From an uncultured Gemmatimonadales bacterium (lineage in GTDB: Bacteria > Gemmatimonadota > Gemmatimonadetes > Longimicrobiales > RSA9), in assembly GCA_963798085.1 (NCBI GenBank), contig CAWCRS010000012.1, positions 32,986-96,985 of the forward strand: a stretch of 64,000 nt of DNA, given 5' to 3'. The stretch's first letter is position 1; each line of letters begins with the position of its first letter. A model generated the notes under the pieces. That model was not told where the DNA came from. It was given only the letters and a program-made list of their open reading frames with translations, and did no database searches. Positions 1-64,000 of the stretch are shown here, one piece after another. A program made the position numbers and the translations under genes.

Positions 1-1350
1 GGTGGCGATCCCAACATCTCGGAGTGGGGCACCAGCAGCAACGACCGGCGCCACGCCTTCTCGCTGATTCTCGGTTATCCGTTCGCGCGCTGGGGCCAGG
101 TCACACTGGTGGGCCGCCTGACTTCGGGCTCGCCCTACACACCGCTCGTGGGCGGCGACATCAACGGCGATGGCTCGCGCAACGACCGCGCCTTCATCTT
201 CAATCCCGCGTCGGCGGCCGACACGGCCATTGCCAACGGCATGACCCGGCTGCTCGATGTAGTGCCCGCCGATGCACGCGCCTGTCTGCAGTCGCAGTTC
301 GGCCGCATTGCGGGTCGCAACAGCTGCCGCAACGCATGGAGCCAGTCGCTGGACATGCGCTTCGTGCTCTCGCCCAACATGCCGCAGCTGGGCCGGCGTC
401 TGGAAATATCCGCTGACCTGAGCAACGTGCCGGCGGCGGTGGACCAGCTGGTGCACGGCCGCAGTGATCTGCACGGCTGGGGCCAGAACCCGCGCGCCGA
501 TGCGACGCTGCTCTACCCGCGCGGCTGGGATCCGGGCACGAACAGCTTCAAGTACGAGGTTAACGAGCTGTTTGGACAGTCGCGCACCACGCGCTTCGGC
601 AACGGCGCTCCCTTCCAGGTGGTGCTGCAGGCCAGACTGTCCGTGGGCGTGCAGCAGAATCTGGGCGGCGCCATGGGCGCGATCGCCTTCGGTGGCGGCG
701 GGGACGGCGGCGGCCGTGGCGGCCGCGGTGGCGGCGGCTTCGGTGGGGGCGGTGGCTTTGGCGGTGGCCGCGGCGGCCAGGGCGGCGCCGCGGATGGCGC
801 GGCCGGCAACGCGGCGACCGGCGCCGATGGTCAGCCGGCAGGTCGCGGCAACGTCGATCCGAGTGCCATGGCCACACGCATGCTGAACAATCCGGTGCAC
901 ACGCTGATCGGCCTGAAGGACTCCCTGAAGCTGAGCGATGCGCAGCTGGCGCAGCTCCAGGTCATTTCCGACACACTGAACGGCAAGCTGGCGCCCGTGA
1001 TCGAAGAAGTGCGCAAGGCGCTGGCAGAAAGCCGCGACACGACGAACGCAGCCAACACCGCGAATGCACAGCGTGGCGGACGCGGTGGACAGGGTGGCGG
1101 TCGTGGCGGTCGCTTCGGTGAAGCCTTCCAGGCACTGCAGCCGAAGATCGACAAGGCGAGAGACCGCATCACGGATGCCGTGAAGCAGTCGAAGAAGGTG
1201 CTCACCAAGGATCAGTGGAAGAAAGTGCCGCAGAACATCAAGAACCTGCTCGACAATGGCGGCGGCTTCGGCCCCGGCGGCTTTGGCGGCGGCTTCGGTG
1301 GTGGTGGTGGCGGCGGCGGTGGAGGTGGACGGCGAGGCGGCGGCGGCTGA
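1..1350 (+). CDS. C-terminal part of a TonB-dependent/Oar-like outer-membrane protein with a helical and Gly/Arg-rich extension (5' partial)
   Basis: Frame 1 is open from base 1 (GGDPNISEWGTSSNDRRHAF...). SGSPYTPLVGGDINGDGSRNDR and RNSCRNAWSQSLDMRF segments are typical of Oar-like receptors. Confidence 0.7.
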   Translation, partial: GGDPNISEWGTSSNDRRHAFSLILGYPFARWGQVTLVGRLTSGSPYTPLVGGDINGDGSRNDRAFIFNPASAADTAIANGMTRLLDVVPADARACLQSQFGRIAGRNSCRNAWSQSLDMRFVLSPNMPQLGRRLEISADLSNVPAAVDQLVHGRSDLHGWGQNPRADATLLYPRGWDPGTNSFKYEVNELFGQSRTTRFGNGAPFQVVLQARLSVGVQQNLGGAMGAIAFGGGGDGGGRGGRGGGGFGGGGGFGGGRGGQGGAADGAAGNAATGADGQPAGRGNVDPSAMATRMLNNPVHTLIGLKDSLKLSDAQLAQLQVISDTLNGKLAPVIEEVRKALAESRDTTNAANTANAQRGGRGGQGGGRGGRFGEAFQALQPKIDKARDRITDAVKQSKKVLTKDQWKKVPQNIKNLLDNGGGFGPGGFGGGFGGGGGGGGGGGRRGGGG

Positions 1351-1401
1351 TCGCACGACGCCACTGGCGTAATCGCGGCCGCGTTCCGCATGCTTCATCA
1401 G

Positions 1402-1434
1402 GCGCGCCGGTTCCTCGAGGACCGGCGCGCTTTC
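1402..1434 (+). terminator. Putative intrinsic terminator hairpin
   Basis: GCGCGCCGGT(1402-1411)...ACCGGCGCGC(1421-1430) is a perfect 10-bp stem followed by TTTC, about 50 bp after the stop at 1350. Confidence 0.55.
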
Positions 1435-1464
1435 GTCAGCCCGCGCAAACCCGCATAGTCACGC

Positions 1465-2778
1465 ATGTCGAGCACTCTCGCGCGTACGATCAACTTCCGC
1501 GATTTCGCCCTGCTCGTGGTGGGCGCGGTCATCGGCTCGGGCATTTTCCTGACACCCGGCATCGTGCTCACCCAGGTGCACGGTGATGTCGGGCTGGCGC
1601 TGGCTGTCTGGCTGCTGGGTGGCGTGCTGTGCCTGCTGGGCGCGCTGACGTACGGCGAGCTGGGCGCGATGAAGCCGGAAGCGGGCGGACTCTACGTGTT
1701 CCTGCGCGATGCGTTCGGCCCCTTCGCCGCATTCCTCTTCGGCTGGACGCTGTTCCTCGCGATGGCGCCCGGCGCCGTTGCTACACTCGCCAACGCCTTC
1801 GTCGACTACCTGGGCGCACTGGTTCCGCTCGCACCGGTCGCCAGCAAGGCCATCGCCATCGGCATGGTGGTGCTGCTCGCAGTGCTCAACATCCGCGGCA
1901 CTCGCCAGAGCACAGGCGTGAACGGCGTCGCCACTGCGGTGAAGGCCACGGCGCTGCTGGTGATGAGCGCCGCACTGATCGCGCGCGGCCCGGGCCTCTC
2001 CGCGCAGGGCGCTTCGCTGGCCATTGGCTCATTGCGTTTCGGCATGCTGCCCGCCATCGCCACTGCCATGATCAGCGTACTCTGGTCCTACGAAGGCTGG
2101 CAGTGGGCCACGTTCTCGGTGGGCGAAACCGTCAATCCGCAGCGCACGTTTCCGCGCGGCATGGCGATGGGCACACTGACGCTCGTGGTGCTCTACGTAC
2201 TCGCCAACATCGGGTACGTCGCGGCGCTCGGGCCGGCGGATGTGATGAGCAGCAGGAGCGTCGCGGCGGCCGCGGTGTCACGGCTCTTCGGACCGGCGGC
2301 CGGCAAGGTCATCGCCATTCCCATCCTGATCGCGATCTTCAGTGCCGCAAACGTGGTGGTGCTGACATCGTCGCGCGTGTTCTTCGCCATGGCGAGAGAC
2401 GGGCTGTTCTTCCGGCGCCTGGGCGAGCTGCATCCGCGCTTCGGCACGCCCCACTTCTCCATCGCGGCCTTCTGCCTGTGGGCCATGCTGCTGGCGGTGG
2501 CCGGCAACTTCCAGCAGCTGCTCACCTACGTCGTGTTCACCGGCTGGATCTTCTACGCGCTGGCCGCCGCAGCCTGCTTCCGGATGCGGCGGCTGGAGCC
2601 GCAGGCGACACGTCCATTCCGCGTACCCGGCTATCCGCTGACGCCGCTGCTCTTCATACTGAGCGCGGGCGCCATCGTGCTGAATACCGTGTTAGCGCAG
2701 CCGCTGCAGGGCCTGGCCGGCCTGGGCGTGGTATTCAGCGGCGCGCCCGCCTTCCTGCTCTGGCGCAATCGTCGTTGA
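1465..2778 (+). CDS. APC-family amino acid permease
   Basis: 437 aa, about 12 TM. Motifs IGSGIF, YGELGAMKPEAGGLYVFL, SYEGW, SRVFFAMARDG, RPFRVPGYP. Confidence 0.92.
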   Translation: MSSTLARTINFRDFALLVVGAVIGSGIFLTPGIVLTQVHGDVGLALAVWLLGGVLCLLGALTYGELGAMKPEAGGLYVFLRDAFGPFAAFLFGWTLFLAMAPGAVATLANAFVDYLGALVPLAPVASKAIAIGMVVLLAVLNIRGTRQSTGVNGVATAVKATALLVMSAALIARGPGLSAQGASLAIGSLRFGMLPAIATAMISVLWSYEGWQWATFSVGETVNPQRTFPRGMAMGTLTLVVLYVLANIGYVAALGPADVMSSRSVAAAAVSRLFGPAAGKVIAIPILIAIFSAANVVVLTSSRVFFAMARDGLFFRRLGELHPRFGTPHFSIAAFCLWAMLLAVAGNFQQLLTYVVFTGWIFYALAAAACFRMRRLEPQATRPFRVPGYPLTPLLFILSAGAIVLNTVLAQPLQGLAGLGVVFSGAPAFLLWRNRR

Positions 2779-2801
2779 CCTGAGACCCGGACGGTTCCGA
2801 G

Positions 2802-4460
2802 ATGGCCGAGCCCTTCCGCTACCGCTGGTTCGCGGCAGGCGACTGGAACGCCTGCTTCGCACTGCTGCTCGACAACATGGTCAACCTGGTGGTCCTGACC
2901 AGTCTGCTGACGGGCGTGTTCGGATTCCCCGCCGACGTGATCTACACGAAGATGATCCCGGGCACGGCGCTGGGTGTGCTCGTGGGTGATGCCATCTACA
3001 CATGGCTGGCCGTGCGCCTGGCGAGGCAGCTGCGGCGCCAGGAAGTGACGGCCATGCCGCTGGGCCTGGACACGCCCTCGACCATTGGCATGGCGCTCGT
3101 CGTGCTGGGCCCGGCCTTCACCGGACTGCGCGCCGACTTCACGGCCGCAGGCATGGCGCCGGCCAATGCCGTGCAGCGGGCCGCGCTGGGCGCCTGGGCG
3201 GTGGGCATCGCGGTGATGCTCATCATGGGCGTGGTAAAGCTGGTGTTAGCCTTTGCCGGCGAGTGGGTGCGGCGCAACGTGCCCGTGGCCGGGCTGCTGG
3301 GCTCGATCGGCGGAATCGGCCTGGCGCTGCTCGCGTTCCTGCCGTTCATCGACATCTTCCGCGCGCCCGTGGTGGGCATGGTGGCGCTGGGTCTCGTGCT
3401 CTACACACTGGTGGCGCACATCGAATTGCCGGGCCGGCTGCCGGGCGCGGCCATGGCCGTGCTCGTCGGCGCGGCACTCTACTACGTGCTGGGGCCCGCC
3501 GGCCTGCTGGGCGCCACCACATACCACGCACCCGCCCTTACACTGCGCTTCACACTGCCTCTGCCCAGCCTCGCCGGATTCGGTGCACTGCGCGACGCGC
3601 TGCCCTACCTGCCCGTCGCGATTCCCTTCGGATTGCTGACCATTGTGGGCGGCATCAATGTGACGGAGAGCGCACGCGCGGCGGGCGACACGTACGAGAC
3701 GCGCGAGATCCTGCTCACGGAGGCATTCGCCACACTGGTTGCCGGCCTGTTCGGCGGCGTGGCGCAATCCACGCCCTACATCGGCCATCCCGCGTACAAG
3801 CAAATGGGCGCGCGTGCCGGCTATACGCTGCTGACCGGTCTGGTCGTGGGCTTCGGCGGCGTGCTCGGCTACATCTCGTTCGTCGCGGACGCGTTGCCCG
3901 TCGTCGCGGTGGTGCCGCTGCTGGTGTTCATCGGACTCGAGATCACCGCGCAGGCGTTTCAGGCGCCGCCGTCACGTCACGCACCCGCCGTCGCCTTCTC
4001 CTTCCTGCCCATCCTCGCCTACCTGCTGCTGATCCGGCAGGATGCGGTGCTCGGCGGACTGCAGGGCGGCATTGCTGCGGCCGCGGCGCAGCTGGGCACC
4101 CAGGCGGACACCATGCGCCGCATCGTGCAGGACGTGGCCGCGCAGAACAACGCGGACACGATCGTGGGTCTCGGCCACGGCTTCATCCTGACCGCAATGT
4201 TATGGGGTTCGTTCTTCGCGCTGATCATCGATCGCGCACTTCGGCGGGCCGCCCTCTTCCTGGCGGTGGCCGGCGGGCTCACGCTCTTCGGCGTGATCCA
4301 TTCGGCGGCGCCCAGCGGGGCGCTGTATCTGCCCTGGCGCTCGCCTTCACCGATGGCGCTGCACTGGGCGGCCGGCTACTTCGCGCTGGCCGCGCTGCTG
4401 GTCGGGCTGTCGCTCACGCGCGGCGCCCGGGCCGCGCACGCGACCGAAATGGCGGGTTAG
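2802..4460 (+). CDS. NCS2/AzgA-like (xanthine/uracil-type) permease
   Basis: 552 aa polytopic membrane protein. GDWNACFAL..DN, TAMPLGLDTPS, ESARAAGD and PYIGHPAYKQMGARAGY motifs. Confidence 0.7.
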   Translation: MAEPFRYRWFAAGDWNACFALLLDNMVNLVVLTSLLTGVFGFPADVIYTKMIPGTALGVLVGDAIYTWLAVRLARQLRRQEVTAMPLGLDTPSTIGMALVVLGPAFTGLRADFTAAGMAPANAVQRAALGAWAVGIAVMLIMGVVKLVLAFAGEWVRRNVPVAGLLGSIGGIGLALLAFLPFIDIFRAPVVGMVALGLVLYTLVAHIELPGRLPGAAMAVLVGAALYYVLGPAGLLGATTYHAPALTLRFTLPLPSLAGFGALRDALPYLPVAIPFGLLTIVGGINVTESARAAGDTYETREILLTEAFATLVAGLFGGVAQSTPYIGHPAYKQMGARAGYTLLTGLVVGFGGVLGYISFVADALPVVAVVPLLVFIGLEITAQAFQAPPSRHAPAVAFSFLPILAYLLLIRQDAVLGGLQGGIAAAAAQLGTQADTMRRIVQDVAAQNNADTIVGLGHGFILTAMLWGSFFALIIDRALRRAALFLAVAGGLTLFGVIHSAAPSGALYLPWRSPSPMALHWAAGYFALAALLVGLSLTRGARAAHATEMAG

Positions 4461-4469
4461 GAAAGAGGT

Positions 4470-4510
4470 TGGGGCCGGGCGTTTATGGCCTCGCGCAGCG
4501 CCCGGCCCCA
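4470..4510. terminator. GC-rich hairpin between convergent genes
   Basis: TGGGGCCGGGCG(4470-4481)...CGCCCGGCCCCA(4499-4510) is a 12-bp inverted repeat between the stops at 4460 and 4526. Confidence 0.5.
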
Positions 4511-4525
4511 GGAGGGGACTCGGTA

Positions 4526-5737
4526 CTACTCGTAACGGAGCGCGACAATCGGGTCGAGTCTCGCCGCGCGCCTTGCGGGCCAGATTCCGAAGAACAGGCC
4601 CACACCCCCGGAGAACGCGATCGCCATGAGCACCGACTGTGGTGACACGGCGGTGTTCCAGCCGGCCGACGACCTGAGGATCGCAGCCGTGCCCATGCCG
4701 GCGCTGACACCCAGAATGCCACCGGCAATGCACAGCGTCAGCGCCTCGACCAGGAACTGGAACATGATATCCCTGCGGCGCGCGCCCAGCGCCTTGCGCA
4801 CGCCGATCTCACGCGTACGCTCGGTGACGGACACGAGCATGATGTTCATGATGCCGATCCCGCCCACGAGCAGCGAAATCAGCGCAATGCCTGCCAGCAG
4901 CATGGTGAACGTCTGCGTGGTCTCCTGGAAAATGTTCACCAGCGAAGCCTGGTCGCGAATGCTGAAGTTGCTCGCCTGCCCGGGCTGAATGCGCTGCTGC
5001 CGGCGCAGCGCCTTGTCGATGTCCGCGATCGTGGGCTCCATCGTTTCCGGCGTGACCGACTGCACGTAGATCGATGAGACGCGGTCCGTGCCGAAGGCGC
5101 GGAAGCGGGCCGTGGCCAGCGGGATGTAGATGGTCTGGTCCGGATTGAAGAAGCCGCTCTGCTGGCCCTTCGCCGCGAGCATGCCGATCACCTCGAAGGG
5201 CGTGCCCTTGATCTTGATCGTCGTTCCGACGAGGCTCGCGGTCACCACGTTCAGGCGGGTGCCCAGGTCACTGCCGATCACGGCCACACGACGGCGACCA
5301 CGCTCCTCGCCGTCCGTGAACGTGCGGCCCAGCTCGATCTGCAGGTTCTGGATCTCGAAGTACGATGGCCACACGCCGACCGTCTGCAAGCTCGCGTTAG
5401 CCGTGCCGTTCGTGACCTGGAGCCGCCGCTGCATTTCCGGCGACACCGCCTTGATGTAGCGGCCCTCCGTGAGGATCGCCTGCGCGCCATCCGCGGTGAG
5501 CTTGCTGTCACCGCGGTCGACGCCACCCATGAACTGCTGGCCCGGGCTCACCGTCAGCACGTTGGGACCCAGGCGCTGCAGCTGCGCGGCCACCTGCCGC
5601 CGCGCCCCTTCGCCCAGCGCCAGCATTGCGATCACCGCGCCAATGCCGATGATGATGCCGAGCATCGTCAGGAACGAGCGGAGCTTGTTGGCACGGATCG
5701 CCGACAGCGCCACCAGAATCGTTTCACCAATGAGCAT
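4526..5737 (-). CDS. MacB/FtsX-family ABC transporter permease
   Basis: [60 protein letters not shown]. No nucleotide-binding domain. Confidence 0.95.
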   Translation of the reverse strand: MLIGETILVALSAIRANKLRSFLTMLGIIIGIGAVIAMLALGEGARRQVAAQLQRLGPNVLTVSPGQQFMGGVDRGDSKLTADGAQAILTEGRYIKAVSPEMQRRLQVTNGTANASLQTVGVWPSYFEIQNLQIELGRTFTDGEERGRRRVAVIGSDLGTRLNVVTASLVGTTIKIKGTPFEVIGMLAAKGQQSGFFNPDQTIYIPLATARFRAFGTDRVSSIYVQSVTPETMEPTIADIDKALRRQQRIQPGQASNFSIRDQASLVNIFQETTQTFTMLLAGIALISLLVGGIGIMNIMLVSVTERTREIGVRKALGARRRDIMFQFLVEALTLCIAGGILGVSAGMGTAAILRSSAGWNTAVSPQSVLMAIAFSGGVGLFFGIWPARRAARLDPIVALRYE

Positions 5738-5739
5738 GC

Positions 5740-7335
5740 TTACCTCCCACCACGACCACCGCCACCGCCGCCGCCACCACCACCCGGGCCACGACCACCA
5801 CCGCCCGGGCCTGTCGAGGCGCCAGGGATGGGACCATTGCTGGTGGCACGCTTGCGCATGTTGTCGAGGAATTCCTGCTGCGCCGCCTGCAGCCGCGCGA
5901 CCGAGATGATCACCACGTTCTCGCCCGGCTCGACGCCGCGGATCACTTCCGTGTCGTCGAAGTCATTGACACCCAGTGTGACGCTGCGCGGCTCGTAGCC
6001 GGTCGCGGTCTTGACGAACAGCACGGCCGGGTGCGTGTCACCCTGTCGTGGACGGCCCCCATTGCCGCCACCCCGACCTTCGCCGTTGCCACCGCCACGA
6101 CGCCCACCACCGTTGCCGCGGCCACCATCGGCACCCGCCGGCCGGCACTCGCGCAACTTCGTGCGATCTGCCTCGCTGATGTTCTGGAAGCCACCATCAC
6201 GCACCTTCTGCATGAGCGCGGTGCAATCCGCGCTCGCCGCGCCGGCGGCCGGCGCCTGGCCGGTCGGCGTCGTGGGATGCGCCGCGGAATCACCCGGCTG
6301 CTGCGGCTCGCCCGCGCCCGCATCGGCCACCGGACCTTTGCCGTTGCGCAGAGCCGTGCGCACCTGCTCTTCCGTCATGCCCAGCACCAGGCCGGCGGCC
6401 GGCGCGTCACGCGTGCTGACCACCGCGGAGTTGGGGACCACGATCACGTTGGCACGGTGCGCAACCTGGATCTCGACATCCGCGTTCATGCCCACCTTGA
6501 GCAGGCCTTCGCTGTTGTCCAGCTCGACCAGCACAGGGAACATGGTGACGTTCTGATCGATGACGGCCTGCGGCTCGATCTTCTTTACCTGGCCGTTGAA
6601 GCGCCGCTGCGGATAGGCCTCGACCGACACGCTCACCGGCAGGCCCGGCTGGATCTTGCCCAGGTCGGTTTCATCCACGAGCGCCTTCACCTGCATGGTC
6701 GAGAGATCGGCCATCGTCATCAGCGTCGTGCCGCCCGATACGTTCTGGCTGGCCGACGCGATGATCGTCCCGACTTCGACCGTGCGTGTGATGATCGTGC
6801 CCGCACTGGGCGCCGTGATGCGCACGTCCTTCTGCTTCTCCTCGGCGAGCTGCAGCGCCGTCTTCGCCTTGACGAGCGCGGCCCTGGAGTTGGCCTCGTC
6901 CAGCTTGGCCGATTCCAGCTCCTGCTCGGTCGCCACGTTCGCCTTGCGCAGCTCTTCGGTGCGCGCACGTTGCGCGACCGATGTCGTCAGCCTGGCCTCC
7001 GCCACGTCGGCATCGGCCTTGGCCTGCTCATATGCGTTGTTCACGTCGCGGGGATCGATCTCCGCGAGCAGGTCACCGGAGTTGACGTGGATCCCGGTCT
7101 CCACGGGCAGCTTCAGGACTTCGCCGGACGCCTTGGACTTCACCTCGACCACGCGGATCGGCTGGATCGTGCCCGATGCTTCCGCCTTGATGTCGAGATC
7201 ACGACGCTCGACTGTGGCGAACTCGGGCGCGGCCGCCGACTTCTGCTCAGCCTGCCCCTTGTTGCCGCAGCCCCACGCCGTAACCGTGGTGACCATGAGC
7301 GCCGCTGCAAACGTGCAGCGCATTCCTCTGTTCAA
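5740..7335 (-). CDS. MacA-like periplasmic adaptor (membrane fusion protein)
   Basis: TTG start with GGAGGT RBS. ASGTIQP..VEVKSKASG lipoyl-like motif, coiled coil, ITAPSAG, VDETDLGKI, LKVGMNADV. Confidence 0.92.
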   Translation of the reverse strand: MNRGMRCTFAAALMVTTVTAWGCGNKGQAEQKSAAAPEFATVERRDLDIKAEASGTIQPIRVVEVKSKASGEVLKLPVETGIHVNSGDLLAEIDPRDVNNAYEQAKADADVAEARLTTSVAQRARTEELRKANVATEQELESAKLDEANSRAALVKAKTALQLAEEKQKDVRITAPSAGTIITRTVEVGTIIASASQNVSGGTTLMTMADLSTMQVKALVDETDLGKIQPGLPVSVSVEAYPQRRFNGQVKKIEPQAVIDQNVTMFPVLVELDNSEGLLKVGMNADVEIQVAHRANVIVVPNSAVVSTRDAPAAGLVLGMTEEQVRTALRNGKGPVADAGAGEPQQPGDSAAHPTTPTGQAPAAGAASADCTALMQKVRDGGFQNISEADRTKLRECRPAGADGGRGNGGGRRGGGNGEGRGGGNGGRPRQGDTHPAVLFVKTATGYEPRSVTLGVNDFDDTEVIRGVEPGENVVIISVARLQAAQQEFLDNMRKRATSNGPIPGASTGPGGGGRGPGGGGGGGGGGRGGR

Positions 7336-7407
7336 GATCCACCTCCCAGGGTGTACATCGGCCCCGCCTCAGGGCAGGGACCGCCAGTATGCGTTGCTAA
7401 CGGTTGC

Positions 7408-8739
7408 TTACAGTTCCCTGCCGACCAGTGATTCCAGCTGCGCCCGCGCCACCAGGTAGTCGTAACGCGCGCGGATCAGGTTGAGCTGTGCGCTCACCAG
7501 TGAAGCCTGCGACGTGATCTGGTCGAGAATCGTCGCCGCGCCCAGCTGATACCGGGTCTGGTTCACGCGCAGGTCTTCCTGCGCCACATCCACTGCCTGA
7601 CGGGCAATGGTGATCTGCTGCTCGGCGAGGCGCACCGCATCAATGGCACTGCGCACACTCGCCCTCGCCTGCCGGCGGGCATCTTCCAGCTGCGCCTGCG
7701 AATTGCGCAGATTCACGCGCGCCCGCTCGTTCGTATCCTCGCGACTGAATCGGTCGAACAGATTGTAGGACAGCGAGAGACTCGTGCTCCAGCTGCGGTT
7801 CAGGTGCGTGAACGACGGGTTGTCGTTGTTGAACGTGTAGTTGCCCGACGCGCGCAGTGAGGGGAAATAGGCGGCGCGCGCGACACTCACGCCCGCATCC
7901 GTGGCGCGCACGGACGCCTGCGCGGTCACCACGGCAGGCGACTGATCGATGGCAAGCTTCACCAGCTCGTCATCGCTGAGCGGCAGTGGCTGCGGCTCGG
8001 TGTTCGTGCTGAGGTCCACCGCGACCGGCCCGTCAATGCCGATCATGGCGCCCAGCCTGTAGGAATCGGCGCGCCGCGCGTTCTGCGCCTGCAGCAGCGC
8101 CTGCTGCGCCTGCATGGCGGCGAGCTGCGCACGCAGCGAGTCGGAGCGTGTGGCCGAGCCCACCGCGAGCCGCTGCTCGGCTGCGCGCAGGCCCTGCATG
8201 GCCTGATCGAGCGCGGCCTGCTGCGACCGAATCGTCTCTTCGTCGCGAATCACGTTGAAGTAGGTCGACTTGGTGTCCAGCACGACCTGGAAACGCTGCT
8301 GCACGAGGGACGCTTCCGCGGACGCCGTGTTGGCGCGGTTCTGGTTCAGCTGCGCGCCGCGGCGGAAACCGGTGAACAGGTCGATGCTCGACGAGATGTT
8401 GGCGTTGTAGCTGTCATTCGAGCCGCTGCTGACCACCGTGTTGGTGGTCGGGTTGAAGCGCGAGTTGCTGGACAGCGAGGCGCCGCTGCCGAACGAGAGG
8501 TTGGGCAGGAACGCACCCATGGCCGTGCGTTCGGCGGATTCCGATGTGGCGATCGTGCCCTGGCGCTGAACCATGGTGGGGTTCACGCGCAACGCCAGCT
8601 CAATGGCTTCGGACAGGGTGACCGTTCGCGTCTGCTGCGCCGTGCTCTCCTGCTGTGCACCGGCGGACGCCGCAAAAACCAGCAAGGCGAGCGGCACTGC
8701 CGCGCGCGTCGTCGTCTTCATTTTCCGTATTCCCATCAT
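7408..8739 (-). CDS. TolC-family outer-membrane channel
   Basis: Signal peptide, TLSEAIELALRVNP, two repeated halves (FLPNLSF / YFPSLRA), RYQLGAATILD, ARYDYLVARAQL. Confidence 0.93.
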   Translation of the reverse strand: MMGIRKMKTTTRAAVPLALLVFAASAGAQQESTAQQTRTVTLSEAIELALRVNPTMVQRQGTIATSESAERTAMGAFLPNLSFGSGASLSSNSRFNPTTNTVVSSGSNDSYNANISSSIDLFTGFRRGAQLNQNRANTASAEASLVQQRFQVVLDTKSTYFNVIRDEETIRSQQAALDQAMQGLRAAEQRLAVGSATRSDSLRAQLAAMQAQQALLQAQNARRADSYRLGAMIGIDGPVAVDLSTNTEPQPLPLSDDELVKLAIDQSPAVVTAQASVRATDAGVSVARAAYFPSLRASGNYTFNNDNPSFTHLNRSWSTSLSLSYNLFDRFSREDTNERARVNLRNSQAQLEDARRQARASVRSAIDAVRLAEQQITIARQAVDVAQEDLRVNQTRYQLGAATILDQITSQASLVSAQLNLIRARYDYLVARAQLESLVGREL

Positions 8740-9248
8740 GGGTGCCGTGGTGGCCCGAACGGGCCGCGTCCATCGCGGCCGCCCTGGCGGTTGTCTCCGT
8801 TCTGCTGCGGCGTACCGCAGCGCTGCCTGCGCTCCTCGCGGCGCACTGAATCACGGCGCGCCCACTCGGTGCGACGGCGGTCCATCTCGGTCCGCTGCTC
8901 GGGCGTCAGGATGGTGCGGATGTCGGCGCGAGTACCCTCGATGATCGAGTCCCAGCGCGGGCGATACGACTGCCAGAGCGAATCCGTGCGCGTGCGCGAC
9001 TTCTGCAGCACGCCCTGGATCTGTGCGCTCTGCCCGTCGGACAGACCGAGGTCGTCGTAGGGCGTGTGGCCGGACGCCGGCCGGCCGCAGTCATCCACCC
9101 GCCGATCCGGCTGCTGCGTGCGCGGATCCGGATCCTTGCTGCGACGCACGCGTTCCACCGCTACGCCGCCCATGGCACCGGCCGCGAATGTCAGCAGCAG
9201 CGCGACTACGCCCAGCAGCTGGAGCCGACCGCCCTTGGCCAGACTCAC
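8736..9248 (-). CDS. Membrane-anchored Spy/CpxP-like periplasmic protein
   Basis: N-terminal TM, LGLSDGQ and ILTPEQR (LTxxQ) motifs. Overlaps both neighbours by 4 nt. Confidence 0.7.
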   Translation of the reverse strand: MSLAKGGRLQLLGVVALLLTFAAGAMGGVAVERVRRSKDPDPRTQQPDRRVDDCGRPASGHTPYDDLGLSDGQSAQIQGVLQKSRTRTDSLWQSYRPRWDSIIEGTRADIRTILTPEQRTEMDRRRTEWARRDSVRREERRQRCGTPQQNGDNRQGGRDGRGPFGPPRHP

Positions 9249-9595
9249 TGGTTGCCGCCCTCCAGAGCGACGAGCAGGTCAGCGGTCGTGGGCGAGCGGC
9301 CCTCTTCGAGCCATGCCTGGACCGGCTCGTTCACGCCGATCACACGCACCACCGGCACCCACGTCTGCTGCGGGCGGATGAGTGCGAGCGCGCCGCCGGA
9401 CAGCGCGGCCACGATCGAAGCGGCGGCCAGCGCGGGCCACGCCCAGCGACCCAGCAGGCCCAGTACGCCGGTGCGCGATGCGCGCCATGCCAGTTCCGGG
9501 GCGGCCTGCTGCCGGATGGCGCTGAGAAGCGCCTCCCAGTGCACCGCGTCCGTCGACGGATCCAGTGGCGAAAGATCCAGCCGATCCTCGTCCAT
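9245..9595 (-). CDS. Putative single-TM anti-sigma factor
   Basis: 116 aa with one TM helix, starting immediately after the ECF sigma stop. Confidence 0.6.
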   Translation of the reverse strand: MDEDRLDLSPLDPSTDAVHWEALLSAIRQQAAPELAWRASRTGVLGLLGRWAWPALAAASIVAALSGGALALIRPQQTWVPVVRVIGVNEPVQAWLEEGRSPTTADLLVALEGGNQ

Positions 9596-10147
9596 TCAAT
9601 CCTCCTTGCGGGTCTCTTCGACGCCGAGACGCTCGCGTACGGCACGACGAGCCTGAAACAACGTGTATCGCACGGTCCCTTCCTTCATGCCCAGCGCTTC
9701 GCCGATTTCGCGATGGCGCCAGCCTTCCAGATCATGCAGCAGGAGTACTTCGCGCTGCTTGTGCGGCAGCGGCTCCATCGCATCCAGCAATCTCTTCCGC
9801 AAGTTGGCCCGATCGAGGTCCGTGCCCGGATCGCCCGGGCTGCGCAACCCGGCTGCCCACTCCAGGGGCTCGCTGCGGCGGACCCGCCGCTTGCGGTGCA
9901 GACTGATCGCGCGATTGTGCACGATCCGCATGAGCCACGCGGCGAAACGGTCCGGCTGACAGCTGTCGATCCGTTCGAGCGCAGAGATGAACGCGTCCTG
10001 CACCACATCCTCAGCGTCCGCCTGCTCGAGCACTACGCTCAACGCGACCGCGTATGCCGGTCGCAGGTACCGCCGGGTCAGTTCATCGAAGGCGCTCGCG
10101 TCTCCGCCGCGGGCCCGCTCTACGAGAACTTCGTCCGGTTGCCGCAT
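9596..10147 (-). CDS. ECF RNA polymerase sigma factor
   Basis: DAEDVVQDAF, FAAWLMRIVHN, LPHKQREVLLLHDLEGW..EIGEALG..EGTVRY.LFQAR. Confidence 0.95.
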   Translation of the reverse strand: MRQPDEVLVERARGGDASAFDELTRRYLRPAYAVALSVVLEQADAEDVVQDAFISALERIDSCQPDRFAAWLMRIVHNRAISLHRKRRVRRSEPLEWAAGLRSPGDPGTDLDRANLRKRLLDAMEPLPHKQREVLLLHDLEGWRHREIGEALGMKEGTVRYTLFQARRAVRERLGVEETRKED

Positions 10148-10159
10148 CGACTGTCTATT

Positions 10160-10185
10160 GACGCACGGGGCGGTTATAGCGTTGG
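10160..10185 (-). promoter_or_regulatory. Possible ECF-type autoregulatory promoter
   Basis: The minus strand reads CCAAC-N17-CGTC, ending 12 nt upstream of the ATG. It matches the generic ECF AAC/CGT pattern, but the motif is short. Confidence 0.3.
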
Positions 10186-10303
10186 CGCGCAGCGGCGGCC
10201 CGCCGCGAGGCCCGACCGCCTGCCGCCCGGCCCGTGGCAGGACCGACGCGCCAGCCGGCGGCGCGCACTACCCGCCTGCCTGTCCGCGACCCTGCCATCC
10301 GCC

Positions 10304-12550
10304 TCAGCGATTGATCTCCACAGCCGGGTCCGACCCCTTGAGGAAGCGTTCCAGATAGCGGAAATAGATGTGCATCATCAGCAGGTAACTCTGCGCGTTG
10401 TACGCGGCGCCGTGCGCGCCCGGCGGGAAAATGCGCAGGTCCACATCCTTGCCCGCATTGGTGAACGCCGTCAGCATGTGCATGGTGTTCACCGGGTGCA
10501 CATTGTCATCCATCATGGAGTGCACGAGCAGCAGCCGGCCGTGCAGTTTGTCGGCGAGGTCCACCGCCGAGCTCTGCGCGTAGCCCTTCTCGTTGTCGCT
10601 CAGCGTGCTCATGTAGCGCTCGGTGTAGATGGTGTCGTAGAGACGCCAGTCGCTCACCGGTGAATTGGCAATGCCCAGCGTGAACGCGTCCGGGTACGCG
10701 AGCATTGTGTAGAGCGTGCTGTAACCGCCATAGCTGGTGCCCATGATGGCCATGTGCGAGCCATCGACCCAGGACTGCTTTGCCAGCCACTGCGCGGCCT
10801 CCGCAAAGTCGTGCGCTTCGTACCTGCCCAGCGATTTGTAGACGACTTTCATGAAATCGCGACTGTAGTTGGCCGTGCCGCGATTGTTGAGGCCCACGAC
10901 GATGTAGCCCTGCTGCGCCAGCCACTGGTCCCAGCCACTGCTGTCGAAGGCGTTGTAGACCTGCTGCGAGCCGGGCCCGCCGTAGATGGCCATGACCACG
11001 GGATAACGCTTCGTGGAATCGAACGGCACGGGCCGCACCATCGAGCCATCGAGGCGGGCACCATCCGACGTGGTGAAGCTGAACAGCCGCATGGGCGAGT
11101 AGGTGTGCCCGCTCAGCCACGTGCTGACAGCCGTGTTAGCCTCCAGCACGGAAATGCGCCTGCCGGCACTCGACCACAGCTCGACCCGCCGCGGCTGCGT
11201 GGTGCTGGACCAGCTGTCAATGTAGAAGCGCGCGTTCGGCCCCATGTCAATGCTGTGCCGGCCGGGCGGCGTGGTGATGCGCTGCTGCCCCGTGCCATCG
11301 AAACGGATCGACCAGAGCTGCCGCTCCAGGGGCGAAGGCTGCGTCAATGTGTAATAGACTGTTCGGTTCTTCACGTCGATGCCTTCGACGCGCGTGACCG
11401 TCCAGTCGCCTTTCGTCACCTGCCCCAGCAGGCGGCCGGCGTAGTCGTAGCGGTAAATGTGCTGGTGGCCGTCGCGGTCGGAGATCCAGAAGAACTCGCG
11501 CAGGCCCGCCGGGAACGTGACCAGGTCGTTCACACCGGCATAGAAGTCGTAGACATCGATCCACGTGTCCGACGTCTGCGTCAGCACCAGACGGCCCTCG
11601 CCCGTGCCCACATCGAAGAAGTACAGCTTCATGGTGTTCTGCGGGCGATTCAGCGTCATGAGCGCGAGCGTGTCGCGCGCGCCCGTCCAGTACATGCGCG
11701 GAATGTAGTACTCGCCCGCTTCGTGCGGATCCAGCCAGACCCGATTGCCGCTGCTCACATCGACCACACCAATGCGGACATTCGCGTTGCGGTCGCCGGG
11801 CTGCGGAATGCGCAGCGGCTCCCACTCGGGATGCGGGCCGGCGAAATCGCTCAGCTGGATGAAGGGCTCCGGACTCTCGTCCACCTGCCAGAAGGCGATG
11901 TGGCGCGAGTCCGGCGACCAGTTCCACGCCTGCGCCTGGCCGAACTCTTCTTCGTAGACCCAGTCGAAATGGCCGTTGTACGTGGTCTCCGTGGCGTCAC
12001 GAGTCAGCTGCTGCTCGTGTGCGTTCGCCAGGTCGGACACGAACAGATTGCCGCCGCGCTCGTAACCGAGAATTGCGCCATCGGGCGACAGCTCGGCCGT
12101 GCGCGCGCCCCTGGTTGCCAGCTCCAGCGCGCGATTCGCCGGCGTGTAGATGTAGTAGTCCGACGTGCCGGAGCGGCGGAACAGCTGCTGGAAGTTGGCC
12201 TGGAAAACCAGGTGCTTCGAGTCCGCCGACCACTGGAACGCCTCGTAGCGGAAGGGCTGCGTGGTTCCCGGGAAGTTGAGACCCGAGCCATCGAAGAGCA
12301 GGGTGTCGCGGCCGCTCGCCGGATCCAGCACACGGATCTCGGAGCGGCCCGACTGCGCATTGCGGGTCACATAGCTGAAGCGGTTGCCACCCTCGATCCA
12401 GTTCACGTTCTGCGGACCGGCGCCGCCGGACAGCGCACCGCTCGCACCCAGCGCTTCGTCGAGGGACGCGAAGCGCTGTTGCTGCGCGGCGGCCGGGGCC
12501 ACGCCAATGGCACACAATGTCAGGGAGAGCAGCAGGCGATTCATCTGCAT
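10304..12550 (-). CDS. S9 family dipeptidyl-peptidase IV-like protein, secreted
   Basis: Start taken at MQMNRLLL (signal peptide). DWVYEEE, YGGPGSQ, nucleophile GTSYGG, DDNVH, and catalytic His in GAHG. Confidence 0.93.
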   Translation of the reverse strand: MQMNRLLLSLTLCAIGVAPAAAQQQRFASLDEALGASGALSGGAGPQNVNWIEGGNRFSYVTRNAQSGRSEIRVLDPASGRDTLLFDGSGLNFPGTTQPFRYEAFQWSADSKHLVFQANFQQLFRRSGTSDYYIYTPANRALELATRGARTAELSPDGAILGYERGGNLFVSDLANAHEQQLTRDATETTYNGHFDWVYEEEFGQAQAWNWSPDSRHIAFWQVDESPEPFIQLSDFAGPHPEWEPLRIPQPGDRNANVRIGVVDVSSGNRVWLDPHEAGEYYIPRMYWTGARDTLALMTLNRPQNTMKLYFFDVGTGEGRLVLTQTSDTWIDVYDFYAGVNDLVTFPAGLREFFWISDRDGHQHIYRYDYAGRLLGQVTKGDWTVTRVEGIDVKNRTVYYTLTQPSPLERQLWSIRFDGTGQQRITTPPGRHSIDMGPNARFYIDSWSSTTQPRRVELWSSAGRRISVLEANTAVSTWLSGHTYSPMRLFSFTTSDGARLDGSMVRPVPFDSTKRYPVVMAIYGGPGSQQVYNAFDSSGWDQWLAQQGYIVVGLNNRGTANYSRDFMKVVYKSLGRYEAHDFAEAAQWLAKQSWVDGSHMAIMGTSYGGYSTLYTMLAYPDAFTLGIANSPVSDWRLYDTIYTERYMSTLSDNEKGYAQSSAVDLADKLHGRLLLVHSMMDDNVHPVNTMHMLTAFTNAGKDVDLRIFPPGAHGAAYNAQSYLLMMHIYFRYLERFLKGSDPAVEINR

Positions 12551-12704
12551 CTTCTTCGTTCCCGTCTCCGTTGATTCGGTTGCAAAGCCAGGGTGCAGCC
12601 GGGATTCGCGGACGCGGAACGCGAGATGATGCGACACGCTCAGCGCGTGCCCGGCCCGGCCCTCCTCGCGCGCGAATCCGCGTTCATGCCGGGGGAACTA
12701 TCCG

Positions 12705-14696
12705 CTACGACGTCGCGGCTGTCCATACGTTGTTGGTGCGATTGATGTCGACGAGTCGATGATCGGGATCGAGCTCGATCTTCGCCGGCCGCTTGCCCAC
12801 GAACGTGTAGTGGCGCACGTAGTGCGCGGCGTCCATGCTCCACACCTCGGCCGGGTAGTCGAAGTCCTCCACGGTGCCGTCGCTGAGCGTGATGCGCGCA
12901 CGGATGGGCAGCACGCCGCGCTCGTGGTTGCCGTAGACCACGGTGACTGTGGTGGTGTCGCCTTCCTGCGCTACCGCCACCGAATCGAGCGCCTGATCGA
13001 AGCGCTGGTTCTGCTCGAACCACTCGCGCCAGAACCAGTCGAGCCTGCGGCCGGATCCGTCTTCCATGGTGCGGAAGAAATCGGCGGGCGTCGGATGCTT
13101 GTAGGCCCAGCGCCGGATGTAGAGGCGGAACGCGTCGTCGAATGCTTCCGGCCCCAGGATCTCCTGGCGCAGCAGCTGCAGCCCGACCGACGGCTTGTAG
13201 TACGCCTCGATGCCCAGCATGGGCGGATCGATGCGATCCGGCGGGCGATCCACGGGCTGATCGAAGTGCCGGGCCATGGCCTGCTCGATCAGCATGCGCT
13301 CGCGACCCGCGCGCTCCATCTGATCGCCACGGTCCGGATAGCGCTTCGCTTCGGAGAAGGTGTTGATGAAGGTGTTGAAGCCCTCGTCCTGCCACATGTA
13401 CAGGCGCTCGTTGCTGCCCACGATCATGGGGAACCAGTTATGGCCGATCTCGTGGGTGATCACATTGTAGAGGTCGGGCCGGTCCTGGCCGTTCGCTTCC
13501 ATGGCCAGCATCGGGTACTCCATGCCGCTGATGGGCCCCTCGACCGCCGAGATCTGCGGGTACGGATACGGGAACCAGCGCGTCGAATACTCCTCGATCG
13601 ACATCCTCGCCTGGTCCGCGCCATCACTCCAGTTCGCGGCAGCCGCCGGACGGTAGTAGGCCTGGGCCAGGATACCATGCCAGCTGGAGGCATCCCACTG
13701 GTACTCAGGCGACGCCGCCCATGCCACGTCCCGTACGTTGTCCGCCCTGAACTTCCACGTCAGCATCCCGCTCGCGCGCGGGCGGGCGCTGCCATCCTTC
13801 AGCTCGGCGGCCGTCACGATCGCGACCGGCGTGTCCGACTTCGCCGCCTTCGCCAGGCGGGCGATCTGTGCGGGCGTCAGCACTTCGATCGCGTTGGTGA
13901 GCATGCCCGTGCCCGCCACGATGTAGCCTGCGGGCACCGTGACGTCGTACGTGAAGTCGCCGTACTCGAGGTAGAACTCGCCCTGTCCCAGATAGGGCTC
14001 GAAGTTCCAGCCGTGCACGTCGTCGTAGACCGCGACGCGCGGATACCACTGCGCCAGCTCGAACAATGGACCATCGCGACCCATGCGGTCGGCGCCGTGT
14101 TCGGGCACCTCGAAATGCCAGGCCACCTCCAGCGTGGCGGTGGCGCCGGGCGCGAGCGGCTGCGCCAGGTCCACCTTCATCACCGTGCCGTTCGCGCGCG
14201 ACTCGAGCGGGACGGCGCGGCCCGGCTTGCCCGGCGCACCCGGCAGCCGCTGCACCAGCCGGTCCATCATGTCGCCACCCTCGAAACCGCGCGCGCCGAA
14301 GCGTGCCTCCTCCGGAAAGACGTAGGAGTTCAGCGAATTGCGCTTGAACGCGTTCTGCTCGACCTGCAGCCAGAGGAAGGACAGCGTGTCCGGCGAGTGG
14401 TTCGTGTACCGCAGCGTCAGCTCGCCCTTGAGCGACTTCGACGCCGTGTCGAGCGTCGCCTTCAGTGCGTAGTCGGCGCGGTTCTGCCAGTAGCGCGGGC
14501 CCGGTGCGCCGGAAGCGGATCGATAGAGATTCGGGTCGCGCAGGCGCAGGGGCGCGAAGATCGACGTGTCGCCTACAGCCTGAAACGACTTGGCCTGTGC
14601 CGCCTGCGTGCTGCCTGTCTGTCCGCTCGTGCCCTGGGCGGCGACGCCGGTCGCCAGCACGAGCACCAGCAAAATGCCCACATGCGATGCGCGCAT
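12705..14696 (-). CDS. M1-family zinc aminopeptidase, secreted
   Basis: AAGGAG RBS before MRASHVGILL (signal peptide). GMEYP, HEIGH-x18-E (WQDEGFNT). Confidence 0.93.
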   Translation of the reverse strand: MRASHVGILLVLVLATGVAAQGTSGQTGSTQAAQAKSFQAVGDTSIFAPLRLRDPNLYRSASGAPGPRYWQNRADYALKATLDTASKSLKGELTLRYTNHSPDTLSFLWLQVEQNAFKRNSLNSYVFPEEARFGARGFEGGDMMDRLVQRLPGAPGKPGRAVPLESRANGTVMKVDLAQPLAPGATATLEVAWHFEVPEHGADRMGRDGPLFELAQWYPRVAVYDDVHGWNFEPYLGQGEFYLEYGDFTYDVTVPAGYIVAGTGMLTNAIEVLTPAQIARLAKAAKSDTPVAIVTAAELKDGSARPRASGMLTWKFRADNVRDVAWAASPEYQWDASSWHGILAQAYYRPAAAANWSDGADQARMSIEEYSTRWFPYPYPQISAVEGPISGMEYPMLAMEANGQDRPDLYNVITHEIGHNWFPMIVGSNERLYMWQDEGFNTFINTFSEAKRYPDRGDQMERAGRERMLIEQAMARHFDQPVDRPPDRIDPPMLGIEAYYKPSVGLQLLRQEILGPEAFDDAFRLYIRRWAYKHPTPADFFRTMEDGSGRRLDWFWREWFEQNQRFDQALDSVAVAQEGDTTTVTVVYGNHERGVLPIRARITLSDGTVEDFDYPAEVWSMDAAHYVRHYTFVGKRPAKIELDPDHRLVDINRTNNVWTAATS

Positions 14697-14831
14697 GAAG
14701 CTCTCCTTGTGCCACCCAGATTCATTCGGGGTGGCGAGCACATACACAGCGTAAGGCTGGTCGTTCCTGCGGGTTGGCGGACGGCAATTGCATACCTTGC
14801 CGTATACGATACCTCCGCGTAGCTTCCCCGT

Positions 14832-15719
14832 ATGAGCCGCAATCTCGACCACTTCGGCCAGAACGACCACGCGGGCACCCACCCCGGTGTCACGTTCGCC
14901 GCCGCGCGCGCCGAAGTCGCCAGCGAGGTACGGCCCCTCGTGAGCGCCGCCGATCTGGTCGCATGCGTTCGACTGCAGCAGCTGACCTGGGGACCCGGCT
15001 ATCGGGACACCGTGCCGGCCTCCGTGCTCAAGGTCTCGCAGAAGGTGGGCGGCCTGGCCGCCGGCGCGTTTGCCGTCGATGGCGAGCTGCTGGGCTTCGT
15101 CTATGGGTTGACCGGGCTCGATCCGCAGGGTCGGATCGTGCACTGGTCACACATGCTCGCGGTGCATCCGGCGTGGCGAGATCACGGCATTGGCCGGCGC
15201 CTGAAGCAGTACCAGCGCGAGTACCTGCGTGAGCTGGGCGTCGAGGTGATGCACTGGTCGTTCGATCCGCTGGTGGCGAGGAACGCGCACCTGAATGTGA
15301 ACGTGCTGGGCGCCCGCCTGGTGGAGTACGTCCCCGACATGTACGCGGACACGGGCAGTGACCTGCACACGTTCGGCACGGACCGCTGGGTCGCGGAATG
15401 GCCTGTGAGTCCGCTGGCAGGCGCGCTGCCGGAAGCTGTGGCCGGGCACCGCCAGGCGCCGGTGTGGTCCGGCCACAGCGATGGCGCCGGCGGCAACGGC
15501 GGGAGTCATGGTGAGGTCGACGCCCCGCCGCCTGTGGTGCGTGTGGAGATCCCGCTGGACGCGGAGACGGCCGGGCCGACCGCACTGCCCGAGCTGCTGG
15601 GCTGGCGCCAGCGCACGCGCGCGGCGTTCCTCTGCCTGCTGGGCCGCGGCTATGGCGTCCGGAGCTTCTACCGGGACGCCGGCCGCTGCTTCTACGTGCT
15701 GACCCGATCCTCCAGCTGA
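14832..15719 (+). CDS. GNAT acyltransferase, probable D-amino acid N-succinyltransferase type
   Basis: HWSHMLAVHPAWRDHGIGRRLK, WSFDPLVARNAHLN, TDR motif. Directly upstream of the NSAR/OSBS gene. Confidence 0.8.
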   Translation: MSRNLDHFGQNDHAGTHPGVTFAAARAEVASEVRPLVSAADLVACVRLQQLTWGPGYRDTVPASVLKVSQKVGGLAAGAFAVDGELLGFVYGLTGLDPQGRIVHWSHMLAVHPAWRDHGIGRRLKQYQREYLRELGVEVMHWSFDPLVARNAHLNVNVLGARLVEYVPDMYADTGSDLHTFGTDRWVAEWPVSPLAGALPEAVAGHRQAPVWSGHSDGAGGNGGSHGEVDAPPPVVRVEIPLDAETAGPTALPELLGWRQRTRAAFLCLLGRGYGVRSFYRDAGRCFYVLTRSSS

Positions 15720-15720
15720 C

Positions 15721-16836
15721 GTGCTGCGCCTCGAGCGGATCCGCCGGCGCGAGATCCGGCTGCCGCTGCGCGAGCCCTTCCGCATTTCCTCCGGCGAGGT
15801 GACCGAACGACGCATCCTCCTCGTGGAACTGGAGGATGCGGACGGCGTGCGTGTGTGGGCCGAGTCCGTGGCCGGCGAATTCCCCAACTACAGTCCCGAG
15901 ACTGTAGACACGGCGTTTCTGGCGCTGGAGCGCTGGATCGTGCCGCGTCTGCTGGGTCGCGAGCTGCAGGGCCCGGAAGCTGTGCACGCCCTGCTCGAGG
16001 CGGACTTCCGCGGCCATCGCATGGCCAAGGCCGCGGTCGAGATGGGCTGCTGGGTGCTGGAGGCGGCGCGTCGCGGCGAGCCACTGGCGCGCGTGCTGGG
16101 CGGTACGCGCGAGCGCATCGAGGTCGGGATCTCGCTGGGCATCCAGCGCTCCCCGGCGGCGCTCGTCGAGCGGGCGGCGGCGGCGCTGGCCGAGGGCTAC
16201 CACAAGATCAAGATGAAAATCGCGCCCGGCTCCGACCTGCAGTTCGTGGGCGCTGCGCGCGAGGCGCTGGGCCCGGCGGCGCCACTCATGGCGGACGCCA
16301 ACAACGCCTACGACCTGAGCGATGCCGACCGGCTTGCGGGGCTGGACGCTTTCGGCCTGCTCATGATCGAGCAGCCACTCGATACCGAGGACCTGGCCCG
16401 ACACGCCGAGTTGCAACGGCGGCTGCGCACACCCATCTGCCTGGATGAGTCGATCACGTCGCTGCGCCGCGCGGAGGACATGGTGCGGCTGGGCAGCGGC
16501 CGCATCGTCAACATCAAGCCGGGCCGCGTGGGCGGCTTCGCCGAGTCCATTGCCATCCACGACTTCTGCCGGGCGCACGGCGTACCCGTGTGGTGTGGTG
16601 GCATGCTGGAGAGCGGCATCGGCCGCGCCTGCAACGTGGCACTGGCCTCGCTGTCCGGCTTCACCATCCCGGGCGACCTCTCGCCCAGCGCGCGCTACTG
16701 GCAGCGCGACATCGTGGTGCCCGAATGGACCATGTCCGCCGAGGGCACCGTGACCGTACCGCTCGACCGCCCTGGCCTTGGCGTCGAGGTCGATGAGGAC
16801 CGGGTGGATGACCTGACGGTTCGCATCGAAGGGTGA
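15721..16836 (+). CDS. menC: N-succinylamino acid racemase / o-succinylbenzoate synthase (enolase superfamily)
   Basis: KIKMK, DAN, EQP, DES, NIKPGRVGG, WCGGMLESGIGRA, PGDLSPS are NSAR/OSBS subfamily motifs. Confidence 0.88.
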   Translation: MLRLERIRRREIRLPLREPFRISSGEVTERRILLVELEDADGVRVWAESVAGEFPNYSPETVDTAFLALERWIVPRLLGRELQGPEAVHALLEADFRGHRMAKAAVEMGCWVLEAARRGEPLARVLGGTRERIEVGISLGIQRSPAALVERAAAALAEGYHKIKMKIAPGSDLQFVGAAREALGPAAPLMADANNAYDLSDADRLAGLDAFGLLMIEQPLDTEDLARHAELQRRLRTPICLDESITSLRRAEDMVRLGSGRIVNIKPGRVGGFAESIAIHDFCRAHGVPVWCGGMLESGIGRACNVALASLSGFTIPGDLSPSARYWQRDIVVPEWTMSAEGTVTVPLDRPGLGVEVDEDRVDDLTVRIEG

Positions 16837-16840
16837 ACAT

Positions 16841-16988
16841 CGTTGCCTGGGCTGGCTGCTCGGGCCGGTGGCTCGGCAACAATGATGGAATTCCCTGCGC
16901 CCCACAACGCGGTTCCGTGCCTGTCTGATCCGATCCTGAGCAAGGGACCAGCCCGAGCAACCAGCCCGAGCAACGAGCCCCAGCAACG
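16841..16988. repeat. Inverted-arm element built from 13-bp units (GTTGCTCGGGCTG), copy 1
   Basis: Left arm 16841-16876 has three degenerate units. Right arm 16948-16988 is their reverse complement (CCAGCCCGAGCAA x2 plus CGAGCCCCAGCAACG). Confidence 0.8.
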
Positions 16989-17144
16989 GTTTACAGCCGT
17001 CTGGCTTCAGTCCGCCGGCCAGGCGCCGATACCGGTGGGAGAGGGCGCGGCCGCTGGTCGGTGGTCGGGGTGGCCGGGTGTACCGGCAGGGCCCAGTATG
17101 TCTGCGTTCTCTGAGCCGTTCCGCAAGCACGAAGAGACCGGGCG

Positions 17145-17483
17145 ATGAAGTGGCAGTTCGAGCGGGCGTATTACCGCATTGAGTATCCCATTTTCGAGCG
17201 GCCGTGGTTCGACATCGGCGGCAGGATCCACGATGTCGTCGACTGCTCGGAGGCAGGATTGCGCTACCGACTCGCGGGCGCAGCGGGCGGGCCGCCGAAG
17301 ATCGGCGACACCATCAGCGGCCAGCTGCGCTTTCGCCGGGGCGAGCAGGTGGAAGTCGCCGGCCGCGTCGTGCGCGTCCAGGACGGCCAGATCGCCCTCA
17401 ACCTCGACCCGCCCGGCATTCCCCTCAAGATCATCTTCGATGAGCAGCGGTTCATACTCAAGAAGTATCCGCAAAGACAATAG
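17145..17483 (+). CDS. Stand-alone PilZ-domain (c-di-GMP-binding) protein
   Basis: RAYYR (RxxxR) and DCSEAG (DxSxxG) motifs, EVAGRVVRV strand. Confidence 0.85.
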   Translation: MKWQFERAYYRIEYPIFERPWFDIGGRIHDVVDCSEAGLRYRLAGAAGGPPKIGDTISGQLRFRRGEQVEVAGRVVRVQDGQIALNLDPPGIPLKIIFDEQRFILKKYPQRQ

Positions 17484-17498
17484 CCATAGAACAGAACG

Positions 17499-17743
17499 CG
17501 TTGCTGGGGCTGGTTGCTGGGGCTGGTTGCTCGGGAACGGCTACGGATTCAACGGCGTTGCTTTGCGGTGGTCGCTCGGACTGGTTGCCGGGAAACAGAC
17601 AGGACAGCTGCGGCAAACCGTCATGGGCTCCGCGTACTAACGCGCGGTTTGGTCAACCGCGAAACCTGTCCAGCATGTGAGCGCGCTCCCATTATCCGTT
17701 GTGGCTCCCGAGCCACAAGCCCGAGCGACCAGCCCCAGCAACG
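17499..17743. repeat. Inverted-arm 13-bp-unit element, copy 2
   Basis: Left arm CGTTGCTGGGGCTGGTTGCTGGGGCTGGTTGCTCGGGA (17499-17536), internal partial copy at about 17570-17593, complementary right arm at 17706-17743. Confidence 0.8.
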
Positions 17744-17777
17744 CCGTTTCCGTCGCTATTGTTGCCGTTGTCGCGGT

Positions 17778-19247
17778 TCAACTGACGGGCTTGGGCAGCG
17801 GGCCCTGGCGCGTGGCGGCTTCCCAGGCAATGACGGCCATGACGATCGAGGACTGCACGAGGTCCTCGGGGCGGACGCGTTCGTAGAAGTCGGTGTTGGT
17901 GTGATGGGTGCGGGTGTCGTAGTCCGTGTAGTCCTTGATGGTGTTGAAGCCGGGCACACCGGCGGCGATGAAGCTGAGGTGGTCGGTGGCGCCGATGTGG
18001 TCGAGGACGTTCCTGCGCATGCCGAGGTCGCGCAGCGGCGCGAGCCAGGCGTCGAAGATGGGCTTGATGGCGGTGTTCTCCTCGAGGTAGTAGCCGTAGA
18101 TGGGACCGGTGCCGGGATCCGAGTTGAGGTAGAGGTACAAGTGGTCGCGGGCGGCGCGGTTGGCGGGACCTTCGAGGTGCTGGTGCACCCAGGCCTTGCT
18201 GCCCAGCAGGCCTTCCTCTTCCCCGCCCCACAGCGCGAAGCGGATGGTCCGCCGGGGCTGCACGCCGGTCGCCTTCAGGATGCGCAACGCCTCCATCAGC
18301 TCGGCGGCATCATCGGCATTGTCCGTGGCGCCGGTGGCGGAATGCCAGGAGTCGAGGTGTGCGCCCAGCATGACGACCTCGTCCTTCAGCGCGGGATCGG
18401 TGCCCGGGATCTCCGCGATGACGTTGTACGCATTGCGATCCTGCTCGTGGTAGCGCGTGCCCAGCTCGACGCGTACGCGCGGCGGGCGGTCACTCTGCGC
18501 GAGTCGCACTAACATGTTGTAATGCTCGGACGCCACGATGATGGCGGGCACGGCGTCATCCGGCGTGGCACGGTTGCCCAGCACGAACAGTGTGCCGTGC
18601 TGGCCCGCATTGGGCCGCAGCACGACGGCGGCGCCGGCCTGCTGGAGCAGCGCGGTCATTTCGCGCAGCGGAGTCTTCGGGTTGTTGGGCGGATTGCGCG
18701 GCTGGCCGATGGGCACACGCGCGTCGCTGCTGCTGGGCTGGAGCCGGTCTTCGGTGATGAAGCGGGTCTGCGGCGGCAGCGCCAGCACGATGGCGCCGCG
18801 CAGCTTCGCGCTCAGCGCCGTGATCTCCTCCGCCGTGCGATCGCCGACATAGATGGGTTCACCTTCGATGACGCCGTGTGTCGATGGCGTCCACGCCTCG
18901 GGGTAGCCGATCAGCGGAAAATAGCGCGGCGAGGTCAACTCGAGTGTGAGCTTTTCGAGAGTCCAGCCGCGGCCGAACTCCCACGGTTCCAGGTGCGCAT
19001 TGCCGGCGCCCCAGGATGCGAGCTGGCCGCGCGTCCAGTCGGCCGCCTGCCTGAACGCGGGCGAGCCCGTGAGACGTGGGCCAATGATGTTGGTGAGCAT
19101 GTTGAAGGTCTCGAGCACGTGCGAATGATCGAGACCCTCGGCGCGGATGCGCGCGATCGTCGCGCTGTCGGCGCGTGCCTGTGCGCACAGACCGGGCGCG
19201 TGCGCGGTCGTGATGAGGATGAGGCAGCAGGCGACGATGCGCTTCAT
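17778..19247 (-). CDS. M28-family metallopeptidase (carboxypeptidase Q-like), secreted
   Basis: AAGGAG RBS, signal peptide MKRIVACC. GPRLTGS, GAHLDSWH, GATDN, WGGEEEGLLGS, TDH, HHTNTD. Confidence 0.92.
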   Translation of the reverse strand: MKRIVACCLILITTAHAPGLCAQARADSATIARIRAEGLDHSHVLETFNMLTNIIGPRLTGSPAFRQAADWTRGQLASWGAGNAHLEPWEFGRGWTLEKLTLELTSPRYFPLIGYPEAWTPSTHGVIEGEPIYVGDRTAEEITALSAKLRGAIVLALPPQTRFITEDRLQPSSSDARVPIGQPRNPPNNPKTPLREMTALLQQAGAAVVLRPNAGQHGTLFVLGNRATPDDAVPAIIVASEHYNMLVRLAQSDRPPRVRVELGTRYHEQDRNAYNVIAEIPGTDPALKDEVVMLGAHLDSWHSATGATDNADDAAELMEALRILKATGVQPRRTIRFALWGGEEEGLLGSKAWVHQHLEGPANRAARDHLYLYLNSDPGTGPIYGYYLEENTAIKPIFDAWLAPLRDLGMRRNVLDHIGATDHLSFIAAGVPGFNTIKDYTDYDTRTHHTNTDFYERVRPEDLVQSSIVMAVIAWEAATRQGPLPKPVS

Positions 19248-19293
19248 GGTGCGCTCCTTTTCCGCGGGGAAGAGGCAGGGCCGGCGCACCGTG

Positions 19294-21960
19294 TCAATCG
19301 CCCCGGTGGCTGCCGCCTTCCAGCTGAAAGTAGTACGTGGCGCCCTGTTCCGGATCGACTTCGGCCCATACACGGCCGCCGTGACGCTGGACAATGCGCT
19401 GCACGAGCACGAGGCCGACCATGCCGCCGGCGGCATCGCCGGATGCGTCCAGTCGGGTGCCACCGGAGAATGCTTTTTCAATGCGGTGCCGGTCGTGGCC
19501 CTCGCCATTGTCGCGCACGAACAGGATCGCCGGCATTCCGTCCGTGCAGCCGATCTCAATGTGCGGTTGCGGCCGGCCGCGCGTGTGCGCCAGCGCGTTG
19601 GACAGCAGATCCATGTAGACCTGCCGGAGCAGTGCCGGGTCGGCGAACACGGTGGGCAGGCGGCCGATTTCCACCTCGACCCGCCGGCCATCCATCTCCG
19701 CGCGCAGGTCGGCCAGCGCGGCGCGCGCAATGTCCCCCGCCGGAACACGGCGCCGCTCGAGGGGCTGCCTTCCCACCCGCGCAAAAGCGAGCAGGTCCTC
19801 GGTGAGGCGGCCCATGTGCGAAGCCGCGGCATGGATGCGCTGGCCGGCAGCGTGCACGGCCGCCGGCAGCGCGGTTCCCACGTCTTCCCCCAGCTCACGC
19901 GCATAACCGTCGATGGCGTGCACGGCCGCGGCCAGTTCCCGCGACACGGACCAGGAGAACGACTCCAGCTCCGTGTTAGCCTCGCTCAGCGCCAGCGTAC
20001 GCTCGCTCACCCGTCGCTCCAGCTCCTGCTCGGACATCTTGCGCGCGGTGACGTCCACGCTGGAGCCGATATAGCCGAGGAACTCGCCACTCGGGTTGTA
20101 CCGCGGTGTGCCGTGATCGGTGATCCAGCGATAGGCGCCGTCATTTCGCAGCAGACGGTACTCGAGGACGAAATCCTCGCGTGCTTCGACGGCCCGGCTG
20201 TACGTGTCGAGGCAGTACTGCAGGTCCTCCGGGTGCACCCCACCCATCCAGCCGTTGCCCAGCTCCTGCTCGATCGAGCGGCCGCGGAATTCGAGCCAGC
20301 GCGCGTTGAAGAAGGTGCAGCTGCCCTCGGGTGTGGACGTGCGGATCATCACGGGCGCGGTGTCGGCGATGTGCTGGAACCTGGCCTCGCTCTCGCGCAG
20401 ACTGTGTTCCGCTCGCTGCCGCTCGGTAATGTCGCGCAGGTGGGCGGTGAACACGGGCTCGCCGTCGACGTGCGTCGCGGTGATGCCCAGCTCGATGGGA
20501 AACTCGCTGCCATCGGCGCGCATGCCTGTGAGTTCCAGCCGCTGTCCCAGGATGTGCGCCTCGCCGGTGGCGACGTAGCTGCCGAACCGCTCGTTGTGCG
20601 CGCCGCGCAGCTGAGGCGGGATGATCATCTCCGCGATGGGCCGCCCGATCACGTCCTGCCGGCGCCGGCCGAAGGTGCGTTCGGCGGCCGGATTGAATTC
20701 GGTGATGCAGCCACGGCGGTCCGCCGTGATAATGCAGTCGATGGCGCTTTCGATGATGGCGCTCTTGCGCGCTTCACTGTGGCGCAGGGCGTTGCGGGAA
20801 AGTTCGGAGAGGTGGCCCGCGTCCTCGGCCTGCAGGCGGGCCTCCGATTCGCGGTGTGTCATGCCGAACAGCAGCAGGCTGACGACCACACCGCCCACGG
20901 ACACGGCGGCCGCCAGGCGGCCTCGCCCGTACATGGCGTCAAAAGCGGGTCGCGAAGCAATGGTCACCAGCCAGCGGCGCCCCGGCATGGAAATGGTCCG
21001 GCGCGTTGCATACGTGGAGCGGTAGCCGTTGTCGGCGGCGGCACCCGGCGAGCGGTAAAGGAGCGCGTCGGCAACGGGAAGCGTGTCGTCGTATACGGAG
21101 AAATCGGCCCATTTCTCAGGGCCATCGCCGAAAATGGCGCTGAACAGGTCGTTAGCACGGAAGGGACCGTAGACGTAGCCCTGCAGGCTGTCCCGCCTGG
21201 CCTCGGGTGTCGACGGCAGGCCGCCGTTGCGATAGACGGGGACGTAGATGAGGAAGCCGGGCTGCCTTGGTTCGACCGTCTCCTGCACCAGCGTGACCGC
21301 GCCGGAAAGGGTGGGCATGCCCGTATCGCGAGCCCGTTCCATGGCCGCGCGGCGCACGGGCTGGGTGGACATGTCGTATCCGATTGCGGCCTGGTTGCGC
21401 GTATCAGGCGGCTCGAGATAGACGATGGCGTGGTACTCGGCGCGCGCCACCGAGTCGGGCCAGACATGGAAACCGGGCCAGGCATCGGCGCGCACGCTGC
21501 GGGTCAGTGAGTCGAGTGCGGCGGGCGCCACGCGTACGGAGTAGCCCACGCCCTGAATGCCGGGATACCACAGCATCAGACGCAGCCGTTTGACGTAGGC
21601 GTGGAACGCGGCACGGTCAATGTCGCCGCGACTGGCCAGCAGCGCGGCGCCGCCCCGCAGCATGGCAATGTGCGCTTCGATGCGCGTGACGATGCGGGTC
21701 TGGATCTGGTCGGCACTCTCGTCGAGGGAGCGCGCCGCCTCAATGCGGCGGCCCTGCGCGGCGTAGTACGAGACGAGAGTGGTCAGGCCGAGTGACGCGA
21801 CCAGTACGACCCAGGGCAGCCGCAGGCCTGCGCTCCGCAGTGCACCCGGCGGAGGCGCGGCCCGACCTTCTGCGCGTGACGGGTTTGCCCCGCGCCGGTG
21901 GCGAGGAGTCTCATCGGGGGGTTCAGGCGTTGACGCCAGTGCTTCGTTCTGCGGAGGCAA
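19294..21960 (-). CDS. CHASE-PAS-PAS sensor kinase-like protein with a degenerate kinase core
   Basis: TM-CHASE (YPGIQGVG, IVYLEP..RNQAAIGYDM)-TM, two PAS/PAC domains, HisKA/HATPase-like C-terminus with the H-box His replaced (SVSREL). Start uncertain. Confidence 0.88.
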   Translation of the reverse strand: MPPQNEALASTPEPPDETPRHRRGANPSRAEGRAAPPPGALRSAGLRLPWVVLVASLGLTTLVSYYAAQGRRIEAARSLDESADQIQTRIVTRIEAHIAMLRGGAALLASRGDIDRAAFHAYVKRLRLMLWYPGIQGVGYSVRVAPAALDSLTRSVRADAWPGFHVWPDSVARAEYHAIVYLEPPDTRNQAAIGYDMSTQPVRRAAMERARDTGMPTLSGAVTLVQETVEPRQPGFLIYVPVYRNGGLPSTPEARRDSLQGYVYGPFRANDLFSAIFGDGPEKWADFSVYDDTLPVADALLYRSPGAAADNGYRSTYATRRTISMPGRRWLVTIASRPAFDAMYGRGRLAAAVSVGGVVVSLLLFGMTHRESEARLQAEDAGHLSELSRNALRHSEARKSAIIESAIDCIITADRRGCITEFNPAAERTFGRRRQDVIGRPIAEMIIPPQLRGAHNERFGSYVATGEAHILGQRLELTGMRADGSEFPIELGITATHVDGEPVFTAHLRDITERQRAEHSLRESEARFQHIADTAPVMIRTSTPEGSCTFFNARWLEFRGRSIEQELGNGWMGGVHPEDLQYCLDTYSRAVEAREDFVLEYRLLRNDGAYRWITDHGTPRYNPSGEFLGYIGSSVDVTARKMSEQELERRVSERTLALSEANTELESFSWSVSRELAAAVHAIDGYARELGEDVGTALPAAVHAAGQRIHAAASHMGRLTEDLLAFARVGRQPLERRRVPAGDIARAALADLRAEMDGRRVEVEIGRLPTVFADPALLRQVYMDLLSNALAHTRGRPQPHIEIGCTDGMPAILFVRDNGEGHDRHRIEKAFSGGTRLDASGDAAGGMVGLVLVQRIVQRHGGRVWAEVDPEQGATYYFQLEGGSHRGD

Positions 21961-22088
21961 AGCTGGTTACAAGCGGCCGACGCCCACCTGGTGGATGCGA
22001 AACACGGTGTTGTCGAGAGAGTTTGCCCTGAGCGCATCATGCCGGGCGACGACGGGTGGCGCAAGGGCAGCGTCACCCCGAGTGGCTG

Positions 22089-22820
22089 CTACCAGGCCCC
22101 GCGTTCACCGAGGTGCGCAATGACACGCGCCAGACGGTCCGCCGCATTGCGCCAGTTGGAACGCACGGCGATCTGCGCACCTTCCGCGTCGGCGGTTTCA
22201 ATGGCGCGGATGGTGACGTCGTGCTCGCGCACCGACATGCCCATTTCCTCGACGAGCGCGCTGATGTACAGGCGGATATAGCGTTCGGACTGCGGCTTGA
22301 TGGCGTCGTGCAGCGCCATGACGCGCGCGCCGCCGCCCATTTCGACATACGTGCGGTGGAACCGCTGATCCAGGTCGAAGATGGCGCGCATGTCCGGCTC
22401 GGGACTGGAAGCCGCGGCCTCGAGCGTGTGATTGATGTCGTCGAGCGCGGTGACCAATGTCCTGCGGTCTTCGGGCGAGCGCTGCGCCGCCCGCCACGCC
22501 GCCAGCCCTTCGACTTCACCGACGATCTGGAACAGCTCGCGTGCATCCTCCTGCGTGAGCGGCGCGACGGCGAGGCGGGACTGGGCGCCCGTTCCGGCAG
22601 CGACCACATAGCCCTCCTGCTGCAGACGCTGGAGCGCGGCGCGCACCGGCGTGCGGCTCACACTCAGGCGAGTCGCTACATCGGCTTCAATGATGCGTGT
22701 GCCGGGCGCAATGCGGCCCCATACGATCAGCTCGCGGAGCTGCTCGAAGACGCGGGTGCCACGATCGGTGCCCGGTGAGCGCCTCGGGGGACGGCGTCCG
22801 GTTCCGGTTCGGCTGGCCAT
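22089..22820 (-). CDS. GntR/FCD-family transcriptional regulator
   Basis: LRELIVWGRIAPGTRIIE..VATRLSVSRTPVRAALQRLQQEG winged HTH. FCD-like DQRFH and EH motifs. Confidence 0.93.
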   Translation of the reverse strand: MASRTGTGRRPPRRSPGTDRGTRVFEQLRELIVWGRIAPGTRIIEADVATRLSVSRTPVRAALQRLQQEGYVVAAGTGAQSRLAVAPLTQEDARELFQIVGEVEGLAAWRAAQRSPEDRRTLVTALDDINHTLEAAASSPEPDMRAIFDLDQRFHRTYVEMGGGARVMALHDAIKPQSERYIRLYISALVEEMGMSVREHDVTIRAIETADAEGAQIAVRSNWRNAADRLARVIAHLGERGAW

Positions 22821-22894
22821 GCGTTCCACTCCCGGGTCAGAATGTCAATGGCGGCATCACCAGCGGCGTACGCTGCCCCGCGTTCGGCGCAGCC

Positions 22895-23635
22895 CTACCA
22901 GAATGCCACGCTCGCCCAGGCGCTCGATCACCTGGGTGAGCCGATCGCCCGCGTTACGCCAGTTGGTCAATACGGACTCCTTCGCCAGCGGCGTGTTGCC
23001 ACTGGCAATGGCGCGCACGATGACCTCGTGGTCTTCCACCGACTTGTGGATCTCGTCGATGAGCGAGCTGATGTAGAGTCGTACATAGCGCTCGGCCTGC
23101 GGCTTGACCGCCTGGTGCAGCGCGCGCAGCCGCGGGCCGGCCCCCGCTTCCATGAAGCAGCAATGAAACGCCTGGTCGAGATCGAAAATGACGTGCGGAT
23201 CGGGCTCGCGCTGGCGCGTGGTGCGCCCCAGCTCGGCATTGATCGCGCGCAGTGCATCACTCACGCGGGCACGCTCCGCCTCCGGCCGTTCCGCCGCCCA
23301 TCTCGCCGCCAGTGCTTCGACTTCGGAAACAATGGCGAACAGCTCGCGCGCATCATCGATCGTGAGCGGCGCAATCGACAGACGCGTCTGCTGCCCGTTG
23401 TCTGCCGCCACAATGTAGCCTTCCTGGAGCAGGCGCTGCAAGGCGCTGCGTACGGGCGTGCGGCTGACGCCGAGACGCGTCGCGATATCCGTCTCGATGA
23501 TGCGCGAGCCGGGCGCCAGCTTGCCCGAATGATCAGCTCGCGCAGCTGCAGGTATGCCTGCACCACGCGATCGCCGCGCTGTCGCTGTGCGCCGCCATTG
23601 CGCTTCCCTCGCGCGCGACCGGACTTGCCTTTCAT
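22895..23635 (-). CDS. Second GntR/FCD regulator (paralog), two single-base indels in this sequence
   Basis: N-terminus MKGKSGR...LRELII switches frame at about 23528 into SGKLAPGSRIIETDIATRLGVSRTPVRSALQ. An extra base at about 22902 hides the GIW* end that matches the paralog's GAW*. Confidence 0.85.
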
Positions 23636-24133
23636 CAGACCCGCTCTCCCCTGCCTTTTCGCTGTGGATCGCTGGTGCACGGCCATCCGCGTGTGCCTCC
23701 ATCGAAAACGCTGAAACTCCATGCCATGGACGGCCGTGAAGGCATCGTTGCGCCCGCCGCCGGGTGATCGGGCGCGCACGGCGCCCGCCTGCGATTCGGC
23801 GCTGCCTGGGCACGAATTCGCTTGTGCCGCCTCTTGCCGGCGGCTCTGAGCGCACGCGGACAACCCGCGGGGATGACCCCTTGCGCACGACCGGCGGCAG
23901 GGACCTCGTGCCTGCCGGCGGGGAGAGGCCAGCGGGCGCAGGGTTGCCTCCGGTGTGCAGAAACAGACATGCTAGCAACTAACGCGGCCGTAGGGCAACC
24001 ATGGACCCCTCCGGCCGGTGCAGCGCCGGCGGCGGAAGGGACGGTAGACTGAAATCCCGTCGTCGCTTAACACTGTGCGCCCAGTGGGCGTCTCTTGCAT
24101 CAGATCATTGCCACAGACACGGGCCGGTAGAGC

Positions 24134-26017
24134 ATGGTGACAAGAAACGGGCACGTTTACCTGGACGCGCGCATGCTCCTTGGCGCTCTGGTGGCCGCAC
24201 TGCTGCCTGCCAGTGCGCTCGCGCAGAAGCCGGCGCCCTCGCCGCAGGACACGGTGGCGGCGCTCCAGCTGCTCAGGCGGGCCACGTTCGGCGTACGGCC
24301 GGAGGATCTGACGCAGGTGCTGGAGCAGGGACGGGCCGCGTGGCTCGACCGGCAGCTGCACCCGGACCGCGTCCATGACGACGACCTGAGCGACCGGCTC
24401 GATCCCTTCCCTGCGGCAGCTGCGCCCATCATGCAGCTGGTTCGCCAGTACACGCCTCCAAGGCCGCCGCCGGCGCCTGGCGATTCCATGGGCAGGCGGC
24501 AGCTGACACCGGACGAGCAACGCATGCGCGCGGAGCAGAACCCGCAGCGCATCCTGTTCGACATGGTGGGCGCCAAGCTGGTGCGCGCGGTATGGTCCGA
24601 GCGCCAGCTGGAAGAGGTGATGACCGATTTCTGGTTCAATCACTTCAACGTGTATTTCCTGAAGGGGCAGGATCGCTACCTCGTCAGCGACTACGAACGC
24701 ACGGCCATCCGGCCGCACGTGTTCGGCAGGTTCGAGGACATGCTGCGCGCCACGGCGCAGCATCCCGCCATGCTGTTCTACCTGGACAACTGGACCAGTT
24801 CGGCGCCGGACAGCAATGCGCAGGATGGGCGAGGCCGGGAGCAGCGGGAGCAGCTGCTCGAGCGGCTGCGCAGCATGTCCCCCGAGCAGCGCGCGCAGCT
24901 CGTGCGCAACGGCCGCATCACGCAGCAGCAGCTGGACCGCCTGGAGCAGAGCAACTTCCAGCTGCCGCCGCAGCGCGAGCGTGGCATCAACGAGAACTAT
25001 GCGCGCGAGCTGATGGAGCTGCACACGCTGGGCGTGGACGGCGGCTACACGCAGGATGACGTGATCAACGTGGCGCGCGCGTTCACCGGCTGGACCTTCC
25101 AGGCGGGCGCATTGCGCGCGGGTGGTCCCGGCGCGGCGGGAATGCGGCCGAACGGCCGGCCCGGTCTGCGGGGCGGGCGCGCCGGCCTGGGCGGACGTGG
25201 CCGCCGGGCGCTGCCGCCCATGGGCGGTCCCGACATGATGATGGGCCCGCCGGCCGATGCCGGCTTCGTGTTCCGCCCCGAGCTGCACGACCGGGGTGAG
25301 AAACTGGTGTTAGGAAAGAAGCTGAAGGCGGGACGCGGCATGGAGGACGGCGAGGATGTACTGCACCTGCTGGCGACGCAGCCGGCCACGGCGAAGCACA
25401 TTGCCGGCGAAATGATCCAGTGGTTCGTGTCGGACACGCCGGATCCGGCCTTCGTGGATGAGCTGGCCGCGGTGTTCACGAAGACCAATGGCGACCTGCG
25501 CGAGGTGACGCGGGCGCTGTTCACTTCGCCGCGCTTCTACGACGCGAAGAACGTGAACGCGAAGATCAAGTCGCCTTTCGAACTGGTGGCCAGTGCATTG
25601 CGCGTGACCCGCTCGGACGTGGGGCCCTCGCGCGCGCTGGCGGGCATGCTGCGCAACCTGGGCGAGCTGCCCTACGGCGAGATCGCGCCCACGGGCTATC
25701 CGGGCGCTTCGCAGGAATGGGTGAACAGCGGGTCCATGCTGAACCGCATGAATTTCGCGCTGGGTCTGGCATCAGGGCGCATGGATGGCGTGCGTCCCAG
25801 CTACTCGCGCATCGGGCTGCGGCCCGGCAGCGACCCTGACGCGGTGTTAGGGGACATGCTGGCCGCCCTCATGCCGGGCGTGCGCACGGACGCGCTGGCT
25901 GCGGACATCCGCGCCGATCTGGCGCAGCAGGCGGCCAATCCCAATGCCACCCCGCGCATGCTGGCGGGCCGGGCCCTGGCCCTGGCGCTGGGGTCCTCCG
26001 AATTCCAGCGTCGCTGA
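24134..26017 (+). CDS. DUF1800-family protein
   Basis: LRRATFG, RQLEEVMTDFWFNHFNV, PAMLFYLDN, NENYARELMELHTLGVDGGYTQ.DV, KIKSPFE, S.EFQRR. Confidence 0.93.
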   Translation: MVTRNGHVYLDARMLLGALVAALLPASALAQKPAPSPQDTVAALQLLRRATFGVRPEDLTQVLEQGRAAWLDRQLHPDRVHDDDLSDRLDPFPAAAAPIMQLVRQYTPPRPPPAPGDSMGRRQLTPDEQRMRAEQNPQRILFDMVGAKLVRAVWSERQLEEVMTDFWFNHFNVYFLKGQDRYLVSDYERTAIRPHVFGRFEDMLRATAQHPAMLFYLDNWTSSAPDSNAQDGRGREQREQLLERLRSMSPEQRAQLVRNGRITQQQLDRLEQSNFQLPPQRERGINENYARELMELHTLGVDGGYTQDDVINVARAFTGWTFQAGALRAGGPGAAGMRPNGRPGLRGGRAGLGGRGRRALPPMGGPDMMMGPPADAGFVFRPELHDRGEKLVLGKKLKAGRGMEDGEDVLHLLATQPATAKHIAGEMIQWFVSDTPDPAFVDELAAVFTKTNGDLREVTRALFTSPRFYDAKNVNAKIKSPFELVASALRVTRSDVGPSRALAGMLRNLGELPYGEIAPTGYPGASQEWVNSGSMLNRMNFALGLASGRMDGVRPSYSRIGLRPGSDPDAVLGDMLAALMPGVRTDALAADIRADLAQQAANPNATPRMLAGRALALALGSSEFQRR

Positions 26018-26038
26018 CGCTTCAACGGGAGTCAGAAG

Positions 26039-27379
26039 ATGGGTTCGATCTCTCGCCGTGTCTTCTTCCGCAGCGGCTCGCTGGCGCTGCTGGCGCTGGG
26101 CATGCCCCCGCGTTTCCTGGAACGCTCGCTGCTCGCAGAAACACGCGCCGCGGCGCGCAAGAAGACACTGATCTGCATTTTCCAGCGGGGCGCAGTGGAC
26201 GGTCTCAACATGGTGGTGCCGTACGGCGAGAAGGCGTACTACGCGCGCCGCCGTTCCATCGCGGTGCCGGCACCACGGTCCGGCGGCAATGGCGCGGTCG
26301 ACCTGGACGGGTTCTTCGGACTGCACCCCGCGCTGGCGCCGGTGCACGACCTCTTTGCGCGCAAGGAGCTGGCGATCGTGCATGCGGTGGGCTCACCGAA
26401 TCCGACGCGCTCGCATTTTGACGCGCAAGACTTCATGGAAACCGCTGCGCCGGGCATGAAGGCGACGCGCGACGGCTGGCTGAACCGCGTGCTCAGCCAC
26501 ACCGGCGCGGGCTGCAGCTGCGGCACGGACGGGCGCACACTGGCGGACCCGCAGGCGCACGCCGCCGATCACGCGGCGGGCCAGGTCGCCATGGCGACAT
26601 CGGCCAATGAGACGCTGCGCGGTGTTGCCATGGGCGCGGCGCTGCCGGTTTCGCTGCGCGGCCCGCACCCGGCGCTGGCCATCGACGACCTGTCGCGCTT
26701 CGGTGTGGCGGGCGGCCGCGATCCTTCGCTGGAGAGCGCGTTCCAGCGGCAGTACCACGAGGGCGGCGACCTGATCAGCAGTGCGGCGGACGAGGCGTTC
26801 GAGGCGATCCGCATTCTGAAGGCGGCGAATCTTTCGCAGTACCAGCCCGCGGCGGGCGTGCAGTATCCGCCGGGCGATTTCGGTCGCTCGCTCAGCCAGA
26901 TCGCGCAGCTGATCAAGTCGGGCGTGGGCGTCGAGATCGCGTTCGCGGACATAGGCGGCTGGGACACGCACCAGGCGCAGGGCGGCGCGGACGGACAGCT
27001 GGCGCGGCGTCTCGAGGAGCTGGGCCGGGGACTGCGCGCGCTCTACGACGACCTGGGCGACCGCATGGATGATGTGGTGCTGCTGACCATGTCCGAGTTC
27101 GGCCGCACGGTGGCGGAGAACGGCTCGGGTGGCACGGACCACGGCCACGCCAACTGCATGCTGGTGATGGGCGGCAGTGTGCGCGGCGGGAAGGTGCTGG
27201 GCGAGTGGCCGGGCCTCGAGCCGGAGCAGCTCTACGAGGGCCGCGATCTGGCGCTGACCACGGATTTCCGCGACGTGTTCGCCGAGATCGTGGCGAGGCA
27301 CCTGGGGACGGCGCAGCTGGCCGAGGTCTTCCCCGGGCACACGGTGGACGAGAAGAAGTTCCGCGGACTGCTGGGCTGA
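26039..27379 (+). CDS. DUF1501-family protein (Tat signal)
   Basis: SRRVFFR Tat motif. FQRGAVDGLN, RSHFDAQD, GGWDTH, SEFGRT..ENGSGGTDHG, DFRDV. Confidence 0.93.
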   Translation: MGSISRRVFFRSGSLALLALGMPPRFLERSLLAETRAAARKKTLICIFQRGAVDGLNMVVPYGEKAYYARRRSIAVPAPRSGGNGAVDLDGFFGLHPALAPVHDLFARKELAIVHAVGSPNPTRSHFDAQDFMETAAPGMKATRDGWLNRVLSHTGAGCSCGTDGRTLADPQAHAADHAAGQVAMATSANETLRGVAMGAALPVSLRGPHPALAIDDLSRFGVAGGRDPSLESAFQRQYHEGGDLISSAADEAFEAIRILKAANLSQYQPAAGVQYPPGDFGRSLSQIAQLIKSGVGVEIAFADIGGWDTHQAQGGADGQLARRLEELGRGLRALYDDLGDRMDDVVLLTMSEFGRTVAENGSGGTDHGHANCMLVMGGSVRGGKVLGEWPGLEPEQLYEGRDLALTTDFRDVFAEIVARHLGTAQLAEVFPGHTVDEKKFRGLLG

Positions 27380-27401
27380 CAGCCTGTCAGGTCCGCAGGC
27401 G

Positions 27402-27437
27402 AGAGGGCCGCCCGGCGCTGCGCCGCGGCGGCCCTCT
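27402..27437. terminator. Hairpin between convergent genes
   Basis: AGAGGGCCGCC-CGGCG-ctg-CGCCG-c-GGCGGCCCTCT forms a 16-bp stem with one bulge. Confidence 0.55.
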
Positions 27438-27460
27438 GCGCGTCTGTTCCAAACAACTCG

Positions 27461-28778
27461 TTAGCGGGGCACGGTCACGTGGTAGCGGACAATGTGCTCG
27501 ACGTCCAGCGAATCGCGGCTGAGCGCCCAGATGGTATCACCGCGAATCACCGGGCGCGGATAGGTGGAGAAGCCGCGGGGGGCGTGCACCATGCCCACGT
27601 AGTGGCCGTCGGGCTGGAACACGTCGAAAGCGACCGGCTCGCGGTAGCGTGGCTGCCGGGGCGGCGGCGGGCCGTTGCCAGTTCTCGCGCGCGGTTCCGC
27701 ATCGAGTTCCGCAGCGGGGATGCGCTCACCGGGCTGTGACAGCTGCACCCAAATGCGCCCATCCTCGGCGACGAGCAGCGATATGTAGGGCGGCTTGGTG
27801 TCCGGAATGCCCGGTCCGTTCCATTTCCAGTCCGGCACCATGCTGCGCATGTTCGCGGTGGCGCTGTTCTCGGCATCCGCCTTCTCGTCCGCACTCACCG
27901 GCACGAGGTCCAGGACGCGTTCGAATGCGACGGGGGTGGCTGCCGTCCATGAGCTGAATCGAGTACAATGTGCTGACGCCGCCCACGAAGTAGCCGAGCG
28001 GGCTGAACGTCCATTGCGCGGCCGGGCTGAAGGGCACGTTGTTGACCATGGTCGACGTGTTCTTGCCGGTCCGGTCCGATTTCTGGGCGCTGATCTCCGG
28101 CGCGTCGTAGTGCCAGTCGGGCACGGGAATGGTGTCCAGCGCCTGGCCGGCTGGCGAGTACTTCACCAGCGACGTCTTCCAGGGTGGCTTGCTGCCGAAG
28201 TCGATCGACGGGCTGTACGCGAATCCGGCGGTATCGACGAACATGGGTGTGGAGGTCTGGAAGCCGCCGCGATAGCGCCACTCGCCGCGCGGCTCGCCCT
28301 CGGGCGACCACAGCTGGAAGCGCGCATTGCCCTGGTCGCGCAGCACGATGCTGCCATCGTGCAGGATGGCCATGCCGCCGTCGGATGACTTGTACTCGCC
28401 CGGCCCCCCGCCCTGATGGCCGATCGTCATCACGTACCTGCCCTCACGATCGTACTTGCGGAGCGCCGGCACCTGCGCGTCGTACACGTAGATGAAGCCC
28501 TCACGGTCGACGACCATGCCGCGGATGTCGCCGAGCAGGTACTGGTCGTCGCCTTCCATTACGCCGATCGCCATGTCCTGCGTGAGGGAAACCGGTCCGG
28601 GCCATACGCCACCGGAGACGGTGCGCACCACCACCGTATCGCCCACCGTGTCGACCTGCGCCTCCCACTGCGAGGCGGCGCCCGCCTTTTCGGTGCACGC
28701 GTACCCGAGGCCTGCGGCGAGGACAGTGAGGGTGGCGAGGACGGCGGAAGAGGAGGGGCGAGAGGGTCGGGGTGGCAT
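27461..28778 (-). CDS. 6-bladed beta-propeller lipoprotein-like protein, one indel at about 27925
   Basis: Signal ending GYAC. IG..GGGPGEY and FDVFQPDGHYVG motifs. ORFs 27726..28778 and 27461..27904 join as RIERVLDLVPV when one base is removed. Confidence 0.82.
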
Positions 28779-28860
28779 CGCTCATCTCCGGGTTCGGGGC
28801 GGGGACGGGGGGCAACCTATTGGTCACCGGTGGTGGCGGCAATGGTTGCGGGGGCGCGCG

Positions 28861-29146
28861 ATCACCGCGCGCGAGGACACGGAGGACGGTGGGGGGTCGG
28901 AGGACAGATTTACGGAATATCACACAGAGGTTCACGGAGGATCGGGGGGCTCAGAGGACGGATTTACGGATCTATCACACAGAGGTTCACGGAGGGTCGG
29001 GGGGCTCAGAGGACGGATTTACACTTACACCGGGATCTATCACACAGAGGTTCACGGAGGATCGGGGGGCTCAGAGGACGGATTTACAGATCTATCACAC
29101 AGAGGTTTAACGGAGGGTCACGGGGGGTTCAGAGGACGGATGACGG
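28861..29146 (+). repeat. Tandem array of about 55-bp purine-rich units (CACACAGAGGTTCACGGAGGATCGGGGGGCTCAGAGGACGGATTTACGGATCTAT)
   Basis: CACACAGAGG starts at 28921, 28976, 29041 and 29096 (periods 55, 65, 55), plus a degenerate first unit from 28861. Confidence 0.92.
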
Positions 29147-29474
29147 AACGGCGGGAGGATCGGAAACTGTGCAACATTTTGTTAGGTGAATTACTGAACG
29201 CGTGACCTGGAACTCAGGGATGGGTTGCGTTGAATCCGTTGAAAAATGACTTATCTGGTGGCACGATGCTCCGTCGGGACGCTCGACCCTCCTCCGCTCG
29301 ATCCGTACGACCGTGTGAGAATTGGGTGCATTGCCTGAGGGAAGCCCTGATGCAGAAACAGCGCCCCTCCGATGCCCCTGTGCGCCCTGTGTGAGAGAAT
29401 CCGTTCTCTGCGTCGTCTCCGTCTTCCGCCCAACCTCCAGCAGCCGGTTGCCGGTGCCGCGCACCTCCGGGTCC

Positions 29475-30644
29475 TCACCGCAGGTCGATGAACTTCTTGT
29501 AGACGAGGTCGCCGTAGGTGGCGTAGCCGCCGCTGCGGAACTCCTCCACGAACGTGCTCATGTTCTGTAGCAGCTGGGTGCTGTAGTAGCCGGGCACGGC
29601 CTGGGGGTGGCCGTAGATGCGGCCGAAGAGGGAGCGGATCATGACGGTGCGGTCATTGAACGGCAGGGTGGCGACGCTCTGTGCGAAGCGATCGAATACG
29701 CGGTCCTGCCAGAGATAGAACTCGACGTTGGACAGGTAGAAGGCGGAGAGGCTTTCGCCGCGTTCGCGCAGGTAGGCGCCGATCTCGCGTAGCGCATGAT
29801 CGCCGGCGAAGTCGCCGGTGACGGGGATGAGCAGGTTCTTGGTCTCGAGTGTGCGCAGGTACTGGTAGCCATCTTCGGTGGCGAGCCAGGCGTCCTGGTG
29901 GCCGGCGCGGTCCGTCTCGAGCAGCAGCTGGCGGTAGGTGGGATAGGACGCACGCGGCGGCCGGCCATGACTGGCGTAGCGCAACTCGAGGCCGGCATCG
30001 AAGAACGTCGCATACAATCTGATGACTGTGGCGAGGTCTTCCTCGGAGAGCGGCAGACCGTAGTGCTGCACGGCCTGGACGACCGCCTTGCTGGTGGCAT
30101 CGAAGCGTTTGCGATCGGGCGGCATCACATCGACGTACTCGACCAGATCGTTGATGGCGGTCTTGTGCCAGGTCGAAGGGTCGCGCGGCGGCTGGCGGCC
30201 GAACAGCAGGCAGAGGTATTCGATGCGCGTGGGCGCTTTCTGCATGAGCGCCTTGAAGAGGAAGTGCTCGAGCAGGTTGTCGCGGCGGATGTCGAGGATG
30301 AACGCGATGCGCGGGCGAATGGCCGTGATGTAGGAGAAGTTCTGGTCGGGCCCCACGCCCAGGTACGCGCCACCCACGACATTGAGCGCGCGCATCTTGC
30401 CGATCACGTGCAGGTACGACGCCTCGTTCGAGATGATGTTGTCGGTATCGAAGTAGCCGCCGGGCTCGGAGATGCGCTGGATCAGGCGGCCGTATGCGCT
30501 GTCGCTGAGCGCCTCGGGCAGTCGCTCCTGCGCCTGCGTCAGCGTGGGCATGGGCGAGGCGTGCCGCTCGTGCGGCAGGAACGTGGCGGCCGCAGCGAAG
30601 CCGGCAAGCGCCAGGATGGTGACGAGAGCGCGTCGCGTCAGCAC
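29475..30644 (-). CDS. Conserved exported hypothetical protein (LIC_10091-like)
   Basis: N-terminal signal/TM. SEPGGYFDTDNIISNE, YLGVGPDQNFSYI, FYLSNVEFYL motifs. Overlaps the upstream GNAT gene. Confidence 0.75.
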   Translation of the reverse strand: MLTRRALVTILALAGFAAAATFLPHERHASPMPTLTQAQERLPEALSDSAYGRLIQRISEPGGYFDTDNIISNEASYLHVIGKMRALNVVGGAYLGVGPDQNFSYITAIRPRIAFILDIRRDNLLEHFLFKALMQKAPTRIEYLCLLFGRQPPRDPSTWHKTAINDLVEYVDVMPPDRKRFDATSKAVVQAVQHYGLPLSEEDLATVIRLYATFFDAGLELRYASHGRPPRASYPTYRQLLLETDRAGHQDAWLATEDGYQYLRTLETKNLLIPVTGDFAGDHALREIGAYLRERGESLSAFYLSNVEFYLWQDRVFDRFAQSVATLPFNDRTVMIRSLFGRIYGHPQAVPGYYSTQLLQNMSTFVEEFRSGGYATYGDLVYKKFIDLR

Positions 30645-31180
30645 TGCATTTCTCCGGCGAGCATGCCGTACACGACGACATCATGGAACTCGCCCCACTT
30701 CAGGACGTGGTGGCGCAGCACGCCTTCGGGACGCATGCCGATCTTCTGCATGACCCGACCGGATGCCGGATTGACGCTGAAGTGTCGTGCCAGGATGCGA
30801 TGCAGGCGCAGTGTGGTGAAGCCGAAGCCGACGAGCGAGTGTGCGGCCTCGGTCGCGTAGCCGTTGCCCCAGTACGGCCGGCCGATCCAGTATCCCAGCT
30901 CGGCATGCTGGTGCGCGCGATCGATCTGCAGGCCGACGGCGCCGACCAGCTGGCGATCGTCGCGCTTCACGACGGCGCACATCATGGCACGTTCCGCGGC
31001 CCAGCGATCGGGATGCGTGGCGATCCAGCTCTCGGCCATTCCGGGCTCGTACGGGTGCGGGATGTTCTGCGTGGTGCGCGCAATGTCACGATCGCCGGCC
31101 AGGCAATGGACGACGGGCGCATCCGCGATCACGAACGGTCGCAGCTGCAGGCGCCGGGTTTCGAGTATCGGCTGGTCCAT
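30638..31180 (-). CDS. RimJ/RimL-family GNAT N-acetyltransferase
   Basis: LETRRLQLRPF, AELGYWIGRPYWGNGYATEA, NPASGRVMQKIGM. Confidence 0.93.
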   Translation of the reverse strand: MDQPILETRRLQLRPFVIADAPVVHCLAGDRDIARTTQNIPHPYEPGMAESWIATHPDRWAAERAMMCAVVKRDDRQLVGAVGLQIDRAHQHAELGYWIGRPYWGNGYATEAAHSLVGFGFTTLRLHRILARHFSVNPASGRVMQKIGMRPEGVLRHHVLKWGEFHDVVVYGMLAGEMQC

Positions 31181-31585
31181 GCGATCGGAACTGGTTGCTG
31201 CAACTCCGGAACGTTTGGCGGCCGCCGTCAGCGACGACAGCAGCGCCACGACTTGCTGCCCTGCGGGCTCGACACGCGGAAGCGCCGATCCGGACTCTTC
31301 GCTCGGGGGGCAAGGCCCCGACAGAGAGGTAACCGCACCGTCCCCGACCGCGCAATGTCTGTTTCCCGTACACAGACGCGGGCACAGGGGATCCTGTTAG
31401 AGCGCAGCCCTGACGCAGCACGTCACACGCGGCGGCGCGGGCGGCGGCAATCCCGGATGCGCTGCGGCCGGCGGCGAGGCGGGCGCGCATCCGATCCCGG
31501 CGCGGTATCTTTCCCGCCATTCACCTCGACTTGCCGGCCGTAAGCGCGCGGCCGAGTCAAACCGGTCCGCGGGCGAGTGGAATGC

Positions 31586-31611
31586 GGAACAACGCAAGTG
31601 CGGACCGGGTT
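31586..31611 (+). promoter_or_regulatory. SigR/SigH-type promoter candidate GGAAC-N18-GTT
   Basis: GGAAC 31586-31590, 18-nt spacer, GTT 31609-31611, directly upstream of the cognate-type sigma gene. Confidence 0.5.
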
Positions 31612-31633
31612 CCCTGCTTGAGCTCAGCGAGGG

Positions 31634-32236
31634 GTGTGGATGCAAGACGAGACAATGGTCAGCGATGAACTCGGACGGCGGGGCTTCGAGCTGGAAGCTT
31701 TGCCGTGGCTGGAAGCCGTCTACCGCTTCAGTCTGCGGCTCACAGGCAACGAATCCGAGGCTGAGGACCTGACGCAGGAGACGTTTCTGCGCGCGTACCG
31801 GCACTGGTCCACCTACACACCGGGCACGAGCTGTCGCTCATGGCTCTTCACGATCTGTCGCAACGCCTTCCTGCGGGGACGGGAGCAGCGCGATCGCAGG
31901 CGGGAGTCGCTGGAGAGCGAGCTGGACGTCGCCGTCGAAGCCCTCGCATCCGCCGAGATCCTGGGGGAGATCCGACAGGAGGATCCGGAACGGCAATTCT
32001 TCGATTCCTTCGTGGATGCCGAAATCGATGCGGCAGTGGCAAGGCTGCCATTCGAATTCCGTGATGCCGTGATCCTGAGCGATCTCGAAGGACTCAGCTA
32101 CAACGAGGTCGCGGATGTGCTCGACATCCCGGTGGGCACGGTCAAGAGCCGACTCTATCGTGGGCGCCGGCTGCTGGCGAGCGCGCTGCGCGATTACGCG
32201 ACGGAGATGGGCTATCTCCGTGGGGGGGCGCGATGA
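31634..32236 (+). CDS. ECF sigma factor, SigR/SigH-like
   Basis: FELEALPWL..VYRFSLRLTGN..EAEDLTQETFLRAY, YTPGTSCRSWLFTI, GTVKSRLYRGR. The start could be the ATG at 31640 or 31655. Confidence 0.93.
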   Translation: MWMQDETMVSDELGRRGFELEALPWLEAVYRFSLRLTGNESEAEDLTQETFLRAYRHWSTYTPGTSCRSWLFTICRNAFLRGREQRDRRRESLESELDVAVEALASAEILGEIRQEDPERQFFDSFVDAEIDAAVARLPFEFRDAVILSDLEGLSYNEVADVLDIPVGTVKSRLYRGRRLLASALRDYATEMGYLRGGAR

Positions 32237-32502
32237 ACGAAACGCGAAGGATCAGCTGCCGCGAGGCGGTCGAACGACTCTGGGCGTACATCGATGGCGA
32301 ACTGGGCGAGCCTGATGCGCGCTGCGTCGAAAAGCATCTGTCCGCCTGCCGCGGCTGCTACCCGCAATACGATTTCCAGCGCGCGTTCTCCGAATTCCTG
32401 CGCCAGCACGAGAACGTACCCGTTCCGGCCAGCCTGCGGCGGCGCGTGTTCCTCGCCCTGCTCGAAGAAGACCGCAAGCAGAGCGAGGAGACGCTCCAGT
32501 GA
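32233..32502 (+). CDS. Zinc-binding anti-sigma factor (zf-HC2, RsrA/RshA-like)
   Basis: 89 aa, soluble. SCREAVERLWAYIDGEL...HLSACRGC (HxxxCxxC). ATGA overlap with the sigma gene. Confidence 0.9.
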   Translation: MNETRRISCREAVERLWAYIDGELGEPDARCVEKHLSACRGCYPQYDFQRAFSEFLRQHENVPVPASLRRRVFLALLEEDRKQSEETLQ

Positions 32503-33116
32503 GGGCACGGGCCGGTCGCGCCCTGGCGGCTGCGGCGCTGGCCAGCGCGCTGGGCACCGCGGCGGCACGCGCACAGACGCTGGACGTGACCGGAACCGGT
32601 TACGATCGCGGCAGTGCGAATGCGCCGGTTTTCATCGTCGAGTTCGGCGACTTCGGCTGCTCCGCGTGCGCCAAATTCCACCGCGACACCTTCGCCGCGC
32701 TCAATCAGGAGTTCATTGCCACAGGGAAGGTGCGCTGGAAGTTCGTGCCCTTCGTCATGGGCTCGTTCCCGAATTCCGGGGCGGCCGCGCGTGCCGCCAT
32801 CTGTGCGGGCGACCAGGATGCCTTCTGGTCGATGCACGATCTGCTGTACGACAGGCAGCCCGAGTGGAACAAGCTCTCCAATCCGCGCGCGCAGATGGAG
32901 ACTTTCGCCAGACAGCTGAATCTGGATCCGGCGAAGTTCCATGCCTGCTATACGAAGGACTCGCCCAGGGAGCGCGTGGGCCACAACAACCAGCTCGCTA
33001 ACACACTGCAAGTGCGCGCCACGCCTACGTTCTTCGTCAACGGCCGCCGCGCGGTGGGCGCCCTGCCCATCGACATGTGGCGGCGCATCGTGGCGCAGGT
33101 CGCGGCCGGCGGCTGA
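32499..33116 (+). CDS. DsbA-family thioredoxin-fold oxidoreductase
   Basis: Signal peptide, GSANAPVFIVEFGDFGCSACAKF (CxxC), cis-Pro motif ATPTFFVNG. Confidence 0.9.
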   Translation: MRARAGRALAAAALASALGTAAARAQTLDVTGTGYDRGSANAPVFIVEFGDFGCSACAKFHRDTFAALNQEFIATGKVRWKFVPFVMGSFPNSGAAARAAICAGDQDAFWSMHDLLYDRQPEWNKLSNPRAQMETFARQLNLDPAKFHACYTKDSPRERVGHNNQLANTLQVRATPTFFVNGRRAVGALPIDMWRRIVAQVAAGG

Positions 33117-33124
33117 GCCGGGCT

Positions 33125-35548
33125 TCAGCGCGTCCCGGACGGGACCGGCGCCGCGGCCGGGCGCACATTGATGCGCACGGAATCGCGCGCGCCGTCGGGC
33201 CATTCGGCGGAAACCTCGTGTCGACCTTCCGCAATGGGCCAGCGCGCGCCCATGAAGGGCCGGCCATCAATGCGCCAGCGCACGCCGTCCGCGGGCAATG
33301 CGGCGAGCGGCAGTGTCGCGAACTCGGGGCGCACACCCACCGGCACCTCGTACACGTCGCCATCCTGCGGGGATACTATGCGCCGACGGACGTCCGGCAG
33401 CGTGCGTGACTCCGGCTGCGTGGCGTAGCCGCGTGTGCTGCTGACAGCGATGTTCGCAGGCTCGCCGGCGGCCGCAGCACCGTTGCGCAGGACAGGCGAC
33501 GATGGGTGGTCGGCGTCCTCGAGCGACAGCCACTCCGCGTACTCGGGCGGCAGCGTAGTGCGGCCCGCACGCTGCCAGTCATCGCTGCGCGTGGGCGGGG
33601 TGCCGGGCAGGAACCACTCGACCAGGGAGGCGCACCCGGGCGTGGCGCGCAGGCCGGACAGCGCGCACACGGGCTCGGCTTCAGCGCCCACGGCCGCGGG
33701 CGTGGGCAGCGCGCCGGGCGCGTAGCGCCGGGCCACCTGCAGCACGGCGCGATAGAGCAGCGGGCCGGCGCCCGATATGCCGCTGACACCCTGCATGGGC
33801 GAGCCGCTGAAATTACCGACCCACACCGCCACCGTGAAGTTCGCGGTCGTGGTAACAGCCCAGTTATCGGTGAAGTGGCGGCTCGTGCCCGTCTTGGATG
33901 CGGCCGGGAAGGCATAATCGAGCGGCGTTTCCACACCGAAGCCGGGAATCCTCGCCACCGGATCCTGCAGGATGTCGAGCACCAGCGCGGCGGCACCGCC
34001 GCTCATGAAGCGACGCGGCTGTGCCATGCCCGGCGTGGCGCGCGGCGTGCTGACAGCAATGTCAGCAGAGGCGCCGCGCCCTGCCGGCAGCGCCGCATCG
34101 GTGAGCCAGCGCACGGGCCGCCAGACGCCGCCGCCGGCAATGCCGCGGTAGCCGTTGGCCAGCTCCAGCAGCGTGACTTCGCCGTTGCCCAGAGCAAGGC
34201 CCAGACCGTAGGTGTCTGCGCTGCGGTCCAGTGATGCGAACCCGGCTGTTCGCAGGGTCGCGAGCAGTGCGGGCGCGCCCAGCTGATCGGCCAGCCACAC
34301 GGCCGGCACATTGAACGAGCTGGCCAGCGCGACGCGGGCGCGCACCGGTCCGCGGAAGCGGCGGTCGTAGTTCTGCGGTCGATACGGCCCGGTGGTTGTC
34401 GACCAGGTGTGCGGCACATCGGGCAGCACGGATGCCGGCGTCCAGCCGCGATCGAAGGCGAGGCCGTAGAGGAACGGCTTCAGGGCGGAGCCCGGCTGGC
34501 GGCGGGAGATCACCATGTCGACCTGGCCCGCGGTATCCGCGAAGAAATCGGGCGAGCCCACCCAGGCGAGGATGTCACCCGAGCGATTGTCCAGCACCAC
34601 CGCGGCCGCCTGGCGCGCCGAACGATCGTGCAGCGTGGCGACGGTGTGTCGCACTTCGGCTTCGATCGCCTGCTGCAGGTCGAGATCGAGCGTAGTGTGC
34701 AGTGTGCCCGTGGCGCTGCCCGCGCGCTGCAGCAGCTGCGTCGTGAAATGCGGGGCCGCGAAACGATTCGTGTTTCCGGGCGACAGCACCGGCTCGTGGC
34801 GAGCCCGCTGCGCATCGGCGGGTGTGGCGTAGCCGAGGGCGCGCATGCGGTCGAGCACGAGGTCGCGGCGGGCGCGCGCGTGATCCGGAGACACGAGCGG
34901 GTTCTCGCGCGATGGCAGGTGCGCGAGGCCGGCGAGCATGGCGGCCTGGCCGAGGCTGACGTCGGAGGCCTGTGCGCCGAAGTAGAGGCGCGCGGCCGCG
35001 GCCACGCCCACGGCGCCCTGCCCCAGCGGCACGCGATTCAGATAGGTCTCGAGGATCCGGCTCTTGTCGAGGTGCGCTTCCAGGCGCAGTGCCCAGAGCG
35101 TCTGGCGCAGCTTGCCGGTCCAGCCGCGACCGATGGGCCGCAGCAGTCTTGCCGTCTGCATCGTCAGCGTGGACGCACCCGAGACGACGTAGCCGCCCTT
35201 CACGTTGTCGCGCAGCGCGCGCAGCACCGCGCGCCCATCGACACCATGATGCTGGAAGAAGCGATGGTCTTCCGCGGCCAGGAACGCCTGGATGATCTCG
35301 GGATCCAGCGCCGCCAGCGGCATCCAGCCGCCGCGCGCACCTTCATCGGAACGCGTGGTGCGGAGCAGCAGACCATGACGGTCGCGCAGCTCCAGGCTGG
35401 GCACGGGTCCGGGGGACGCCACGCGGGCGGGCAGCGGCCACGCAATCCACGCGGCCGCCGCGAGCAGCGCGACGGCCAGCAGACCGCCTGCTGACAACGT
35501 TGTTTGCAGCAACCGCCTGCGCGTCCGGGCGCCCAACCGATAACGCAT
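33125..35548 (-). CDS. pbpC: Penicillin-binding protein 1C
   Basis: Transglycosylase motifs (EDHRFFQH, GASTLTMQ, ILETYLN), transpeptidase SALK, SFN and KTG, C-terminal Ig-like domain. Follows the alpha-2-macroglobulin gene. Confidence 0.93.
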   Translation of the reverse strand: MRYRLGARTRRRLLQTTLSAGGLLAVALLAAAAWIAWPLPARVASPGPVPSLELRDRHGLLLRTTRSDEGARGGWMPLAALDPEIIQAFLAAEDHRFFQHHGVDGRAVLRALRDNVKGGYVVSGASTLTMQTARLLRPIGRGWTGKLRQTLWALRLEAHLDKSRILETYLNRVPLGQGAVGVAAAARLYFGAQASDVSLGQAAMLAGLAHLPSRENPLVSPDHARARRDLVLDRMRALGYATPADAQRARHEPVLSPGNTNRFAAPHFTTQLLQRAGSATGTLHTTLDLDLQQAIEAEVRHTVATLHDRSARQAAAVVLDNRSGDILAWVGSPDFFADTAGQVDMVISRRQPGSALKPFLYGLAFDRGWTPASVLPDVPHTWSTTTGPYRPQNYDRRFRGPVRARVALASSFNVPAVWLADQLGAPALLATLRTAGFASLDRSADTYGLGLALGNGEVTLLELANGYRGIAGGGVWRPVRWLTDAALPAGRGASADIAVSTPRATPGMAQPRRFMSGGAAALVLDILQDPVARIPGFGVETPLDYAFPAASKTGTSRHFTDNWAVTTTANFTVAVWVGNFSGSPMQGVSGISGAGPLLYRAVLQVARRYAPGALPTPAAVGAEAEPVCALSGLRATPGCASLVEWFLPGTPPTRSDDWQRAGRTTLPPEYAEWLSLEDADHPSSPVLRNGAAAAGEPANIAVSSTRGYATQPESRTLPDVRRRIVSPQDGDVYEVPVGVRPEFATLPLAALPADGVRWRIDGRPFMGARWPIAEGRHEVSAEWPDGARDSVRINVRPAAAPVPSGTR

Positions 35549-35550
35549 GG

Positions 35551-38500
35551 TTATTTGCCGGCCGCGCGCGTGACCGTGAACGTGCTGCCGCCGGTGCGGC
35601 CGTTGACGCCGCGGTTGTACATCTCCTCCGACCAGGCCGGGGGCACGATGAAGGTGCCGGCCGTGGTGGCGCGCGCCAGGTAGGTGGCCGTATACGTGCC
35701 CTTCCACAGCACGGTCGCGGAATAGACGACGCGGTCGTCGCGCAGTTCGCGGTGGTCGAACGGCGACCACAGGCCCGCGTCCCACGAGCCGTACCACCAG
35801 CCCTCGCCTTCCGGCCAGTCCTGCTGCCCGGGCTGATAGTCGGGGAACGTCACACCCGGCGCCGCGACCGTGCGCAGACTCAGGTCGACGGGCTCGAGGC
35901 CGGCAGGCAGCGCGTCGTCGACCACGACGAAGTGGCGCTCATCGGGCACGGTGACGCGCAGGCGGACGCGCACCAGATCGCCTTCCGCCACGCTCACGGT
36001 GGGCTGCTTCGTGTCCACACGCTCGTACCAGCGCTCGACGACAATGCCGCGATACACCGGATCGACCGGCGGCGTCTTCGGCACTTCCGTGACCGTGGCG
36101 AAGAAGTATGCGGGCACGCCCGCGGCGCTCGAACCGGACGACTGCGCGTTCAGACTCAGGCGCACGACGCGCTCGCCCCTGTCGTTCTTCGAGACCAGCT
36201 TCGCGAGGGAGAGCGTGGTGTCGTGCAGTGTAGCGTGCTCACCCACGCCCTCGAGCGTGGTGCTGAACAGGTTGCCCTTCGGGCCACGCACGGTGATGCG
36301 CGCACTGCCGGCATTGCGGTCGAAGCGCTGGTAATCCGAAAGTGCGAGCACGGTCCAGCCCAGGTCCTGCGTGTTCCACTCGAGCTTCGCGTCGATGCGG
36401 CCGTGGTCGACCAGCGTCTCGACCAGGGGTCCGACGAGCGGGTGATCGGGCTGCACGGCGAGCGTGGCCTGGAGCAGCAGCGCAGCCGGGCGCGCAAGCG
36501 AATAGAAGTAGTGGCCGTCGTGCGCGGTCGAGGGCAGCACAGCCCGCCTGCCTTCGACGTTCACGGTGGCCCAGATGCTTTCGAGCAGCGAGCGGGCCGT
36601 GCGCGCGTCGCGGCGGCGGGCGAAAAGTGTGGCCAGCTGCACGCGATCTTCCCAGCGCAGTCTGGCCGCCTGCTGCAGCAGCGAATTCTCGATGGCGACA
36701 TCGGGCCGGCCCATGCGGCTCAGGAAATCGGCGGCGGCCACGTGCTCGCTGAGTTTGCCGCGCAAGTCACGGAACCACCACGCCACGGGACTGCGCACCC
36801 ACTCCTCATCGTGCAGGCTGCTGCCCAGGTAATCGGCCAGGCGTTCCAACACCGTGCTATCGACGGGCACGCCCGCATTCCGGGCCTCGAGCAGCACGCG
36901 GCCGGCGTACGCGGAGAGCCATGGGCTGCTCCAGTCGCTGGCGCTCCAGTAGCCAATGCTGCCATTGGAGGTCTGCCGGCGTGCCAGTGTGCGCACCGCG
37001 GTCTGCACGTCGGCCTCGAGTGCCGCTGCCTGCGAGTCCAGGCCGAGCTGCCTGCGCGCGCGGTACAGGGCGACCACGGGGAGCGCAACGCTCGAGATCT
37101 GCTCGGTGCAGTACCAGGGATAGACGCGCAGCGATGTGCGGGCGCCATCGATCACCGCGAGCACGGACGAGCCGAAGCTCACGCTGAGCGTCGAGCGCGC
37201 CGGATCCACGTCGTCGCGTACAGTGAATTCCGCAGTAGCCGTGTCCTTGAGCACACCCGCGAGCGTGGCCGCGAGCGGGTGGTACGACGGCCGGATGGGA
37301 ATGCCGACGGCAACCGCATCGCGATCCCCGGCAGCGGCGGCTTCGAACTGGAAATGCGCACTGTCCCCGGCGAGTGCGCGGAAATCGAAGCGCACCTCGA
37401 CGCCGCGGCCGGCAGCGAGCTGATCCGTTTTCCGGTTCTTCCCGTCCAGCCTGATGCCGGTGGCATTCGCGTCGACCTGCACGCGCGGCGTGCCGCCCGC
37501 GCGCTGATTGACGACAACACCCGCGGTGAAGCGATCGCCCTCGCGCACGAAGCGCGGCAGCGCCGGTCGCGCCAGCAAAGGTCGTGTTACCAGGATCGCG
37601 GACTGACCCGAGCCGTACAGATCGCCCGCAGTGATGGCGACGGCCATCACGCGGAACGTGGTCAGGTTGTCGGGCAGCTTCGCGGCGGCCAGCGCGTGGC
37701 CGGCATGGTCCGTGATCACGGAGCCGAGGAAGAACGCGGTGGTCTGGAAACGCGAGCGCAGAATGCCGGCCAGCTCGGAGCCGCCGCCGCCGCCCGCCGC
37801 CCGCCTGCCCTTGAGTCCCTCGGGAATCTGCGGCGCCACGCTCACGAGGTTGCTGGCCAGGCGCACGCCCAGCCCGCGCTCGGCGTAGAGCAGGCTCACG
37901 GGATCGGGCAGCTGATAGCCGGTCAGCGCGAGCACACCCTCATCCACCGCCCAGAGCGTGACCTCCGACTGCTGCGGCCTGCCGGCCGCATCCTTCACGT
38001 CGAGCGCGACGCGGGCGCTGTCGCCCGGCCCGTACTCGACCGGGCCGGCGCCCGCACTACTAACACCGGGTTTGGGCTGTGGCTGGACCGCCACGGTGAG
38101 GCGCTTGACGGAGGGCAGCACGCGCAGTTCGGCATAACCGACTCGAATCGTGGGCCGGCCCGGATCATCGAGCGGACCGGGCGGCGCGCTGCGGCCGCGC
38201 GCGACAATGATGGATACGTACACATTGGGCGCGTACGCGTCAGTGATGGGAAACCGGAGCGTGGTGGCGCCCGAGGTAATGCGTATGCGACGCGACTCCA
38301 TGACGTGCTCGCGCTCGACGGTCACCCACGCTTCCGCATCGGTGAAGGGTGACGCGAAGAAGACCGTGGCGGTGTCGCCCACATCGTAGGTCGGCTTGTC
38401 GGCGACGACATCCATCTTGAGCTTCGACTGGTCGTTCCAGGGCACCCAGTCGCGCCCGGAAGCCCAGCGCATCAGACTCGTGGTGGCGACGTGACCGGCG

Positions 38501-41301
38501 TCGTCGCGTGCCGTGAACGTGATGGTGTAGCTGCCGCCCGAGGGCGGCGTGAAGGTGCAGGGTACCGGATCCGCCGCGGTACGCACTGCGCAGTGCGCCA
38601 CCGTGTCGGCAACCCAGCCACCGATTTCATCGACCTGGCCATCGCGTGTGCGACGCACCGTGTGCCATTCGCGGCGCACGATCACGCCTTCGACGCTGAT
38701 GCCGCTCAACCGCTCGCCCTGCGGGCGCACGGTGATCAGTTCCAGCGTCACCGGCTGGTCCGCGGTCCAGAACCAGCGATTGCCGCTGGTGCGCGCGCCG
38801 ATGTAGAAGCTGGCGGGATGCACGGTCATGCTCACGCCCGCGGACACCGTCTGACGGTTCGCGTCCGTGACCGTGGCCGTGACCGTGGCGGTCGCCGGCC
38901 GGCCATCCGGTGTCGGCGGCAGCGGAATGCGCAACTGGCGCTGGCCGCCCGCATCGAGCGTGTCGCTGCCCTGCGCCGAGACCTGCAGCGACTGATTCTC
39001 TTCCCACCAGTTGGCGCTGGCGCCCACCGTGAAGTTCTCGGCGCCGGGAATACTCACGCCCCATGGCTGCGGTGTCAGGCGCAGGTACCAGCTGATCGGG
39101 GAGTGGGCCATGGGTGCGCCGAACAGGTAGCGCGCGCTCAGATTGACCCGCGCGGTGTCGCCTTCTAACAGCGTGTTCGAGCCGGCGGTAGCGTCCAGCA
39201 GGAATTCCGGCGGCCGGTACTCCGCCACCTGATAGCTGGTGTTGTCCAGCGTCTTCCACTGGCCGCGCAGCCGGCTGCGGATCTCGATCGTGTACCAGCC
39301 CAGCTGCAGGTCCGGCGAGAGGCGCAGGCGGGCGTCCGCAGTGCCGAACGCGGACAGCGTCACCGTCGTGTCGCGCAGGACGCCGCCCTCGCGGTCGTGG
39401 AAGATCCACTGCAGCGAATCGCCCGGTACGGCGCGCAGCTGCCCGAGCGTGCCGCGGCGCACGATGGCCTTGGCGTACACCGATTCGCCGGGGCGGTAGA
39501 TGCCGCGCTCCGTGAACAGCGCGGCCGCGGCGGGCTCGCGCTGCATCGCGAAGGCGCCGCCAATGCTGAAGCGCCAGGGCGCGAGGTCCGGGTCCCACGC
39601 GTTGACGCCGACGAGCGCGCGATCCTCACTGGTGCGGGCGACGACGTAGCCTTCGAGTCCGAAGCAGTCTTCACACGTCTCGTCGCCGTCCGCGTTCGGG
39701 CGAGGCGGCTGGAAGCGCAGCTCGGCCAGACCACGCGCGTCCGTCGTACCCGTGGCGAGCACGCGGCCCTTTGCATCGTGCAGCTCGACGGCGACGCCAT
39801 TGCGCGGCAGGCCATCGTTCACGCCGGTGACCCAGACCACCCCTTCGTCGACTCCAATGCGCGCGTGCACACCCAGGTTCGTGACCTGCACCAGTGCTAT
39901 GGGCCTGTTAGCGCGTGCCATGCTGTCCAGCTGCGTACTGCCGATCTGCACGGCGACCAGCGTACCGCCGGCGCGGGCCGCGCTCTGCGGCAGCGGCACG
40001 CCGCTGATGCGACGCTCGTCGCGGCCGCTGCTGACGGAAATCCTGCGCGTGACCGCGCCCGCCTGCAGCGCGCGCCACGGCTCCTGCCAGCCCCACTCAC
40101 GCGCCAGGAACTGCGACTCCATGCTGTCGGGCACGACCACCGACGTGACGGTGAGCGTGTCGACGTTCACGTGCTGAACGGCGAGTGTGCGCAGACCCTC
40201 GCGCTCCACCAGCATGCGACCATAGTCGTAGGAAACCGCCGGCGAGTACCCGGTCGTGCGGAACGGCTGCACCGTCACACCGGTCAGCGTCTGCGCGAAG
40301 ACATCCCTGGCGGACGCGTCGATCACGACCGCGTACGATGTGCGCGGCTCCAGCTGGGCATCGAGAACCCACTCCGTGGACTCGTCACTGCTGTCGCGCA
40401 CGGTGAACGGTTGGGCCGGTATGATGCGCAGGTGTCGCAGCACTTCGCTGCCGCGCACGGGCGTGGAGAAGACAATGCGCACGGGTCCCGTCGGGCAGAA
40501 CACGGCGCCGGCCAGCGCGCAATCCGCGCGCCGCGCGCGGAACGGGCCGTACGTGCGGAACGTCCACGCCAGCAGCGGACTGTTGGGACTGCCTGCCTGG
40601 GCGGGCAGCCGCAGCACGACCGCGCAATCGAGGGGCAACGGCGTGACGGGCGTCAGCTCGACGACGCGTCGCAGATCACGACTCGTGTCCGGCATCGGGC
40701 CATTGAGTCCGGTCCAGCGGAAATAGCCGGGATCGCCTGCGCCAATCGGATGCTGATCGCGCGCACGCAACGCGATGACAGTACCGCCGCAGGAACGATC
40801 CAGCAGGGCAGATGCGCGCGCCGCGAAGGACGGCAGGTCCACGGGCGCGCTGAGCAGCACGCGGAACACGGGCTGTGCGGGCAGGTACAGCGCGCGGCCG
40901 CCCCCGGAGGCGGGATCACCCGCGAGCACGGTGGGCGGGCTCACGCGGAATGTGTACGTGTACGGCTGCTCCAACGCACTGCCGTCCATCGCCTGGAAGC
41001 GCGCCGCAATGGTCACCGTGTAGCTGGCGCCGGGTGTGAACGGGCGATCCGGCGTGAAGCGCAGCGTGAGCGGATCGCGCCACTCGACGTTGCCGGCAAC
41101 TGCAGGCGAGATGCCGAAGATGCTGCGCGCGCTGATGCTCTCGTCGAGACCGCCGGCAACGGGTCGGTCGAATGTGATCGTGACATCCGCAGCCGGACTC
41201 GCGGGCGATGCGGGCGTGGCGCGCAGCACGCGCAACGGCCCGGCCGCCGGCGCCACCAGGTTCAGCGCGGCAAAGAGGATTGCAAAGCGAAGGGTGGACA
41301 T
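35551..41301 (-). CDS. Bacterial alpha-2-macroglobulin
   Basis: 1916 aa, signal peptide, Big_5-like N-terminus, FTERGIYRPGE, AVDEGVL, LPDNLTTFR, thioester CTEQ (37099-37110), EEMY. Confidence 0.95.
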   Translation of the reverse strand: MSTLRFAILFAALNLVAPAAGPLRVLRATPASPASPAADVTITFDRPVAGGLDESISARSIFGISPAVAGNVEWRDPLTLRFTPDRPFTPGASYTVTIAARFQAMDGSALEQPYTYTFRVSPPTVLAGDPASGGGRALYLPAQPVFRVLLSAPVDLPSFAARASALLDRSCGGTVIALRARDQHPIGAGDPGYFRWTGLNGPMPDTSRDLRRVVELTPVTPLPLDCAVVLRLPAQAGSPNSPLLAWTFRTYGPFRARRADCALAGAVFCPTGPVRIVFSTPVRGSEVLRHLRIIPAQPFTVRDSSDESTEWVLDAQLEPRTSYAVVIDASARDVFAQTLTGVTVQPFRTTGYSPAVSYDYGRMLVEREGLRTLAVQHVNVDTLTVTSVVVPDSMESQFLAREWGWQEPWRALQAGAVTRRISVSSGRDERRISGVPLPQSAARAGGTLVAVQIGSTQLDSMARANRPIALVQVTNLGVHARIGVDEGVVWVTGVNDGLPRNGVAVELHDAKGRVLATGTTDARGLAELRFQPPRPNADGDETCEDCFGLEGYVVARTSEDRALVGVNAWDPDLAPWRFSIGGAFAMQREPAAAALFTERGIYRPGESVYAKAIVRRGTLGQLRAVPGDSLQWIFHDREGGVLRDTTVTLSAFGTADARLRLSPDLQLGWYTIEIRSRLRGQWKTLDNTSYQVAEYRPPEFLLDATAGSNTLLEGDTARVNLSARYLFGAPMAHSPISWYLRLTPQPWGVSIPGAENFTVGASANWWEENQSLQVSAQGSDTLDAGGQRQLRIPLPPTPDGRPATATVTATVTDANRQTVSAGVSMTVHPASFYIGARTSGNRWFWTADQPVTLELITVRPQGERLSGISVEGVIVRREWHTVRRTRDGQVDEIGGWVADTVAHCAVRTAADPVPCTFTPPSGGSYTITFTARDDAGHVATTSLMRWASGRDWVPWNDQSKLKMDVVADKPTYDVGDTATVFFASPFTDAEAWVTVEREHVMESRRIRITSGATTLRFPITDAYAPNVYVSIIVARGRSAPPGPLDDPGRPTIRVGYAELRVLPSVKRLTVAVQPQPKPGVSSAGAGPVEYGPGDSARVALDVKDAAGRPQQSEVTLWAVDEGVLALTGYQLPDPVSLLYAERGLGVRLASNLVSVAPQIPEGLKGRRAAGGGGGSELAGILRSRFQTTAFFLGSVITDHAGHALAAAKLPDNLTTFRVMAVAITAGDLYGSGQSAILVTRPLLARPALPRFVREGDRFTAGVVVNQRAGGTPRVQVDANATGIRLDGKNRKTDQLAAGRGVEVRFDFRALAGDSAHFQFEAAAAGDRDAVAVGIPIRPSYHPLAATLAGVLKDTATAEFTVRDDVDPARSTLSVSFGSSVLAVIDGARTSLRVYPWYCTEQISSVALPVVALYRARRQLGLDSQAAALEADVQTAVRTLARRQTSNGSIGYWSASDWSSPWLSAYAGRVLLEARNAGVPVDSTVLERLADYLGSSLHDEEWVRSPVAWWFRDLRGKLSEHVAAADFLSRMGRPDVAIENSLLQQAARLRWEDRVQLATLFARRRDARTARSLLESIWATVNVEGRRAVLPSTAHDGHYFYSLARPAALLLQATLAVQPDHPLVGPLVETLVDHGRIDAKLEWNTQDLGWTVLALSDYQRFDRNAGSARITVRGPKGNLFSTTLEGVGEHATLHDTTLSLAKLVSKNDRGERVVRLSLNAQSSGSSAAGVPAYFFATVTEVPKTPPVDPVYRGIVVERWYERVDTKQPTVSVAEGDLVRVRLRVTVPDERHFVVVDDALPAGLEPVDLSLRTVAAPGVTFPDYQPGQQDWPEGEGWWYGSWDAGLWSPFDHRELRDDRVVYSATVLWKGTYTATYLARATTAGTFIVPPAWSEEMYNRGVNGRTGGSTFTVTRAAGK

Positions 41302-41697
41302 GGCTGGTTACCTCCGGGGCGGCCAACGCTGGCGAGCCGTGCGGCCCAAACTGCGGACAGGCAGCAGCCTGGCGTTCACCAGGCTCGCGGTGAACCGTAA
41401 CCGAAGTATCGGACGCGTCTGTCGCCACGCGATGCCCGGTTGCGGCTTCCCATCCCTGTCGTGACGCGCCCGCCGTGGCGGTCCGCGCGTCGTTCACGTA
41501 TTCTTGTTTCCAGTCTGCGACGCGACGCTCTCGCCCGCGCAAATTCGAACTCGACGCAATGCTGCTGCGGCTCCGCACAAATTCCACGTGCGGTCGCCAG
41601 GCAATGGCATTTGCCCCGTTCCCGATGCGCGCTGCGTGTCTGCGTTCGACGCTGCCCATACGAATATGCATTTTTGATGCCGTGGGGAGGGAATCCG

Positions 41698-42303
41698 ATG
41701 GCGGAGTCGAAGGTGAGCGGAGCCACGGGCACGCCGGATGATGCCGGCGTTCGCGCAACCGATGCCGGGGACAGCACAACAGAATCGAAATCGACCGGCT
41801 CCACCGCTCGCCGCCGCAGCCGACCTCGCCGCAGCACCGCCGCCAGCCGCAAAGGCGCCCGCAAGGACGCCAGTACCTCGCACGCCGCACCGCCATCGAC
41901 AGGCGCGCGCAAGTGGCGCGCACGCAAGCGCACGGAAAGCGTGGTGTCGGCCGCACCGCCATCGCCGGCAACGCCCGCGGCAGAGGATCGCGCGCGCGTG
42001 AGCGCGAGCCGCACCATCCTCGTGCCTGCCGGCGTGCTTTTCAGCGCATGGCAGGACACGCGCTATCGCCGGCGCTGGCTGGGCGATGGCGACTTCATCG
42101 TGCGCGCCGCGGTGCCCGGTCGTTCACTGAGCATCGCGTGGGAAGATGGGAGCCCGGTCGAAGTGCAGTTCCACGCAAGGGGCGTGGAGCGAACGCAGGT
42201 GACGATCGAGCAGGTCGCGCCCGACAACGCCGGCGAGGTTGCCCGATTGAAGGAACGGTGGAAGGAGAGGCTGGGGCGGTTGAAGGAGGTCCTGGAGAGT
42301 TGA
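41698..42303 (+). CDS. Hypothetical protein: basic low-complexity N-terminus plus SRPBCC/Aha1-like C-terminal domain
   Basis: GGGAGG RBS before ATG 41698. VSASRTI..P...LFSAW.D...RRRWL and WKERLGRLKEVLE resemble SRPBCC-type proteins. Confidence 0.6.
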   Translation: MAESKVSGATGTPDDAGVRATDAGDSTTESKSTGSTARRRSRPRRSTAASRKGARKDASTSHAAPPSTGARKWRARKRTESVVSAAPPSPATPAAEDRARVSASRTILVPAGVLFSAWQDTRYRRRWLGDGDFIVRAAVPGRSLSIAWEDGSPVEVQFHARGVERTQVTIEQVAPDNAGEVARLKERWKERLGRLKEVLES

Positions 42304-42411
42304 GGGCGGCGCGGTTGCCGGGGGGTGGGTGGGTGTCAGGTTGCGGCTGGCTGTCGGCGGGTCCGGTGTCGGGTTCCAGGGCGAGGGCGCTGGGAACGGA
42401 TCAACGGCATC

Positions 42412-42468
42412 ATCATCACACAGAGGTGAACGGCGGGGGACGGAGGTTGGGGAGGACGGAGTACGGAA
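42412..42468 (+). repeat. Single degenerate copy of the 55-bp CACACAGAGG family
   Basis: ATCATCACACAGAGGTGAACGG...GAGGACGGAGTACGGA resembles the units at 28921. Confidence 0.6.
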
Positions 42469-42554
42469 GTGGGTGAGGCGGGGGGAAAGACTCGTGGCGG
42501 GGATGTTGAATGGGAAGGTGAGGACGGAACGAGTCTCGGGGAAGGAGCAGAACG

Positions 42555-43187
42555 ATGCGTGGCGTTGTCGCTTGTGGTCTGTTGCTGCTGCTGGGAATGC
42601 CGTTGCGGGCGCAGGGGCCGGCGAAGGGGGTGTTTCCGGAGGGGTACCGGGTGCGGCCGGATGATGCGCAGGCGAGTGTGTCAAACACGGTGTTTGTGGC
42701 GATGGCGCCGGGCTGGCACATCACGACGGGGCCGGCGGCGGTGCTCTATTCCTCTTCGAATACGGCGAGTGGCGCGTTCCGGCTGAGCAGCGAGAGCTAC
42801 CTGTTCGATCCGGGCGCACGCAACGAGGCGTACGGCGTGGTGCTGGGGGCGAGGGGACTCGAGGGCGGGCAGCCGTCGTACGTGGCGTTCGTGATCCGGC
42901 GCTCGGGTGAGTTCGCGGTGCTGCGGTGTGAAGGCGGCCGGACGGGCGCGCTGGTGCCTTGGTCGGCGAGCGCGGCGATCGTGCGCTTCCAGGGTGGCAG
43001 CGAGGGCACGACGGCGAAGAACGTGCTGCAGGTGGACGCGGGCGCCGATTCGGTGCGCTTCCTCGTGAACGATCAGCGGGTGGCGGCGCTGGCGAGAGGG
43101 CGAGTCGCGGTGGATGGCGTCGTGGGGCTGCGCGTGGGAGAGAACGTCAACCTGCACGTGACCAGCCTGGACGTCAGCGCCCGCTGA
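42555..43187 (+). CDS. Secreted hypothetical all-beta protein
   Basis: Signal peptide ending LRA-Q. MAPGWHITTGPA..LY, EAYG, GVVGLRVGENVNLHVT. Confidence 0.75.
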   Translation: MRGVVACGLLLLLGMPLRAQGPAKGVFPEGYRVRPDDAQASVSNTVFVAMAPGWHITTGPAAVLYSSSNTASGAFRLSSESYLFDPGARNEAYGVVLGARGLEGGQPSYVAFVIRRSGEFAVLRCEGGRTGALVPWSASAAIVRFQGGSEGTTAKNVLQVDAGADSVRFLVNDQRVAALARGRVAVDGVVGLRVGENVNLHVTSLDVSAR

Positions 43188-43253
43188 GCTGCGGGGGTGC
43201 TTGCGGCACGCGGGTCTTGCGAGCGCGCGCGGGTGGGCCCTACATACCCGCCC

Positions 43254-43616
43254 ATGCCAATGGAGCGGGTGGGCCGCGGCGAGTGGATCACGAAGACGGA
43301 GTTCCACGACCGCCTGATGCGCTGGTACCGCGAGACGCGCGAGCCGCTGGTGGGTGATGGCGATGCGGACGCGCGCACGGCGTGGATCTGGGTGCGCGAC
43401 GGTCATCGGCTCGTGCGCCTGTTCGCGGACACCACCCGCCAGGCGGTGGGCGAATACCTGGCGCTGTTGCGCCAGCATCGGGGTGTGGCCGACTGGCACG
43501 TCGTTCCCAGTGCGACCGGCCAGCTCACCAAGATCGTATTCGGCCCGGCGCGTACCGCACTGGATGGCTTCCACCTGTACATTGACGCCCGCACCCGGCC
43601 GGCGCGCGACCGCTGA
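43254..43616 (+). CDS. Small hypothetical protein
   Basis: Open frame with GC3-biased codons filling the gap between genes. Start uncertain. Confidence 0.6.
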   Translation: MPMERVGRGEWITKTEFHDRLMRWYRETREPLVGDGDADARTAWIWVRDGHRLVRLFADTTRQAVGEYLALLRQHRGVADWHVVPSATGQLTKIVFGPARTALDGFHLYIDARTRPARDR

Positions 43617-43644
43617 AGCGTCCCTCGCCGTGCGAACACGCGTG

Positions 43645-44809
43645 TTATTTGCCTGTCGCGTGCCAGGCCTTGAGCACTTCCGCCTCTCGCTCGGCCGGGA
43701 TGCCGGACTTCAGCGTCTTCTGCCTTTCTTCGGGCCGCGAGTAGTGGAACTCGAGCGTTGCCTGCGCGGTGTCCGCCAGTGTGCGCCACGTGGCGCCGGC
43801 CGCGATCTCGCGTGACAGGTCGAACCTCGCGAAACCCTCGAAGCCGGGCGTAGGCGGACGCCACACGGGCATTCTCGGCGTACGGCCGGATCTTGTTCTG
43901 CTGCAGGAAATCGAGCGGCACCCACGTCCAGCTCAACGGCGCCTTCGTGATCGCGGCAATGCCGTAGAGCATTTCCGCCATGGATCGGCCATTCTTCGGA
44001 CCCACACCCATGAACGTGCCGAACGTGTGCTGCTCGCAGAGACGCACGGCCCAGTCGCACAGGTCGCGCACATTGATGATCTGCACGCGATCGACATCGG
44101 GATTGCCGGGCGCCATGATCTCGCCGCCACGGTCGATGCGCGCGGGCCAGTAGGTGAAGCGGTCCGTGTCATCGCCGGGGCCAACGATCAGGCCGGGGCG
44201 GACAATCGTCGTGCGCTCGCCGAAGATGCGCTTCGCTTCCTTCTCCGCTTCAGCCTTGGCCAAGCCATACGGCCTCGTCTTCCCGGGGCTCCAGTTGGGC
44301 GTCGTCTCGGGCGTATAGACCGGCGCGTCCACGGTCGCCGGCACCATGCTCAGGTCGCGATAGACAGAGCGCGTCGAGATGAAGAGGTACTGGCCCGCAT
44401 GATCCTTCAGCAGTGTGGCCGCATCGCGCACCCACTCGGGCGCGGTGCCGGCTGACGCGGAGTTATCAATGACCGCATCCCACGTGCGACCCTTGAGCGA
44501 CGCGAGGTCGCCGGTATCGCGGTCACCCGTCAGCTCCTCGACGCCGGGGAACATGCCCGGGTGCTTGCCGCGGTTGAAGATGGTGACCTCGTGGCCACGC
44601 TCGAGCGCGTAGCGCACCTCATGCGGGCCAATGAAGCCGGTGCCGCCGAGGATGAGCAGTTTGATCTTGCGCGGCGGATCAGGCGGGCGCACCGCATCTG
44701 GGGCCTCGGCAGCGACGCCGGATGCGCCGAACGCGGGCTTGATGCCCAGTCCCAGAGCGCCGCCCGCGGCGGCGGTGATGCGGATGAACTGCCTCCGATT
44801 GGTGCTCAT
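43645..44809 (-). CDS. Tat-exported NAD-dependent epimerase/dehydratase, one indel at about 43872
   Basis: NRRQFI Tat motif, ILGGTGFIG, YGLAKAEAE (YxxxK), RPGLIVGPGD.TDRFTYWP. The C-terminus continues in ORF 43645..43872 (MPVW...). Confidence 0.88.
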
Positions 44810-44892
44810 CGCTTGTCCTCGTGGCCTCGGGTGGGAGCCGTGCGCAGCAGCCGGCGGGCAAATCTCTCGCCTGTTCCACGCTTCGTCAAATC

Positions 44893-45070
44893 TCATCGCA
44901 CAGCGGAGGGCGCCGAGGGGAGCGGAGGGCGCTGAGGACGGATTTGCGGATCATCATCACACAGAGGCTGAACGGAGGAGCGGGGGGCTCGGAGGACGGA
45001 TTTACGGATCAACGTCACACGGAGGTTCAACGGAGGAGCGAAGGCCGCTGAGGACAGATCGACGGATCAC
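44893..45070 (+). repeat. Three degenerate tandem copies of the CACACAGAGG...GAGGACGGATTTACGGATC family
   Basis: Units end GAGGACGGATTTGCGGATC, GAGGACGGATTTACGGATC and GAGGACAGATCGACGGATC at about 59-bp spacing. Confidence 0.8.
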
Positions 45071-45505
45071 TGACGCGAGGAGGTTGGGTGGTCACGGATC
45101 TCAGGGCGTGGGATCAACGACTGAACGGATTCAAGGGGATCACTGTCACGAGGAGGTCTTGTGGTGGGGGATTCAGGAAAGGGGATCACGCGACTGAACG
45201 GATTCGATGGATCCCTGGTCGGGAGCGAATGTGGCAGAACGCGGATCGCGATGCGGGAGACAACGGATGGGCGACCGGAAGTATCCATTCCGTGTGAACG
45301 AATCGGATGATGTGGCTGGAACTGAGCGCCTGGCTCGGGGCGGCGAAGGGGCGCGAGGTGGAGGGGACGGGCGCGCGGCGGACTGAAACTCCGGCGCGTG
45401 CTGCGCCGTTGATTCAGGCAGAGTTGGTGGCGCACTGCGTGTGCGGGCAGCACTTTCCCCTCCTGATGGCTTGGCAGTCTTCGCGTCGTTGCGGTGAGTG
45501 AGGGT

Positions 45506-47929
45506 ATGGACGGCTTTGTGAAGGACTTCCGGTATGCGTTCCGGCGCATCGCGAAGAGTCGGGGGTTTTCGGCGCTCGTGGTGCTCACGCTGGCACTCGG
45601 GATGGGCGCGAACACTGCCATTTTCAGTGTGGTGGACGCGGTGCTGCTGCGGCCGTTGCCGTATTTGAACCCGGACCGGCTGGTCACCATTGAGCACCAT
45701 TATCCGGGCCTCGGCCTGGATGCACCGGTTTCGGCGGTGGGCTTTCGTGATTATCGCGACCGGACGCACAGTTTCGCGTCGGTGGCGGTGCAGTCACCGT
45801 GGGGCGCGAACCTGACGGGATACGGCGAACCGGTGCGCATCGCGGCTTCACGAGCGAGCGCGCAGTATTTCTCCACGCTCGGCGTGGCGCCGGCGCTGGG
45901 GCGCACGTTTCTCCCGGAGGAAGACGAGCCGGGCCGGCACTACGTGGCCGTGCTGTCGTGGGGGCTATGGCAGAGGCAGTTCGGCGGCGCGGCGGACATC
46001 CTGGGCAAGTCCATCTCGCTGAACGGGGAACCCTACCTGATCATTGGCGTGATGCCGGCCGGATTCCGCAGCTTCTTCGGCCGCACCACGGAGCTGTGGG
46101 TGCCGCTGGCCCTCACGGCGCAGCAGTTCGCGCAGGGTTACACCAACGAATACCTGTCACTGACGGCGAGACTCAAGCCGGGCGCGACCGTCGAGCAAGC
46201 GGCCGCCGAGATGCACCAGTTCGCGGAAACGCTGAAACAGGAACGGCCCGACCAGTTCCCCAGGGACTGGTCGCTCAAGGTCACATCCCTCGATGAAAAG
46301 GCCACCGGCAACATCCGGCCGGCACTGCTGGTGCTGCTGGGCGCGGTGGGCTTTGTGCTGCTGATCGCCTGCGCCAATGTGGCTAACCTGCTGTTGGCTC
46401 GTGCGGCGGGCCGGCTCAAGGAAGTGGCGGTGCGGCTGGCACTGGGCGCACGGCGCTGGCAGCTGATCCGGCAGCTGCTGGCGGAGAGCACCGTGCTGGC
46501 CCTGGCCGGCGGTCTGCTGGGTGCGTTCCTCGCCTGGGCCGGCATTCGCGCACTCACGCGCGCACTGGACGTCTCGGCACTGCTGGGCCAGAACGTTGCC
46601 GTGGACGGCAAGGTGCTGGCCTTCACGGGCCTCCTGGCACTGGCCACGGGCATCCTGTTCGGCATGGCACCGGCGCTGCAGAGCACGAAGACCGACGTGC
46701 AGGAAACACTGCGTGAAGGCGGCCGCGGCGGCGCCGCCGACCGGTCGGGCCAGACAATGCGCCGGCTATTCGTGGTGGCGGAATTCGGCCTGGCACTCTC
46801 GCTGCTGGCCGGGGCCGGCCTGCTCATGCGCAGCTTCGCCCGCCTCGAGGGCGTGGACCCCGGCTTCGCTCCTGACAACCTGTTAACGGCGACCGTGGCG
46901 CTGCCCGCCACGAAGTATCCGAACGACACGGTACGCGTCGCATTCTTCGACCGCCTGCTGGCGCAGCTGGCGGCTGTGCCCGGCGTGCGCGCCGTGGGCA
47001 CGACGCAGGTGCTGCCCTTCGGCGGCTCCTGGTCGACCAACAGCTTCAGCGTCGAGGGCTACACTGTGCCGCAGGGACAGAACGGGCCCTGGGGCGATCT
47101 GCGCATTGTCAGCCCGACGTACGCGCAGGCCATGAAGATTCCGCTGCTCAAGGGGCGTTTCCTCAGCGACCAGGACGGTCTCAATGCGCCACGCGTCGTG
47201 GTAATCGACGAAGAGATGGCGAAGCGCTACTGGCCGGATGCCGATCCCATCGGCAAGCGCATCACGTTCAGCGACCCCGGCGATCCGAACGCCGTGTGGT
47301 GGCAGGTGGTGGGCGTCGTGGGGCACACCGCGCACGAAGGACTGGATGCCGAACGGCGCTCGCAACGCTACTACTCCTACCGCCAGCTGCCCGTGAGCGC
47401 GGCATCCGTCGTGGTACGCACGCAGGGCAACACCCTGCAGTACGTCAGCGCCCTGCGTCTGGCTCTGCACAATGTCGACGCCGAGCAGCCGCTTTCGAAC
47501 ATCGCCCCCATGAGCGACCTGATCGACCGCTCCGTCGGGCAGCGCCGGCTGGCCATGCTGCTGCTCATTGTCTTCGCCACCATCGGCCTGCTGCTCGCCG
47601 CAACCGGCATCTATGGCGTCATGTCGTACAACGTGACGCAGCGCGCACAGGAGATGGGCGTGCGCATGGCGCTGGGCGCCGGCCGCCGCGATGTGCTCGC
47701 CATCGTCATGAAACAGGGCCTCGCCCTGGCCGGCACCGGCACCGCCATCGGTCTGCTGGGCGGACTCGCACTTACCCGCGCGCTGAAGAGTCAGCTCTTC
47801 GGAATCCAGGCGACCGACCCGGTCACGTTCGCCGCCGTCACCCTGCTGCTCGTGGCGATCGGCGCGTTCGCGACCGCACTCCCCGCCTGGCGGGCCACCC
47901 GCCTCGACCCCATCCAATCCCTCCGGTAA
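45506..47929 (+). CDS. Duplicated MacB/FtsX ABC permease (ADOP-like)
   Basis: KDFRYAFRRIAKSRGF, LLIACANVANLLLAR, second FtsX half GIYGVMSYNVTQR..EMGVRMALGA, RLDP. Confidence 0.93.
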   Translation: MDGFVKDFRYAFRRIAKSRGFSALVVLTLALGMGANTAIFSVVDAVLLRPLPYLNPDRLVTIEHHYPGLGLDAPVSAVGFRDYRDRTHSFASVAVQSPWGANLTGYGEPVRIAASRASAQYFSTLGVAPALGRTFLPEEDEPGRHYVAVLSWGLWQRQFGGAADILGKSISLNGEPYLIIGVMPAGFRSFFGRTTELWVPLALTAQQFAQGYTNEYLSLTARLKPGATVEQAAAEMHQFAETLKQERPDQFPRDWSLKVTSLDEKATGNIRPALLVLLGAVGFVLLIACANVANLLLARAAGRLKEVAVRLALGARRWQLIRQLLAESTVLALAGGLLGAFLAWAGIRALTRALDVSALLGQNVAVDGKVLAFTGLLALATGILFGMAPALQSTKTDVQETLREGGRGGAADRSGQTMRRLFVVAEFGLALSLLAGAGLLMRSFARLEGVDPGFAPDNLLTATVALPATKYPNDTVRVAFFDRLLAQLAAVPGVRAVGTTQVLPFGGSWSTNSFSVEGYTVPQGQNGPWGDLRIVSPTYAQAMKIPLLKGRFLSDQDGLNAPRVVVIDEEMAKRYWPDADPIGKRITFSDPGDPNAVWWQVVGVVGHTAHEGLDAERRSQRYYSYRQLPVSAASVVVRTQGNTLQYVSALRLALHNVDAEQPLSNIAPMSDLIDRSVGQRRLAMLLLIVFATIGLLLAATGIYGVMSYNVTQRAQEMGVRMALGAGRRDVLAIVMKQGLALAGTGTAIGLLGGLALTRALKSQLFGIQATDPVTFAAVTLLLVAIGAFATALPAWRATRLDPIQSLR

Positions 47930-47946
47930 TGTGCGTCCCCCCGCGC

Positions 47947-48600
47947 TCACGGCGGTGGAAGAACAATGGAAGAGACGACAGCGAAGCGGGTGAGGTTGTT
48001 GGGGTGGTCTTCGATGTCGTACGCGAGGATGGCGAGGCCGTGCCGGGCGGCCGCGGCGCGGCTGGCAATGGCGGCCAGGGCGGGGTCGCCGCTCTGGGCT
48101 ACGATGCGGGCGGCACCGGCGGTGTCGTGGACCTCGACGGCTTCGACGTTGTCGAGTCCGGACAGCAGGGCGTGGCATTGCCGCAGGGCCACGGGGTGCG
48201 AGAGGACGCGGCGCACACCGTCGAGGGGTGCGCCCGGCAGGGCCAGCAGGCACTGGTGGATGCCGCGCACCAGCTCCCGTATCACACGCAGGCCGCGCGC
48301 CTCTAACACGGCGTTCAGATTGGTGATGGGTCCGGCAATGGAGTTCTCAATGGGCAGCACGCCGTAGTCGGCGTGGCCCCGCATCACGGCCTCGGCCACG
48401 GCGTCGAAGTCGGGCTGTGGCAGCGTGATGGCGCCGGCGCAGAACACCAGCGCGGCCTCTTCGCTGAACGCGCCAGGCTCGCCCTGATAGGCAATGCGCG
48501 GTCTCGTTTCCGAGCGGTGCGCGGCGCCGGGTACACTGCCCGGTGTGTGCGCGCGCGCCGGCTTGCGTTCGCTGGCCCACGCCTCACGGATCTGTCTCAC
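47947..48600 (-). CDS. pheA: Prephenate dehydratase, catalytic domain only (no ACT domain)
   Basis: IAYQGEPGAFSEEAA, GVLPIENSIAG, SHPVALRQC, IED..NNLTRF. GTGA overlap with the chorismate mutase stop. Confidence 0.88.
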   Translation of the reverse strand: MRQIREAWASERKPARAHTPGSVPGAAHRSETRPRIAYQGEPGAFSEEAALVFCAGAITLPQPDFDAVAEAVMRGHADYGVLPIENSIAGPITNLNAVLEARGLRVIRELVRGIHQCLLALPGAPLDGVRRVLSHPVALRQCHALLSGLDNVEAVEVHDTAGAARIVAQSGDPALAAIASRAAAARHGLAILAYDIEDHPNNLTRFAVVSSIVLPPP

Positions 48601-48926
48601 GACTCCTCCATCTGGGCGCGGCGGCACAGCCCGATCAATTGCCAGAAAATGTCGCGAACGATTTCGGCATCAATCCCGTGCGCACTCGCCTGGTTCGCGG
48701 CGCGACGTACGACGGCGGCTTCCTGTGCCGGATCGAGTGCGGGCAGCGCCGCACTGCGTTTGCTCTGGCCGACCGCGCGCGCCAGGCGCCTGCGCTCGGC
48801 AATCAGCGCGATGAACTGCGCATCGATGGCCTCGATTGCGGCGCGCAGGTCGTGCAGCCCGGGGCCGGCAGCGGCGGTGCTGATGACGCCCGCCGCCCGA
48901 TCGCCGGAAAGGGAGTCGCCGCTCAT
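48597..48926 (-). CDS. Chorismate mutase (AroQ, type II)
   Basis: LHDLRAAIEAIDAQFIALIAERRRLARAVGQSK...DPAQE. ATGA overlap with aroF. Confidence 0.88.
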   Translation of the reverse strand: MSGDSLSGDRAAGVISTAAAGPGLHDLRAAIEAIDAQFIALIAERRRLARAVGQSKRSAALPALDPAQEAAVVRRAANQASAHGIDAEIVRDIFWQLIGLCRRAQMEES

Positions 48927-49988
48927 GCGGCAGCCTCTTTCTGCAGCGCACGCACAGGTCGGGCCACGGTGCGTCCGATCGCGTGGGCGACGGCTTCCAC
49001 GCCGCCCATCATGTGCGCGAAGGCGCGCGCGTCGAGCGATTGCTCACCATCGGAAAGTGCGGCTGCGGGCCGCGGGTGCACTTCCACGATCAGGCCATCC
49101 CCGCCCGCGGCGATCGCGGCCAGGGCGAGCGACGGAACCAGCTCGGCGCGACCGGCCGCGTGACTGGGATCGACGATCACGGGCAAATGGCTTTCCCTGC
49201 GCAGCACGGCAATGGCGCCGACATTCGAGCGTATTGCGCGTCGCGCTCTCGAATGTGCGAATGCCGCGCTCGCACAGGATGACCTGCGTGTTGCCGCGCA
49301 CGAGGATGTACTCCGCCGCGAGCAACAGCTCTTTCACCGTCGCGGCCATGCCGCGCTTCAGCAGGATGGGCCGGCGGATGCGGCCCAGCTCGGAGAGCAG
49401 TGCGAAGTTCTGCATGTTGCGCGCACCCACCTGCAGCATATCCGCGTGCGCGGCCACGCGCTCGATCTGGCGCGCGTCCATGACCTCCGTGACCACGGGC
49501 ATGCGTGTCTCGGCGCGCACCCGCGCCAGCATGGCCAGCGCGCTTTCACCCAGACCCTGGAACGACCAGGGCGAACTGCGTGGCTTGAATGCACCGCCTC
49601 GCAGCAGCGTGGCGCCCGCCGCCTGCACGGCTCTGGCCGTGTCGCGCAGCATGTCCAGACCTTCCACCGAGCACGGACCGGCAATGACGACGACGGCTGA
49701 CGCGCCGAAGACCGTACCCGCATCGTCGCCTGCTCTGACGAGGGTCTGCCGCGTATTGAATCTGCGCGACGCGAGCATGCAGTCCGCGTCGGGCAGCGTG
49801 CTCTGCACGGCGGGCGGCGCGGCGCGACCGGCCCACGGCAGGGCCGCAGCGTCGTCCGCATCCGGGCAGGCAACAACGGTGTTAGAGCCATTCCCGGCGA
49901 TGCGCGTGCGCAGGCCCATCGCCTCGAGCCGCTCGCGCGCATCATCGATCTCGTCCGCAGTGGCATCACTTCGCATCACGATCAGCAT
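48923..49988 (-). CDS. aroF: DAHP synthase, type I-beta with N-terminal regulatory domain, one indel at about 49224
   Basis: IAGPCSVE, LRGGAFKPRSSP, QVGARNMQNF, ILCERGIRTFE..TRNTL. After a frame switch it continues HLPVIVDPSHAAG...DGLIVEVHP..ALSDGEQSL. Confidence 0.92.
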
Positions 49989-50042
49989 GACGTTGTTCCG
50001 CGCGCCACGGCAGCCGTCGCGCGCCCTCCAGCAGGGGGCAAC

Positions 50043-50070
50043 AAAAAAAGCCCGTGGTTTTCCACGGGCT
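50043..50070 (-). terminator. Attenuator terminator hairpin of the aroF leader
   Basis: The minus strand reads AGCCCGTGG-AAAA-CCACGGGCT followed by a U-tract (A7 at 50043-50049 on +), about 55 nt before the aroF ATG. Confidence 0.9.
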
Positions 50071-50096
50071 CGGTTCGGGCTTGTCTGTACGCTCGG

Positions 50097-50180
50097 TCAG
50101 CGCGACACAACGCCTCCACCACGGCCCGTGACACGGGTCGCGTAAAAGTAGTAATAGAAAAAGGCGCGTGCGCTTTGCAT
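50097..50180 (-). CDS. Phe/Tyr-rich leader peptide MQSARAFFYYYFYATRVTGRGGGVVSR
   Basis: ATG at 50180-50178, TGA at 50099-50097. Codons 7-13 are TTT TTC TAT TAC TAC TTT TAC. Below the ORF-track size cut-off. Confidence 0.88.
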   Translation of the reverse strand: MQSARAFFYYYFYATRVTGRGGGVVSR

Positions 50181-50276
50181 GATGCTGTTATGGATGACGC
50201 CGCGTGGCGCAATTGTCAAGCCAGGCACCCTCGCTCCCGCATGCGCGTGCGTACCCCGGCCGCGCAGGGGTCGACG

Positions 50277-50714
50277 TCATTCCGCCGCCCTGGCGGCCGG
50301 ACGACCGCGACGTTTCGCCAGCCAGCCGTCGATGCTGAACGCGCCCGGTCCCGCGACGAAGTAGAAGAGGAACACCCACGCGTAGATGGCCACGACCTCG
50401 CCGCGGTTGACCCAGGGCCAGAAGCCGCGCGGCGCGTGCATCCAGAAGTAGGTGACGGCCATCTCGCCGGACACAATGAAGGCGGCGGGTCGCGTGAACA
50501 GACCGAGCATGAGCAGCGCGCCGCCGCACAGCTCGATGATGCCCGCGGCGCCGAACCGCGTGTGCAGATCCGCCGTGCCGTGATTTGCGCCGAAACCGCC
50601 GAACCATCCGAGGATCTTCTGCGCACCATGCGAAAAATACAGGAATGCCACCACAATGCGCGTGAGTCCCTGAACGATGCGCAGTTCCGCTGTGCTTCTG
50701 GCGCTCAACTTCAC
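50277..50714 (-). CDS. DoxX-family membrane protein
   Basis: RIVVAFLYFSHGAQKILGWFGG, IELCGG.LLMLGLFTR.AAF.VSGEMAVTYF, GPGAFSID. Confidence 0.93.
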   Translation of the reverse strand: MKLSARSTAELRIVQGLTRIVVAFLYFSHGAQKILGWFGGFGANHGTADLHTRFGAAGIIELCGGALLMLGLFTRPAAFIVSGEMAVTYFWMHAPRGFWPWVNRGEVVAIYAWVFLFYFVAGPGAFSIDGWLAKRRGRPAARAAE

Positions 50715-50757
50715 CTCCGTACCGAATGAGCGTCGTAACAGTCATCGCGCGCGACGG

Positions 50758-52104
50758 TCACGGCGAGACGTACACGGTACCGCCCTTCATGACGAACTTC
50801 ACGTGGCGCAGCGCCGTGATGTCACGGGTGGGATCGCCTTCGAACGCGGCCAGGTCCGCGAGCATGCCCGCCTTCACCTGACCCACGCGATCGGCGAGGT
50901 GGAAGGCGCGCGCATTCGTCAATGTCGCGGCAATCATGGCGGCGGGCGCACTCATGCCGTAGTCGACCAGCAGCTCCAGTTCGCGCTCGTTGGTGCCGTG
51001 CGTGAACACACCCACATCGCCGCCCACCAGGATCTCGACACCGGAATCGAGCGCGGCCTTGACGCTCTCGCGCTTGCGCTTGATGCGCTCGGGCTCGGGA
51101 TCGCCGCGATGCCAGCCGCTGTACTGCAGAATGGCATCACCGGCGGCGACGGTCGGGCAGAAGAAGATGCCTTTCTGCTTCATCAGCGCGAACACCTCGG
51201 CATCGCCGTTGTCGCCATGCTCAATGGTTTCGACGCCCGCCATGGCAGCGCGCCGCATGCCCTCCTTGGTTGCGGCGTGCGCGACAACGCCGCGGCCGGA
51301 ACTGCGCGCCACCTGCACGACGAGCGACAGCTCTTCCTCGGTGAACGTGGGCATGGCCTGGCCATTCGGGCCCCAGCGGTAATCCGCGTACACCTTGACC
51401 TGGTCCACGCCATTGCCGATCTGGCGGCGCACGGTCTTCACCAGCGCATCCACGCCATCGGCTTCGTCCGCGCCCAGCGGAATGTGCGCATCGGGAATGA
51501 AGCCGGACGGTCCGTAGCTGCCCGTTGCGACAATGGCGGGACCGGCGACGAGCATGCGTGGTCCCGGGATCACGCCCTTCTCGACGGCCGCGCGCAGACC
51601 CACATCGGCGTAGCCGGCGCCCTCGGTGCCCAGATCACGCGTCGTCGTAAAACCCGCCATTAGCGTGTTCTTCAGGTGCACGGTGGCGCGCGCCACACGC
51701 TCGCCGATCGACTCGTGCAGCACCTGGTCATTCCACGACACTTCGTTGTACGGGTGGAGCAGCATGTGCGAGTGCGCTTCGATGAGTCCGGGCGTCAGCG
51801 TGGTGCCGCGCAGTGCAATCGTCTTCGCACCGGCCGGCGCATGCACCTCCGACGCAGGACCGACGGCGGCGATGCGCGTGCCCGTGACCAGCACGACCCA
51901 GCCATCGTGCGGCTGTGCGTTCACGCCATCGAATACGCGGTCCGGCTGCAGCAGAAACGATTCCTCGTTCTGAGGCGCACCGCGGCCACGCTGTGCTTCC
52001 ACGTTCACGGTTGCCAGCAGTGTGAGCGTTGCCGCCAGGGCCAGGCTCGCGCGGCAGACTCGCCCGCGCGGCACCCGGCGAGGCTGCTGCCTCGGGTTCC
52101 GCAT
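50758..52104 (-). CDS. Metal-dependent amidohydrolase (Xaa-Pro dipeptidase-like), exported
   Basis: [50 protein letters not shown]. Start uncertain. Confidence 0.9.
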
Positions 52105-52491
52105 AGTGCGCTCCGGTGAAGACACTGGATTGTAAACACAATGCGACAACTTCCGTGTCATCCGCTGCGCCGTCAATGGCGCCGACTGTCGTGCGGGTCC
52201 AGTGCGCGGCGCAGCGGCGCACCTGCGGTCTGATTCCGGTCTGTCCGGACCCCATCATGCGCGAAACGTTCGCGCCCGATGGCCGCTGGCGGGGCACGGT
52301 CGGGGCGCCCGCGCGCCTCGCCGTGTTCGAGGCGGCAGCGGCTGCGTGAGCGGCGTCCGGCATGATGACACCGCGCCGGGCGCGTGCGCATTCACCGCCC
52401 GCGGGATGCTGCACGATGATGCGTTCGACCCGTCGCGGCGCTCAAGTCCTGACGCCGTGCAGCGCGGGCGGCAAGCGCCTCACGCAGCAGT

Positions 52492-54039
52492 CTAACCCGA
52501 AGTTTGCAGCGGACCGATGCGACGTTTACGGAATATGCGACGCAGCTGCTTCACGTGCGCGCCGCGATTCAGGTTCAGGTCCGCGTCGATGATGGCGCGG
52601 GCGCCGCGCGCGAATGTGGTGAAGCCGTCCTGCTGGAAGTGGCTCTCGATGATGATGGCATCGGCAATGTTCCGGCCCAGCGCCCGGCGTATGTCCCACA
52701 GCGTCGCCGACCAGATGCGGCCGTTGTCGTGCTCATCGCCGCGCGGCTTGAAGTCATTGAAGGTGAGGGGCTCGTCCAGGCGGCGCTCGCAGGGCGGGTC
52801 CGCGCCCTGGTCCAGCCCGTCCAGCAGGCCGTCCCAGCTCATCACGCTGTTGCGATAGTGCTCGGGCTTCTTCTCGGCAAAGAAGCTGCCCGCGAAGTAG
52901 TCGCCGAAGCCCTCGCCCATGGCCGCCGATTCCTTCGACTGGCCGAAGTCCGGACAGATGGCATCCTGTATGGCATGGCCGAACTCGTGCAGGATGGTCT
53001 CGCCGTCCTCGGCGTCGTCAATGGCACCCGTGCCGTACGTGATCATGTGCTCGTACGGGCTGTACCAGGAGTTGTCCTCGCGCGTGCCATTGACGTCCAC
53101 CTTCATGGGTGCCCGGAAGATGCGACGGCGGCCGCGATAACCCAGCCGCTCGAGGTAGCGCATGGCGCTGTCAATGTGGTAGTACGCCATGACTTCCTCG
53201 AAACCGCGGTCCTTCGAGTCGAGCTGGAACACGAGGTTAGCGCGACGCACGCGCTGCTTCGGCGGCGTGGGCTTCGTGGTCACGTTCTCGCCTTCGAGCC
53301 GGCCGTTGCCGGAGAGGCCGCGCAGCACGACCGTGCGGTAGGTTTCGGGTGGTGGCTGCCGCACGCGGCCGCCGGGCGTCACCAGCGTCTCGAAGCCGCC
53401 CAGTGCAATTACGGGGCTGGGATCGAACACGCGGCCGCGGCCGTTCACGGCGGACAGGTTGTCGTATTTCTGGATGATGCCGCCGGTGCGCGCGTTCACG
53501 TAGACGATCCACTCCTGCGCGGGTGCCGGGCGGCGGCGCGCAATGCGCACGCGCCACACCGGAACCAGATGCGTGCGCTGCGGAAACCACAGGCGCTCCC
53601 GCCGCTGCACTTTGCCGCGTCCGCCTCGCCGGGCGCGCGGCAGCGCGCGCAGCGCACGGTGCTGAGCATCGTCGCCTGAAATCCGGAAGTCAGTCTTTGC
53701 GGGAAGCAGTGGCGCGGGCAGTGCGCGGTTCTTGGCGAAGTAGACGCGGCCCGCGTTGTCCATGTGTACGGTGACGTAGGCACGGTGCACAGGCAGTCCG
53801 AGATGTTGCTGCTGGAATATGAGGTGGTGTGCGCCCAGGCTCTCGATCGGGCGAGGCGGGCCGAGGCCGGCGAGGCCGGGCTCGAGCGCGAACAACTCGC
53901 TGTTGGCGAGCAGGAACGCGTGCGCGACATCGAGCGGGGCGCGGGGACTGCCACGCGTGCGGAAATCCCAGATTTCCTTGGGTGTACCGTACCACTCCCC
54001 TGGTTCCTGGCGGAACTCGCCTCGGCGCAGGGCATGCAT
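52492..54039 (-). CDS. M36/M4-like zinc metalloprotease with FTP/PepSY-like propeptide
   Basis: HEFGH, MGEGFGDYFA, EHDNGRIWS, WIVYVNARTG (PepSY-like). GGAGG RBS. No hydrophobic signal peptide. Confidence 0.85.
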   Translation of the reverse strand: MHALRRGEFRQEPGEWYGTPKEIWDFRTRGSPRAPLDVAHAFLLANSELFALEPGLAGLGPPRPIESLGAHHLIFQQQHLGLPVHRAYVTVHMDNAGRVYFAKNRALPAPLLPAKTDFRISGDDAQHRALRALPRARRGGRGKVQRRERLWFPQRTHLVPVWRVRIARRRPAPAQEWIVYVNARTGGIIQKYDNLSAVNGRGRVFDPSPVIALGGFETLVTPGGRVRQPPPETYRTVVLRGLSGNGRLEGENVTTKPTPPKQRVRRANLVFQLDSKDRGFEEVMAYYHIDSAMRYLERLGYRGRRRIFRAPMKVDVNGTREDNSWYSPYEHMITYGTGAIDDAEDGETILHEFGHAIQDAICPDFGQSKESAAMGEGFGDYFAGSFFAEKKPEHYRNSVMSWDGLLDGLDQGADPPCERRLDEPLTFNDFKPRGDEHDNGRIWSATLWDIRRALGRNIADAIIIESHFQQDGFTTFARGARAIIDADLNLNRGAHVKQLRRIFRKRRIGPLQTSG

Positions 54040-54272
54040 GTTCGCCTCCGACGGTCGTGAGCCAGTTGCAAGCTACGTCTCGCCTGCGGCCGGCGCACCG
54101 TGCGCCACAGGGGAACGCCGCTGCCTGGCGCGAGTACATGGAAGGGCGCAACCCTGCGTGCCGGCGGAAACAACCGCGGCCGAAACGAATCGCACGCGGC
54201 CCCGGCGGCGCGCCGGTTTCGTGCCATGCAAGGCGGGTGATTGCGACGGCCTGATCGCAGAAACAATGGCGC

Positions 54273-55229
54273 ATGGAAACCATCCGCATTCCCAACGAAG
54301 TCACCTACTCGCCGATCTCGCTCACCGACATCGCCATGGCCGCGCCCATCCTGTCGCAGCTGGTGCTGGGCGCCACCCTGCCGGGCGCGGCACTGCAGGC
54401 CGCGGCGCTGACGGTCTATGCGGGCAGCGCCATCCAGGACTGGGTCGAGCGCTGGGGCGTGCGCCGCATCGAGTTCCTCACCGAGTTCGGCGCCGACCTG
54501 AAGCATCTCGAGGAAATGCCGGTAGTGATACGCGAAGCCGAGATGCAGGTGCTTGCCGATCGCCTGAATGCGGGCTACACCACGCAGCGCATCGAACTGC
54601 ATGAGCTGGCGAAGCGCGTGGACCGTTATCTCACGGCTTATATCGCGAGCATCACCGGGCAGCGCGTGGAGACCAGCACGGAAGTGCGCACGTTCTCCAT
54701 GGCCGGGATGATCTTTCCTTTCGCGCTGGGCGCGGCGGACATTCTTTCAGGCGACGTCTCGATCTTCCGTGATACCGGCGTTTTTCAGCCGCACATCGTG
54801 GCCCACGAGTTCGCGCACCGCAAAGGCTACTGGCGCGAGCTGGACGCTCAGGCGCTGGCCTACCTCGCGCTTACGTCGTCAGGCGAGCCCGCACTCGTGC
54901 AGTCCGCACTCTGCGAACGGCTGAACCGTGACCTGCGCGCGCTCACCGGCGATGACGATGTCGCGTACGAGCAGCGCGTGCGCGCGTTGAGCCTGCGCGC
55001 CGAGCTGGAGCCCGAGTTCCTCGAGCTGCGCGCCGACCCCGGCGAGCTGGGCCGCCCCATCTCCGACGCCATGCGCACCGTCTACGACATGCGCATGAAG
55101 CTTACCGGTCAGAACGGCATCTCCGACTACGACGTGGGCTTCACCAACTTCCTCTACACCTTCGAGACCAGCACCACCTCCCGGCAGCGGCCTCCACAGG
55201 GCAGTACTCTTCGCCGCGGAGAGCGCTGA
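54273..55229 (+). CDS. DUF3810-like zincin metallopeptidase
   Basis: AHEFAHRKGYWRELDAQALAYLA resembles the DUF3810 HExxH..G..RE.EA motif. Confidence 0.65.
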   Translation: METIRIPNEVTYSPISLTDIAMAAPILSQLVLGATLPGAALQAAALTVYAGSAIQDWVERWGVRRIEFLTEFGADLKHLEEMPVVIREAEMQVLADRLNAGYTTQRIELHELAKRVDRYLTAYIASITGQRVETSTEVRTFSMAGMIFPFALGAADILSGDVSIFRDTGVFQPHIVAHEFAHRKGYWRELDAQALAYLALTSSGEPALVQSALCERLNRDLRALTGDDDVAYEQRVRALSLRAELEPEFLELRADPGELGRPISDAMRTVYDMRMKLTGQNGISDYDVGFTNFLYTFETSTTSRQRPPQGSTLRRGER

Positions 55230-55243
55230 GGGCGCGGAGAATC

Positions 55244-55459
55244 GCGCTGAGAACAGCATTTGTTTTTTCAACGGACAACAGATTGGTGAGTGCTGCTCCG
55301 GGGTGAATCCTCGGCGATGGCGGCGCATGGGGCGCTGCCAACAGCCGTTTTTTTCAACGGACCAGAGACGCGTAGATCCGGGCTCTGCGGAAATCCCCGC
55401 CCAACGCCGCGAAGGGCGCTGCAACGGTTGTTGCTTTTCAAAGGATAACAGGTGCGTAG
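55244..55459 (+). repeat. Three regularly spaced degenerate direct repeats (about 45 bp) with unrelated spacers
   Basis: GCGCTG..AAC..T-rich..TTCAAMGGA..A.AG..G.G.AG at 55244, 55332 and 55416 (periods 88, 84). Confidence 0.65.
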
Positions 55460-55765
55460 TTCCAGTGCCCCCCGATTCCCCTGCAATGGCGCTCGGAGCG
55501 TGCTGGAGAGTAATTCGGGCGGACGGCTGTTCCCGTGTACGTACCTGCTGCGCGCCCTCCGCGAGCCTCATGAAGTACAGCTGCCGTCCTTCTCGCCGTC
55601 CGCGAACGCTGTGGAGATACAAGCGTCGTCCTCCGCGCCATCCTGGTTGTTACTGAATCTGCCATGCAATATCCTTCGGGAGACTTTGTTTGGCGGTAGG
55701 GAGAGGCGGATCCGCCTCGGCGCGCCCTGGCCTCCGCGCTTTCCGCGGTGAACGACGGGAGAGGA

Positions 55766-56900
55766 ATGAAGAGGACGCTGGGGAGGAAGGCGGCGCGTGC
55801 GGCGCAGCTGGCGCTGATGCGCAGCATGCGTGTGACGCGGCGGCTCGTGCGGCCGCGGCGCAAGGAGCCGGGCGCGGCGCCGGGCACGCTGGTACACACC
55901 GGGCCCCGGCGGGTCGACAAGACGGTGATGCACCTGCTGCGCTATAGTCCTCAGACTTTCGAGGAAAGCAATGTCATCTCGCCGGACGAGTGCTTCCCTT
56001 CGCGTGGCGATGGCACGGTAACCTGGCTCAATGTCGATGGCCTGCACGACACCGAGCGGCTGGCGGACCTGGGGCGTCTCGCGGGGCTGCACCCGCTCGT
56101 GCTCGAGGATATCGTGAGCATTGGCCAGAGGCCCAAGCAGGAGGCCTACGACGGCCAGCACTACCTCGTGCTGCGCATGCTCAACTTCGACCGCGAAAAG
56201 CGGCTGATCGAGGAAGAACAGATCAGCATCATCGTGGGCCGCGATTATGTGATCTCGTTCCAGGAAGCGCCAGGCAATGTGTGGGACCCGATTCGCGATC
56301 GGCTGCGCACCGGCAAGGGCCAGGCGAGACAGCGCGGCGCGGATTACCTGGCTTACGCGCTGATGGACGCGATCGTCGACGAGTACTTCGCGGTCGTGGA
56401 AACCGTTGGCGATGAGCTGGAGCGGCTCGAGGCGGAGGTCATGGAAGCGCCGCTGCGCTCGACCATCGCGCACATCCATCACCTCAAGGGTGAGCTGCTG
56501 ATCCTGCGCAAGGCGGTCTGGCCGCTGCGCGATGTGTTCAATTCGCTGATCCGGGACGAGAGCGAACTGTTCGCGGACGCCACCAAGTTCTTCCTGCGCG
56601 ACGCCTACGATCACGCGGTGCAGGTGATCGACACCGTCGAAACCATGCGCGATGTCACGGCCGGCCTCATCGACCTCTACCTCTCCAGCGTCAGCAACAA
56701 GAATGAACGAGATCATGAAGGTGCTGACGCTGATCGCCACACTGTTCATTCCGCTGACGTTCCTGGTGGGCGTGTACGGCATGAACTTCCACTACATGCC
56801 GGAACTGCAGATGCGGTGGGCCTACCCCACGCTGTGGGCGATCATGCTCGCGATCGCTCTGTTCATGATCATCTGGTTCAAGCGGAAATCCTGGCTCTGA
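55766..56900 (+). CDS. corA: Magnesium/cobalt transporter CorA, one indel at about 56702
   Basis: WLNVDGLHD, LHPLVLEDI...QRPK.E. After removing one A it reads SNKMNEIMKVLT..FIPLTFLVGVYGMNF..MPEL (GMN motif). Confidence 0.93.
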
Positions 56901-57099
56901 TGGGTCGGCCGCGATGAAGGATCGGAAAGCGCCGGCGCCGCCGCGCAAGGGCCGTCAATCCAGGTCGCAGCCGCCCGCGAAGCAGCCTGTCCCCCCACCT
57001 CGCCCGGCGCCGCGCACGCGACCGTCTTCGCCCGCACCGCCAGGCCGCCGCGGCCACTAACGCGGGGTTACCCCCGGGCAGCAGCTCGGCGAGCCGGCG

Positions 57100-57400
57100 A
57101 GGCGGCGGCGGGAGATCGGCCTGCGTCTGGCGCTCGGCGTCACACCCATCGGCGTGTTTCGCCTCGTCCTGGGACAGACCCTGCGACGCGCCGCTGCGGG
57201 CATTGCACTGGGCGTCGCCGGTGCGCTGCTGGGCGGTCGGGCACTTGCCGGCCTGCTGTTCGGCGTGACGCCGAACAGCCCGTTGCTCCTGACCGCCGTG
57301 GCGGTGCTGCTCATCATCACCAGCAGCGCGGCCTGCCTGTTCCCGGCGTGGCGCGCCGCGCGCTTCGATCCGGGCGCGGCACTGTCGGAGAGTAGCGTCC
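57100..57400 (+). pseudogene. Orphan C-terminal FtsX fragment of an ABC permease
   Basis: RRREIGLRLALG...FPAWRAARFDPGAAL. In-frame TAA at 57058-57060 upstream with no start codon before the motif, and no normal stop after it. Confidence 0.65.
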
Positions 57401-57569
57401 GACAACACCGCTCCGGCAGTAGCGCTTTCTTTCTGCACTCGGCCAACACGGCCGACTGTAGAGGCATGAATCAGACGGGGCCACGCATTGAGCGCAGCCC
57501 CGTCTTTGCCTTGGTTCTATCGGCTGTAGTGGCGATCCCGGCGATCGCCGGGCGGTGGTCGCTTGTGTC

Positions 57570-58341
57570 TCAGAGGATCCCGCGGCCCCGTCGCGGCCTG
57601 AGTCGGGCAACCGAGTCGGGTGCCAGGCGAGGGATCGCACGGAACCGGCCACGCATGGCAGCCGGCGGTGCGACGCCCGCGCGCGGCGCCATTCTTCCGG
57701 GCGCCGCCGCGCGAGGCAGGGCCGGCGCGAAACGGCCGCGCTGCATGGGAACAACCACGCGCGGCACGCGTGGTGAGGCCGGCGCCATGGGCGTCATGTT
57801 CAGCCGTGGCACGGCGAGGCGCGGGGCGACCAGGCCCTGCCGGCCCCCCGGCATCACGCGCCCTGCCATGCCCGGACCGAGCTGGCCACGCCTCCGCATC
57901 CGCGCACGGGCCCCGGCAGCACCGGTCCGGCGCTGCCGCACGGCGGCACGGGCGCGTGTGCCCAGCCGCTGCCGCTGCTGGTCTGTAAGCGTCGAGTTGA
58001 CGCCCTGACGCAGACTGCGCGCCGACTCCTGCATCTCGGCTGCGCAGCGAACGGAGCTGTTCGCGCTGATCGTCGCTCAGCGAGCCCTGTCCACGCGACT
58101 CGCGTAGCTTCTGCAACTGATCGCGCATGCTCTGACGGCTCGCGTCGAAGTTCTTCGACAACTCCTCGAGCCGGTTCACCTGATCGTCCGTCAGACCCAA
58201 CTGCCTACGCCGTTCGATCAGCGCCCTCGCCATGTCGCCGCGGGCACCCATCCCGGCACCTGCGCGCTGCGCCCGCACCTGCCCGGCCAACGCGGCCGGC
58301 AGCAGCGCGAGTAACAGCGCGAGCATCGTCGCCTTCTTCAT
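57570..58341 (-). CDS. Spy/CpxP-like periplasmic protein with Arg/Pro-rich tail, one indel at about 58038
   Basis: Signal peptide MKKATMLALLL. LGLTDDQ and, after the frame switch, LTDQQRQRL (paired LTxxQ motifs). Confidence 0.7.
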
Positions 58342-58607
58342 ACTGCTATCCCTCTGGCTTGACGTAATGGCACGGGTCTCCACCCATGCCTTTACTCCTT
58401 GGAATGCAGGAAACGGGCAGAGCGTTAGCTTTTACGCGTGCCATCCGCCCCGTCGAGAGGCGCGCGGTGTCCGGCCCGGCTGGCCCGGCGCCTCGTCATT
58501 CTGCGCCTTTCATGCGTGCGGGCTCGCGGCCGGGCGGGTGCCGCACAAACTCGCGTTACCAGCCACCACCGGCTCAGATTCAGATCGTCCCCAGCGGAGA
58601 GAGCTTC

Positions 58608-59471
58608 ATGCGCGTGCGCGTTCTGGCTGCCCTGATGTCAGTCTTGCCCGCGGTTGCGGGGTGCTCGGGCCTGTTCTCCGGCGTGGGCCGGTCGGCTTCG
58701 CAAGGCGTGCTCAGCGGATTCCATGATTATGCGACGCATCAGCCGACGGCCGACTCGCTGCGCGCCACCATCGATTCCGCCGCCGCCTTCGCGAGCGGCG
58801 CCATCGGCAAGTACCTGCAGCCGCGGCTGGACACGACCGTGGGCCACGTGCTGGATCGCGCCAACGGCAGCCTGAACCAGCTGGAGGCGACCGTCAATCG
58901 CCTGCAGGACACGACCGTCGCCCGCCTCAACGGCTCGCTCAACGACGCCGTGAACGACCTGATCCGCAACAGCACACGCACGGCAGGCGAGAGCGGCCGG
59001 GAACAGGCTAACGCGCTGTTGAAGGACCTGCGCACCGGCTTCGAGAACGACCTGGGGCCTGCGCTCACACGCACCGTCGCCAGCATCGTCGACACCATGA
59101 CCGCGCACCTGGCCGTGAATCTCCGCGGCGAGCTGATGCGCGCCCTCGCCAATGCCGCCGACACCATTGCCGCGAAAGCCGCCGCTTCGGCCGTCACGGC
59201 CGGCAACAGGAGCGTCGAGCAGACGCCCACCGTGCGCAACCTGAAACGCTGGGGCCCGTGGGCGGTCGTCGCGATCCTGGCCGGATCCGTCGGCTGGTAC
59301 TGGTACAGCCGCCGGCGCACCGAAAAAGCACTGGAAGCCGTCGCGACCGCCATCCGCGACAACGGCAATGACGACATCCGCGGCGACATCAAGACCGAAG
59401 CTCTGCGGCGCAATGTCGAGCCGTGGCTCAATGAGTTTCTCAAGAAGAAGGGGTATCTCAAGACGGCCTAG
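58608..59471 (+). CDS. Hypothetical helical lipoprotein with C-terminal TM helix
   Basis: GGAGAG RBS, lipobox-like AVAG-C, long amphipathic helical body, TM WAVVAILAGSVGWYWY. Confidence 0.7.
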   Translation: MRVRVLAALMSVLPAVAGCSGLFSGVGRSASQGVLSGFHDYATHQPTADSLRATIDSAAAFASGAIGKYLQPRLDTTVGHVLDRANGSLNQLEATVNRLQDTTVARLNGSLNDAVNDLIRNSTRTAGESGREQANALLKDLRTGFENDLGPALTRTVASIVDTMTAHLAVNLRGELMRALANAADTIAAKAAASAVTAGNRSVEQTPTVRNLKRWGPWAVVAILAGSVGWYWYSRRRTEKALEAVATAIRDNGNDDIRGDIKTEALRRNVEPWLNEFLKKKGYLKTA

Positions 59472-59527
59472 CAGGGCATTGCGGGGCTCAGCGGATTCAG
59501 CGGCGTTGCCGAGGCTTGGGCCGGGAC

Positions 59528-59779
59528 ACGTCGGACCGTCCTGGCATTCGCGGGCTGTGGCGCGACGAACGTCGGACCGTCCTGGCACTCTTGCGTTGTG
59601 GCTCGACGAACGTCGGACCGTCCTGGACACTCTTGCGTTGTGGCTCGACGAACGTCGGACCGTCCTGGCATTCCTGGGTTGTGGCTCGGCCGAACGTCGG
59701 ACCGTCCTGGCATTCTTTGGTTGTGGCTCGACGAACGTCGGACCGTCCTGGACATCTTGCGTTGTGGCTCGGCCGAACG
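59528..59779 (+). repeat. Tandem array of six 41-42-bp units equal to the left end of the 144-bp element
   Basis: TCGGACCGTCCTGG starts at 59531, 59572, 59613, 59655, 59697 and 59738, then at 59780 as the first full element. Confidence 0.95.
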
Positions 59780-60314
59780 TCGGACCGTCCTGGCGTTCTT
59801 TGGTTGTGGCTCGACAACGCAGCGCGAGGGCGCGTGCGAGAATCGAGTGACCGGTTTTCATTCGTGTACGGGACGCTCCCGTGGCGCCACCGGCCGGAAG
59901 GAAAGAATGCCAGGACGGTCCGATAGACGGCCTTGCCAGGGACGCGTGGCGGGGGCTGGTTGCAGGGGGAAACGACGGACCGTCTTGGCGTTCTTGGGTT
60001 GTGGCTCGACAACGCAGCGCGAGGGCGCGTGCGAGAATCGAGTGACCGGTTTTCATGCGTGTACGGGACGCTCCCGCGGCGCAACCGGCCGGAAGGAAAG
60101 AATGCCAGGACGGTCCGATAGACGGCCTTGCCAGGGACCGCGTGGCGGGGGCTGGTTGCAGGGGGAAACGACGGACCGTCTTGGCGTTCTTGGGTTGTGG
60201 CTCGACAACGCAGCGCGAGGGCGCGTGCGAGAATCGAGTGACCGGTTTTCATGCGTGTACGGGACGCTCCCGCGGCGCAACCGGCCGGAAGGAAAGAATG
60301 CCAGGACGGTCCGA
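59780..60314. mobile_element. Three tandem 144-bp REPIN/MITE-like elements (type A) with 21-bp terminal inverted repeats
   Basis: Copies at 59780-59923, 59975-60118 and 60171-60314. Ends TCGGACCGTCYTGGCGTTCTT / AAGAATGCCAGGACGGTCCGA, with near-identical 51-52-bp linkers. Mobility is inferred. Confidence 0.75.
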
Positions 60315-60377
60315 TAGACCGCGTGGCGGGGGTTTTGTTGCTGGGACACCGATCAAACGGCGACAACGGGAGGCGAG

Positions 60378-60920
60378 ATGACACAGGAAACCGTGCTTGG
60401 CCCGGGCAACGGGGCGGTGGACTACCTGCTCGTGCTGCTGGTGTATGCCTGCCTTTTCGTAATCATGCGTTATGCCAATCCGCGCGTGGACCCGGAATTC
60501 CGCAAGACGGCGTGGACGCTGGGACTCGGCTGGGCAGTCTGTGTCTTCATTGCGAATTATCTGCTGTACCGCGCGGGCGTCATGAGCTTCCTGCCCTGGC
60601 TCAACAATTTCTGGCACACGTTCCCGTGGATCGGATTCTGCCTGGCTTTCGCGTACAACGAGGCGAGGAAGCATCCGCTGCTGGAGCAGCTGGCGATCTT
60701 TGCCATCTTCAGCTTCATCGTGAAGTGGGCCGAGCACACCCTCCTCGGCACCTGGGAGCACGACAACTTCTTCGGCATCCATGGCAACATCGCGTACATC
60801 ACGGGCTGGAGCCTGGCCGACGGTCTCTACCCGGTGGTGTCCGTCCTGGCGCTGAAAATCGTGAGCAAGTTCATACCCGGGCTGATCGTTCCAGACCTCA
60901 AGGCCAACGGGATCATCTAG
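60378..60920 (+). CDS. Hypothetical integral membrane protein (about 5 TM)
   Basis: GGGAGG RBS, 180 aa, hydrophobic, with polar motifs NNFWH and KWAEH. Confidence 0.8.
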   Translation: MTQETVLGPGNGAVDYLLVLLVYACLFVIMRYANPRVDPEFRKTAWTLGLGWAVCVFIANYLLYRAGVMSFLPWLNNFWHTFPWIGFCLAFAYNEARKHPLLEQLAIFAIFSFIVKWAEHTLLGTWEHDNFFGIHGNIAYITGWSLADGLYPVVSVLALKIVSKFIPGLIVPDLKANGII

Positions 60921-60972
60921 AACGCCGTTTCCCGTGTTGCGGCTCGGGCCGGACTCAGGCTGGGACAACGGA

Positions 60973-61271
60973 TCGGACCGCTTTGGCATTCTTGGGTTCC
61001 GGCCCGAACGACTACGCTGACGACTCGCGCAGGTATCGACTGACCGATCCTCATGCGCGCACGGGACGCGTCCATGGTGGCACCGGCCAGAAGGAAAGAA
61101 TGCCAAGACGGTCCGACAGCGACCATATCGGACCGCCTTGGCATTCTTGGGTTCCGGCCCGAACGACTACGCTGACGACTCGCGCAGGTATCGACTGACC
61201 GATCCTCATGCGCGCACGGGACGCGTCCATGGTGGCACCGGCCAGAAGGAAAGAATGCCAAGACGGTCCGT
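60973..61271. mobile_element. Two 144-bp elements (type B), diverged relatives of type A
   Basis: Copies at 60973-61116 and 61128-61271. Same length and ends (TCGGACCGCYTTGGCATTCTT / AAGAATGCCAAGACGGTCCG), colinear but substituted interior. Confidence 0.75.
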
Positions 61272-61348
61272 TATCCCCAGCAACGCCGTTGCCAGACGCC
61301 CCAAGCACCCCCCACGTTCCGCAGACACAAGCAGAGGAGCGCTGAAGC

Positions 61349-62908
61349 GTGCAGAGAACAGAGATGCTGCGCCGGCTGGCGGCGCGCTCGCAGGCCTGCG
61401 ACTTCGTCATCATTGGTGGAGGCGCGACGGGTGTGGGCGTGGCGATTGATGCAGCGGCGAGGGGCTATCGCGTCGCGCTGTTCGAGCAGGCAGACTTCGG
61501 CAAGGGCACGTCCAGCCGCAGCACCAAGCTGATCCATGGCGGCGTGCGCTATCTGCAGCAGGGCAACATCCCCCTCGTGATGGAAGCGCTGAAGGAGCGC
61601 GGCATCCTGCGGCAGAACGCGCCGCACCTGGTGCACGACCTGCCTTTCGTGGTTCCCAACTACGCCTGGTGGGAAGCGCCGTTCTATGGCATCGGCATGC
61701 GTGTGTACAATGCACTGGCCGGCAAGTACGGCTTCGGGCCATCGCGCAACCTCTCCCGCGAGGAAGTGATCGCGCGCATCCCCACGATCGAGACGGAAGG
61801 CCTGAGAGGCGGCGTCGTCTATCATGACGGGCAGTTCGATGATGCGCGGCTATTGATCAACATGGCGGAAACCGCTGCGGAGCAGGGCGCCGTGCTCCTC
61901 AATTACGCGCCGGTCACGGCCCTGCTGCGCGACGACGAGGGCTACGTGAACGGCGTGAGCGTGCGTGATCTCGAGACCGGCGAGACGCTGGACGTGCGCG
62001 GGCGCGTCGTGATCAATGCAACCGGCGTGTTCGCGGACGGTATCCGCCGCATGGACGAGCCCGATGCCTCGCCCGTGATCAGACCCAGCCAGGGCGTGCA
62101 CATCGTGCTGGACCGCTCGTTCCTGCCCGGCGAGAGCGCCATCATGGTGCCGCACACCGCCGATCGCCGCATCCTCTTCGCCATTCCCTGGCACGGTCGT
62201 GTGCTGATCGGCACGACGGACACACCCGTGACGGAGGTGTCGCTCGAGCCGCGACCGCTCGAGGAGGAGGTGACGTTCCTGCTGGAGCACGCCGTGCGCT
62301 ACCTGACGAAGGATCCCACGCGCGCCGACGTGCTGAGCGTGTTTGCCGGCCTGCGCCCGCTCGTCGACCACGGCGAGCAGGACACGGCGGCCGTTTCGCG
62401 CGAGCACTCCGTGCTCGTCTCGCACGCCGGCCTGGTCACAGTGGCTGGCGGCAAGTGGACGACGTACCGGCGCATGGCGGAAGACACGGTGGATCATGCC
62501 GCCACACTCGCCGGCCTCGAGCCGCGCGCCTGCGTCACGCGCGAACTGGACATACACGGCATTCACCGCCACGCCGACCAGTTCGGCGCACTCGCGCAGT
62601 ACGGCTCCAATGCGCTGGGTGTCGAGGCGCTGTGCGCGACTAACGCCGAGCTTGGCGAGCTCCTGCACGAGCGGCTCGCAGTGCGCGCGGGCGAGGTGCT
62701 GTGGGCGGTGCGAAACGGGATGGCGCGCACCGTGGACGACTTTCTGGCCCGCCGCACGCGCTCGCTGCTGCTCGATGCCCGGGCCGCGCAGGAAATGGCG
62801 CCGCGCGTGGCCACGCTGATGGCCGCGGAGCTGGGCCGCGATGAGGCCTGGCGCGCGGCCCAGATCAGCGGCTTTCAGGCCCTCGCGGGGCATTACCTGC
62901 TCACCTGA
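61349..62908 (+). CDS. glpD: FAD-dependent glycerol-3-phosphate dehydrogenase/oxidase
   Basis: IIGGGATG, GTSSRSTKLIHGGVRYL, DGQFDDARL, GTTD, AGLRPL, GGKWTTYR.MAED. Confidence 0.95.
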   Translation: MQRTEMLRRLAARSQACDFVIIGGGATGVGVAIDAAARGYRVALFEQADFGKGTSSRSTKLIHGGVRYLQQGNIPLVMEALKERGILRQNAPHLVHDLPFVVPNYAWWEAPFYGIGMRVYNALAGKYGFGPSRNLSREEVIARIPTIETEGLRGGVVYHDGQFDDARLLINMAETAAEQGAVLLNYAPVTALLRDDEGYVNGVSVRDLETGETLDVRGRVVINATGVFADGIRRMDEPDASPVIRPSQGVHIVLDRSFLPGESAIMVPHTADRRILFAIPWHGRVLIGTTDTPVTEVSLEPRPLEEEVTFLLEHAVRYLTKDPTRADVLSVFAGLRPLVDHGEQDTAAVSREHSVLVSHAGLVTVAGGKWTTYRRMAEDTVDHAATLAGLEPRACVTRELDIHGIHRHADQFGALAQYGSNALGVEALCATNAELGELLHERLAVRAGEVLWAVRNGMARTVDDFLARRTRSLLLDARAAQEMAPRVATLMAAELGRDEAWRAAQISGFQALAGHYLLT

Positions 62909-63068
62909 GGTCGCAGCGTCGCGATCCAGTCCCCCGCCCGCGACGGTCCGCCCCGGCCGGCCCGCTCCGCATCCCAGCCACGTTGTCGCCGGACCGTGTT
63001 GCCGCCATCATCCTTCTATCCAGGCACATTCTGTTGCGAACTCCCCCGAGCCCCATGAGGCCGACACC

Positions 63069-63546
63069 TTGCCGTCTCCTCCATCCGTAACGACTCGCCT
63101 GCGCGTGAACGGCAAGGATTTCGAGGTCAGCAGCGAGCCGGACACGCCGCTGCTCTGGGTGCTGCGCGACGAGCTGGGTCTGACCGGCACCAAGTTCGGT
63201 TGTGGCATGGCGCCTGCGGCGCCTGCACCGTGCACATCGATGGACAGCGCCGCGCGCGCCTGCATCACGCCGCTCTCCGATGCCGCCGCAACACGAGGTG
63301 ACAACGATCGAAGGCCTGGCCGGCGCCGGCCTGCACGCCGTGCAGCGCGCCTGGATTGCGGAGGATGTACCGCAGTGCGGCTACTGTCAGGCGGGCCAGA
63401 TCATGAGTGCCGCGGCGCTGCTGGCACAGCATCCGGCGCCCACCGATGATGACATCGATCGCGCCATGGCCGGCAATCTCTGCCGCTGTGGCACGTACCA
63501 GCGTATCCGCGCCGCCATCAAACGCGCCGCGCGCGAGGGTACATGA
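63069..63546 (+). CDS. iorA: (2Fe-2S) small subunit of an isoquinoline 1-oxidoreductase-like molybdoenzyme, several indels at 63205-63290
   Basis: [27 protein letters not shown] (shifted frame), [28 protein letters not shown]. Confidence 0.85.
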
Positions 63547-64000
63547 GCCCGCTGGCCCGCCGCGATTTCGTGCGCCTGACCGCGCTCGCCGGCGGCGGGC
63601 TGCTCGTTTCCGTGGCGCTGCCCGCGTGCGTGCGCAACCCGGACGCGCAGGCTGCGCCCGTGGTCAACGGCGCAGGCGACGCCGGGCCCGCACTTGCCGG
63701 CGCGTCCGCCCCGGCCGCGGCCACCGCCGCGCTCACCGCGTATTTCCGCATCGAGCCGGACGGCGCTATCACCGTGTTAGCCCCCAAGATCGGAGATGGG
63801 TCAGGGCACCTGGACTTCGCTGCCCATGATCCTGGCCGATGAGCTGGATGCGGACTGGTCGCGCGTCACCATTGTGCCGGCGCCGCTGGATGAGCAGACG
63901 TACGACTGGCAGGGCGCGGGCGGCAGCACCAGCGTGTGGGAGGGCTGGCTGCCTCTGCGCACGGCGGCGGCCGGCGCGCGCGAGCTGCTGAAACAGGTGG
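63543..64000 (+). CDS. iorB: Molybdopterin-binding large subunit (IorB-like), Tat signal, indel at about 63792, 3' partial
   Basis: RRDFVR Tat motif, [11 protein letters not shown], then [23 protein letters not shown] and GGSTSV in the shifted frame. Confidence 0.85.

Follow-up and report, generated by a model that had tools for sequence, protein, structure and literature searches.

Upstream of genes for DAHP synthase (aroF), chorismate mutase (CM) and prephenate dehydratase (PDT, pheA), the genome of an uncultured Gemmatimonadales bacterium carries a short open reading frame with seven consecutive Phe and Tyr codons, raising the question of whether this leader controls the operon and which of the two amino acids it would sense. 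We analyzed the locus in a 64,000-nt stretch of contig CAWCRS010000012.1 (the window) and compared it with homologous loci in other genomes. The initial annotation had described a "translational" attenuator; what the sequence points to, with a probability of about 0.93, is a ribosome-mediated transcription attenuator of aroF, CM and pheA, in which translation would be coupled to termination of transcription.

Architecture of the leader and its operon

All elements of the predicted attenuator and the genes behind it lie on the minus strand of the window, as follows.

50214..50219 (−): TTGACA, a −35-like hexamer 39 nt 5′ of the leader ATG; a TTG-type hexamer recurs in homologous leaders
50097..50180 (−): leader ORF of 27 codons, from translation of the minus strand; 36 of 58 homologous leaders have 27–28 codons
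50142..50162 (−): putative regulatory codons FFYYYFY, codons 7–13, with Phe12 and Tyr13 at the modelled switch point
50133..50141 (−): segment 1 (protector arm), directly 3′ of the last Tyr codon; fold and alignment
50121..50130 (−): segment 2, partner of segment 1 (protector) or segment 3 (antiterminator); fold and alignment
50105..50117 (−): 3′ part of the leader ORF, able to pair with codons 3–7 (outer protector helix); fold
50089..50103 (−): small hairpin over the leader stop codon, nested in the predicted antiterminator; fold
50062..50071 (−): segment 3, 5′ arm of the terminator; terminator prediction and alignment
50043..50057 (−): segment 4 and U7 tract, predicted intrinsic terminator; terminator prediction
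48923..49988 (−): aroF, type I-beta DAHP synthase with a divergent N-terminal ferredoxin-like domain and a frameshift near 49224; protein-domain searches
48597..48926 (−): chorismate mutase (CM_2, AroQ), its start overlapping the aroF stop; protein-domain searches
47947..48600 (−): pheA, prephenate dehydratase without an ACT domain, its start overlapping the CM stop; protein-domain searches

The 27-codon ORF and its FFYYYFY run, on which the initial annotation was built, are thus present, and the run is the only one of at least six Phe/Tyr codons in all six frames of the 6.23-Mb genome. The AT-rich patch noted there corresponds to a G+C content of 57% in the leader versus 67–68% in window and genome, and the proposed aroF–chorismate mutase–pheA order was borne out by the domain searches, with aroF frameshifted as assembled. 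The exact leader peptide had no match among ∼15 billion predicted proteins.

As predicted earlier, the leader ends in a terminator hairpin with a U-tract; its stem (50071–50048) has 10 bp and a 4-nt loop, and the U7 tract occupies 50049–50043. The four segments and the pairings 1:2, 2:3 and 3:4 were also recovered. CCCGTG and CACGGGC, given as segments 1 and 2, cannot pair in full because only 1 nt separates them; hairpin 1:2, at about 50141–50121, consists of a 5-bp core, a 3-nt loop and 3–4 outer pairs. Two helices had been omitted, one formed by codons 3–7 with 50117–50105 and one at 50103–50089, and the former, the outer protector helix, is weakly conserved, beating shuffles in 19 of the 58 leaders. 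Duplex energies are −10.5 (1:2), −15.6 (2:3) and −18.8 kcal/mol (3:4), and the fold of the whole leader has a z of −2.6. When segment 3 was swapped between leaders, the window's own duplex ranked low, in a comparison confounded by arm length. No Rfam family was matched at its gathering score in the window's leader, nor in 20 homologous loci; the best sub-threshold scores were those of Thr_leader (25.7/55 bits), Leu_leader (19.4/50) and Trp_leader (17.8/41).

Translation from a probably leaderless mRNA

No Shine-Dalgarno sequence precedes the leader ATG in the window, and SD-like motifs were found at 2 of 57 leader ATGs versus 24 of 34 aroF starts. A TTG-type hexamer lies 33–39 nt 5′ of the leader ATG in 50 of the 57 leaders (35–36 nt in 30), and homologous leaders show a −10-like T/A pattern 13–7 nt before the ATG. 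The window's own −10 element is imperfect and non-standard, and a consensus scan of the window detected no promoter. Since the spacing between promoter and ATG is that of leaderless transcripts, the window's leader is probably translated from a leaderless mRNA that begins at the ATG or only a few bases away. This point goes beyond the initial annotation, as does the reuse of the scaffold before other genes described below. Leaderless transcripts with such promoter spacing are known from Streptomyces, where several attenuator peptides are leaderless according to excerpts of PMC8079986.

The reading frame of the 58 leaders holds 287 aromatic codons, versus 39 and 81 in the two other frames. Phe is encoded by TTT in 41 of 78 cases in the aligned leaders versus ∼10% in long ORFs of the window's genome, a rough comparison as the leaders come from many genomes and the background from this one.

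Conservation of the leader and its RNA structure

A DAHP synthase-like match was found in all 61 genomes searched, and the leader precedes the closest DAHP synthase in 33 of the 42 relatives with upstream sequence. Among the best 29 loci from relatives, 27 carry a clear leader, one has a degenerate version without ATG and one has no upstream DNA (27/28). In the next 14, leader and terminator were found six times, and the eight loci devoid of the element all belong to one other family (f2). None of 20 more distant DAHP synthases and none of six further partial matches is preceded by the leader. Homologous leaders have kept the frame, the length, the aromatic run, the terminator and the 2:3 pairing, so that the comparison with relatives, which the initial annotation had put forward as a refuting test, spoke for the leader. 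At two loci (L014 and L016) the start of aroF is partly duplicated ahead of the leader; the leader of L014 lacks an ATG and has a weak U tract.

A covariance-model search gave matches at E ≤ 0.01 in 62 of 151 genomes sampled across the phylum; among the weakest of these matches, many are plain terminators. A pattern search of named genomes gave at least 120 matches; among the matches listed, 30 have a leader ORF and a U tract, and 28 of these are labelled Gemmatimonadota; five are identical in sequence to loci found in the family or order of the window's genome. Outside the phylum, leader and phhA, the gene for phenylalanine hydroxylase, occur together in two records, labelled Thermoanaerobaculia (Acidobacteriota) and Bifidobacteriaceae (L134, L163), for which transfer, wider ancestry or mislabelled bins are possible readings.

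On the alignment of 58 leaders, 96% of the terminator cells are paired, with two-sided changes at 7 of 10 pairs. Hairpin 1:2 is paired in 85% of cells, and 1:2 plus 3:4 together in 92%. The antiterminator 2:3 likewise reaches 92%, with two-sided changes at 5 of 8 pairs; its covariation score was reached by 0 of 500 shuffles, and slid controls were 33–46% paired. As 24 of the 58 rows had been selected by a pattern that fixes part of segments 2–4 and the other 34 by protein, changes inside the pattern-fixed core can stem only from the latter. In an independent set of 44 covariance-model matches, one of them a reverse-strand artefact, 2:3 was weaker: 84% of cells are paired, the covariation score was reached in 6 of 500 shuffles, and pair counts were not above those of shuffles. 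The antiterminator helix, for which the initial annotation had proposed a covariation test, covaries, more weakly in the independent set.

A proposed kinetic switch at the last aromatic codons

Modelling of a ribosome on the 58 leaders placed the lowest mean energy advantage of the terminator, 13–14 kcal/mol, at positions where one of the last three aromatic codons occupies the A site, compared with 21–22 kcal/mol three to nine codons later and 20 kcal/mol without ribosome. In the window the minimum lies at Phe12 and Tyr13 (6.5 and 6.2, against 18 and 13.2). Equilibrium folding of an RNA ending before segment 4 gave 2:3 a probability of ∼0.96 for a ribosome on any of codons 5–15, and the same value without ribosome and with a ribosome at the stop codon. 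Once segment 4 exists, 3:4 dominates whatever the position of the ribosome on codons 5–15, so equilibrium folding with a ribosome mask did not reproduce an on/off switch. Because 3:4 prevails at equilibrium once the RNA is complete, any switch would have to be kinetic.

From the sequence we infer translation, termination and the starvation response of the leader, which could be linked as follows. RNA polymerase would start at or next to the leader ATG, and the leader would be translated without a Shine-Dalgarno sequence. With plentiful Phe and Tyr, the ribosome would pass codon 13 and occupy segment 2 or sit between segments 2 and 3, allowing 3:4 to form and transcription to stop near 50043. 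If Phe- or Tyr-tRNA ran short, it would stall at about codons 11–13 and cover segment 1, leaving segment 2 free; 2:3 could then form before segment 4 is made, and the operon would be read through.

Leader codons follow the downstream genes

We counted codons from codon 4 to nine codons before the leader end, excluding duplicates and leaders with unresolved operon; operon classes were assigned by hand.

aroF..pheA operons (n = 10, the window's included, one also holding tyrA): F32 Y27 W6; 10 of 10 with at least two Phe and at least one Tyr codon
aroF..tyrA operons (n = 28): F24 Y106; 14 of 28 without Phe, 7 of 28 with at least two Phe codons
aroF with no CM, PDT or tyrA seen (n = 10): F23 Y24 W6
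pheA or CM-pheA first (n = 6): F22 Y7
tyrA or CM-tyrA first (n = 2): F0 Y7
phhA leaders (n = 16): F0 Y54 W4; one has a Phe at codon 3, outside the counted codons
hisG leaders (n = 6): H35

The mean Phe fraction is 0.55 in pheA operons versus 0.16 in tyrA operons. This higher Phe content where pheA is in the operon supports sensing of Phe as well as Tyr. A response of the attenuator to both amino acids, i.e. to charged tRNA-Phe and tRNA-Tyr, is fairly probable from these data, and a little more so if the attenuator itself is taken as given.

The same attenuator might also answer to one amino acid only, either Tyr, the commonest signal of the family, or Phe, with the other codons being tolerated passengers. 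Such a restriction would have a parallel in Corynebacterium glutamicum, where the FYF leader of aroR-aroF responded to Phe but not to Tyr in the experiment reported in PMC11802643. It would also fit the position of Phe7 and Phe8 outside the modelled optimum and a phylogenetic contrast of Phe content with pheA that comprises too few independent pairs (2–3, none against, sign test not significant). We nevertheless consider it unlikely, as Phe12 and the Tyr codons 11 and 13 all lie at the modelled optimum, and the last four regulatory codons contain Phe in 10 of 10 and Tyr in 8 of 10 aroF–pheA leaders and Phe in 0 of 16 phhA leaders.

Beyond aromatic amino acids, the same or a related scaffold occurs in single examples upstream of thrA, leuC and cysH (PAPS reductase), where it holds Thr/Ile, Leu and Cys codons, respectively. 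It is also present in a leader rich in Cys that lies near a TonB-dependent receptor gene and in one containing Cys and Met upstream of a HAD hydrolase gene; the loci of these examples are L102:2959–3105 (+), L247, L267, L269 and L254. The window's genome itself has a His-rich leader with seven His codons on the same scaffold before hisG (G000:C5:160853–160993 (+), locus L226), with TTGACA 36 nt upstream and a terminator; hisG is frameshifted in the assembly. At G000:C2:47395 (−), a 31-codon ORF with TTGACG at leaderless spacing and a terminator contains only two Met codons, and the gene after it presumably encodes methionine synthase.

Among the best 30 phhA loci, the leader was found in 8 of the 11 in the group closest to the query and in 0 of 19 others. 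Tyr-rich, Phe-free phhA leaders, a few with one Trp codon, are those of L078, L096, L131, L137, L157, L177 and L198; more come from L200, L205, L207, L208 and L233–L235. At L289/L200 (G113:C19, ∼85874) the leader ATG directly follows a tRNA-like sequence, recognized by eye, and not a promoter of its own. Tyr-only phhA leaders suggest a use of phenylalanine 4-monooxygenase for tyrosine supply. That genomes with a phhA leader lack tyrA held only partly: tyrA was found in 8 of the 16 (4 of 8 near-complete ones) versus 114 of 151 in the phylum sample. PhhA thus often appears to be a second route to Tyr, not the sole one.

With some hesitation, we lean towards a common reading of these leaders, in which amino-acid biosynthesis in Gemmatimonadota would be run by one uncatalogued family of leaderless attenuators whose chassis was duplicated and whose codons before segment 1 were swapped. 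They would be Phe and Tyr (with or without Trp) for DAHP synthase operons, Phe for pheA, Tyr for tyrA, His for hisG, Thr/Ile for thrA, Leu for leuC, Cys for cysH, and Tyr, never Phe, for phenylalanine hydroxylase. If true, this normally catabolic enzyme would be a tyrosine-supply enzyme.

Genome context argues against a relic or an upstream terminator

The hairpin could be the terminator of the upstream genes, as doxX, which follows an amidohydrolase gene, is on the same strand and ends at 50277; alternatively, the leader could be a relic before a decaying operon, and no regulation would take place. Decay might be read from aroF, which is frameshifted as assembled, sits on a long branch and has an N-terminal regulatory domain (49988–49730) so divergent that its Pfam score falls below the cut-off, and from a second DAHP synthase in the genome. 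This second enzyme is encoded on another contig, with no such leader before its gene. In relatives, the leader accompanies aroF regardless of the genes upstream, and in the window all its parts are intact. The frameshift is probably an assembly error, because a short-read contig (2 mismatches in 255 bases) has one base fewer at 49224 and frameshifts occur in 7 of the 71 loci tested in this assembly; at about 1 in 10 conserved loci, broken genes in this assembly need caution. Moreover, pheA of the operon is the only PDT gene found in the genome. We therefore regard a terminator or relic as highly improbable.

It is about as improbable that the element acts through its nascent peptide, by ligand-dependent arrest as in TnaC, or through a protein or riboswitch on the same hairpins, and not through a shortage of charged tRNA: the A-T-R..G-R peptide pattern that recurs after the aromatic run and might suggest a peptide function results from translating RNA segments 1 and 2 and varies together with the terminator arms, the codons give way to His, Thr/Ile, Leu or Cys codons where the genes downstream serve those pathways, and the Rfam search matched no T-box or riboswitch aptamer in the window's leader and the 20 homologous loci.

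The PDT ends just past its catalytic domain, and this short end looks real, as near-identical short-read contigs span 47908–48126 without gaps. Given the divergent regulatory domain of the DAHP synthase and a PDT (48600–47947) without ACT domain, enzyme-level feedback in the operon may be reduced, and Phe feedback on pheA may come mainly from the leader in this genome. A tyrA-like gene lies on another contig without a leader, and phhA was not found in this genome, which is 90% complete. The idea that dual sensing reflects synthesis of Tyr from Phe via PhhA was rejected, as no phhA was found and a tyrA-like gene is present.

Relation to known attenuators

The four-segment model of the E. coli pheL and trpL attenuators is well established, and the initial annotation's comparison with them is supported by the cognate codons, the cognate genes, the terminator and the conserved 2:3 pairing. 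The C. glutamicum aroR-aroF attenuator was reportedly studied by Neshat et al. (2014), and the attenuation surveys of Vitreschak (2004) and Lopatovskaya (2010) may already include mixed Phe/Tyr leaders of other phyla.

E. coli pheL-pheA, trpL, hisL and thrL (PMC11802643 and PMC3082878) share with the window's leader a short ORF with cognate codons, a protector, an antiterminator and a terminator with U tract, all ahead of cognate biosynthesis genes. Unlike these, the leader studied here scores below the Rfam gathering thresholds, is probably leaderless, belongs to a scaffold used for several amino acids, and has its stop codon ∼8 codons beyond segment 2.

For a leader with both Phe and Tyr codons at a DAHP synthase gene there is a precedent in C. 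glutamicum aroR-aroF, where a Phe-Tyr-Phe leader precedes aroF (excerpts of PMC4046766) and ribosome stalling is described for the leader peptide. By published layout, that leader differs from ours in having three regulatory codons (FYF) and not seven, in responding to Phe only, and in belonging to another phylum. The predicted uORFC-13-1 motif of Acholeplasma, with 24 representatives in Acholeplasma and environmental sequences, likewise places a Phe-containing uORF and an intrinsic terminator before aroF; unlike the window's leader it has a ribosome-binding site, and its uORF is described as having just at least one Phe codon (sections of PMC8632094). Streptomyces lividans trpL1, leuL2 and ilvL are leaderless attenuator ORFs followed by Rho-independent terminators; they serve other amino acids and genes, and in the excerpted text of PMC8079986 their starts were mapped by RNA-seq, whereas ours derive from promoter spacing.

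A predicted RNA motif lies upstream of Shewanella aroF, for which sensing of Tyr-tRNA is cited (part of PMC2659441), and putative attenuators before aro/tyrA operons are described in several phyla in portions of PMC1173090, where phhA is treated as catabolic. Excerpts from PMC3082878 and PMC4833913 contained nothing further on Gemmatimonadota, and a term search of PMC2965389 had no hits. In agreement with the initial annotation, which knew of no such leader in this lineage, our search of the main texts of freely accessible papers found no description of the element in Gemmatimonadota or before phhA. The window's leader is likely a classical attenuator of an uncatalogued RNA family.

Implications

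The window's leader appears to be a well-supported new example of a textbook device, and it contributes a gene that had not been called and a regulatory site to a soil phylum that has been little studied. Its interest would lie mostly in the family, with its putative leaderless scaffold and pathway-matched codons, including a Tyr-only leader on phenylalanine hydroxylase. This family is more useful than the single case: with Phe-only, Tyr-only and mixed codon runs on one scaffold, it offers a direct way to test how the signals of several tRNAs are combined in a single leader, and whether a leaderless mRNA can support attenuation. The alignment is also a possible starting point for a new Rfam family. 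Finally, leader codons may indicate how a gene is used in the cell, as for phenylalanine hydroxylase as a source of tyrosine.
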